Under the pieces are notes generated by a model. That model made no database searches, was not told the origin of the DNA, and saw only the letters and a list, made by a program, of their open reading frames with translations. A DNA stretch of 64,000 nucleotides, from positions 24,306,001-24,370,000 of the forward strand of contig NC_087251.1 in assembly GCF_037042905.1 (NCBI RefSeq), given 5' to 3'. The translations under genes and the position numbers were made by a program. The stretch is from Lytechinus pictus. Taxonomy: Eukaryota. Every line of letters starts with the position of its first letter. Position 1 is the stretch's first letter. Below, in pieces: positions 1-64,000 of the stretch.

Positions 1-691
1 CCACCCCCCAAAAAGGAAGACGATTGCGATATATTAATTAGACACATCATTGCATGCAAGTCTCTATAGAATGATCAAGAGTAATTACAAATGGCAACTT
101 TCATACATGCTATTATAGGAAATGTTACTCGCATGTAACGTCACAATATCAAAACTTTGCAAGTTCGTAACTGTGTTCTCGTTGGACTGGCTTCAGTTAA
201 ACGTTCATAATATAGGTTACAACTTTTTCAAAACTTGACGTAAAGATAGACCGTCCCTTTAAAGGCTGTTGCATGGCGCCGTTCATTTCTCTTAAAAGAG
301 TTTGACACATGAACGATCTTTTTATTTCCAGGGAAAAATAAATGGCGATCAAGAGATAATAGATTTGTTTTCATTCAAAAATTCGTTGATGTTATATGGA
401 AAAGAATACGTGACATGATTACGGGACATTGGACATGTCAGCTTATATCCATATCAAGAGATGATGCTAAAATGGTCATGATAATATTGGGAAGAGAAAT
501 TACTATACCCAATCAGGCTTGAGAAGGAGGACGAGGGCAAGGAAAGGAGTGATATGGAGACAAACTTGCGGACTATAATGCAGGAGAAAAAGGAATCTAA
601 ATGATGAGCGAAGAAATATACGTGGAGAAAGGAGAGGAAAAGGAAGAGAGCTATATACGAGATAGAATATGTAGAAGGTAAGAGATGTAGT

Positions 692-732
<41 letters not shown>

Positions 733-793
733 GGTAGAAAGACAGAGAAAGGGGAGGGGCCCCTGGAGCTATATAATATACGCACGGAGAATA

Positions 794-918
794 TAGGGAG
801 ACATACAGAGAGTGTGTGGAGGTGAGGGGGGGGGGCTCCAGGGGCTCTATATACGGATGAAGAATTAGGGAGACATATAGAGAGTGTGTGGGGGTGAGGG
901 GAGGGGGCTCCAGGGGCT
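794..918. repeat. ~72-bp tandem duplication next to a (GA)n/poly-G tract
   Basis: TAGGGAGACAT.AGAGAGTGTGTGG.GGTGAGGGG...CTCCAGGGGCT at 794 and 866. Confidence 0.8.
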
Positions 919-1603
919 GGAGATTTAGTGATATAATATATTTGTTAAAGTAAATAAAACACAAGAAAAAAAATAGCACGGTTGAATAATGCAAATATAG
1001 CGAAATATGACCCTTTAAAAATACGTAAAACGATATTTTTAAATGGACAATGAATCCAATGGTGTTAGTTTCTCAAAGTTGCTGACTATCCATTTGATCG
1101 ATGCAATAAAGTGTAAATCAGAAGTAGCCCCTCAGTGAATGATATCGATCTCAATCTGATGAAAGATCCATTTTTAAGACATGTTTTTCTCCCTTATGCA
1201 CCATTCAACATGATTATAACTTCCTTTCATTATGGATATTAAAGATGCTCCTTACCGTTCGACTTTCGTCATTACAAAGTTCAGAAACTTGATGATATAA
1301 GGTTAGTTTTGATTCTCCATTCACATTGAAGTCTCGTTTTCTTCATTGGGTAAGAAGAAATATCTAAGGAAGGGAATCAACGGCTCTAGATTAAAATCAC
1401 TTGCTTGATCTATACTGATTTGAAATCTGTGACGTAGATGACTAGTAAATTTACGTACTTGTCACGTGTTTCGTGACGTCACTATAGCAATCAAGAAATC
1501 TAGATCGCTAAAAGCAATTGACCCCCTGTTCTTGATTATTATTTGTGACAAATTGAACTTTATCTCGTCGAAAAACTAAGTGTGCTCCTTTAAGATTTTC
1601 ACT

Positions 1604-1700
1604 GTAGAAGTAGCAGCAGTATCAGCAGCAGCAGCAGAAGTAGTAGTAGTAGTAGTATAGTATTATTATTATAAGTAGTAGTAGTACTAGCAGTAGTAGT
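1604..1700. repeat. Compound (AGC)n/(AGT)n microsatellite
   Basis: Directly visible triplet runs. Confidence 0.85.
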
Positions 1701-2796
1701 AGGAGCAATGGGGGCGGATGTAGTATTTCATAAATTAGGGGCGGGGTTATTCGATTTATGCAGATATTTATTTTTGACTAGCAAAAAAGACTTAAAAAGG
1801 AGTCCATTGCAAAAAATTACAATATTTGCCACATCCAAGTCCAAGGGGATACCAATTACAAAAGGAGGCAATTTTTATCGCATGTGAGAGTCAGTGTAAA
1901 ATTTTCTTGACAAAGGGAGGGGGCACAAGCCCCCTGTGCACCCCTTTCCAGATTCAGATTCAGAGATTCAGATATATTTATTGTCCAATTGCAATCGAGT
2001 ACAAATAGAAATTCAATTTGCTCGCACAAAATAATTTAGAATATCACATGATATACACACAAAAGATTACACAATACATGTAGTAAACATTATACAAATC
2101 AACAAGCAAAGATAAGAGAAATTAAGATAAAGGCAGGAAGGGGGGGGGGGGTAACATAATTTAAAGTATGGCTATTAAAATAAGCACGGATTGAAAGCAC
2201 TTAGTATGCTAGCAATCGTTGTCGTCAAACGTATTGATATAACAATCATTATTTCTAGCAAAATACAAGTTAAAATTATCACAATTCACTATCCTTATTA
2301 AACATGTTAACATTTCTAACATCTTAATTCTTCTGAACTCTCGAAAAGTTCAAACTGAGAATATTTGAAAGTTCATTGAAAGGATATCACAGGTGATGTT
2401 AGATATACCTGTCATCAAAATAGAAAATGATGTCACAAAATATGGCACAAACGGATGAAAGTACAAACTAACGGCACCGAATTTACTTTCCTCTCATCTT
2501 TCTTTCTTTCCTCTTCATGAGAGAAACAACGTCACTCGACTCCACAAGAGGAAGTTTTTGTTGGCTTGGCGCCTATTTTCGTCTTCACCGAGATCGGCGT
2601 GTTTTATCAGTGGCACACCGCGGCAACAAATTAACCCTAATCGCTAGCATGAAGATAACAATGCAGAAAAACACGAAGATGACCGAAATAAATGTCTGAA
2701 GACGTAAAAAAATGAAGTCAGAACAGGACGGGCTAACATGCTAACCATCAGGATGGGGACTAAGGGGCGCTATACTTGCCAAACCCTAAATTGAAG

Positions 2797-3031
2797 CAGC
2801 GGCGTAATGGGTCGAAAAATTTGAAGGGGCCAGATAAGTCGGCCAGATTTATATAGTTGCGAGCGAGCGAGCGAAGAGAGTGAGCAAAAATTTCAACATT
2901 TTTATTACAAAAATTCAAATTTGTGATAGATTCTTACCTAATAATCAGAAAATTATATCATATGTCACTCTTCTCTCTTTCATTTTTTTTTGGGGGAGGG
3001 GGTTGCAAGCGCCCCCATCTGTATGCCACTG
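2797..3031. mobile_element. Degenerate CAGTGGCGTA-ended MITE (copy 1)
   Basis: CAGCGGCGTAA ... TATGCCACTG inverted ends. Internal similarity to 3470-3685. Confidence 0.55.
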
Positions 3032-3469
3032 TATCTAAGTCTAACCTATCATGACATCATCAAGTTGACTTGTTGAGAAAATTAAGAGAAACATCAAACA
3101 AGCAGGACAAGTGAAACAACATATACGTCATATCATTGAGATATTAGAGAATAAAGATTTTTTTTACATTTCTTTCAGATAACACTGATACGTATCACTG
3201 AATGTTTTATATTCAATTTTTTCTTCTATTGCTTCCAATCCACATGATGTTGAGGATTTGTGCAATGGGTTGGAAGGCTAACCTTGCCTTTAAATAGAGT
3301 GAAAAGTGAAAGAAAAAACATTGAGAAAAAGCGCTATTCAGAAGAAAACATGAATTTTGTTACCAAACTCTAGTTGTGACAGAATGAAGGAATGAATATA
3401 TAAACAAATACGAAGAATGAGTCATTTATGGAGATAGAAGGGGGGGGGGGTGTCCGGATATTCTATCAC

Positions 3470-3685
3470 CAGTGGCGTAATGCCCCCACCCCTCCAATGA
3501 GGGAGCCAAACATGGTGTGTGGAGCAAAAATATCAACCGTCTTAATACGAAAAGCTAATTTTGCCATAGATTTTGATAACATATCTATAAAATAACATAA
3601 TTTAACCCCCTTTCACTTTCCTTTCGTTCTTTTCTCATTTTTCTTATTGGCGGTGCAGCATTTTGGCTCCATTTATACGGCAGTG
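3470..3685. mobile_element. Degenerate CAGTGGCGTA-ended MITE (copy 2)
   Basis: CAGTGGCGTAATG start and degenerate TACGGCAGTG end. Shares GAGCAAAAA..TCAAC...ATAGATT with copy 1. Confidence 0.45.
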
Positions 3686-5344
3686 ACAATTACAATATCA
3701 GAAGCCATAGTAAGAAAAAAATATTTCTCGAATCTTTCAAGTAACATATCTGATGAATATACGATGTAGGACTATTTTTGTTCTTATTTTCACATATAGG
3801 GCAACATGTGATGAATATGATAATTAGAGTGATGAAAGCACAATAAAAAAGAGCACAGCATGAAGGTCTATATATTGGCATACTTTTATTTACATGATTT
3901 AAAGAGTGTAAAGAGCTAGTCCAGTCTGAATGTATATATAAACAAAGTAGGATTTTCAGCCTCAGAATGCGTAATTATAATATGGGAAAGAAAAACAGTT
4001 TGAAATGATAGATCATGAAGAAATTCTTGAATATCCATGATAGCATAATAAACAATAAACGGAATAGTAATGCACAAACAATCAATTTATATCGTCGTCG
4101 CATAATGTCAGCAGAAATCTATATCAAAAAGTTGTTATTCACTTTGATCTGATATCTTAAAATGTCTGGTCCATTGGGATATAGCATTTTACCATCATTG
4201 ATTCGGAGAACAAAATCGATATCCAAACATAAAAATTTAACATATCTTTTAGATCTGAGTAGACAAAATATGGATTATCAGCTAACAAAACCAACATGGA
4301 TTGATATCGTTAAATTCCTCTGCAGGTGTATTGTCCATTCTCCTGCCTTTGAACCTCTTCATGCTCTTGTCAGAAACTGTCATTTTTTACGAGTGGTTCA
4401 TGAACACCGTTTTCCTGATCTCTGACATTTTTACCAAATAAGGATCTGTCTAGTTCTTAATCCCTCTGCTCTCGTATAATGTTCATGGTTTATACGCACA
4501 TGTTTCCTAGGGATGTTTTACAACGCTACTTGTAAAGTTATGCATGCATAGAGTCAAAACATGCCATTAAGAACAGATTGCTAAAGCAGTTTGTTTTGAG
4601 GCGTGAGTTTTTAAAGAATACTTATTCTACTTCCAATGATTGTGTAAAAAAAAACACTACCAACGTTGTCCAATCTGCGTATAAAGCGATTCCAAAATAA
4701 TGACCGATGCTCACCTCATCTAAGTATCATAATTTGAATATGACGTTGAAATTATGAATATTTTTTTAACGTATGTGAACTTCAATTTAAAGTCAAATTA
4801 TGCAAAATAGGAAGTTAATCTAATTTCAGATGATCTCGTTCTCGTAATATGCAGACATAAATAGGCTGCATAGCTACAAAATCACATTAAAAACTAAATG
4901 ACGATTTGAGGCCGGAGCCATCCCCAATGCTAGATGTAAACAATTATGTGATAATAACAGTGATCTAGTCAAAGACACCGGTACTATTATTAACACCATT
5001 CTATAATTAGAATAACCAGTAGAATATTGAAAAAGAATACACGAAAAGCCGACGAATAGGAAGACAATGTTATTCAGCTGAAGCAAGAAAATAATAAAAT
5101 AACATGAATAGGGGTGCTAGTTTGGGAAAACAAGAAAAGTGATTTGGGTAAGGAAAAATTCGACAAGCAAAAAAAGAGAGAGAGAGAGAGAGAGGGAGAG
5201 AAAACAGAAAAAAGGTTTACACTACAAAATGGAAGTGATCTTGGTTAAATTTTTATTTTCGAGCATATCTACCTGATGACCAGGCGGAACCGTAAAAAAA
5301 CCTAAAACAAAACAAAACGCTCACTCGAGTAATCATCGCATTAA

Positions 5345-6168
5345 AGATCAAGTCCACCTCAGGAAAATGCTGACTTGAATAAATAGAGAAAATTCAAACT
5401 TGCATAATGCTGAAAATTTCATCAAAATCGGATGTAGAATAAGAAAGTTTTGAAATTTTAAAGTTTCGCTTATTTTTGACAAAACAGTGATATACACAAC
5501 AAGGTGAGTCAGTCAATGATGTCAATCACTCACTATTTCGTTTGTTTTTTAATTGTTTTAATTATACAATATTTCATTTTCTATAGATTAAGTGATGTAA
5601 GTGATGTAAACTTGTTTGTTCTGTTTGTTTGTTTTTCTTTGTAATATTGATGATATTTTAATTGTATATTTATTTCGTATTATGTATCTTAATTGTATAT
5701 ACATGTAATGTGATTTTAATATGTACGCACGGACGTTCAGAAGAACAGCCATTGGCTAAAGTTCGTTTACCGTGTTGAAATAAAATAAAATAAATGAAAT
5801 GAAATGAAATGAAATAGATTTGACAATAAGGACCAACTTGACTGAACCATATAGTATTAAACAAAGCTAATTCCACATGTTCAGGGAGGAATTAATCGTT
5901 GTATCACTTGACAATGAGGAGAAAATTAGAATATTTCCTATTTCCTATAATAAAATACAAAAGAAATAGTGAGTGGATGACGTCATCAGTCTCCTCATTT
6001 GTATACAGACCAGGATGTGCATATAACTGTTTTTTAAATTAAGCGAAACTTTAAAATGTCATAACTTTCTTATTTTACATCCGATTTTGATGAAATTTTC
6101 AGTGTTATGCTTGTTGATCTTTTTCTCTTTTTATTCAAATCAACTTTTTGTTGGGGTGGACTTGTCCT
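5345..6168. mobile_element. Kolobok-type MITE (TTAA TSD) carrying a nested insertion
   Basis: TTAA|AGATCAAGTCCACC ... GGTGGACTTGTCCT|TTAA. About 125-bp imperfect inverted arms (GAAAATTTCATCAAAATCGGATGTA versus TACATCCGATTTTGATGAAATTTTC). Confidence 0.85.
5590..5813 (+). mobile_element. Probable 5'-truncated non-LTR retroelement 3' end
   Basis: Flanked by ATAGATT (5583-5589 and 5814-5820). Ends in AATAAA plus a (TGAAA)n tail. T-rich 3'UTR-like body. Confidence 0.55.
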
Positions 6169-6683
6169 TTAATGGTAATTGTCAGAACATAAACTGATAA
6201 AAAGAAACGAACCAAAAACCTGAGCTAACAAAATGAATGAATAAACAGTTATTAATACGATCTAATTCAATTGTTCAGGAGGATAACTTTCAACAAGTTC
6301 TGATTTCTAATGTGGCCTTTTTACCACTACCAACAACATTGTTAACAGATTAGGTGGAGCGCTGACATTCCTTAGATCATATTTCCTCCATCTCTTCCAT
6401 CGCTTTACTCTCTGAATTTTCTCCAGTCTTTGTCTCTTTTTCTGTCTAAAGAAATATGAATCACCTTTTGTAATACATGAAGGAACTAAAATAAATCACA
6501 CTCTCTATATTCCTCATTGATTTTTTTTTTTAATTCTTCGTTCTTCCTCTTCCGTGTTCTTTCTTCTGAAAAAAAAAAGAAGGAATCAGTTTTAAATCAT
6601 TGCTAGTGCGCAGCCTTTTGAGATGTTTAGGATACTGTAGTAATCCGTTGTGCTCAATCTGATTATGTTATTGATTATCGATA

Positions 6684-6893
6684 CGGTGATGCCCCTGCGA
6701 CAATTGCTCCTGATTTCATTTCGTCAAAGATAGGTTTAGGGTTAGGGTTGCAATAGGGTTTTATGTTATAGGTTTGGGGTAATAGGTTTAGGATAGGTTC
6801 TCGTGTTAAATCCAAGGCTGAAGTTCGTCAATCCATTAGTGAGTTTAATTTGCAGCAGAGCAATTGTCGCCGAAGCAAATGTCTTGGAAACGG
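6684..6893. mobile_element. Small MITE-like repeat with internal telomere-like (TTAGGG) degenerate array
   Basis: Perfect 13-bp inverted repeat GCGACAATTGCTC (6697-6709) / GAGCAATTGTCGC (6858-6870) enclosing TAGGTTTAGGGTTAGGGTT...TAGGTTT. Confidence 0.6.
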
Positions 6894-9800
6894 GACACTA
6901 CCCCGAATCACTGAACATACACAATTACAAGAAAATGCGTATTTCTTATGTATTATTAACAGGGTTTTGAACTTAAGTAAAATTATGATATTACCGAATC
7001 GCCTTTAAAGAAGCTGCATTATAATCATGTAGGCCTATATCAGTGTATATTATGGTTTTCAGCTCAGATAATGTAATGTAGCATGCTATCTTGAATAAGT
7101 TATTCATATTAATTCAAATTAATGGGCTACATATTTTTTCATAGCTTACATCTAAAATGTTGAATTGACAATATCTCATATTGTTGGTAAAATAAAACTT
7201 TTTGTTATCATATCATTCAAAACGAAAATTCGTTTTATTTAACGATATCATTTATCATCTGTAAATTCAATATCAAAGATGAAATAATAAAAATGTGTTT
7301 TGGGTGATTTTAAAACGACGTTTAAGTTCGTTACATCTTCATTGACGCCGTCAACATGGTTGTTCCTGGTTTGTTCCCACTCCTCCCATATTCAAATTGG
7401 TATGTAGACTGAACCACAACTTCTTCAAACAGCGAAGAATGAGGGAATAGTCCCTCTAAAAAGAAACATTTTATTCTATATACACCATCATCCTACAAAC
7501 CGGGCAATTTGACATTCTTTATTTCTTTTGTTTGCGCTAATGCACTTATCATGCTTATTAACACTTTCAAGGTGAACTTGAACATCTTAAACACCTTCGG
7601 ATTAATCCTCTTAGCGGCCCTTTCATCTTTTTTTACTTTCCCCTTCCTTTTCAAGCTTGTAATCTCTGACATAATGGTTCCACGTGCAGACAATGTTACC
7701 ACCCTTTCCTTCTCTATTTGTATTATCAGGTACAGTTTCCGCATTCTCTTATGAAATATCATTCAACAGCATTCTGTAAAAGGACAATAAGGGCTCCTGT
7801 GCATGACCGAAACAAGGAACATTTTAGCACAAGATCAATGTCTACTACCATCAATACAAACTTTGGAAGAGATGTTTCGAACAGCCTTCATCATCGGCTT
7901 TTGAGAAGAAAGATTCTGTATTGTTTTTCCCATCATAATATCCCTTATTATGCATATTAAAATAAATAATCTTGCGAGAAGACGATGTTATTTTTTTAAT
8001 ATATACATTTAAAAAAGTAATTTGACCTCGTCAACTTACCTTCCAATTAACTTCACCAAAGTACCAACAAAAGTGCATCATGGACCTATGAGTGCATTAA
8101 AAAAATCCAAGCATCGCTTCTCTATCATATATAGTTCCATTGGAGTAGTATACCCCTCCATCTGTCATTACTAGTCGCACTTTTTCATTCGATTTGTTAT
8201 TTTGTTCTTCACATCACCCCCTCCCCTGCCCCCGTCTCTCTCTCTCTCTATCACTCCCCTTCACCTTTCTCTCTCTCTCCCTCCTTCATTCTCCTCCAAG
8301 GCTACAAAATGAGGAAAAAACGATCATCAACATAAATGTATAAACAGCAGTAAATCATTTTTCCATTTCCATTTTCAGATGCATTCCTTTGCGGGTGTTT
8401 ATTACAGAACGGGCCGACACGCGAAGCGGTAACTTAATACGGCCAGAATTTCATCCCGATATCTTTGGAATATGATTGGGAAGGAAACGTCATTATCGCG
8501 ATATCTCAATACCTTCTATTGATATCACCGTGGAGGAGATACGTCACTCTGCGAGAAACCCATTTATCACAAAGCACTTTTCATTCAAACTTGTGGCTGA
8601 TTTGTAGAATTTCAATTATTTATTTAACTCATAGTTTTCATTCATTTTACCATCGCATATTCATTCATAAACAGCTCACTTTCAATACAAGGAACTATAT
8701 TGTAGAGACAGGATAAATACTTTTTCATGCTAATAAACATTACTTTTATCTGGAAATTTAATGGTTTCGAAAACATCACACCATGAATAGGGCCATACTT
8801 ACAAGATAATGATGTGAATAAAATAACAATATTCAAGCAAATTGCATGAATTATGACGAGTATCATTCGAAGGAGCTTTAGACATTATATTAGTTCTGTT
8901 ACAAACAAACTCCAGCTTTATAGAATACGAAAACCATTTTGGGAGTATAGTAGATACTGTAGTAGGAAGAAAATCAATGCAATAAACAGATTTCCCAGGA
9001 AACATAGTTATGAAACGTGAGTGGTAAAATGAAAAATCAATCTTTTAGAGGTCGAATTTGCTTTCGCACTACTTTTATTTGGGAATAGGTATCAATTTCA
9101 CTCAGTAAAAGTTAGTGCAAGTGTTAGGATTATATGTGTGTATGTATGGTGGGGGGGGGGGGGGGGGTAGTGAGAAAGAAAAGAAAATTGAGAAAGATTG
9201 ATAAAAAGAGGGGGTGACATACATGTAATTTCCTAGACATTATTCTTATTAGAACTACATGAGTACGAAAAGTACGTACTCTGTCATCTGCAGTTTGCAC
9301 TTTTTGATTAACATTCACAACAACATCACAGTTTTAATGAGGGGGTATTTCACCTCCATTTTTCAAATGATTGCATTTTAAAAAATAGAACTGAACTATT
9401 TTGAAGACATTTGTTATAATTCTTACCTTTTTTTACATTTAAATTGATTGTAAATATTTTGGAAGATTACAAAGAGGGTAGGAGGGCGCTCGACTGATTA
9501 TATTCATTGTAGAAAAGTTTTTATCTCCTTCAGCACTAATAATCAATAAGATTCGATATCACTAACTTGATCACATACCTTACCTCTACTAATACTATGT
9601 ATGTTCCTGTCAATGACGTTATCATTATCAGCATCATTCACACTGTCATTATTGTGATAATTCCCATGTTAGTCATGATCATAAATATGTCCACTTTTTT
9701 GTGGTACGACTAAAATAAAGCCAGTGATATGGACTTGATAATCAGCATCATCATCGTCATCATCGAACTACAAACATTTATGCGATCTTTCGTCCTAAAT

Positions 9801-10835
9801 GTCACACGATTGCCTATTATGACCATCGATCGATTTATTGATTGATATACGAATATCTTTCATTTTCAATTAGAAACAAGAACGTTTAATACATCTTATG
9901 TACATGGCACGGAAAGTCGCAAAAAAAAAGTCAAAAGTTCGTCACCGTTATCATCGACTCTCCGTCGTCACCACCATCATTACGAATGTCATCAACACCA
10001 CCTCCATCACTGTCATCATCGTCATCATCATCATCACCACACTGACCAACATTATACCAGGGAGGTGGAATGGGATATATACATCGCCATCATCATTTCA
10101 CCCCCCCCCCCTCCCCCCATTGCCTTCCATCACGCTCACCAACAAACACCAACGGGAACGGCCGAACGAACCAGGGACGCTGGTCGTTGGAGGTCATGGT
10201 TATTCCATTGCCTTCCTCTTTTGTATCAGTCACATCCTTGTCATTCCGATGGACCGTGGGAAAATACATCTCCATCTCTCTCCTCACCATCCTCATCACC
10301 CCCTTCTCTCCTCTACTCCCTTTAGGTCCCCTTGCTCTCCCCTCCAATCTGCGTGTCATCCCCCGGCATTCCGACCTGATTATCTTCCATAAGAGAGAAA
10401 TTTGTGACAAGCGAGGTGCCCCCAACGAGAGTGTTTGCTATTAGTATTATGATTATTATTTCCATATCATAATCATTCTAGCTACTATACGCACTATGTG
10501 GGTGTGATGGGGGTGTGAGCCAGGTAATCGAATTTGTTTGGTATGAAAATGTTTTCAACTATTGTGTAGTCAAATTAAGTTTGTATAATAAAGCTTGTAA
10601 ACAATCGAAGTGTTAATCTTTTCGGGTTATCGGTGAAACAGAAACCTAACAACCATCATGTCAATAATAATGATAATACACCATCAGTGCTATGAACTGC
10701 AAATATATCACTTCCCATTTCAACAAAAGTTTAATTATTGTGAATTACAAAATCATCGACATAATCATTATCGTGATTACCATGATTACCAATAATAGTC
10801 ACCCCATTGTCATCATGGCCATTACCATAATTTTC

Positions 10836-10952
10836 ATCATCTCCATCATCACCACTACCACTACCACCACCATCACCACCACCACCGCCACTACCACCAC
10901 CATCATCATCATCACCATCATTTCATAATCAGTAGTATCATCATTACCACCA

Positions 10953-10991
<39 letters not shown>

Positions 10992-11050
10992 TCATCATCA
11001 CCACCACCACCACCACCACCACCACCACCACCACCATCATCATCATCATA
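10836..11050. repeat. Compound (CAC)n/(CAT)n trinucleotide microsatellite
   Basis: Directly visible runs of CAC, CAT and TAC triplets. Confidence 0.95.
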
Positions 11051-14000
11051 ATTATAACTCTCATCATTCATGACAGTCCTATATACCTGATAATCATGAA
11101 CAGCATTATTTTGTTCTTGGAATCGCATTTTGAAAGTTCTTATAATTCTTAACTCATTCACTTTGGTGTATGTACCAGTACACTATTCATCTAATTTGAT
11201 ATGATTTCATATACAACTAAATATGCGCCATGTTTTTATTTTGGTATATGGATTTAAAGTCAGCAATAGCTCCCAATGCTCAATATCCCCTTACACAATG
11301 CTAAACCCTGTGGGAATTCGATATAGGACGTGAATAAAGAGATAAATTAAACGGTTCCCACTTGTCATGCTTGTCCAGATCGAATGCTCATTTTCAATCG
11401 CTCTCATAAGGGCCTATTCATCTATTTTCAATTTGCTACGTTTCCGGTCAGAATTTGAATTAAGCCCCTTTTCACCCCGACCTCCCTTTTTGACAAAACC
11501 CCCATTTTTGTAAGCGTGGTCCTAATCAGGTTTCCCTCTGTGCAGAATACACACGGCACGCGAGTCGAGTTAACTGCCGAAACTAAAACCACCAAAATCT
11601 AATTTCAACTTCTAACAAACCAATTACGGAATAGAATCAATGGTTTTGATAGGGAAAAGTACGAATGCCTGCAGTTCGTTCTCTCTTTTGCTGAGATGAA
11701 GGTTTTCTTTGACAGTGATATCCCAGTAAGACACAGTTTGAAGTGAAGCTTGGCTTATTGGTATCTTATACCAATGTGGTGTCCATAGTAACGACAGAAT
11801 GACTAGTCTCAAACATATTCTCTTGTCTTTAACAGCAAGAAAGGCACTGAAGGTTTCAATGATAAATGATACATCCGTAATAAGATTTCTTGGGATGCGG
11901 CAGTATAATATGCTAACAATAACACCATAATGAAAGCAACAATCATCCATAATAGGGGAATGTAATGGGTTCACTCTTTAATATTACTTTTCATCATTAT
12001 CTTATTGTGTAAATTAATTCTGGTAATGATATTATGTTTAGGGGCCTGCCTTTCATACAAGCTTTTTAATTGTGTTTATTAAATCTATAATTATTTAATA
12101 TGTCATGTAATATTTTTCACATTGTTTTTATGTTTATTGAACAACTGCGAAACGGAAATCAATAAATGAAATAAAACCGCTTGTAGTGAATTCTATGAAG
12201 ATTTTATCTTCTAAATAACGAACAACAAAATGGCAACACCGATGTTGTTTTGATTATTTTTAATTGGCTAGCTTCCGATTTCTTTCAGGCCACAGTATGC
12301 TTCCATTATTTTATTCAAGTGAACTTTTTAAAAATGTTATTAAAAAAGCGTAGACTAAAACATTTGTTGATTGATTCGATAGTTGGGAGGAAATCCTTTT
12401 TTGAATTTATTGACTTAATTTTGTGATTTTGCATGATTATGGAAGATGCGCTCAATATGGATATCATGAAAGTTAAACTAAAGCCGCCCATTATAGGATT
12501 TTGGAAGAGGGTGGATCTTTATTTGCTGGTGGTTTCTGCAAATCTAGAGGGTAACATCAGCTGAAAATGGGAGGTCTGAACGACGAGACTGTTACCTCAG
12601 CGAGCTCTCGAATCTGGCTCTGCACTGGATTTTGGAGGTCACAATAAACGAGGCCCCCTGGCCCGAGCCGACCCCGGGACGCGTCGTATAGGCACACGAC
12701 ATTCCGATACCCCACTACCCAACGGCACGCAACCCTCTTCCAAATAAGGAAGGCGCGAAACGAGAAGCGTGCCAGATCGGGGCTCGCCAGACCAAATATG
12801 GAGGGAAATCCACGCGACCAGGGTCTACGGACGGGACCAAGCGAATCTACCGAACAAGTCGGGATCACAGTCGCTTCTCTCACCCCATGCCGATAACTTC
12901 AAACCCCACCCTGCATACCATCATCATCATTAATTCACATCAAACTTGACAAGACGTGCATCTGTTTTTTCTCTTTAATTTCTTCTTCTTCTCCGGAAAA
13001 AAAGGGTACGCCATTCCGAAACACAGACCCCATGCTTATACCAGGAGTTCTTCAGAATAACAAAAAACACGGCGAGGGCAACATAAATCAAGAAATCTTT
13101 TCATCGAGACCCTTGCACGTGGCACCAAATTATTGGGGTAAAATGTGGTCTAACTGGAACTCTGCCATTATCAGATGTGTTCTATTTTCGGGCGTCGCAT
13201 AAATACTTCCATTATTCTTCTCCCTCGGTACCAGACATTGTATTGGCTACCTATATTCATGGTTATTTAATTCTCCTCTGGCATTTATCACGGGGGACCA
13301 ACTCTTTTGAATAACGTCAGTGGAAGAAGAAATGAACCCCCTGTCTTTCATATTTTACCACTTGTTTTTCATTCGACCTCTTCATATTACCCCTTTTTAA
13401 CCTAACCGTCAAAGATTAATCAAAGCTCACAGAGAAACCGTTGAAAGAGTCCCATTTCCTTTCTTATGAATACACACACGGTGGCCCTGTGGTATGAATG
13501 AAGACACAAACCATGTTTTAATAATACAAACTAAAGCCCCCGGAAAGAGTAGGGGAGTTTGGAATGAGGAAATCTTCCCTCCCCGGATTTCAAGTGCCCT
13601 GGATGTGGAGGTGAATGTAGATAAGATGAAGAGGCATTAGTTGTATTTGGAAAGGAATCAAATATTCTGTAATTGAGAATGTTTTTAAATGGTTTGGGGC
13701 TATTTCCGCCGTAATGGATAACACACTGCATGAATTGGGGAATATGCCTCCACGGAATGTCAGTTTAAACAAGAGAAAATTTTGAATATTGCTCAAAATT
13801 GAGGAAATATAGAGGTGATAATATTTTGACGGGGTTGTCACGTGATCTATGTAATAAACAATATACAGCTATATTGAGCGACAGAGAGAGAGAGAGGGGT
13901 GGAGATAGGGGGTGGTATCTCGAGAATGATGAGGGACGGGGGTAGAGGGGCGGGGTGGAAAGTTGGGGATGGGGTGAAAATAGAAAAGTAGTCATGGATA

Positions 14001-17000
14001 CAGAGGAAATGACCAAGAAAAGTTAAAGTAAGAATACTGACTTTCTGTTGTCAGGATATGGATGAAATATAGCATAGAGGATGTGGCGGTGGGCACAAAA
14101 GTTGTCATTGTAGTCAGAACAGAGAGCATTTTATCAAACCGTATAAAATTACGGGAGATTTTTAGTTCTCACTGTATAATGTAAATAAGAAACTGTATAA
14201 TCTGACGTGTTTAGTTGGTTTAATAGAAAAAAGGGAAAATGAAAGAACCCCCTTTTCGAATTATTATTTTTGTTTTGCCCTCATGTTTGCAGATATCTCT
14301 AATACTCTTGGTCCATACATTGGTCTTGAAGTAGAGACATATAAGACACTCTATTGTTATGATAGGATTTTTAATATGAAATTAGAATTTGAACCCCCCC
14401 CAAAAAAAATCAAAATACACCCACGAAAGTTGGCAATGTGTAGAAGTTATTGAGGGAAACGTAAGGGATAGCAGCTCCCAATTAACGTCACAGTCTAAAC
14501 AGTTTTAAATTTCAATACTCGTCAAACATTCATTGATGCTTTGTCTACTTTCCTACTGATGGAAATTATATTCAGAACCCACTCGACGATAATCATAATT
14601 ATGGTGCCTATCTGCCTATTTATTTTGGAGGAATATCAGTAAATTTGAATTAATGATTGCATGGAGACATTAACGCCATTTGCTGGCAAAGTGAATGTGT
14701 TGCGGAGGGTGGGGTCATCATTGCTCCCCCTCAATCCGCCTCTGATTATGCTGTATGACTTTTAACTCAAAACCAGACCCAATCAACCAGACAGTGGCCT
14801 ATGTGTTGAACTGTTTTGAAATATTACGCTCATTTAGGTTAATTTTGGCGTGGATCGAATGGGGGAAGGGGGCGAGCAAATAAATTAAACCACAATGAGC
14901 GTTTCCAAGAATTAAAACCACATTGAGAAATGAAAAGAATGTGCTAGCAAAATTTCGGAGTGATTTAACCATATGGGATCCAATGAGTTCATCAAAATAG
15001 GTAATGGTATATTAGAAATCACTGTCGAGGTCGCACAAAGTTAGGTTGTTGAATAGGACAAAAGAAATAATCATACTTTTTTTATGCAATTCGTAGTGAA
15101 ATTGACTGAAATCATGTGTGTAGACATAAAAATGCAATAAAAAAAACCCGAAATGGAAGGAAAGGAAATAACATAAAGGATTTTTTTAATAGAAATGTTG
15201 TCATGATAATTCGCTTCACAACAATCGATATAGAATTTAATATTACTTCGGTATCACATTTGGATTTGAATGATTAAAAGTGCAAAATAAGATATCTAAA
15301 ATAAGAAATGAAAATATAACAAAGAAAGAAAGGCTAACAGAGGTGATTAAAAAGAAAGGGGAAGACATAATGCACATGTTTTTTTTTCGGGGGGGGGGGG
15401 ACATGATAGGATGAAGGAAAGGGGGAAGGAACAGGGGAGAGTAAAATATAAAAAGAGGGGAGGGGGTAAAGAAACAGATTGGAAGAGAGATAGGAGACAG
15501 GGACAGAGAGAGGGGAAGAGAAGAGGAGTGGGAGGGATGAAGAAAAATGTCGATAGCAAAGGGTGACAAAGTAGATGAAAAGAAGAAATAAAACGCAAGT
15601 CTTGACGACAATACTATATGATTCAACTAATGAAGCAGTAATAAGATGTCTGATGGATGCTTGGTCGTGGGGAAAAAGAAACTGAGAAAGAAGAAGTGTA
15701 TTGTGTCTACGCTTCGTCTGCGGATAGTCTTATGAATATTGTTAGCTTTTGATGAAATTGTGGTTAGATGCTGGTCGATCAATGACCCTTAGGGAAGTGA
15801 ATGGAGTTCCTCTCAGCTGCGCAAATTTCAAACTTAAAGGTGGAGTTGAAGATTTCTATTTGAACCACAACTTTGGTACAATAAAAAAAAAACACGTTAC
15901 GTCGGAGGTTAAAACAGCTCTATAAATCATCGGTGACGTACTTGATTCGGAGAAAAGTCCCTGGTTGATTTTATGCGAAATAAAAGTCCACAATTCTTTC
16001 CCGCGCAAAATTTTACAAAGAAATTTATAATTATGTTAAAGACTGCAAGTGTGTCCGTTCTAAAGATAATATTCCCACTTCAGGGAGATCGAGATTGTCT
16101 CTAATTTTCGAGGAATCGAGAAATAAGAAGATATTACACACCATTACACAGTACAAACGCGGATTAAAATACAATGTCGCATTTTCCCTCCTTTTTGCAC
16201 TATAGTACTCGAGAAACATAGAGGCGGTCACCTACTCCCTGGCATCGCATCCCCCCTTACAAATTTTCTGTACCTCAGGAAAATCTCTATTTATTTTAAA
16301 ATGTTAGTTATTTTTGTTCCGGTTTATATTTATTACACTGATAAACAATTTATGATTGAATTTCGTTTTACCTTATTAGAATCATTGTAAACAGATGAAT
16401 AGAAAGAAAGAATATAATTTCAATCTACCTCAATTGTGTAAAAGCAGATCTGATGAGGAAAAAGAAGAAGACATAGCATTCGATGAAAGAAAGAAAATTA
16501 GGGAGACATCAGTATGAAATGGGATTTATAAGTCTATATACATTTCGATAAACGATCGTGTAAAAAATTCCATTCTTTCATCTTCTAGTATTGCGTGAAT
16601 GGTATCGGTCCTGTTTGTCATTTAATTAATATCGGTATATGGGAGTGACCTTCTAGAAGTGTTTGCCTAGTGATATAGTGGTAAGAATTATAAAAAAAGC
16701 TTCAACCCAATCCCAACTAATTAATCTTCTCTCACTGTCATCACGACGAATGGTGTAAATTAAGAGAGAGAGGGGGGAGGGGATAGTACTGAATATGCTG
16801 CATGATATTGGCATAGGCCTCCATAATTTTGTAATTGTTATGACGGCAAAGCTGTATAAAGGTGGTTTATTAGTTATGAAATACTTATATTTACTATTTT
16901 TTTCAATGCAATTTTAGGATGAAATTTGTAACTGGTGATGTTTGAAAATGCTGTAAAATAAATTGTGTGATTGCGATGAAAAACTAGCATTATCTTTTAA

Positions 17001-18510
17001 GATATACTGAATGTAAGTAAATTCGTTTCTAATCAATGTGAAATTTTAGTATAAAAATTACCTGCAGTTTCGTCTTCTTAAAAACAGTTGCCTGAAAATT
17101 GAGGGGAAGTGTGAACTTCAAGAAACTTCGGTTATAAAATTCACATATCTCAACTTGGCATTTTATACACAACATATTAAGAGTTTATAGAGGCATGTCT
17201 GGGGAGAAAAATAACCAGTTTCCATAACACATGACATGACACAAGTGCAATACACATTTCAATCGTTCCGTGAGTTTCATTGAAAGGAAAGACTCCACGG
17301 TCTTGTTCCCTTTGAACAAAAACTGGAGATAACATCAAATCGATCGCCAGTGCACTTTGATGTTTACTACTCAAAATATTTAACATTTCTTTCTTTGCGG
17401 AACTTACTTATGAAATCTTTATCGATTGGGAGAGGTCATCGAGTGTATTATTGGAAAATGGAATAAGAAGGTATCGCGATAAATCGAATTGTTTCCTCGT
17501 CGTATTTCAGGAAGTCACTGATAGGTATGATGTCATTTATTCCACTCTGATAATCTGGAGCGAAAACGGAAGTAATTCATGTATATCGATATGATGAACA
17601 TAGCACTATAAAATGAATAGATGCGACGGAGGATAGAGAGAGAGAAGGGGGGGGGGGGGTCCGAGAAACAGAGAGATGAGGATGGAGAGAAGAAGGGGAA
17701 AGGGACCTGCATGTCGATCACTTACCTATAAGTCTACATAGGAGAAGAGGAAATGGATGAGGGAGGAGATAAAAGCTATCTGTCAATCGGTGAAAAATGA
17801 AAACACGGTTGGGCATCTCTAATCATATTGCATTACGATTGAAGCACTCGTGTCCGACACGATACCATGGCCTTGAATAGAAAGGGATATATAGCAAAGA
17901 GACCGATGTATCGTACGTGACGTAAAAAGAATCGAACAGTGAATGGTATGATGACCGTCGATAGAGGGAAACATTTCGTTGCAATTCACGGCGCGGTTCT
18001 CAATCCGAGGGTTGCATCTCGACGCAATGTTTACATCGACAGTCCCGTGTTCGACACAATCTTCGAATACCATTCGGAAAACCTTCTTGACCGGCTGTAC
18101 AATGAATTATACAGAAAAAAGACGTTTGAATCTGTTCACATGCAGGATGGAGAAGGGAAAATGGGTGACCACCAAAAGGTATGTGAGACTGCCAAACCTC
18201 GACTGAGGTAAAACGCTGAAGAACTCATTTAGGTCACTCGTCGAGGTGTCCTGATAACGGAGTACGGAGACAACTTAAACAACCAGAGAAGATACAATAA
18301 AAATATGGCACAAGGAATAATGGGTAAGCAAGATTTAACCTTACAATTTTTATTTATTTACTCCTATGCACAGCCATTCCTTTCTGTAATGCGAGACTCG
18401 AAAAATTGCTTGAACTTGTAACAAACCCAAGGCAAAGCGACAGCCATTTTTTCCCCGTATGTTTAGACTTAAAGTGCAAGGTTTCGAACTCTGTAAAAGG
18501 CAAACATTAT

Positions 18511-18821
18511 GGCCAGTATTCTGAACTCAGGTTCAAATTAAACCCTGGTTTAAAGTTGTGGTTTAACCATGGAGAGCCAATTGGGGCACAAATTCCTAAC
18601 AGTCCACATCCAATTTATTAAATCATTTGACACTCAAATTGTTCATAATTGTCTGGGAATGATAACTGAAGTATTTTTCTTCATTATGAGAGCAACAGGA
18701 AAAAAATAGTAAACTTAAGAGATATACAACATAAACAGAAATTTTGAATTTTTGGCTCCCCATTATTTTTACACAGAGTTAACACAGAGTCTAAGTTAAA
18801 CCTGACTTCAGAATACGGGCC
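18511..18821. mobile_element. MITE with GGCC termini (PIF/Harbinger-like)
   Basis: GGCCAGTATTCTGAACTCAGGTT versus right end revcomp GGCCCGTATTCTGAAGTCAGGTT. TSD not clean. Confidence 0.7.
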
Positions 18822-21800
18822 AATGGCAACAACTCCAGCTAGGGCGTAATACGAAACAATGCTTAAAATCACAATCACACAAGTTAGTTCACTGTACTAT
18901 ATTTATTTTGAATGCACACGGGTTGCATTTCGTTATAGAGGCAGGTAGACCAGAGACCGGGATCAGAGAACGCAATTACATGGCTAAAACAGTCGATTTT
19001 TAATATAAAGGAATCTGAGATTTATAAAATAAATATTAATTTCAACATTCGAACAGGAAAAAATGTGGTCGAAATTATTACAAAAGTACAAGGAGAGTCC
19101 TAACCGCCACATACTTGCCAAGAAGAGAACACAATCGCCTAGATCGAAGCCAGTGATGATGTGGTGGCCCGATTGCTCAAGGATATGTGATGTTGCAGGA
19201 AGAGACGAAGGACACAGCCATAGGGTTTGCTCGATGAGTTGAGTAGATGATTCATTCTTGCCCGAAGTAGTGGTTCCTTGAGAAAGGGTTCTCATCAAGT
19301 ACTTGGTGACCGCTCCGAATTTGCGGTTCCTTGAGACGGATCCGAGTGTGCTTAGAGTGACCGCGAGAAGCATCCGTGTGGTCAATGGAACACTGAAGAT
19401 GGGAGTCATGGAAAGATAATGGATAGTAAAAGATAAAGAAAGGAAAGTCAGAGAGAGAGAGAAAGGTAGAGAGATTAGACATTATAATGCTGATGCCACA
19501 GTTTGTTGGCCTGAAATGTCCTTTAACCTTAATTTTGTGACGTGAAAGTCTTGTCATGACAGCTCCTCACTGAAATGCACCCTAAATCTACATAACCAAA
19601 TTCATGAAATTTGTAACCCTAAACGGTGTAACACAACATGTCGAAAGTCACCAAAGTAGCATGAATAGTGTACACTGTCAAAGAATTCTCATCATCTAAA
19701 ACAGGTAATTGTACAATACACAACCCAAAAGGGGCTCACTAAAACACTTAATACGGCCTAATTTAAAAATAATAGTCTTCTGAACAAACGTGAATATTGT
19801 ACCCTAAATGGCGTAATCCGCATATTCAAATTAGCAAACCTAAATGGCATGAAGAACGAGAAAAGGCCATCCTAAATGGCAATTGTCAGCAAAAGGTGCT
19901 GAAAAAGCAATCCCTCTTCCGTCGACGACGCTTGCTTTTTTTGTGCGTGAAACAGGGCAATTTTGACACTTTTCTGTACACTAGAGCGTTGCCGGCGATG
20001 TGACCCAGCACCCTCCTACCACCGCCCCCTCCGTGACGCCACCCCTGGCTGTTTATTATGAAATAGTAACATGTTTTAGTAAATGTGTTTTGTGATTTTA
20101 CACTTAATTCATTTTGGTAGATGTATATCCGAACCACAAAAAAAAATACATAGAGAGGGAGTGTGTGTCGGTGTGTGGAGAGCTTAACCTGATGATTAAT
20201 CATGTTAGTTATATAATTCCTTTATATTTGTGTCAATTTTTATCACAAATTATTGAATTTGATAAAAAAATGACGTATTTATTAACTTGATTTGAGCACG
20301 GTGTGCAATTCTTGTAAGGGTTCCCTTGTAGGACATCCTTTTTTTAAAGATCAAATTATATACATATATGTCTTAAATTTTGTACGTAAAGATTAGGCCC
20401 CCGAGAATCGGGGGTATCGAAATGAACTGCAAATTAAACAAAATCATTAACAACAAATAAAAACCCCCGAAATATTTCAATTCAAAACAAAATAAAACAC
20501 ACGAACAGGAGCTACCCTCAACTGCAGGGGTATTTTCATCGTCAAAACAGCTGTCTTCGTCAAGTCAAGTAATCGACATTTCGCTCACACCTCAACAAAA
20601 TGTGTTTTCACACCCGCGGCCCATTGTGATATAGATAAAGAAAAGGAAACTTATGGGATCAGCTAAATTTAGAAGCTGCCAAAGTGGTTCATCTTTCTTT
20701 TTAAGCCGTTGTCTATTCGAGACGCTATTGATCTCCAACTCCCGGTGTGGCTAGGGTCAAATCAGTTTTATTTTTAACAAGTATCATTATTCCCGCATAA
20801 TATTAGTGACCGACACCCCGAATTTTTAACAAATTCAAATACAATAGATTTGTACACTCGCTGCATGCTCGCTGCATCGCTTGCTTGCATTTTTTAACGA
20901 GTGCGTTACCTTCAAAACTTGGCACCCTCAAAATTGTTAGTTGTCTAGTCCTACATCTAAGATACTAGTAATGAAAAGATTATGAAGGAATAAGATGACA
21001 TTGTGAAAAATATACAAATATGGATATGGTGAAGGGGAAAATATTCATAATAACAACATTCTAATTTTTGCAATTAGCATGATCATGTACTAGTATTAGA
21101 ATGAATATAATTTCTTAACTAAAAGAACCCTTTTTAAACTAAAAAAAAAACCTGTTTCACCACGTGACTAATTTGGAGAACATATTATGTGTATGGCACC
21201 TATCCAAACTTGAGGATAATTAAAATTTTCATGGTCAGGCCAATCGACGTAAAAGAGTGATGATTGATTAAAGATAAAATAATAGGCTAAAAAATAGAAA
21301 ATTTCAGTGGGCAGAGTTTTGGGTTGAAAAAGTGTGATCCGTTCTATTTGTAACGGATTCTAAAATTATATTCTTATTTTTTAAATCATGTCAATCCACA
21401 ACGAAAAAATATTTACAAAAATACATAACCGCGGGGTCCCATAATTATAATGAGTGACGATAGTAGAGAAATTTGAAGTAGACAGGCATGAAACTTGATT
21501 GATTGATCGATTGGTCATGACAACTCATCTGTAAGTTGACTTCATTAGCTTATAACACGATTATAAATTATTGGCCTTAATATTTTCTTTAGGAGAGAAG
21601 CCTGCCTTAATTCAAAACAAGGTCGTTTTATATCTGCACGAGTAAAACTGATATTGATTATTTTTGTTGTTGAAAATAATCATTCAGTAAAAACATACTC
21701 GTGCCGGTTGCATAAATTATTAATTTTTCATTTTGCTCTTTCCAAGGTCACGTGTTTGATGTAAACAAGACGAGGAAGGTGGCGACTTGTACTGATAAAA

Positions 21801-24800
21801 CAATTCTAGATAATGTTTGCAATCACAAAAAAAAAATGTTGAGGTTTTATGGTAAACTTGTAATCTTTCTTTTACTATTTGCGGAACAATTCTGATTTTT
21901 TATCAAATCGTTGCGATAACGTTATTTCCACGGGTGTAGTATGGGTGAAGACAATTTGATCGGGTGAAATGAAAGGCTAATTCAGTTACTAGACTGTTAG
22001 TATGTGGATTATACACACTTTTATCATGTGTATGGAATAAAATATGAATTTTATAAATATATCAAAATTGTAATTTGCAATGAAAGAATAACAATCATAG
22101 CGAGTATAGATGACACAGAGTGATAATTAATCGAGAAAGCATATTCTTGAAAAAGAAACAATTTTTTTTTACAACAGTACTTCTCTGAAACAAATCGCCC
22201 ATTCATAATTCAAGAGAGAAATATGTTTCTGATACTGTATACGTGACTGTGTTATGAACCGATTGTGTTATTCTCTGCACGACTTTAATCCTTCTACGAA
22301 ATAGGCTATCAAGGTCTTGTATGGCCTCATTGACCATGCAAAACATCCTTTAGATGTCGTAGTAACAGTGGCCTTGGAACTTAAGTAGTAACCTCAAGTT
22401 GCAGTCTCCTTTCCACGATAAAATACCAGTTTAATTAGTATGTTGTATACGTCATAGAGGACGAAAGGCGCGACAGAACATTTGCAAAAGAAATGTTGAT
22501 TAAAAGTGATGTAACTGTCATTTCATCTCACGTTGGATCAAAGCCTATCAGATATTGATGAAGTGATTGTGAGCGGAGTGTGGATTTGTAGTCTAGGGTG
22601 ACGTAAGTGTGGAGCGATTGTGACGTCAGAGGACGCAAGATTTCATTCACATGGTGAGCAGATTTTTCATTCAAGTGAAAGTTGGCTTTCTTGCTTGGCC
22701 ATCGGCGAGGGGTGACGACGACGATGATGGTGATGACGATGAGCGCTAAAGGCCTCGCGAGCAATGAATAGAGACCGCTGGTCAAACATGAGCGGAGTGA
22801 AGAGGGATGATGAATGAACGAGGAATGAGTGAACGGTGGAACAGTGAAATAGAGAGATATAAAGAGAAAGAGTGAGGGAGGGGGAGAGAGATGAAGAGAC
22901 AGACAGACAGATTCACTCATTGTAAAAGAGGAAACAGATTGGAACGGTATGCTAGTTACCATTATGACTGCAAAGCAATGGAGGAGAACACAGATTTACA
23001 CATCATAATAGAAATCTTTTCCTGGCGCCTTGGTCCATGAAAAGCTCTTGAAAACCCGGGAAAGACTGGTTTGTCTTTTACATCACCCATCTCATCTCCT
23101 TCGTCCAATTCCCTCATTAAGGCATTCTCAAATGATCATACCAATCTTGATGAATACGTTCACATCTTCTAAAGACAGCAGGCTTAAAAACAAATTTAAA
23201 TAATCTACATAAGTTTGAAATCAAATCATACTGCCGACATACAATAAAAATGGAACGAATGAATGACGTCAATAAGAAAATAAGCAAAATGAATGTCGTG
23301 ATCCTACAATAATGGAAATTATTTTTTGACGGCACATATGACCTTGCATGTTAACGACCAATTTTGCTATAGTTGGTTGGCTTAAGATGGCGATATCAAA
23401 TTCATATGATTGATGGTGATTGGGAAGAAAAAACCCTGACGTGATAACTATTCTAATTGAGATTCGATAAAAGTACAATTACTGCATGTAGGTACAAATG
23501 AATATCATCAATATTTTGTTTTTATTGTGTTTGTTTTTTATTTTACTTTAATGCGGCATGTTGATAATGGGTAGGCCTATGTGTGTTGTGTGCGTGTGTG
23601 TGTGTGTGGGGGGGGGGGGAAGATAGGATTATAAATGACGTTCATAATAAATGAATGACAAGCTAATAATTCATATTGACCGTTGGGTGAACCCCTATGC
23701 AAGCAGTGATGATGGACAGTTTTGAAGACCAGTCGACCAGCGGGTGAGATACGGGTGATATGAACCAGCCTTCTCGCTATATATGAATTCAGCTGATCTA
23801 GGTCGATTAAAACATTGAAGACTGAACACACATGCTAGGGGTTTCCTATGTCAAAATCAATCTATTTCGCGAGACAAGTTTTTTTTTTCTGAATGACACG
23901 ATAGGGAATAATTTTGAGGAAGATGACATTGATGCTGGTGTGAAAATGTCAGAGCATCATGGCACTAGCAAAACAGCTACATATACTCATTCATCAACAT
24001 CATAGCCCGGTTTTTCTTTCCCTGTTCCACTGATAATTCCACTCTACCACATATACCACCACTATATTATAGCACCATTGCCACTACCACCACCACCAAC
24101 AACAACAACCCTTTCAACATCACTAACACCACTGTCAACATCAACACCATGCACCATCATTCTCACCATTCCCAGACAACCCAAATCCAAGCATCGTCAT
24201 CGTCACAACCACTGCCACAATAAAAGCTACTACCACTACCACCGCCACCATCAATATCGCAACCGTCATTGGTAACCACCATTTTCACTCACATCGTAAC
24301 CTTCTCATCTCGATAACACGAACAAGATGCTAACCTCTGTTCCTCTGCACATGTCATCGCAACGCCGAAAATTAGGCACCCTGCGCAAAGCTGAGCTAAT
24401 AATTAACTCGGTTACTCACCCATTCTCTTCTCCCTATCCTACTCAGTTTCTCCTGACATTTAAGGGGTTCTTACGTGAGATACAGACCCCCGGAGTAGCC
24501 GAAAGCCAAACCATGGTGTGCTCTAAACTTGGCCTCTTGCTATTTAAACTCTAATTATTGCGTGCCGATAAAAGAATTGGGGTTAATTAAAAGTTGGGAG
24601 CTAGCGGGTGTGTTTTCACAGTCCCCCGATCGAGATCGGCACATGGACATCAGATGTGGCGGCTTACAACAAGATTAATCTTCAATCTTTCACGCTAGAG
24701 GTGATCCACAACCAGCTAGGTTCCAATTTACCTCGTATTAAACCAGTGATTCGATATAATTGTGAACTGGATTTGATAAGTCTTCGTAGATATTTTCAAC

Positions 24801-24977
24801 GGGGCATCAACCTTTTACAACCTTTTTCTTTGGTCGGCGCCCCTAGGACGCACGATTATCTATTATCTACCATCTGGAACATCAAACATGACTAATTTTT
24901 ATGTATTCAAAGATGAGTATGCCTAGAATTTGAACGGTATATTGTTTAGCAAACATTAATATTTTGTCGTATATCAT

Positions 24978-25274
24978 TAATAATAATAATAATAAAATAA
25001 TAATAGGCATTTACATAGCGCCATCTATCTAGAAATATTCAATTCCGAGGCGCGTTGTTGTTATTATTATTACCCCGGCTTTAGCTCGAGCTGCCTTCAG
25101 CGCTCATGCATTCAAGGAATTAATCCTGCCAGGTACCCATTCACCTCACCTGGGTTGGGTGCAGCACAATGTGGATGAATTTCTTGCTGAAGGAAATTAC
25201 GCCATGGCTGGGATTTGAACCCACGACCCTCTGTTTTAAAGTCAGAAGACTAATCCAATGGGCCACAACGCTCC
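24978..25274 (-). mobile_element. tRNA-derived SINE
   Basis: Minus strand starts GGAGCGTTGTGGCCCATTGG (A box) ... GGGTTCAAATCCC (B box). Body contains CCCAGGTGAGGTGAATGGGTACC. Ends in a (TTA)n tail. Confidence 0.85.
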
Positions 25275-28200
25275 ACACTCCACATTAAAATAAGCCATGC
25301 CAAAAAAGGAGGGAATACCAGAAACAAAAGTATGTAAACTGACAATGATACTACTATACTAGCTACTACTACTACTACTGTTGTTGCTACTAATAAAGGT
25401 TGCTGTTGTTGCTTACTCTATCTGATGATGATGCTAATTGATGATAGCGAGAGAGTGAGAGGAGAATGAAAAGAAAAGAGCTACTGATTTTTTATTACAA
25501 AACTGACAATGAACAACATTCATCTGAAGACATTGTTTCACATACAAAATCATGACTGTCTTACTCATATAGACTATTTTTATTTCATTTTATTATTTTG
25601 TTTTACGGCGAAACAATAATTTTAAACCAGATATAGTATATGGTTCAATATAGTTATAAAACAAGATGCTGTAAAAGAAAAATGGAGGTACTGACGGGGT
25701 GAGAACAGGGAAGAAGAAACTTTAAGAGGGGAGAGGAAGATAAAAGGTGAACATGGTGAATGAAGGCAGATAGAAAAAGATGGGGTGTAGACAGAGGCAT
25801 ACACATAGAAACAGAGGAAGACAGAAATGAGTGAGAGGGGGAGGAGAGGGAGAGAGACAGACAGAGAAAAAGAAAGAGAGGAGAGATAAGAGAAGGGTCA
25901 TTATAATCACGGTCATGCAATTTTGATTGATGACCTTAGACGGGTGGACAGGGGTTGCATCAAGTTCAATGACATTTTGACTTCGAATGCAGTATCGATA
26001 AGCATAATGAATTAGGACTTTATTTGCATGAATCTATGTTGTTCTTCTTTTGTTTTCAAACAATAATTCAATGCCATAGCAGGAAAATGGTCGCACACAC
26101 AAAATAATCTACCGAATTCTTGACTGATGATGGGGGGGGGGGGGGGGGGGGTGAATGATATAGACTTACATGATGGTGACTGCGAACAGGCAAATGACGA
26201 TGGGATTCCAAATATCAACTTTTTTTTTACTTTTCCATGTTCATGATGTCTGAGCCCTGCAAAGAGATTGGGGGAGGGAAAGAGCAAATGAGAGAAAGGT
26301 TAGGTTATGTGCCTTGTATATATGGAGCGATTCAGCTTTCAATATTGTTTTGTCAAAAATGAAAGTGGTCAGACATCATTGCTTTTTAAAATAAGATATA
26401 AACAGCTCTGTAGGCCACAATGAATGTTCACGGCGCCAATTCCAAATGACTTCTATAAAATAGAAATCAACAAAAGCTATACAGTTATTCGTAAGGGATT
26501 TTATTAATAATCAAAATAAAATCTCTATTCATAATTTTGTTTTTATATTCGAAGTATCATCATTAAAAACCGTTTTCTTGTTCTAATCACGACTATGAAT
26601 GTGTATAATGACAAACCGAGCTTCTTTTTAATCAGAAAATGATTAATGATTCATTATTTTGTGCCATTATGAATAATGGTCTTGAAGGAGGGTAAATCTT
26701 GTGAATAATAGAGGGATATTAATGAAGAGCGAGCATGTTTCAAGACCGGACCAATCACCACAAGGAGAAGGTTGTTTGTAGCTGGTGAACAATAAGTGAA
26801 TATCAATCTGCATATGTTGTATTCATTTGTGTTTCTATCACTTATTGAATGAGTATTCCTGTGTGGGTCTAGGGGCGCGCAAGACCAAAGGGCTTTGTTC
26901 TTTGCATGTCCATTTTTTAAGACTCTTCCAATTTGTTTTATATGCTTCTCATTTTTGGGCTGGAAAATGCTACCCTGTAATGGGTGATCACCATAAGAAA
27001 CACGGGAAATTTACCTCGTAAGTGGTGATTACATTTTTTTTGCATTTCAAAATGTTTTTTTCCGGAAATGTCACCCTGTATTGGTTTATCACATTTTTTT
27101 TTGCTCGTCGAACTTAAAAAAAAACAAAAAAACACCCCAACCTTGAAATTATGAATCTTTAACTAGTAAACTATACAATAGGATTTTCTTTTGCCCCCCC
27201 CCCCAAAAAAAAAAAAGAGCAATCGGCTCAACAACATAAGCTTAAAACAATCTAACTCAATGCCAGAATACAGTAATATTTAAAGTCACATTACTAGTAA
27301 TGTAAAGCCAGGTATCAACAATTTATTTCCTTTCCAAAAGGAAACATTAACCCCACCTACTTCGATCAACAAAAGAAAATGGTGTAATCTAATTTTTATG
27401 GATACGGAGAAGCCTACTAAAATAGATTGATGGGCTGTGGATGATATCACATTATCTTGTTATCACGATAACATATTCATCAAATAAATATATTCACTAT
27501 TTAAAATTAGGACTTTAATGATATTTTACGTCAGCTACCTTGGAAAACTTTAATTTTTAGCTATGAATATTATAATGGCACCTGCCTATAAGCGAGTTAA
27601 TAAGTTTAACTATATATTTCGCCACATTTAATAAGGTTTAATTTCATTATAGGATTGTAACGCAGTCAGTTTCAGTTCGTAATCACGTCACGACATAATA
27701 AAGGGAGAGAAAGAGAAAGACGGTGAGAAACTAGTATCTGGGGGAAATACCTCTAATGAAGTTCTTTTTATAGCCTTTGTAAAGTCCAATAATTATTACA
27801 CATTAACTAATTTTATCAATGCATACTTTAAATGGGGTAATTGGGTCGATTAAAAAAAAAATCCCAACTGAAATGGACTTGTGTTTTAATAATTGAAATA
27901 AACCAGTATCCAATATCATTTATGATTTAATTTCACGCAAGCGTGTGGGTGTGTGTGTGTATTTGAGTTTCGTCAGACGTGTATCAATCAAGCCTATATA
28001 TTCAAGATTTTTATAGGGGGGGGGGGGTATGTTCACATGACTCCCTATCCAATACATATATTATACATGCTATAAACGGAGGCACGCGATAGGGTCATGT
28101 CCTCATTATCAGCGCCTCCGAGGAGGGATAATAATAACTGGAGTCAAAAGTTCATTAGGACCCCTTGCTTTCTTTCTCTCCTACACGACTAACGAGCACT

Positions 28201-28777
28201 GGACATTCTTGACATTATCGACAGTAACAGTTGTCATTGATCTTGGCTAACTTGAACGAGACCATAGGACATTGGGCTATGTAGACACGAACCCTCATGC
28301 TGCACACAGTCGACTAGGTATAAAATTATAATAGGCGCACAAACCAATTTTTCATATTTATTTAGTAAAACATTACTTATCATTCTTGACTTGACTGGTT
28401 CGTATTTATTTTAACATTCTGTTGGTTTCAATGATCGTGAGAGGGGCATGATAAACATCCCATGTGACTTATGACAATAAATGTATGTGACCCCACAAGT
28501 ATAATTATGTCAAATAATAATAGAGGATTTGTTGAGAGCGCAATGAAGATAAAATGTCTGAGGAATCGAACCCCAATCCTTCGAGTTGCCGCATTCTTGT
28601 ACCACTCGACCACATTATCCGATTATACGTCAACTTCGCAAGTGCGTCGTTCTTCTCCATGCAACAAAAGAAAGGGAATCCGGGAGAATTCGAATTCTTC
28701 AATCGTGAATGTCTTATTGACGATGTTTATTTCCGCTTGAAACCATTAAAATTGCGTGGGCTTACTACTGAGAATTG

Positions 28778-28933
28778 CTTGCATCAGATTTACGTACACA
28801 AGCAAGATTGCATCATACCGAGCGCTAGCTATATATAGCCTTCCGATGACAGGCCAATCAGAGCACGCGTTTCAGAAACAAAACAACGAGCGTCTATATG
28901 ACATCGCGCACCATTGGCTGTAGGGTACGTCAC
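28778..28933 (+). promoter_or_regulatory. Putative CHAC1 proximal promoter: two C/EBP-ATF (CARE/AARE) sites, two CCAAT boxes, CRE-like site
   Basis: CTTGCATCA 28778-28786 and ATTGCATCA 28807-28815 (TGATGCAAG and TGATGCAAT on the minus strand). GGCCAATCAG 28852-28861. CCATTGGCTG 28911-28920. GTACGTCAC 28925-28933. CpG-rich context 280-435 bp upstream of the ATG. TSS not determined. Confidence 0.65.
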
Positions 28934-29212
28934 AATAGAATAGTATGCATTATTCATGATAAACAAACCGGCGAATGTGTCAAGCACGAGTGAGCGGCCG
29001 CATGCCTTCCCGAATGACAACAAACACAGAGTAAATTGATCAGCCCAACAGACAACATACTGCAGCATTCAATACAAGGCGGTAACATCCTTCCTATTCC
29101 CGAAGTAAAGGACAACATATTTTTATCATCAATTCTAGGCATTAATAACCATCATCTGATCTCCCATTTCAGGCCATTTTGGGGGAGAATTTGCTGGGAT
29201 TCGGACGTCAAC

Positions 29213-29413
29213 ATGGCACCGCAGACGAGTGATAGTGACAATAATGTATCAGCGGAGGAGATGATGGCTAAAGATTGTGTTTGGATCTTCGGCTATGGCT
29301 CCCTGATATGGCATCCCAACTTTGAATACACGGAGAAAAAGATTGGCTACGTCAAAGGATATGTGACTAGGTTCTGGCAAGGCAGTATATCACATCGAGG
29401 TACACCAGATAAG
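29213..29413 (+). CDS. CHAC1: ChaC-family glutathione-specific gamma-glutamylcyclotransferase (CHAC1-like), coding exon 1
   Basis: ATG at 29213 in context acATGG. Translates MAPQTSD...CVWIFGYGSLIWHPNFEYTEKKIGYVKGYVTRFWQGSISHRGTPDK, containing the ChaC signatures WIFGYGSL and RFWQG..HRG. Ends at donor AAG|GTAGGA (GT at 29414), phase 0. Confidence 0.93.
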
Positions 29414-30889
29414 GTAGGAATTTTCAAGTTGTTTTTCATTGATTTCTTGCAGAATTCCATATGGTATGGAGCAGTCATGGTAGAAACTAAACATGTCACG
29501 TTTCAGAGACATTTCAAGCACTTTCCTTTTAATTCAATCAACATATTATTATAATCAAAGTCTGTGAGGTTCATTCCTCTCCAATATATGTCAAATTAGT
29601 TCGATTAAGGCTGCAGATCTACTTTTAAAATGAATAAAACAATGAGCAATACTAGTATACCAGTAATACTAGTAATGTTTCTATCTCTTTAATGTCAAAG
29701 AATGATAACAACTAGACTATACTAACATAATAAGACAAGTTCGATATAAGATGCAACTTGAGCCTTGAACCAAATATGTTAAAATTATATTTTGTACAGT
29801 GTAGTCATGGCCAGGGCATGCAGGGTCGTCCATCCATGTTTCAGATGGTGGGGGGGGGGGGGGTCAAAATACAGAATTTACATGTGGAGGGCAATGAAAA
29901 ATTAACAACTTTATTTATATGTTCAAGAGTATTTTCGTGCCAAGTTCAATGGTTTTGTAGTGCTTTCCAATGGGTTTTAAAACATATATTTCCATTGTAT
30001 ATTATTAATTTTCAAGTTTTCAGAATTTATGATAGAGGGGCAAATTAATATGTTTTCTCCCCCTAAAAAATAATTTCATGGGGGGCAGTGATTGCTTCAT
30101 TTATTCCTTTACAGTATTGGCTATTCCGCTATGCTCTGGTGGATTCCTGTTTGTTCCTAAAACCATACATTACATATGCATACTCAACCTGTAGGCCTAT
30201 GAGTAATAGTTTGGGTGAATGAAATCCTGCACGCCTCATGAACCCACATTGATCCTCTGAAGTTCCTCCGAAACCTCAGAATTGTGGTTTTTAGACACCA
30301 TCATAGGGAAAGAATGTCATATTCAAGATGATGACATCATGGAAGAAAAAACAGTATTACAATGGATGATATCTCAGAGTAACCAGAGAAATAAGTTAGA
30401 ACATTGTGAGTCATTCAGACAGTTTTTTTTCCAAAGAGTGAAACTAATAGCATAATCTTGACTTCCTCTGGAGGATTAAATGGCTGGAATGATATCAATG
30501 ACTTGTATATCATTTGTGATAATGACCATTAACAGAATGAAACAAAACATGTCAGGACCATTGTTTGATTGTCTTTCAATGGCTCACAATGTGATAACTG
30601 TCATGTTATGGAAAAAAGAATAACTGTGAAATTGCAGTGTTGTAAAACAGTAGGAAAATAATAAAAGAATATGAGTATGAATATAATTCATTATCATTTG
30701 ATTATCATTAATGTCACATGATTAACAGAAAGAAGTTTTACATTTGCGTAGATTGGATCAATTTAGTACTGCAAGAAACACAACATGAAATGTACATTTC
30801 TGATGTTTACAATGTAATCTGTACTGATACATTTTTTGTTGCAACGTAGATATTTATTATGATTTTTTTTCTGTTCTTTTGTTATACAG

Positions 30890-30925
30890 CCTGGGAGAGT
30901 AGCGACAATGGTTGAGCAGAAAGAG
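30890..30925 (+). CDS. CHAC1: CHAC1-like, coding exon 2 (36 nt, PGRVATMVEQKE)
   Basis: Polypyrimidine tract plus TACAG acceptor (AG 30888-30889) and GAG|GTAAGC donor (30926). Phase 0/0. Supplies the conserved ChaC PGRV.T motif missing between exons 1 and 3. Not in the ORF track. Confidence 0.92.
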
Positions 30926-33900
30926 GTAAGCTTTTTCCTTGAAAGAAGACCTCGGCAAAGTTTCCCAATATTCCAATACACAAGGAACAATCACCATTCA
31001 TATTGATTACTCATTGAATGAATGAAAATGTCGAAGGATACCCAATACATGTTCACGATGCACTCAATACATTGTCAGGATGCATTGTCTATCATCTAAA
31101 AAGACAAACACAAAAGAAGAGAGAACCTAATGAACACAGTACTTAGAGTAAGATTGAATAAATGATCTACAATTTTTTTTAAAGTGGAATACCAATAAAA
31201 AAAAGTTGTGAAAGTAAACTAGAATTACCAATAGTTCACTAGAATGAATTGGCTACTATGAAAACTCTCAAATTATCAAGACATTAATATTGATCAGCAG
31301 ATATATTCGGATATAAATTACACCTTGAATGTTTCTTAGTAATCACATTCAGAAAAGACTATTAAATTCAAAAGATTCTGACCTATCATACATTTAAGTG
31401 AAACAGTGACTGATTTTATTGATCGAGCATTGTATCATCAGACTAGCTATAAAGCTGTAGCTACCTAACTTTCATCAAAATACATACACACTCTCAATAT
31501 ACTACATGTACCAGGGAGTAATTCCCTGATACTACCAAACTCCTGTTTCGTCATTTGCAAAGTCATTCCAAAAAGCTATTAAGTGCCCTAAAATAACAAG
31601 AAATTTTTATCTTAAATCTTTAATATCGCTGTTTATGAAACATTATCGATGCAATGGGTCCATTATTGATCGGCTAATATCATAATATGGTATGATATGA
31701 CCAGTGGGAAATATAAGGAGAAAAGGATACACTCTCTGATGGGCAAAAATTTCTCAGCATTTGACCTTTACAAATGACCACTGGTGATGACTTTACAATA
31801 CTGAAGTTATAGGTCAGACAGGCCTATAGAATTAAAGGCCTGCAGGGGATAATGATATAGGAATGGTTATTCATTGCAATGGCCTAGAGAGTAATGTGCC
31901 TATGTAAATGATGCTAGGGCAGTAGTAGTATGGCTGATTGTGATGTCGTGTGCTGTACCATATCGGGTCTGAATGTAGACTAGCCAGCCTTTTTGCATTC
32001 CATTTTGATTGGTACTGGTATTTGATTCAAGGTAGACAGAAGAATTACAGACTGACAAGTGACAAAATAATGACCATATCGAAACACCCCTTGGAGGGAG
32101 TAATCCAAACGGAATTATAGTAGGAAATTATTAGAAAAAAGTGAAATTCAGGACAACATGAGAAAGATATCACAAGGAAGGCAATCCTTGTTCTAGAGTA
32201 CTACCGGATGAAAACCGATCACACTGGCATACGAGGATGTACATCTATCAAAATCACTTTCATATACATGCAGATAGGCCTACCAATGTTTGACATTCAG
32301 TCTAGCCATGATTTGATTGACTTTCACTAAAACTAGGATAAGGACAAACATTTGGATAAAATTTGTGCAAATTTTGCATTAAAAAAAATGAAATTTAGCA
32401 TATAGCATTTTTTAAATGATAGATTCATGGGCTAGGAAAAAAGAGATAGGATGGGCTGGCAGAATAAATATTCCAAGGTTGTAATTGCAGGAGTGACAAT
32501 GATCATGGTTTCCTGCATTTCAACATCAAATAGGTGGAGAGATAATGGTTTAGATGAATATTATTTGAACATGAGCCATGCATTGTGTGTGTGGTGATAG
32601 ATGTTTTGAAAGACAATGATAATGTCATCACTTGGTGAAAGTCATCTGAAGGACGTTGAAAATGATGACATGACAATAGGGAGTATGTGTAAGGAAAACA
32701 TATAGTGATAAATGGAATGAAAACATGTCGTCTTCATTGAATCCAGCAAGGATAGCATACGCCTGGGTTGGGTTTCCTTGGTGACATCCGTTTATTATTC
32801 TCAATCTTCACTCCGGAAAACATGGAGTGGATTCAGAGTGATAATGAAGGACAAGCAGAAGACAATGCAAGGTTGCATCTTTTACTTAAAATGCTTTCCA
32901 ACCTTCAAATATTCAAAGATTTAATTCATTTAAATAACTACAATTGTTCACTGATCTCCTTTGCTTGGTGTTGCTCCCCTTTCACTCTCCAATTGAAATG
33001 AAATATAATTATAAATAAAATATAATTTTAAGTCTCCTGAGGATATAAGAAAATAGGATGTGATAAAAGACAAGCTTTTCATAAAGCAGATCAAGAAAAT
33101 AATTTCAATTAAAAAGGGGGGAAAAATTATAAAATTCATTTCTTGCACCAAGGAATTTGATCATTTGCACGAATAAAAACTTGTCACACAGACCTTCAGT
33201 TGGTAAACTAAATGTAAAACATGTATGCAGAATAAATAACAATGGTGTATAAAGAATAAACAATACATAATACTCTCATTTAATAAAGTGTGAATTATGT
33301 CCAAGCAATCATGTTACATAAGCAATGCATTAAAGTTTATACTGTCTGTAGGCCTTTGCATGTTATGAAAATCCTTCAAGATTTTTATTTAATTAAGTAA
33401 TGATTAATGCTCCACACCTTGATACTAAATAATTTCAGATGGAGATCCAATATACTGTCATCAGTGAAACAGATGTGACCAATAGGTTGAATGATTAGGT
33501 TATGTCACATCTGGCATTCTGTATATAACATTCGTCCTTTTATCTGTCCATTGTACTCTGCCGAGGAAAAGGTTTACATAATATAGTGTAACTTTTGGTG
33601 TTTTTACATGATACATCCACCCACTAAAAAAAAATACCTCCCATTCACAAGTGCTCTCAGTATAAGTATTTTATTTTAGTGGATGGGTGTAAAAGCCCTT
33701 AATGGTCCTTACATACATACTTGCCCACACTGCACTCTGACTTTAGAAAATAACTGGTCCTTGGTATACATAATCTAGTTGTAAACATACTTCTACCACT
33801 ACAAGAATGTTCAAATTATATTCATGATGCTATATAATAACATTGCATATGTTTGGCAATCACAGTATGGAGGTGACAACCTGAACTATGGATTTTATTT

Positions 33901-34579
33901 TCTAAAGGAATACTCTGATTTTGATTATTTTTTTGTTTTAAATTCTTGAATTTCACAATACTATTGGCACAAGCAGTGTTTCCAAAACATGTTGAATGGG
34001 AAAAGGGTTTGTTTTGTATTATGAATTTAACATAAACATCAATTCACAAACTACACATCGTAATTAAACATAATTGTACAGTATGCGACTTTCTTAACAT
34101 GTAATTCAAAGGAAACTACATGGTCTTATGTGTATATGTATTCTAAAACTTCAAAATCAGAGTCTGATTCATGATTAAAAAAAAGATATTCATACAAAAT
34201 ACATCTCTAATAGATATTAACAAAATACTAATGAACATGTTCAATATTTACAAAAGCATTTAACAAGACGTTATTGAAAGTTAATTAAAACTACTATGTA
34301 TCATTTAATGAATTTAGAGCATCTTCTATTAAGATGAAATATATTTCATTATTTATTTCCTAGCAGTCTCAATGAAAAGAGTATTTTTTTAAATTAATCA
34401 TCGTAACTAGAAATGTCTATGTATTTGAAACCATAATATTTATCCATATGCTTTTAAACTGGGAATTCACAATCCATTGGTTTGGAACATTGATGTGTAC
34501 TGAAACATGGAATTATTTAAGCATAAATGACAATGTTTAAAGAATTTTTTAAAAACCTTTTTTTCTCCTATATTTGCAG

Positions 34580-35101
34580 GGTCAAGCATGGGGTGTGGTG
34601 TTCAAGTTAGAAGGAAGTGAACAGATCACCAAGGCATTCCTACATCTCAACATGCGGGAGTGTCTTCTAGGCTGTTATCAGGTCCAACAAGTTACCTTCA
34701 ACATCGTCGGTGACAAGGACCAGTCCACGGTGCAAGCCATCGCGTTCCGAGCCACACCCGACAACGAGCTCTTTGTTGGACCAGACTCCGTCGAGACTGC
34801 GGCGAGGATTGTCGCATCTTCCTGGGGCAGAACCGGACACAATGCTGAATACTTGTTCCGCCTTGTTGATTTCATGCATAAGACAGTACCCGATGCCAAG
34901 GATAGGTACTTATTTGAACTCGAGAAGCTTACACAGAAGTTTCTAAACTGCAAATGTTCATCAAAGAAAAGTATCTCAAAGACCAGTATACGCCATAAAG
35001 GTTCTAAAGTGATTGCTCCTAGGACCAGAAGGTCAGACCAACTGCAATATTATCACAAGTGTTACCTCAGTGTCTTGCCATTGGACCAAAGTGTTCATTA
35101 A
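34580..35101 (+). CDS. CHAC1: CHAC1-like, coding exon 3 (terminal)
   Basis: Acceptor ttttctcctatatttgCAG (AG 34578-34579). Translates GQAWGVVFKL...HLNMRECLLGCY...SWGRTGHNAEYLFRL...DRYLFELE...stop TAA at 35099-35101. The catalytic RE motif is present. The RE-xx-LG-x-Y spacing resembles CHAC1 rather than CHAC2. Confidence 0.93.
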   Translation, partial: GQAWGVVFKLEGSEQITKAFLHLNMRECLLGCYQVQQVTFNIVGDKDQSTVQAIAFRATPDNELFVGPDSVETAARIVASSWGRTGHNAEYLFRLVDFMHKTVPDAKDRYLFELEKLTQKFLNCKCSSKKSISKTSIRHKGSKVIAPRTRRSDQLQYYHKCYLSVLPLDQSVH

Positions 35102-35327
35102 TGAATCTTGTACTTTATCTTTGTGTCAGCTGTGAGTTGAAACCATAGATATCTATTAAAAAAGAGAAATATATAAGAAAAAAAAAAACAATATGAAATA
35201 TGGGAGCCTTACTGTCCTTTGAAAATATATTCTATTTATAAATCATATGCTCCGTCTTGCCCAGTAAGGCATAGCTGGTATAAAAAGAAATAGGTATTTG
35301 GATTATCAGGGTTTCTAGTACGATTCC

Positions 35328-35555
35328 AGGGGGTTTTTCACAGAGAAATAATTGTGACTTGAAGTTGCTCGTCAATTCATATTATAGTTAAGTACATAGG
35401 TCTGTTTGTTACGCATTACCCAAATGGTCAGATTATGCTCAGGGGACATACGCTACTATGTAGTCAACAATTAGCTTTACACGTTACATATCATGTGTGC
35501 GTTGGCACTTCAGCATGACTTCAAGTCCTACTTAATTCTTTTTCTGAAACATCAC
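35328..35555. mobile_element. Degenerate MITE just downstream of the CHAC1 stop
   Basis: GGGGTTTTTCACAGAG..GTGACTTGAAGT versus ACTTCAAGTC..TTTCTGAAACATC imperfect inverted ends. Confidence 0.4.
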
Positions 35556-37619
35556 ACAAGTCTCCTGGATGGAACTTGAGGAATAGGCATGTGTGTGAAT
35601 ACCCACTGATGCAATTTAACAATGGGTGATTTCAAGTTCGGTGTTCGGGGTTGGTGTTGGTGTTGAGAGCGTAAAAAGGCCGCTGAACCGAGCTTCAACA
35701 CCGAGCTGGGTTCACATAGTATGTTCCAATACTTTTGAATTAACTAATAAGTGTGGCATTTATATCACTTATCCACAGGGTTGTCAGAATGCACGTAAAA
35801 TTGTAATCAAACACTCCCCCAAATCAAATGTAACTAGACTTTCAACCAATCAGAAGCATGCATCTGGAACTTGCATCAATTTTTATTTAAAACATTTTTT
35901 TGGGGGGGGGTTAGTTTTGCATTTAAAAGTGACTCTTAGCGCAATGGGACCACAGGTTCCAACTAAAGTAATTCTTTAATAACCAATGCAGGAGAGAGTG
36001 CCAATCTTAACTTCATATAACACCAAAGAAATCAAGATGATATTATGCTATGTCTACACAAGTATCAATTTTAATCAAAACCTATATGTTGTCAACCTTT
36101 TGACTACTGCTTTCTTTCTGTCCTAACAAAATAAAAGGACCATGCCTGGAGCAGTATGATGTATCTTATAAGTGATTATTTTTCACTTGTAAGTTTGAAA
36201 AGTCCTGAAAGCTTGGAATAAGTGAAAGTCATTGACAAGACACTAATGTTATCAATGAGAGATAGAGCTATATCATAGTATCATGGTATTTGAATACAGA
36301 CAGGGTCATTCTCAAAAAAATGTTACAATTCACAAAAAACGTGTCTCGACTATCTTATGGCCGCTAGCTTCACAACCCTAAACATTTTCTACAAAAATAT
36401 TATCAAGAAAATGACAATAATAGACTAGCTCCACAAAGCATATGCGACCAGTGACTAGTAAAGCTCTAATTTTATTACAAAAGCCTTTTATTTTTGCTTT
36501 TTGTTAGAATCGACACTGTCTCGGGTCAGTTTTAGATTTTACTATCATTCTCTTTCCTAAGTAGTCTGTATTTCTTACCTACATTAATGTCTAGTGAGGG
36601 CAGCTTGGTGTAAACGTCCGACATACTGCGCTTATCCTAGTATTTGATGATCCCTTTGTGATTAATTTCACTTTTAACTTTGTCCCAAATTCATTTTAAC
36701 CTCCGTAACGAATACTGCCACAAGTTTTTTCTTCCATTCATACTGAATGATATTATGTGATAATGTGTCTACAAGTAGAGTGATATTCATTAATAAATAA
36801 TTGATAGGGAATTATCCTATGTGTTTCCTGTATTACACGGAAATAAAGGACTATTCTTAAAAAATAAAAAGTATGACTAAACAGCTTTAACATCCGTAAC
36901 GCACCATAAGAAAATATGCACTTTGGCAGTTCTGTTAAGGATTCAGTATTATATAGGATAAGAGACACATTTCATAATAGATACAATTTTCAAAGGTATG
37001 GCTGCTAAATAAGGGCCACGTTGGACCATAAAGCGTAAAGACATTAACTTCCGTAACGCATTAACTTCCGTAACATTTTTTCTTGAATATGCTACAAATT
37101 TGTGCTATACTGAATCACTCCGGATCATACAGATATAAATCATATAAGGTACCGTCCACCTACTTACCCATAAAAATGATAGCTATTAATCCTTGTCAAA
37201 TTATTATTACACACCTTATTTTCAACATCAATTTGAAAAGAGGGAAAATTGCCAGCGAAAACAATTTCCCGAGAATTATATATGATATTTAATGCTTTTA
37301 GAATTTTAAATGATTCATACTACAAATTTTGAATATTGGCATCTTCTTTAGAACTTCAGATTTCTAATTTCCTTTGCTATATAAAGTGCATTAACTTCCG
37401 TAACAGTTACTGTTACGGAAGTTAATACACTTCTTTGCTGTACTTTGCTAAGATTGATAGCATGATTCTAGTTCCAGAACAGGTGACATGGCTTTGTCTA
37501 ATGCTGTAGTCGGCAGAAATGGTGTAGAGAAAGGGAAGAAGGAGAAACAATTAAGCTTTCATGGACAAGGAAAGAGACAGAAAAACTGTTTGCAATGACT
37601 CATGAGGAGGGTTAATGTA

Positions 37620-38802
37620 TTACCGATCAAAAATGTGAGCGCAAAGCGCGAGCTAAAACTAGTGTAGTCTAACCTGAAAACTTGAAATTCTAGCATTTTT
37701 TTTGTAAGAATGATCAGGATGTTATCTGAATAAACTATTAATGCGAGTACAAAGTATTAGCTGATTTTTTGTCGTATTCTGACTGAAAGCTTGACATTCT
37801 AAACACTCTTTGTACCAATCAACATGATCACAAGGATGGGTATCTTATTTGATGCGATTGTAAATTTTTTATATTTTGATATGAGAACAATAATTTTTGG
37901 ACGTTGTAATTTGAGAACAAGATATATATCCAATAAACAATTATTGCAAAGGTAAAACGCGCGCTTTTTGAGGTTTAGTCCCCCAAACGGGACATTCTAC
38001 TAATTACTTTTTGTAATCATAAAAAGGATGGGTGTCTTGCTAAGGAAATGATGCGCAGTGTGTGCGAAGCGCGAGCTGAAAATATGTGTCATTCCAATAT
38101 GAAAACCAGACATCTTAAGCACGCTTTCAAATAAAGAGGATATAAATTGAATAAAATATAATTTCATGCAATACAATACAAAAAAAAAAACAAGTGGGGA
38201 TTACATGTATGTACACCATCAATCAACTCTTTTAATATTCATGAAGATATGCATAGACTATATTGTTTCACTAAAATAATGCAAATCTTTAAAATGGCAT
38301 AACTTCGTTATTTCTTGTTCAATTTTAATCATATTTGCAGTATTTTGTTTGTCTGCTTATTATCTGTTCGAGATCATATTTTTCAGCCTGGATGACCCCT
38401 TTAATGTGCATAAAAAGCGCTTGAATAATCGATATAGGCCTACTGACATGAAAACATGGAAAGGGGTATTTCAAACACTCACGCTTTGTTGAAATTTATA
38501 AATGAAATACGTATTTCGATAATCAAACATTTTAGCTTTTTTTTATTACGAATAGGATGCGTAATTGCGTATCTCGATAAAACAAACTAATGAAAACAAA
38601 TCGCGATTAGATCATATAGATTCCATTAATAATTTATGTATTTGTGAATTTTAAGCCTCTTGTTTCATTCACCTTACTTTTTTATTATTCATTTCCCCAT
38701 GTCCTTTTCAAAATGTTTTCCCCTATTTTTCTATCTTTTTTGGCTATTGGCAAGCGGCGGGAGTCCTCGTAACCCAGAGAACTCGTCCTGGTTACGGGAC
38801 TG
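37620..38802. mobile_element. Degenerate nested repeat fragment(s) inside the 36303-40061 element
   Basis: Recurrent GCG(A/C)AAGCGCGAGCT motifs (about 37639 and 38064). A CAGT-type right end TGGTTACGGGACTG at 38789-38802. A TTAA-MITE-like right end CTGGATGACCCCTTTAA near 38404. Left boundary not found. Confidence 0.4.
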
Positions 38803-38825
38803 CGATTGTTACATTTAGTTTATTG

Positions 38826-39578
38826 CCAGAAACTTTAAAGATGAACTGTAATTCTGTGGCCCAGTTATTCGGTTTTCTCATTCCAACTTTGAACAAGAAT
38901 GACAATACAATTACAGTTTCCGTTTCCTGTTTATGTTTTTCACATTTTTTTTTTTGGGGGGGGGCGGTAAATTAAGCTATGCGTTCCACATTTATCTTTA
39001 TTTATTAAAAAAAAGGTTATACGAATACCTAAATATGGATTTTCCTAAGCTAACAAATAAATACTGCAGTTTGTAACTTGATTTAACTTCCGTAACGAAG
39101 ATTGACAAGGGTAAATGCCACTCGAGGATTTGATGGTAAAGTAATTTGGGATTCCCAGAATTGGTCATGCATTGCTTAGGATCTTGCTTAGGATTACTTA
39201 GGACCAGAAACTTGTAAGATGAACTACAATTCTGTGGCCCGGTTATTCGGTTTTCCCATTCCAACTGTGAACAAGAACGACAACAAAAATGACAGTTGTC
39301 CGTTTCCTGTTGTGTTTTTAATTTTTTTTTTATTTGAGGGGTGGGGAAATTAAGCAATGCGTTCCACATTCATCTTCAATAAACTCAAAGAAAAATGTTA
39401 TACCAAAACCTTAATATGGATGTTCCTAAGCTAACAGAATATACATGATATAAGTAGTGCAATTTGTAACTTGATTTTAACTTCCGTAACGAAGGTTGAC
39501 AAAGTTAAATGCCATTGAGAGGATTTAATGGTAAACTATCTTTTGATTCTCAACATTGGTCATACATTGCTTAGGATC
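38826..39578. repeat. Diverged tandem duplication, ~380-395-bp unit x2, inside the 36303-40061 element
   Basis: CCAGAAACTT..AAGATGAACT..AATTCTGTGGCCC.GTTATTCGGTTTTC at 38826 and 39204. Both copies continue through TTTAACTTCCGTAACGAAG to CATTGCTTAGGATCT. Confidence 0.85.
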
Positions 39579-42500
39579 TCAGGTTATGGATGAAAGTTAT
39601 TTTAAGGTTGCCTCATTCAAATTATGAACATTAAACTAAACGAAAGATGTGCAATGATTTTTATGGTACTTTTTGTTAAATGTTATTTGGTAAAATCCTG
39701 CTTCTGAAAAAGAATATTGAATATTTTTGCTATCTTGCAAACATTTTTGCTTCAGTAAATAAAACTGTTGATACCACACTGAAACTAAATGGTGTGCATT
39801 TCTATTTCAATCATTTCAAAAGTGATTTAATTGAGTAACATAAGTGAACAATGCTAACGATTAACCTCCGTAACGTTGATATACAGTGCTTGAGTTAATC
39901 CGGTCAGTACTTCAAATTGACGCAACAGCGACATGCCCCTTTTCTGTTGCCACTTTCTCATACATGGTCCTTTCACAATATGTATCTTTCAACCCATTTT
40001 GTAGACTTCATTTTTACGATTTTTTCCCCCATCAATTGTAGCATTTTTCTGAGAATGACCCAGACATCGTTATTATGCTTGATGACCACAATCTTCCCAG
40101 TTTATAGGAAATCTAAGTCATACAGAACTCAAGTCTCAAAAGTCAAACCATATATTTTTTTAAATTGAAATACCTTTAATCATTTTGAACACAAGCTCAA
40201 GCCCAGCTTCTACACTTTATTTCAGACTGTAACTTTAATTGCAGTCTAATACGCCAACTGACATGTTCAATTTTTTTTCTATAAAGTTCTCTTTTAAAAC
40301 AAGTTTATTCTTGACTTCTTGCCTTGAGCTTGCCCACAAAGCAATGTGCGATTAATCAAAACAGATAGTATTGTAGGAATACAGTTTTTTTTAATATATA
40401 CTTGAACTGGGTGGTAGTCGGAGTGATTATTAGGTTATTAGGTCCTCTTGAAAGAAATGTAGACTACACTAGATAAGCGAACCCTTTTTGATTGAAATGA
40501 AGACTTAATTAAATGATGTTTTAAAGCATGTGGTTCAGATGAATTATTTACAGAATACAAATCTTACATGTAGTTTGGATCCCTAGATAGATACAGGGCA
40601 CAGTATTACAACAAAAATAAAATCTATTTTTGAAAAATCATTTTTTTACCATGTATATTATATTTTGAATGGCGCCACCAATATAATTGTAAATCTCGCT
40701 AACCAGAGAATTACCACAATTTGATTTTTTTCTTTATTTGCATCTATTGGAAAGAATATGCCAAAATCTGTGTACTAACAAAAATTGATTTCTCTATTTT
40801 ATCTATATGTTGAGATATAGCAGTTTTACATCTTGGAAATAACATTTTTGTTGTTATGAACTAGCAAAGAAGTTACAAATGGTTCACTCATGCAAAAGAA
40901 TTGAATGGCGAGTAGTCTTATGAAGTGATGAATTAATGGCTAATACAGTTTGGAAGACTACATGTATGCTCTCTTTTAATTTCATGTGCATCTCTTTATT
41001 ATTTCTTTGCTTAACAACTGTCAATTGATTTTATAAGATATCTCTTTTTTAATACTTGTGATTATAATTGATGTGGCATTCCAAACTATAATTATAATCA
41101 ATCCTGTGTGTGAACAATATACCGGGAAACATGTATTAAACTTGGCAATATATGTTGTAATACTGATTGTGTGGATATTCAAGAATGGTGCTATAAACTT
41201 GAACATCAGATAAAATTGCTTTGTATCATTACTTCCTATTTCACTTTATTTTTAATTCAATGGAGAATCAATGGAAGCTTATTCAGTATTTGTAATATAT
41301 TTATATTATAGAAAAATATATTCACTAACATTAGTACATGCATTTAAAGGGTTACTAGCACGCACAACAGGCAATATAGGAGTAGCTTCACACCTAACAT
41401 ATATAATCAATGTAGATAAAGAATGCAGATGTAGAGATATTCTTTGAAGAAAACTTATGGAAAAGCTAGTAAAGATATCCAAGAATGGGCAAGTCAAAGG
41501 TACACACACAAAATTTTTTGGTTCATTTGCCTTCAGTTGTACTCTCATATAGATTTATTCATTCGAAATTGAATAAAAACTCTTTGAGTTGATTATATTA
41601 ACATGATTAAGATGCACCCAGTGCTCTTAAAAATAAGTTCTATGCATGTGCTCAACTCCAACATATATGTGTGTGTATTGTTTCATGCTTTATATAGCCT
41701 ACTGTATACCATTTTTCTTTAATTCCTTTTTTTATTGAGAGCAGGTTTTGAATTATCATTATTTTATGAATTCTAGCTCAATAGTAAATATCACATCAGG
41801 TGGAAATCATATGAAGCAGTATTATCTCAGAAACAACATAAGAGGACAAAAAAAAATCAGTATTATCGTTGATTATCATTTTAGAAGAACACAATAAATT
41901 TCTGCATGTGAATTTTCAACACATATAACTGTTCATATAAATGGCCTGGGCCCAAGTATGTACACGTTGGCAAGCATTTGCAAAATAGACCAATCCTGAT
42001 CATTGTTGAATACACATGTAGTGAACAACAATACAAAGTATAAACCAATCAAAATGATTGTTCTTGAAGTCAATTGAAAACCTCCATAATACGGACCTTA
42101 AACCTTATCAAGTTTGATTCAAGGGTTTGAAAAAAGTAGAAAGCCCTTCCTAGTTTAACACTGCCATGTATAGGAAAGTAATTTAATATTATTTCCTAAT
42201 GTACATGTATTATTACACTCTGAAATAAAGGACTTGCCATACAGATATTATAGGCCAACCCCGAATGGTGTAAACAAGATATCAGAGAACTTTCCTAAAA
42301 AAGGGAGAAAATACAAGAATCTCTTGTAATAAATATGATTGTTGTAAATTGTCTTTAAAAATGATATGAAAACACTACCAAAGATTCATAAATTTGGACT
42401 GAAATGTTTATGGGAGATCAATTTTGGAGTCACTTTGTAATATTAGTGGGCTTCCTTTTTTATTTAAATTTGTAATTCGTTCAATTTTGGTCAATGTGAA

Positions 42501-44388
42501 GTAATCTAGACACATCAACATGTATGTGTTTTTTTCCTTCTGTAAAGTGACTTTAGAAAGTTGACAGATAATTGAATGCTTACTCTAAATGTGACCTCCC
42601 ATTATGTTGACATTGAATATCATTGAATTAATATGTTTGCTCAATAAGTTGGAATGTGTGGCATTATTGTATATAGGCCTACGAAAGAGAGAATCATTTT
42701 ATTGTATAAATAAAATATAATATATAGATTTGACTGAAAGGTGTGCCTGTGAATTTGTAATAAACTTGATTACTTTAACATATCTCTTTTAAATCAATAT
42801 TCTTTAAAATAAGATTTTCTTTGAGGTGTGTGGTGGGGGTGGGGAATCAATTCATACCAACACATGATGCTATCAATGATTTTATTCAAAGAGCATACTT
42901 ACGGTACTTCCAATATTAATTGGAAAAAGAGGGAAGATAAAGTACATGCTATATGTTTGAGAGGAGAATATAGAATGATAAAGCAGCAATTAATGATTTG
43001 CATAACAGGTACTAGTAGATGAGGATTGTGGAAAGATTGGAAGGTGAGGTGGAAAGAGTGAAGGGTTAATTGTGAAGAAAAAGATAAGTGAAAGATTGAT
43101 ATGCATGCAGTGACAGGAAAATACGAGAGAGAGGTGGGGGGGGGGGGCTGTATGTTTATGAGACTGCTAATGCTGCTTTTCAGACTACCATCATTTTCCT
43201 TAAGACCCCAACAATTTCCAGGGTCAAGCTTATAGCCCATTTATAGACAATTTATATGGTACTATCTGGCCCTGAGCGGATCCAGGATTTTCCAAAGCGG
43301 GGGGGGGGGGGGGGTACATTTTCCCTGAGAAAACAAGAGAAGATTTTCTCCCAATTTTAAGGTCATTTCGTGCTCGGAAAATTTGACAAGCAAAAAAAAA
43401 AAGCTCCTTGATTTCAAAATGGAGGGGTACACTTGTGTTAGAACGGCATATTTACATTACAAATTTTGATATGTCCCCTCCCTGGATATATGCCAGTGTC
43501 AGAAGTCAAATTTCATGATAACAAGTGCTGTGTGTTAAAATCATCAATATTCATGAGCTATTCAACTTTCCGGGGATAAGGTGTATACTCCAGCTAGGCA
43601 AATAGTATGAAGTTAAGACAGTACAAACCCACACTCAACCCCCCCCCCAAAAAAAAAAAAGTTATGGGGTTATTGAGAGTTAGCCATGTAGTCTGAAAAC
43701 ATATACTACCATTGTCAGGGTGAGTTGCTATAAAATATCATCAGGCCATCATACTCTGCCAAGAGGGGAGGGGGGGGGTGGGTTAATGAATGAGGAGTAG
43801 TGTCCTATCAATTATGTACACAAGCATGGAAATCTGCCCCTCTGATCAGGGTGAGGGCGTAAAATGATGAATTAAAGATGGTTGGCAGTGACTGGTCTGA
43901 CCTACTTGGCCGTCTTCATGGGTAGGAGAGGATAGTGGCCATAATGATGTTAATTTTCATGCACCATTTCACTCCATCAATCAATCCAATCTAATATCAT
44001 TATGCGCTGTCTTCCTACCTTAATGGAACTATTTCACTTCTTTCCTTCCCCTATCTCCATCCTCATCCAGTCTGTCCATATTACCTCCTACCACACTCTG
44101 GCCTCTTTACCACCTCTCCGTCTGGTAATTTTCCTCTTTGCTCTCCTTTTTTTTCACAGCCATTAATACTCTACATCTCCACACCATCTCTTGGCATATT
44201 GTATAAATCATCTGCATCCCTTTTCCTCTCTCTTTTCATCCTTTTCTCCATTCACCACTCTCCATCTTTGATGATCTTCCTTTCATTCCTTCCCTCTTTC
44301 TAGTGTCGATTCCCCAACCCCTTGGTCTCCCTCCACCTCTCTTACTTCATTCCATCATTCTTATCTTCAACCACACCACTGTCCTTAA

Positions 44389-44973
44389 AGGAGAATGAAA
44401 CTCTTGGAGCAAGTTAGCTTTTGTGAATGTAGAAAAATCAAAGAATAAGATCAACAAAAGTTTGAGTAAAATAGGACTAGCAATAGAAGAGTTATGAGCA
44501 TTTAAATGTCGAGATCACTAATGCTATGGAGATCCTCCCATTGGCAATGCGACCAAGATCTATGATGTCACAGATGAACAACTCTCCCCTTTTGGACACT
44601 GAAAATATACCCCAAAACATCTCTTTTTGCTCATTCTAATCATATGACAAAATGATTAATCAATGATATAATGTTGTGAAACCTCTGTACTTGTCCTCTC
44701 ATAAAGAGAACACCTCACCTTGTGATAGACTCTATAAAAGTGAGAATATAAGTGAAATAAGTACTAAAGTAATGAGGGAGTTGTACGTGTGTGACATCAC
44801 AGATCTTGGTCGCATTGCCAATGGGAGGATCTACATGGCATTAGTGATCTCAATATTCAAATGCTCATAACTTTCTTATTATTCATTCAATCTTCCTCAA
44901 ACTTTCAACAATATGTTTCTTTGATTTTTCTCTTTGATATGGATTCAGCTGGTTTCAAGGGTTTCATTCTCCT
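44389..44973. mobile_element. Kolobok-type MITE (TTAA TSD, AGG...CCT ends)
   Basis: TTAA|AGGAGAATGAAA ... TTTCATTCTCCT|TTAA. Long imperfect inverted arms, including GAGATCACTAATGC...GATGTCACA (44511-44572) versus 44789-44851. RR..YY termini with a TTAA TSD fit Kolobok rather than piggyBac. Confidence 0.85.
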
Positions 44974-45244
44974 TTAAGCTTCATCAGTATTCTTATCTCT
45001 CTCTCTTTTTCTCTCTCAATCTATCTCTGTCTCCCTTACAGTCTCATGTTGAAACGTTTTACATATTATATTGCCCATGGCTAGGCCTTCACCTTCATTC
45101 AGTGACAAAAAGGGATGTAATAAAGCAAAGATCACACTCTGATAAATGTTACAATAATCACTGGAGATTGCAAGATTGCAATACAATCATATACATATAT
45201 TATCATATTAAAAAGAAAATTTGACGATAATGAAAATCCATTAA

Positions 45245-47179
45245 AACAAGTGGAGTGCCTCTGGCAGTCTCACCTGCATCAGGTGATTCAATATAGCAGC
45301 AGTGCTAACTTTGAAAACTACTTTAAAATAATTATTCACAAAAAACACCATTTATATAATGATACAATACTACGTTAATTGACAATAAATGACATTTGAC
45401 CTTGATTATGCGACCCAAGACTTGTCAGTGATACTTGATTACCCCTATATCCACATTTTATACACTATATCTAAAAAAACTTTAAATGTTATGACAGCAA
45501 TCTAATAATTACCTCAAAAATGGCCAAAGTTCAATGACCTTAAATGACCTTTGACTTTGGTCATGTGACCTGAAACTGGCATGAGATGTTAAGTGATACT
45601 TGATTACTCTTATGTCCAAGTTTTATAAACTAGATCCATACACTTTCAGAGTTATGATGGTTATTCAACACATACCCCCAACATGGCCAAAGTCTATTGA
45701 CCTTTGACCTTGATCATGTGACCTTAAATGACCTTTGATCTTGATCATGTGACCTGAAACTCGCACAGCATGTTCAGTGATACTTGATTACTCTTATGTC
45801 CAAGTTTTATAAACTAGATCCATACACTTTCAGAGTTATGATGGTTATTCAACACATACCCCCAACATGGCCAAAGTCTATTGACCTTTGACCTTGACCA
45901 TGTGACCTGAAACTCGCACAGGATGTTCAGTGATACGATCACTCTTATGTCCAATTTTTATGAACTAGACCAATAAACCTTCAAAGTTATGATGGTAATT
46001 CAACAAATACCCCCAACTTGGCCAAAGTTCATTGACCTTAAATGACCTTTGATCTTGATCATGTGACCTGAAACTCGCACAGCATGTTCAGTGATACTTG
46101 ATTACTCTTATGTCCAAGTTTCATGAATCAGATCCATAAACTTTCAAAGTTATGATAGTAATTCAACAGATACCCCCAACTTGGCCAAAGTTCATTGACC
46201 TTAAATGACCTTTGACCTTAGTCATGTGACTTGAAACCCGGGGGGGGGGGGGCACTTCCATTGACGAGTGGATACCATGCCCGACCATGGGGTGTTGAAA
46301 AGAACCCTAAACACATATTTTTCATATTCTGAAAATGCACCCTTTAACAAGTATTGGCGTGTGAAACCCTACCCTTAACAAGTATTGGAAACAAAACGAT
46401 ACTGTATTCCCTGAATTGAACCCCTAAACAAGTACAGCGATATTTCAATTGTTATGTCACGGACGACGTTGGTCGTTGGTTTTACCTTTACCTACATCAT
46501 TGGGTTTAGTACAGCCCCACCTTCCCACACATCGCGCAAATCGTACTCTAAACAAGTAATGTTGACTCTTGGGGCAAAAAGTATATCCTTTATTAAACAT
46601 TTTAGTCTTAATTTTTTATACCCTCGTGAATTTGACCCTTCTAGCGAAAATAGATACCCTTTTTTCATTATTCAAGTGTTTTTGACACCCTTATTATGTT
46701 ACATACGTAATGTGCCCTATCTTGAAAAAGACATCCTTTTTACGTGTTTTTTTGGTCGCGCATAGTATCCACTCGTCAATATCAGTTGCCCCCCGGGCTT
46801 GAAACTCATGCAGGATGTTCAGTAATACTTGATTAACCTTATGTCCAAGTTTCATGAACTAGGTTTATATATTTTCTAAGTTATGATTAAATTTCAAAAA
46901 CTTAACCTTAGGTTAAGATTTTTATGTTGACTCCCCCAACATGGTCTAAGTTCATTGACCCTAAATGACCTTTGACTTTGGTCATGTGACCTAAAACTCA
47001 GGCAGGGTGTTTAGTAATACATGATTAACCTTATGTCTAAGTTTCATGAACTAGGTCCATGTACTTTCTAAGTCATGCTGTCCTTTAAAAAACTTAACCT
47101 TTGGTTAAGATTTGGTGTTGACGCCGCCGCCGTCGGAAAAGCGGCGCCTATAGTCTCACTCTGCTATGCAGGTGAGACA
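45245..47179 (-). mobile_element. Helentron-associated non-autonomous element (HINE; Tsp/pearl/DINE-1-like) with internal ~150-190-bp tandem repeats
   Basis: Subterminal IRs GTCTCACCTGCAT (45267-45279) and ATGCAGGTGAGAC (47166-47178). Partner partial IR GTCTCACTCTGC (47153-47164) with an adjacent (GCC)n microsatellite. Small TGCC-TCT-GGCA hairpin and CTTGTTTT end on the minus strand. TGACCTTTGACCTT-rich core units at 45566, 45750, 45903, 46064, 46227 and 46987. Confidence 0.75.
46237..46797. mobile_element. MITE with CCCGGG termini inserted in a HINE core repeat
   Basis: TIRs CCCGGGGG..GCACTTCCATTGACGAGTGGATACCATG / CATAGTATCCACTCGTCAAT..GTTGCCCCCCGGG. Flanking duplication CTTGAAA(C) at 46230 and 46798 (7-8 bp). 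The host unit resumes exactly after it. Confidence 0.85.
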
Positions 47180-50100
47180 GCGATGAATTGTTTCATGCCA
47201 TGATGTAATGTATTTTACTTCATAATTTTGTCAAGGGATTCTTCCCTTACAAATATGGTTTAAAAGGTCAATAACCATTTCATGAATGAGTGATCAAATA
47301 ATGAAGGCTACTCTTGAAATCATTATAGTGCCAAAAGCATTTTGCCATGAATGAAACACAAATAACCCAGCAGGGGATGTTGACAGCGTCATTGTAGGAT
47401 TATTAAAAAAGAGATAAAATGTAACTGAGAGAAAAGAATATACATAAAAGATAGATAGGCAAATGGGCTTACTCAGATTCTGTAAAAGAGTGATACACAG
47501 AGAAAGAGAGCAATGTACAGAGAGCATGGCCCTGGGAAGCACGAGTGCTGAAACACCCCTGAAGATTTACCTGGGGGTGCTGCATCAGACAGCACCACAT
47601 GGAAATCTGGTAGGTATGCTAAATAGCAGAAATTTAACAAAAATCACCTTCTTTTAATAGCTTGTGAATCCTGGACCAAAATCAGCTTCAGTGAAAACCT
47701 CTTTTTTCAAATTTTTGTCAAATAAAAAAATGTTCCAAGGGCCCTGAGAAACAGGGATATAGAAAAAAAAGATAGGAAAATAAGAAGTAGGAAAGTGGAA
47801 AAGAAGGGAAAGAGAAGGACAGGGAGAATGAGCAGATGATGTAGGGAAATGACTATAGATTAAGGCATGCAATGAGGAAAGCATACATGATTGAAGAGAC
47901 AATAGCAAAATTTGTATAAAAGAAGAAAGAGTGAAAGAGAGGGAAATGAGGGAGGCGACTGTAGGAGAAAGAGGGGAGGAAGGGAGGGAGAAACAGGGAG
48001 GGAGGGGGAGAGACGGGGGAAGAAGGAAAGCACTACAGACAGACAAACAAATGATCAGGTCCAGGTCTTCTACTTTGAAGGTCCTTAGGCGATATCTTTC
48101 AATCAAGACTGCTAATTGAAATGTCAACATTTATGACTTCAGACTCATCCAGTTCTAACATCAATCATCTTCCATATCCTCTCATGTTCAGAAAGGCCTG
48201 ACTATGAAGATATCCAGGAGGGGGTTGGGGGTGGGCAAACGTATGCTCAGAAAACTGTGTGTGATGGTGTGGGAGGGGAAGGGACAAATGTCTCCCCCTC
48301 CCTCTCTATTTTTTGTCATGGATGATTTGCCATTTTGCCCCCCCCCCCCCCGTCCCCAATATCTAAGTGGGGCCAACACGTTGTAACACAATTCCAGTAT
48401 TCTCAATAGCTACATACGGTATGTTCGCCAGTTGGAGGTGCATAACAGGTTTATTAAAGCCTGTCTAACATTTTTTTTATCTATATATTCAATATCATAA
48501 TGAAAATAATGCTATTCAACCATTCAGATCTGACATAAATTTTCTTGACTGTTATAATTTTTCATGGACTGATATTTCATTAAATTTAATGTTGATTAGT
48601 AAATCAGATTTGGCACTTAGTAATATTGAGATTTGTTTGGTAATAAGCCAATATAATAAGAAATTAAGTAACTTAACTGATAGAGGGCACTATGTTGCTG
48701 AACTCAAATTTCCATGAAAAAAGGTAATCAACAGATATGCAAGAACAATAACTATTCATTTATAAAATTAAAATGTTAGAATACATAATATTTGATTTAC
48801 AATCCTGACAACATATTACAAATATAATCTGTTGTTGTAATCATTTAACTTGCACGGATCCTGTATATTGGTCATTTATCAAGGACGAATATGAAATTAA
48901 AATGACTCTCCAGGTATCTGAAAAATTGAGAAACGCAAAGAGTATATAACAAATACCAAGGAAGATTTCAATGTTCTTTTTTTTAAAGACTGAAATATCA
49001 TAATTGTGCTTAAATCTTACTCTCATGGAGCAGAGGATTTAAAACAGACACTTTTTATTAAAAATATATGCAATCGAGGATGCATTTGAAAAAGAGGAAT
49101 TCATATTAAGAATTTGGAAATATACATCACATCAGAACATGAAAATGCAGGTTGTCATTATTATCTATACAAGAGTCTGATTGTACATTGTTTTTTTTTG
49201 CTTTTCTTACAATAAATTCATTATGGGGTTTTATGATCCAAACTCAATTTTGCATATCAAATACAATGAAATTCAGATTTTTAAGATATTTGAAAATAAA
49301 GGAATGTTTATGAAATTAAAATGTCAATAGAGCAAAAAAAAAAGAAGAAGAAGAAAAAAGAAGCATTTAAACTTAATATAAAGTACCCCATACCAAACCC
49401 CAAAGTATGGAGGGGAAATAGAGAATAACGAGCCACTTCAAGTAAAAAGAGGATATAAGAAAGAGAGAGAGAGAGCAAGAGAGATGGAGTATAGGAGAGA
49501 GAGAATAAACATAGAAGAAACATAGTGAGAACTGTAGGAAATTAAATAAATAGGAAGCAAAATTGCTAAATATTTCCATATAGTGAATGCATCTCTACAC
49601 CATAGCGGTCACTTTGATCTGCCAATGATTTCTTGTTATGCCTTTTGCAGAAAATGGCTCCCGCACTCGTCGTCGGCCGATAAGAGAGCATTTAATCTCT
49701 TGACGATATTGAATATTATATTGACTTGATTCTGTGTATGATTGCCGTGGTGATGGCGGGCAGAGTTGGCTGGTTAATGGGGTAAGTAAGTGTGGATCAG
49801 CGGTATCCTTTGTGACACCGATTCGACAACGACAAGGTGACTGGTGAGATATGAATGGAATACATCCAGGGGAAGTTCTAATGGCTGCCTTGCAGGCTTG
49901 TTGCTTGCAGGGGAGTGACAAATGTAACACAGGAAACATTAGTAACATGCAAATGGAGTTGGAGAGACACGGGGAAAAAGACACTACAAACAGACAGAAA
50001 GATAGAAAACGGGATATATTCCATGGAAAGGGGCACATAAGAAATTGATGTTTCAGAGGTTTTCTGCGTCAAACTCAATTTCGAATTAAACTCGTTAATC

Positions 50101-53100
50101 GTTATCATAAAATTAAATCTTACAGTACCTCAAAACATGACAACAAAGTGTTTGTACGGATGAATGCATATCAAAAGCCAACTCTTTGTGGAAAAAAAAA
50201 TTGCTTAGTAATAAACAAATTAAAAGTATGATTTACTGTCTAGTAGATGGGTCTCCCTCTATCAAAGCTGTAATTGATACATGCCTGCATGTGCTTATCT
50301 GTGTTGCCAATTTTGATGTATTTGGTTTTTAAGTATGCCAAAAGTCTGATTTATATCCATGATTATGTTAAAACATTTTTCTATTTAATCAATATATTTT
50401 CACTTACAGATTATTGCTCACTGGGGAGACTGGGGAGAGGAGAAATTTCATAGAGAGAAAGAGAGAAAGAAGGTGAGAGGATGAAATGGGAGAGAAGAGA
50501 GGGGGAGAAAGATAGAGAGATGAAATGAGAGAGGTAACAAGAATAAAGGGAGAATTTGAAAATAGGAAATAAAAAGAAGAGAGGTGTGTAAAAAACATAT
50601 AATACATCATTGTAACAGAAATATTTATCGGAAAATTTATAAAGGGGATGACAGTAAGAGACAAAACATACAAAATAAAGTAAGAGAAATTGTGGCTAAT
50701 TAAGGATGCTTGATGCTTCTTCTTATATCAATGACTGTGCAAAGTTCCGACATTTACTATGATAAAGCGACCCACTCATGTGCCATTATTGAGACCAAAG
50801 CATAGAATGAGAACCGTCTCATATAACTGTAAATTATTCCTCTCAGAAAACAAATTAATCACTTTTTATCCCCTCTCACCCTTACCATATCTTAGCAATT
50901 AGTGCTGGCAACAGGACCGGTCTTTGAAATGCTTAATTGGGTCTGTCTATGATTTACGAGGGCATTAGTATCACCGTAGCAGGAAATTGAAACCAAACCA
51001 GCTAGGGACTTGAACACTATTATTGGCATCAGAATGAAATACCCAAATGAGCTTTTTTTACATGTACTGGTAACAAGCACCCAATGGTATTCTAATGTTA
51101 GGAAGGCCTATCACAAGCCCTTTATACATAACATAAGAGTCGAGAATTAACATAGGCCTAAAGAACTACTGTTAAATGGTTCAGGTAATTATTTTATTAT
51201 CAATCATTTACAAGATAATACTCCTTCATCATAACTATCTTCCCATTTTCAATATGATCATGATAAAGAATATGTTATCTAAGGTATGCTTAGACATTGT
51301 TGGGCATGGAAGTATCATGTACATAGTACATTGATGCAATTATAATGGTATGGAATTAATAAATGGCATGTAACGTTAGTATGACTTACTTGAACTGGTG
51401 TTATGAAAGTGGAATCATCGTTAGATGTGAACACATCAGTCAGACAGGTAGAGTGGTAGGGATCAACTGAAAACATCTTTAACCTCCAAGAGCAAACTGA
51501 AGAAAAGCGTGAAAGGAAAAGCAAGAGTTAAGTGTATCAATGTAATAAGCAAAACCTAAAAATTTCTTCATTTTCTTACTCTACATACAGTTTCAATATT
51601 ATGCTTGTTTGGCTTGTCTCTATTTATTTAATTTTAGATTTTGTTGGAGTGTGCATACTTTAAATGATACATTAGCTGGGTATGTGAGGGAGGGAGAGAG
51701 AGAGACAGACAGAATCTGAGGGAGGGGGACAATATCTTGCAGAAGTTTTCCACAGAATAAGACACTTTGGTTGCTAGGTGAAAGTATACCCATATCATCC
51801 ATCACGATTTGGATGACGAACTCACTTTCTATCCCCAGGTAAAGCTCTAACACTAAATCAATAGCAATCTAATGAAACCTAATTAAGCTAATGCCAAGCT
51901 ATATGACAGGGAGAGGGGGAGACAGAGGGAAGGAGAGAAAGAGAGAAGAGAAGAGAAAAGGATAAAGTAGAGGGGAGACTGAGAAATAATAATAATACAA
52001 ATACCCTATGTAACTATTGGTTTATGCATGATTAATCATCTAGTGCAGATATTTCTTTACTCACATCATATTCTGGGATTACCTTCGTTATGCTCAGTCA
52101 ACCTATTTCAGTGATCCCAAGCCTTCTTTTTTTTATTGTTCATTTTGATTTTAAGTCAAATGTATATAAAAATAAATGAAATTATATTAAAATGAGAATA
52201 AATCATCATAAATGCACTAATTCAGTTATTCAAAATGTTTGGATTACGGGCAAAATTAAAGAAAATTCAACAATAGATGGCAGCAAGTATGAAGCAAACG
52301 TGGAAACCCCCGCATCTTCTTCAATTACAGAAAGAGGCATGAAAATTTACAGAGAACAGCTTGCCACCTAATGCTAATGTTGACAATATTGCTTAATTAT
52401 GCAAACTTTGCTTTTAACATCATATCACCATTTTCCCATCCATCCCAGCAATTATGTTAATGGGTATGTTTGTTCTCCACGGGGGCAAGACACATTTATT
52501 CATTGATTGAACAAACAGACATTTCAACCAATCATGTATGCAAATTAGCATGAAAATAGCCAGTCAAATTATTCCACTGATCAATACACTCCAAAGCGTC
52601 TCTGAATCAGAGGGCATTCAATAATTTGTCTGTTTGCATAACGGATAGAAAATGCAACCTACGGCATACTAACAGTGTGTAGATGGACATTTCTTTAAGC
52701 ATCTTTCTTTTTCTTTCCCTCTTAGGAATATGAGTACAAGACAATCAATAATTTCAAATAAAATATGCATAATATTAATATATTATAAAAAGAAAAACCA
52801 GAATAGAGATGATTATAGAAAAGAACTGACCAGGAAAGCAGAGCTGCTAGTATCATAACTAACAAGTGAAAAGACAATATGGATTATGGAGCTACCATCA
52901 TTAAGTCTGTTCATTGAAAAAAAAAATAATCACAAATTTAAGAACTCTCAATGATAGCTTGTAGGTATGGTAAGGTAGCATCAAAGAGAATTTTAATCTT
53001 TAAGTTAAAAATGTTACAGTACACATGGTATATGTAATTTACATTGTTTCTAAAAAGAAAAGCAGTAATAGTGAACAAGGCTGTGTCCATGCTGGTAAAG

Positions 53101-53168
53101 ATGTGGGATGATGTCACAAGGAGTGACAAGTTTCTATTTCATATTTCATCAGGTGAATTGATTTTTTT

Positions 53169-53540
53169 GGACTCCATACTAATCTCCAAACTTTGTTTGG
53201 GTTCTCACTGAATGTGTAAATCATGCTACATGAAATTCATTTTCATAACAAGGAGATAATCTTTATGGACATCCAGTAAAAAAAATTATATTCATATTAA
53301 TGAAATACACACAAAAAAAACATAAGTCAGTTTGTTTATGACACAGATGTTCAATGAATTCACAATCATGGTTTGACAAAATAATGAGATATAAAAATGC
53401 TAACAAAATATAATTTATAGTTGTATTATTTTCTATTTGATTTTCAAGAAATTTTAATGTTTTTTTCTTAGTTTTGTATACTTTACTTATTAAACTCTTA
53501 TTCTAATAAACTTGATTTCAGCATGGAGTACCCCCTTTAA
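53169..53540. mobile_element. Decayed TTAA-type (Kolobok-like) MITE
   Basis: Right end GCATGGAGTACCCCCTTTAA; left remnant GGACTCCATAC. Right half resembles the 38180-38404 fragment. Confidence 0.4.
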
Positions 53541-56500
53541 TACCTTATCATCACAGGAGGACAAACTTTAACAAAGGATTTCTCATTGACAGTGATTACA
53601 GCTTGCCATGAATGGATGGACAGTTTAGCCGACGGACAGAGTTTGTATATATGTCAGGAGAGTAGTTCGGACAAGGGTTGATGAGTGGACGTACCAAGAT
53701 GAGATTTGATCATTACAAAGCACACCTGCAAACTAACTGACAACTCTCACCCTCAAAACAAGGTGTTGATAAATACAGTCTGATTCAACAAATTCTCTTT
53801 ACCTGCTTAAGGCTATGTGTCAAGGGCAACACCTAAAGCCTCTATCTGTCAACCTTACTCACTTAAAATAACTTTGCTAAAATCTAGCCTCTGTCGAGTC
53901 TGTTCAGGACATTATCTTTTATCGCACTCTGGTCATGAATGGTAAACATTTAAGTAAGTCAGCGTAAGCAATATTAATTGCATTTCCTAAATATAGTGTA
54001 ACTTAGTGCAATTTCATGAAATCATTCACTATAATAATAGATAATTAACTAAATTATTGAAATACAGTGAATTCTTGAATCAGGTTTTGGAACAGTAAAG
54101 ACAAGAAATTGCAATTTCAATAAAAGTACACCGTAAGTCACATTTTATGTTGTTAATTACACAAGCATATCAATTATTAACAGAGTACTAGTATTTGATT
54201 TTGATTCAGATATCCATATATTCATGGAAGTGCAAGTGTAGGGTAACTTTTGATAACAAAATGTATAGGTATGACCTCACATTGGTGAAATTTTCAGAAC
54301 ATTGATGAGCTCATATCTACCTTAGATGACACACTCATACGCATATAAAATAGCAAGGAGAAAATAAATTAAGAGACAGAAATAGAAGAGGGAGAAGAGA
54401 GAGCAAAAGAAAGAGAGAAAGGGTGAGAAAATCAGAGAGGGAGAGAGGGGGGGGGGGGTTAAGTGATCTAGTATCTCATTTGAACACGATCCTCTTTGGC
54501 CTCATTAATACTTTTAATAGTAAAAAGTTGTCATCTTTCAATCCCACACAATAATAAATCATTCTGGTGACCTACAACTTCAAATTGTATGAATGTGTGT
54601 TTATGGATTAATCAATTTCTATCTTGTTGCAATGAGAAATGATGCTTAAGAGAACAGAGAAGCAAAATAGATAACAGGAAAGGATTTTTGTCATTAACAA
54701 TGAAAACTACAGAAACAAGTGAGAATGAATGAAAACGGGGGCATTTTACAAGGCAGTTCTTGACAAAAAAAGAGAGATAATATTGATGTAAACACACATG
54801 AAATAAAGCAATCAATGATTGTAACATTGTGAATTTCATGATGGTGGCATCTTGTTGAATTTTCATTCAGAAAACATGCTTAACAGCGGTGGTGACGGTG
54901 ATGTTTGTATGGGAATGGGAATTGTGGGAAGGTAATTGGGGGTAGGTAATTGGGGGTGGGTTAGTGCTAATTTTTACCATTTTAGGAGAGTGCTTTTTCT
55001 ATTTCGGCAATATTCCTCTTCACAGTCCTTGGGGTAATGATTGCTACAATTTCCTTGGGAAAATTTGGTTAAACAATATGGACCCCCTTGCCCATTAATC
55101 CAACATATTACCAATTGAAACAAAAGAAAAATACAATTGAACTCACAATCAACCTTTACCAGAAAGATGGGCCTGTGACTATCTCAGTGGGCTCAGGTGA
55201 CTCAAATATTAGAGGAGAAAGAATCTTGATGTCCTAGATATGATACCAATATCCAAGATGCATTCATACACACCAATCCAATTAAAGATATGCAGTAAAA
55301 TGTCAAGGGCGGGTTGACCGAATGGCACTCACCTATTACCTGGAAAAAAGACTGGGACTCTCTCATCAAACTGTCCTTCTATCAGTCTAATTCTCTCTTA
55401 TTTTTTTTCTTTTCGTGTTGATGTGTTTCTATCTCAGCATCTCGCTTTTCCTCTTCCCTTCATGTCCAATGTTCCGATGTTCTGTCAGCCAGAAAGCTTT
55501 ACGTTTCTGAGAAAGAGGAAGGCTGTTGACTCACATTGATATATAGTCATAGTCATAACATATACGTTGTTCTGACCGCTGGTTCAACCCGGATGAAACG
55601 GAAGCGGCAATCGCGAGGCGTCTTGAACATCAAACTGTCACAAAGAAAGAAATAAACAAATATATAAATTTACCAATAGTAGCAATCAAATTTGAATCTA
55701 CTGGGGACAGGAGTACAGGAAGGGAGAATATAATACATGTTTAGGTGTATGTATGCCAAGAGGTGAATGAAAAGGATAATGAAGAAAGAATGGTGGAGGG
55801 GGAGGGGGGTATTGAAAACAATCTGCCAAATTGAAAAACCATTTAGAAGAGTGAGAGAGAGGATGAAAAGGGAGAGGGTGGGGATAAGATAAAGATGAAC
55901 TATAAACATGAAATTTGATTCACAGAAGGAACAAAGAGAGAAAGACAGGAAAGTCACATGAAAATCAAACTGCCCAAATGATAATCTATCAAAGGAGAGA
56001 ACTGTGGGAGGATGGAGAGAGGATAGAAGAGATGATGGGGGGGGGGGGGGTGTGAGAGGGGGTAGAGAAGGGAGGGAGAAAGATTTTATTCATTGAGGCC
56101 ACTGTTTCTGGGGCATAATATATTAATATGGAGTTATTTAAACCAGGTACTATGGTTACCAATTTATCAGCAAATTTATGACCCATTACCTTATAATATT
56201 GACTACTATACTACACATAATTGCACTTATTGCGATTTTACGAGAGCTGATTTTTTAATGAAAGGATCATGCCCAATATCAGTCAGTAAATACAATACTC
56301 TATGAATGAGTCAATTGTTGAAAATACAAACAATAGGGTTCCTGTAGACATAGTTTCTGACATTGATACATAATGTTGATTTTGTTACCTTTGAAATATA
56401 AGAAAGTCAGGATGAATCAATGAAACTGAAAACTCAGAAACAATAAAGACATGCCTACTTCAATCTATATAACATGCAGAAAAGGGAATGTGAAAAGAAG

Positions 56501-57255
56501 CATTTATTCTGCTACACTATTTCAAAGAAAGACTTATATCCAAGATCTAAAAAAAAGACATGTTGACTTGTAAGAATATGCCTGATAAAAACTCAAATTT
56601 CTATTACGGTATTGTACCCCACTTTTGCTGGTAAGAGTAAAAAAAGAAGAAAAGAAATTATGAATACCAATGTGAAGCCTGCATGATTACCCCCCATTTT
56701 ATGGCTACCTCAAAGTCATACTCCCAGAAGATTATAAAGCAAAGACCTACATCTTTAATGAGATAGTATATACCCCGGCTTCACAGAAACCTTGGCAATG
56801 TAATATAAACAGATATCTATACCCCTGACCGCTGAGTGACCCCTTTGATTTATCTCACTGGATTATATCATGTAGCTAAATAATAATTTGAAACATGACA
56901 CCATTGCAGTTTTAATTTCCCCGTTGTTATCATCGTGGCATGAAGATCTTGGCTATCCACCGGAGGCATGGATAGGGCCGAAGATGATTTACATCAGTTC
57001 CCGGTTCACGTCATGAAACCGCTTCTTAACAATTGGCAATCATTTTCAATCGGTAAAGTCTGGAGCAAGCCCTTTGATGCCTATTTTTGATTCATACTTG
57101 TATAAGGGAATGGATATTACTAAATGATATACTTCTATTACCATTGACCTGAAGAGATGCGAATATGATTTATCCATACTTTGAGCAATTGTAAGCCAAT
57201 TGAAAAGTGCATATTGCTTCTCATGAGGCTTATATTTAAAAAAAATCTGTATTCT

Positions 57256-57392
57256 AATAATAATGATAATCATAACAATAATGGTAATAATAATATAAAT
57301 AAAATTGAAATAATAGTGATATTAATAATAATATTTAATGATAATAATGATAATACTGATAATAATTACAGCAACAATAATAATAATAATAT
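57256..57392. repeat. Degenerate (AAT)n microsatellite
   Basis: Directly visible AAT/GAT/AAC triplet run. Confidence 0.85.
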
Positions 57393-59883
57393 TTAAAGTA
57401 GAAAAAATAAATAAACATATACATATATATATATAAATAAAAGAATCTACTCTATTCATTATCTTTTGCAAACAAATCAGTTGTATAGAGCATATACATG
57501 TAGCTTTTCAGGTTCCCCTTCCCTGTTCTCCCTCTTGTTAATATCAATGTCTGTGATCTATCATCTCTTCGCGTGATCCAAATAAGAGATGAATGTTTTC
57601 ATGTTTCAATGACTATCGCATGATACAGCAAATTCCTTTTATGATGAACCTTGAGATTATAAAAGGCTGGATTCATATTATCAAGATTTTGACATGCATT
57701 CATGTTGCCTTGGGGTTTAGGCCTTTCATATTTCCTACTCCTGTCTATGTTCAGTTTGAGAGAAAAGCCCATGACACTGCATCGGAAAAGAAGATGAGCG
57801 TTGAGGGGGGAAGGTGAAGTTGAAGTACCGGGGATCGTGACTGGTTATCCACCGATCGTAATAATGCCATACGAGTCAAGGTGAGAGGGGATATGACGAG
57901 GCACTGAGGCTAATCAATAACCCAGTGTATTGTAATGAATACCAATATGGGATAAACGCAGGCTATAAAGATGGCTACCACTCCAAACAGTGTGGCTCGC
58001 AGGGTCGCCAACGATCTGTTTTTAATTAAAACTATCGGTAACGAATATCGTAAACAAGGTACAAGAAAATGTGTATTTCAAATGAGGGGGGGGGGTGGAA
58101 GGGGAAGATAGTGTATTGCTTCTTCTTGAGGAAGGTTCATGACCTCTACCACTGGCTATAGGAATTAACACATTGATGACTGAATTCTCTCATTTCTAAA
58201 GGCATTGTACAGAGATGACCTGGTTCTCCTATGTGATGGGTTAAGGAAGAGTAAGAAAATAAGACAACATGTACTTGAAGTCTAAGGATTTAAATGAATT
58301 TTGTTGAAAGGATGACAGACACTTTCAGTTGCATTAAATGTAGATTGATTTTTCCATTCAATTAGCAATATTAATATCACTTTAGAAAACATGTCTGTCA
58401 AAATAATACCTTGAACATCATGTCTAAAAATGTTCAGCAAAAATTTTTCAATATATTATCTTAATAAGAAAAAAATCATATCAGGATACAAATGAGTCAG
58501 GGAGAAAAATAAATTCTTAACAAATCTTTCTTGGCATCTGATAAGCTAGCAGCAAGATCCAGTGTAGTGAATTGTTTTGTCTAACGGGATAAGACAAGTA
58601 TTTGAGGCAGACAGCTAGGACCAACTACCTGAGCAAGGTGAGACCATAATTGCTTAACTCGGGAGAAGAGCAGGCATTTTAGGGGTACCAAATAAAACCA
58701 GGGAGAGTCGAGGGCACGTTCTCTTCTGAGTATTCCAAGAAAAACTCAGAAATGTCTCGGGTCACCTACACTTTCCGCCATTCAATATTACCCATTTTCT
58801 TTTTCCATTCTTCACTTAAGAGTATCACTGGCTTGCTGGCGGTTGATTGGTGATGAATGAAATCATTCACAATCTCAGTGCAAATAAAGAAAGGGAGGAA
58901 GAAAAAGGCAGTGATGGGGGTGGGTATGAATGTGTTTGAAGGACCCTTTTGGTAGAAGAAAATAGGAATGAAGACAGAGGTACTATAGAAAAAAAATGGA
59001 AGCCCCCAAAATAAAATTTGAACATCATCTTGAGTCAAGTAGATAAAGTTTAGTTATTACCGACTTATCTAAAGTTGCAACCTGTGAAACTGTGCCCTGA
59101 AGTATTGTAGGGTTAAATAAAAGCAGGAAAATTAGAGAAAAATACCACAAGAAGTGTGACGTAAATCCATCAAAGGATCTAAACATTAAGAATGTAATTT
59201 TTTTTTTTTTTGTAATGCCATTATATGAGCTGCTCCTCTCTTTTTTCAATGGAATATATATTGCTTTCGAAATCACACTCGGAGAGTTCATTGTATCAAA
59301 CTCCTCTCATTACAAAAAATAAACAGATAGAGGTCTATTACAATGATTAATTTTGTTTCCTCTTTGATTATCAGTATGTAAAAACAAAGATAACAGGATA
59401 GTCCTTTCATCTTACCGCTTATTGCTAGATCAAAAAAGGTCAAGATCTGATAATAGATATACCCCAAAGAAGTATTCATAATCAGATCACATTGCCACTC
59501 AATTACATGTTAAAAGTACTTTCACAGCTATCTATGATTGAGCACCATGTTACATGAACAAGTAGAACTCTCATTAAAAACACTAGAAATGTTCTGAATT
59601 GATGTCTTATTTACATGTCCTAAAAATATATCAAATGTTAATGAATAACATTTCTTTTCTGTTATGAATATTGGTAGAGAAGTATGAGGCGCCGAATGTA
59701 CCAATATTATATAGAACAATTATTTGTTATATAATCATTATTTATTAAATAATAACTATTATTTATATATAATTTACATTTTATTTGTAAATAACTACTA
59801 TTATATAAAATATCATTTCTAATTATTTATATATAATTCCAAGTAATACTTCATTATTTGTAAATAATAATAGTTCGACATTC

Positions 59884-60179
59884 CATTATTTATAAATAAT
59901 GATTATTTGTTTTTCATTATTTATAAATAATGATTATTTGTTTTTCATTATTTATAAATAATGATTACTTGTTTTTCATTATTTACAAATAATGATTATT
60001 TGTTTTTCATTATTTATAAATAATGATTATTTGTTTTTCATTATTTATAAATAATGATTATTTGTTTTTCATTATTTATAAATAATGATTATTTGTTTTT
60101 CATTATTTACAAATAATGATTATTTGTTTTTCATTATTTATAAATAATGATTATTTGTTTTTCATTATTTATAAATAAT
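59884..60179. repeat. 31-bp tandem repeat (9 full copies plus a partial) in the left foldback arm
   Basis: Unit CATTATTTATAAATAATGATTATTTGTTTTT starting at 59884, 59915, 59946 ... 60163. Contains the perfect 18-bp palindrome CATTATTTATAAATAATG. Confidence 0.95.
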
Positions 60180-60410
60180 TTGTTGAGTTTTCCATTATTT
60201 ATAAATAATGATTATTTGTTAAATAATGAAAACGTCTACTTCATTATTTATAAATAATCATTATTTAATGTTCGAGTTTTCCATTATTTATAAATAAAGA
60301 TTATTTGTTAAATAATGAAATATCTACTTCATTATTTATAAATAATAATTTTGTTTCAATATCCCATTATTTATAAATAATCATTATTTATAAACAATTT
60401 TTACAGTTTG

Positions 60411-60490
60411 CCATTATTTATTAAATAATGCCATTATTTATTAAATAATGCCATTATTTATTAAATAATGCCATTATTTATTAAATAATG
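60411..60490. repeat. 20-bp tandem repeat x4 in the left foldback arm
   Basis: CCATTATTTATTAAATAATG four times; mirrored at 62738-62817. Confidence 0.95.
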
Positions 60491-61195
60491 GAAAACTCGC
60501 TATAACATGCAAATGTGGGACCGCCCATGATATGAATATTCATGATGCGATTTCCTTTTTCGTGATTTTTCTTCACAAATTTTTGTCCATTTCCTCTTCA
60601 TAATGACATTTCTTGAGGCAATTTTCTAGGGATATGGTCTGATTGTAATATTCTTCATTTTCTATATAACTTCGTCTTCGTAGAAATATCAAAAAGTGTA
60701 ATTTTATACGATTTTTCCTACAGTTCACAACCCCCATAGGCGCGCGTGTACTGTAGGGACAACCGGTGAATCGACGGAGTGCTCTTCATCGAAATACTAC
60801 GTTGGTTGGTCCCCGGAAGTGGCGGGCGGAATTTAGCCCGAATCCTCGATGGAAGTCGATCAAGTGCATATGAGCTGAGAGAGTGAAATATCAGTGTACT
60901 TGTACAGGCCCTTCTACTTTTTATAAATATTTCTTGTTGCTTTTTTTTAAGTTAATTTTTCCTGGTGTAGAGATAAGTTTCAGTTCTAATAATGCACTTC
61001 AAATACATTTTGGAGTGTCTGTTTGAGGCGTTTGGGGCGATTTCACCCTGGCCCCAAAATGCTCGCAACGACAATACGGGGGCATGATGACCCCTAAATT
61101 TTAAAAAACTTATTTTTCTATTGAAAATTATCACAAAATTCACCAAAAGTGTGCACGAAAGCCTTCGTATTTCACTTTTAAAACTCCAAAAAGTG

Positions 61196-62032
61196 CCCAA
61201 ATGACAAGCTTGGTCGCTTCGCTGTGTCGCTTTCAACTTTAGAACGTTTACGCGTCTGCTTCCCCCCCCCCCTCCTCCGAAAGAAATTCTGTATACGGCC
61301 ATGCTCTAAAGAGCCTGGCACATTGATTTATGTATACTTCCATTTTCATTATTTTTATCTCATTATCAACATGGCCTTACGCATAATTTTTTCCAGGGGG
61401 GCCGGGGCCGGAGCATGACGCGCGTAAACTTTCTCAAAAAAATCTTGAAAGCGAGACAGCCACGGGACCAAGCCCAAATGACAAGCTTGGTCGCTTCGCT
61501 GTCTCGCTTTCAACTTGAGAACGTTTACGCGCGTCTGCCCCCACCCCCCGAAAGAAATTCTGTGAACGGCCATGCTCAAAAGAGCATATGGCACATTGAT
61601 TTATATGTACTTTTCATTTTCATTATTTTTATCACATTATCATCATGGCCTTACACAGAATTTTTACCGGGGGGGGGGGGGGGGAGCAGCTAGGACGCGC
61701 GTAAACTTTCTCATAAAAATCTTGAAAAAGCGAAGCGACCAAGCTTGTCATTTGAGCTTGGTCGCGTCGCTGTCTCGCTTTCAAGATTTTTTTGAGAAAG
61801 TTTACGCGCGTCATGCTCCGGCCCCGGCCCCCCTGGAAAAAATTATGCGTAAGGCCATGTTGATAATGAGATAAAAATAATGAAAATGGAAGTATACATA
61901 AATCAATGTGCCAGGCTCTTTAGAGCATGGCCGTATACAGAATTTCTTTCGGAGGAGGGGGGGGGGAAGCAGACGCGTAAACGTTCTAAAGTTGAAAGCG
62001 ACACAGCGAAGCGACCAAGCTTGTCATTTGGG
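61196..62032. repeat. Three copies of a ~277-bp internally palindromic unit forming the foldback core
   Basis: CCCAAATGACAAGCTTGGTCGCTTCGCTG starts at 61196 and at 61473 (direct, diverged). The third copy is inverted at about 61756-62032. Confidence 0.85.
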
Positions 62033-63048
62033 CACTTTTTGGAGTTTTAAAAGTGAAATACGAAGGCTTTCGTGCACACTTTTGGTGAATTTTGTGATAA
62101 TTTTCAATAGAAAAATAAGTTTTTTAAAATTTAGGGGTCATCATGCCCCCGTATTGTCGTTGCGAGCATTTTGGGGCCAGGGTGAAATCGCCCCAAACGC
62201 CTCAAACAGACACTCCAAAATGTATTTGAAGTGCATTATTAGAACTGAAACTTATCTCTACACCAGGAAAAATTAACTTAAAAAAAAGCAACAAGAAATA
62301 TTTATAAAAAGTAGAAGGGCCTGTACAAGTACACTGATATTTCACTCTCTCAGCTCATATGCACTTGATCGACTTCCATCGAGGATTCGGGCTAAATTCC
62401 GCCCGCCACTTCCGGGGACCAACCAACGTAGTATTTCGATGAAGAGCACTCCGTCGATTCACCGGTTGTCCCTACAGTACACGCGCGCCTATGGGGGTTG
62501 TGAACTGTAGGAAAAATCGTATAAAATTACACTTTTTGATATTTCTACGAAGACGAAGTTATATAGAAAATGAAGAATATTACAATCAGACCATATCCCT
62601 AGAAAATTGCCTCAAGAAATGTCATTATGAAGAGGAAATGGACAAAAATTTGTGAAGAAAAATCACGAAAAAGGAAATCGCATCATGAATATTCATATCA
62701 TGGGCGGTCCCACATTTGCATGTTATAGCGAGTTTTCCATTATTTAATAAATAATGGCATTATTTAATAAATAATGGCATTATTTAATAAATAATGGCAT
62801 TATTTAATAAATAATGGCAAACTGTAAAAATTGTTTATAAATAATGATTATTTATAAATAATGGGATATTGAAACAAAATTATTATTTATAAATAATGAA
62901 GTAGATATTTCATTATTTAACAAATAATCTTTATTTATAAATAATGGAAAACTCGAACATTAAATAATGATTATTTATAAATAATGAAGTAGACGTTTTC
63001 ATTATTTAACAAATAATCATTATTTATAAATAATGGAAAACTCAACAA

Positions 63049-63344
63049 ATTATTTATAAATAATGAAAAACAAATAATCATTATTTATAAATAATGAAAA
63101 ACAAATAATCATTATTTGTAAATAATGAAAAACAAATAATCATTATTTATAAATAATGAAAAACAAATAATCATTATTTATAAATAATGAAAAACAAATA
63201 ATCATTATTTATAAATAATGAAAAACAAATAATCATTATTTGTAAATAATGAAAAACAAGTAATCATTATTTATAAATAATGAAAAACAAATAATCATTA
63301 TTTATAAATAATGAAAAACAAATAATCATTATTTATAAATAATG
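63049..63344. repeat. 31-bp tandem repeat, inverted copy in the right foldback arm
   Basis: Reverse complement of 59884-60179, including the same variant units. Confidence 0.95.
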
Positions 63345-64000
63345 GAATGTCGAACTATTATTATTTACAAATAATGAAGTATTACTTGGAATTATATATA
63401 AATAATTAGAAATGATATTTTATATAATAGTAGTTATTTACAAATAAAATGTAAATTATATATAAATAATAGTTATTATTTAATAAATAATGATTATATA
63501 ACAAATAATTGTTCTATATAATATTGGTACATTCGGCGCCTCATAGAGAAGTGAATGTCTATATCTGTTTGTGCTAATGATGAAAAACTCCACATGAAAT
63601 AGATTTTACATACTTTGGACAATTTATATCTTATGATTTGATAGAGATTATATCAACTTACCAAATGCAGATATGCCACGTATGATCGATAAAAAATCCT
63701 CTAGAATTTGTCCTCTTGAAACAAAAAGGGTGGCTATATTGGCCAAAATATTATGTAAGGATTTTTTAAAATCATTAACCGGAAAGTGTCGTTCCGGTAA
63801 AATAAAAATGACCATCTAAAGACACACCCAATGTTGTCTGTTATTTTCATCACAGGCTTCATAGGTACATGAATACCGGTAGTGTAACAAAACAAAACTA
63901 ATTAACTTTGACGAGTGACAGGAGGAGATGTTACAGATCTTCAATGTGAATACCATTTCTTGGATTGTAACCGACCCCTCCCTCTTCATCACAGTTGGCT

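What the first reader, a model, noticed from the sequence alone, without database searches (positions are those of the whole stretch)
59684..63544. 3.86-kb giant near-perfect palindrome: an apparently very young foldback transposon with an 8-bp TSD
Seen: 1817-bp and 1816-bp arms are reverse complements around a 228-bp spacer. The only differences I found by eye are one poly-C/G length change (about 61262) and three substitutions at the inner end (61461-61474). The element is bounded by AGAGAAGT on both sides. Known: long modular IRs with a repetitive outer domain and a unique inner domain define foldback elements (sea urchin TU, Drosophila FB); TU insertions have an 8-bp duplication. Inference: this is a recently mobile non-autonomous family whose ATGAGGCGCC termini I cannot assign to a superfamily. 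It could extrude cruciforms and its partner transposase is unknown.
Basis: partly seen in the sequence, partly recalled or inferred. Interest (0 to 1): 0.8.

Follow-up and report, generated by a model that had tools for sequence, protein, structure and literature searches.

The report
Young foldback transposon with IS3EU-type ends
This is a real 3.9-kb, gene-less piece of jumping DNA built as an almost perfect mirror image of itself and missing from the same spot in other samples; its true ends and 6-base landing scar show it is likely moved by an enzyme of the little-studied IS3EU transposon group, making it a tidy variant of long-known foldback elements.

Summary
The palindrome is real: the arms differ by one C-run indel and three substitutions at the inner end. 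The boundary needs correcting. Contigs of other copies leave the element after ...CTCATA (63545), none listed at 63544 (mirror at 59683). So the element is 59683-63545 (3863 bp), with TA..TA ends and a 6-bp TSD, GAGAAG, not an 8-bp one. That is the IS3EU/GingerRoot signature (PMC10045372). An empty site was found: one contig of run X14 joins both flanks with the shared 9 letters present once. The 228-bp 'spacer' is a decayed palindrome, the second of two ~280-bp core units; a mirror copy of the first was likely copied onto the other arm by template switching. No element ORF matched Pfam and no partner transposase was found here. This scan already noted similar 3.9-4.4-kb IS3EU-ended foldbacks at eight other places in the same genome (unchecked notes). 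Verdict: new variant of a known kind, modest interest.

The parts
59677..59682 (+). left target-site duplication GAGAAG (6 bp)
   Evidence: shared letters present once in the empty-site contig
59683..61500 (+). left arm (1818 bp), begins TATGAGGCGCC
   Evidence: loose ends of other copies pile at 59683
59850..60220 (+). outer domain: 12 copies of a 31-bp unit around the 18-bp palindrome CATTATTTATAAATAATG; candidate transposase-binding array (inferred)
   Evidence: 16 core matches listed in 59683-60500; 38 matches of the 16-bp core in the element and 0 elsewhere in the window
60161..60490 (+). degenerate 89-bp units and four 20-bp units carrying the same core
60491..61197 (+). non-repetitive inner domain; no Pfam or Rfam family; CpG-rich at 60683-60882 (15 CpG, o/e 1.32 against 0.60 in the window upstream of the element)
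61198..61474 (+). core unit U1: decayed palindrome lacking the last 9 bases of its right end
61755..62030 (-). inverted copy of U1 with the same truncation point (273 of 277 columns identical)
61729..63545 (-). right arm (1817 bp), ends GGCGCCTCATA
   Evidence: loose ends pile at 63545
63546..63551 (+). right target-site duplication GAGAAG

Best explanation
This is a gene-less, multi-copy foldback DNA element of 3863 bp with TA..TA ends and a 6-bp target duplication, absent from this site in other samples, and likely cut and pasted by an IS3EU/GingerRoot-type DDE transposase encoded elsewhere in the genome. Shown: ends, TSD length, empty site, multi-copy termini, no Pfam match in its ORFs. Inferred: the enzyme binds the terminal TATGAG and probably the array of 18-bp palindromes, and makes a 6-bp staggered cut with a preference for G or C at the first target base. 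Also inferred: the near-perfect symmetry was built by copying. An older element with a decayed hairpin core first duplicated that core in tandem (U1-U2). Repair of a break in the right arm then used the left arm as template, copied through U1 and the U1/U2 junction, and rejoined in the 26-bp inverted ends of U2. This gave L-U1-U2-U1'-R.
For: Ends: the listed loose ends at the right terminus lie at 63545 or further out in X3 (12, 9, 2 contigs), X4 (14, 5, 4) and X7 (11, 4, 5, 2), and none is listed at 63544. 97 rows were not shown, but the smallest shown rows hold 1-2 contigs. mirrors this (X3: 18 at 59683, 5 at 59682; an X2 contig starts at 59683). An 8-bp model would need T at the seventh flank base in every copy; it is T in 1 of 11 multi-contig consensus rows at or beyond 63545 (read). 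Empty site: an X14 contig of 2221 nt (minus strand, depth 2.7) covers 59223-59683 at record 1750-2210 and 63544-64000 at record 1302-1758. The overlap is 9 letters, with 5 differences in 918 aligned letters; the 3869-bp insert equals 3863+6. An X3 contig (1801 nt) also holds both flanks, only 20 letters apart. Superfamily: complete IS3EU families always have TA..TA termini and usually 6-bp TSDs (PMC10045372 section 3.3); GingerRoot has 6-bp TSDs and TA..TA in 72 of 77 elements, with GC-rich targets (PMC6839031); fungal IS3EU end TAYGG..CCRTA (PMC12730594). Copying: both arms carry the same truncated U1 end, and the arms are 100% identical over 1777 bp while U1 and U2 are about 90% alike.
Against: The superfamily call therefore rests on ends and TSD alone. 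Published GingerRoot TIRs are 100-150 bp, far shorter than here, and the fourth base differs from the fungal TAYGG motif. No contig joins a flank of this site to the element, so the filled allele rests on the window's assembly alone. That the X14 and X3 records are the same contigs in both calls is inferred from equal length, depth and strand. The empty site by itself fits both the 6-bp and the 8-bp reading. X1 and X2 hold termini identical to this copy over 163 bp, so arm identity may be inherited from a young founder and need not reflect ongoing copying. The insides of other copies were not seen.
Confidence: 0.78

Rival explanations
1. Same element, but moved by a transposase outside IS3EU/GingerRoot that also makes 6-bp TSDs at TA ends (an unclassified group).
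For: No partner enzyme was found; TIR length is far beyond published GingerRoot TIRs.
Against: TA..TA plus 6 bp is the stated IS3EU/GingerRoot signature. The other 6-bp group named there, Polinton, has AG ends. Unchecked scan notes report coding IS3EU elements in this genome.
Confidence: 0.13
2. One reading: element 59684-63544 with ATG..CAT ends and an 8-bp TSD (TU-, hAT-, P-, Merlin- or Zisupton-like; those family names are recalled).
For: AGAGAAGT stands on both sides and the empty-site arithmetic fits 3861+8 as well. Three single-contig flanks printed (one X1, two X14) also happen to fit an A......T frame.
Against: None of the listed loose ends stops at 63544 or 59684. The seventh flank base is T in only 1 of 11 multi-contig consensus rows.
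Confidence: 0.04
3. Assembly artefact: a fold-back chimeric read or polishing created the palindrome, or made its arms identical.
For: No independent record spans the filled site; the one indel lies in a homopolymer.
Against: The flanks differ on the two sides and are adjacent in X14 and X3. A target duplication was gained, and the ends match a multi-copy family exactly. The centre is asymmetric and the arms differ at three substitutions.
Confidence: 0.03
4. For the origin of the symmetry only: the palindrome arose by recombination or fusion between two separate copies in opposite orientation, not by template switching within one element.
For: Three substitutions cluster in 14 bp at the U1/U2 junction, which could mark a join between two variants. 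Chimeric Galileo copies from ectopic recombination are described (PMC2775673).
Against: Both arms share the same U1 truncation and have 0 substitutions over 1777 bp. This needs copying, or two nearly identical parents that already had the junction.
Confidence: 0.2

Closest known systems
IS3EU / GingerRoot superfamily (PMC10045372 passages, section 3.3 and a supplement search; PMC6839031 and PMC12730594 passages)
   Same: TA..TA termini, TAT start, 6-bp TSD; G/C bias at the first target base here, GC-rich TSDs in GingerRoot
   Different: No transposase; arms of 1.8 kb against TIRs of 100-150 bp in GingerRoot; tandem arrays in the arms
Foldback elements: Tetris of Drosophila virilis (PMC4079207, passages), with Drosophila FB and sea-urchin TU elements (TU paper seen only as a citation there; TU details recalled)
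   Same: Long modular TIRs with a tandem-repeat outer domain and an inner domain, a non-coding middle, non-autonomous; Tetris TIRs reach 1735 bp
   Different: Tetris has 8-10-bp TSDs and is assigned to Mutator; here the TSD is 6 bp and the middle is only a decayed hairpin
Galileo/Newton foldback-like P-superfamily elements (PMC2775673, passages)
   Same: Long internally repetitive TIRs; arms >99% identical within a copy but ~7% apart between copies, a precedent for arm homogenisation
   Different: P superfamily, 7-bp TSD, TIRs up to 1.2 kb with a distinct middle segment

Membership tests
IS3EU/GingerRoot | TA..TA termini | tested here: met
   TATGAG..CTCATA; ends fixed by loose-end pile-up at 59683 and 63545
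IS3EU/GingerRoot | 6-bp TSD | tested here: met
   GAGAAG on both sides, once at the empty site. Only this copy's TSD was seen on both sides.
IS3EU/GingerRoot | IS3/integrase-like DDE transposase, in the element or in a partner with the same ends | not testable with these tools
   0 of 12 element ORFs tested match Pfam (the right arm repeats the left); no genome held
Foldback elements (structural class) | Long TIRs with a tandem-repeat outer domain and a non-repetitive inner domain | tested here: met
Foldback elements (structural class) | Non-coding middle; mobile, with TSD and empty site | tested here: met
   family ends give 6 bp
Sea-urchin TU elements | Sequence similarity to the TU outer and inner domains | not testable with these tools
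   no TU sequence or describing paper was found
Mutator-type foldbacks (Tetris) | 8-10-bp TSD | tested here: not met

The most novel reading that the evidence does not exclude
A recently active family of giant foldback elements runs on an IS3EU transposase, adding IS3EU to Mutator and P as engines of foldbacks. It rebuilds its own symmetry by arm-to-arm template switching and leaves older decayed hairpins at its centre. The classical sea-urchin TU elements may be the same kind, with their 8-bp duplication misread in the same way. Its ends and 18-bp palindrome array would be a ready substrate for biochemical study of IS3EU.
Probability: 0.4. Interest if true: 0.55.

Novelty: new variant of a known kind. 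Interest (0 to 1): 0.35.

Why it matters
IS3EU/GingerRoot is known from few families (45 in Repbase in 2022, PMC10045372). I found no paper tying it to foldback elements: 'IS3EU'+'foldback' gave 1 paper with unrelated mentions, and 'IS3EU'+'sea urchin' gave 2 genome reports seen only as listings. Repbase and subscription papers were not searchable. A young, insertion-polymorphic family with defined ends offers a substrate for that enzyme and a natural case of how long palindromes stay symmetric. It is still one copy of a kind that this scan has noted many times in this genome.

Tried and rejected
No whole genome was held, so there is no copy count or partner search. A blastn of the inner part against the window found no second copy, and the 11-base terminus occurs only at the two ends. 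Exact-pattern scans found nothing: metagenome contigs twice and genome contigs once. Rfam gave 5 microRNA-precursor hits, all far below their gathering scores, taken as hairpin chance. Pfam: 0 of 12 element ORFs matched. Look-ups of earlier findings by sequence, relatives and nearness were blank. Paper searches for TU elements gave nothing usable; the hits of the editing search were seen as a listing only. 4-bp and 10-bp boundary readings were rejected: the 4-bp ends are not complementary and the 10-bp TSDs mismatch. The two probabilities printed for loose ends and for the A>G skew are not used: contigs of different runs share insertion sites, and the A>G count mixes flank and element sites. 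Summed contig depth (X3: thousands on the terminus against 73.6 on the flank) is not taken as a copy number. 7 of the 24 listed runs were laid... in fact 6 (X1, X2, X3, X4, X7, X14); the other 18 were not examined. Supplements of bioRxiv papers were closed and one supplement store gave no answer; IS3EU end sequences there could bear on the assignment.

Full report
Observation. The inverted repeat is real. The repeat finder gives arms 59683-61271 / 61957-63545 at 100% and 61263-61505 / 61724-61966 at 98%. A global alignment lists one C-run indel at 61262 and substitutions at 61461, 61465 and 61474; continuous pairing ends at 61500/61729. The outer 1777 aligned bases have no substitution.

Boundary. 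The sequence allows two readings: ATG..CAT ends with an 8-bp TSD, or TAT..ATA ends with a 6-bp TSD, GAGAAG. No genome was held, so I used contigs of public runs (6 of 24 listed runs laid). At the right end, contigs of other copies leave the reference after 63545, 63546 or 63547 in X3 (12, 9, 2) and X4 (14, 5, 4), and after 63545, 63546, 63547 or 63550 in X7 (11, 4, 5, 2). No row is listed at 63544; 97 weaker rows are hidden. At the left end X3 has 18 loose ends at 59683 and 5 at 59682, and an X2 contig starts at 59683. Both arms are alike, so an 8-bp model would force every TSD to begin with A and end with T. The corresponding seventh flank base is T in 1 of 11 multi-contig consensus rows (read; agreement 0.44-0.85). 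Against this, three single-contig flanks do fit an A......T frame. The three runs may share insertion sites and are not independent. The element is 59683-63545, 3863 bp. The first flank base is G in 11 of 23, 9 of 23 and 11 of 22 ends, against about 18% G expected from the window's 36% GC, and the sixth base is C in 7 of 11 rows. This suggests a symmetric G....C target preference (inference).

Mobility and age. An X14 contig of 2221 nt aligns to the left flank at record 1750-2210 with 1 difference and to the right flank at record 1302-1758 with 4 differences. The 9-letter overlap is the shared TAGAGAAGT, present once, and the missing 3869 bp equal element plus 6. I predicted these coordinates. 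An X3 contig of 1801 nt also holds both flanks (55 and 24 other letters; 15 and 6 gaps). Its pieces are 20 letters apart where 36 are expected, so that site is empty but locally changed. Record identity across the two calls is inferred from length, depth and strand. X1 and X2 hold the terminal 163 bp with no difference. The insertion is therefore young and absent from a haplotype about 0.5% from the window. No record spans the filled site.

Anatomy. Each arm has a ~165-bp terminal segment, twelve 31-bp units, degenerate 89-bp units and four 20-bp units, all built on the palindrome CATTATTTATAAATAATG. Its 16-bp core matches 38 times in the element and never elsewhere in the window. A 0.7-kb inner domain follows, with a CpG-rich patch and no Pfam or Rfam match. 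The centre reads U1 (61198-61474), U2 (61475-61754), inverted U1 (61755-62030). U1 and U2 are tandem and about 90% alike in aligned columns. Each is a decayed palindrome (0 of 500 shuffles reach either score; U2 folds at z -15.3). Both U1 copies lack the same 9 terminal bases.

Mechanism. Shown: ends, TSD, empty site, many termini, no Pfam-matching ORF. Inferred (0.8): cut-and-paste in trans by an IS3EU/GingerRoot DDE enzyme, because TA..TA plus 6 bp is that group's stated signature (PMC10045372 section 3.3; PMC6839031 passages; PMC12730594 passages). Inferred (0.5): the 18-bp palindromes are binding sites for the enzyme. Inferred (0.65): an ancestor with a decayed hairpin core duplicated it in tandem, and later one arm was resynthesised from the other through U1 and the junction, rejoining within the 26-bp inverted ends of U2. 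The shared breakpoint argues for copying. At 61461 and 61465 the right arm agrees with U2's intact end and the left arm does not, so the left patch changed afterwards or came from a variant copy. Whether copying is recurrent or happened once in the founder is open. Galileo arms, >99% alike within a copy and ~7% apart between copies, are a precedent (PMC2775673 passages).

Comparison. It works like a foldback element (Tetris, PMC4079207 passages) and meets that structural definition. It fails the 8-10-bp TSD of Mutator-type foldbacks and the 8-bp TSD attributed to TU elements (recalled; the TU papers were not seen). It meets two of three IS3EU features; the third, the enzyme, could not be tested. 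That the host is a sea urchin comes from earlier scan notes and was not checked here.

Earlier notes. I had framed the 6-bp/IS3EU alternative at 50:50 before opening them. Eight notes describe 3.9-4.4-kb IS3EU-ended foldbacks elsewhere in this genome. I could not compare sequences, so family identity is likely but untested. Their claims of several hundred copies, a helper element and RNA editing are unverified. In X14 the six changes shown inside the terminus are all A>G (mirrored as six T>C), two of them absent from X3, X4 and X7. But X14 is not on record as RNA, the changes have one polarity only, and subfamily variation is not excluded, so this is a weak hint.

Verdict. A real, young, non-autonomous foldback transposon with IS3EU-type ends; new variant of a known kind; interest 0.35.

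Noticed in passing
window 29018-29551 and 34553-35098 (+): Two ORFs match Pfam ChaC (profile positions 1-48 and 57-174; E 2e-18 and 4e-27), apparently two exons of a ChaC-like gene about 24.6 kb upstream of the element.
   Followed up: no
run X14, 818-nt contig at window 59697-59744: After about 60 bp of terminus the contig runs straight into a second terminus (..GGCGCCTCATA) and then flank, suggesting a miniature derivative of about 75 bp with both ends.
   Followed up: no
runs X3 and X4, loose ends at 59697 and 63531: Consensus rows point to a sister family ending TATGAGAC.. instead of TATGAGGC..
   Followed up: no
run X14, window 63482-63507: Six A>G changes in the terminus, a weak hint of A-to-I editing if the run is RNA; one polarity only.
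   Followed up: partly
window 60683-60882 and its mirror near 62350-62550: CpG-rich patch with CCGGAAGTG and GGGCGG motifs (ETS- and Sp1-like, recalled); possibly a relic promoter of the autonomous parent, present in both arms.
   Followed up: no
window 44431-44931 and 5397-6115: Two older related inverted-repeat elements (81% and 90% complementary arms), MITE-like.
   Followed up: no
window 45390-47125: Cluster of 163-184-bp repeats starting TGACCTTTGACCTTG.
   Followed up: no
run X7, window 63597: A contig leaves the right flank about 50 bp from the site into unrelated sequence, perhaps another insertion.
   Followed up: no
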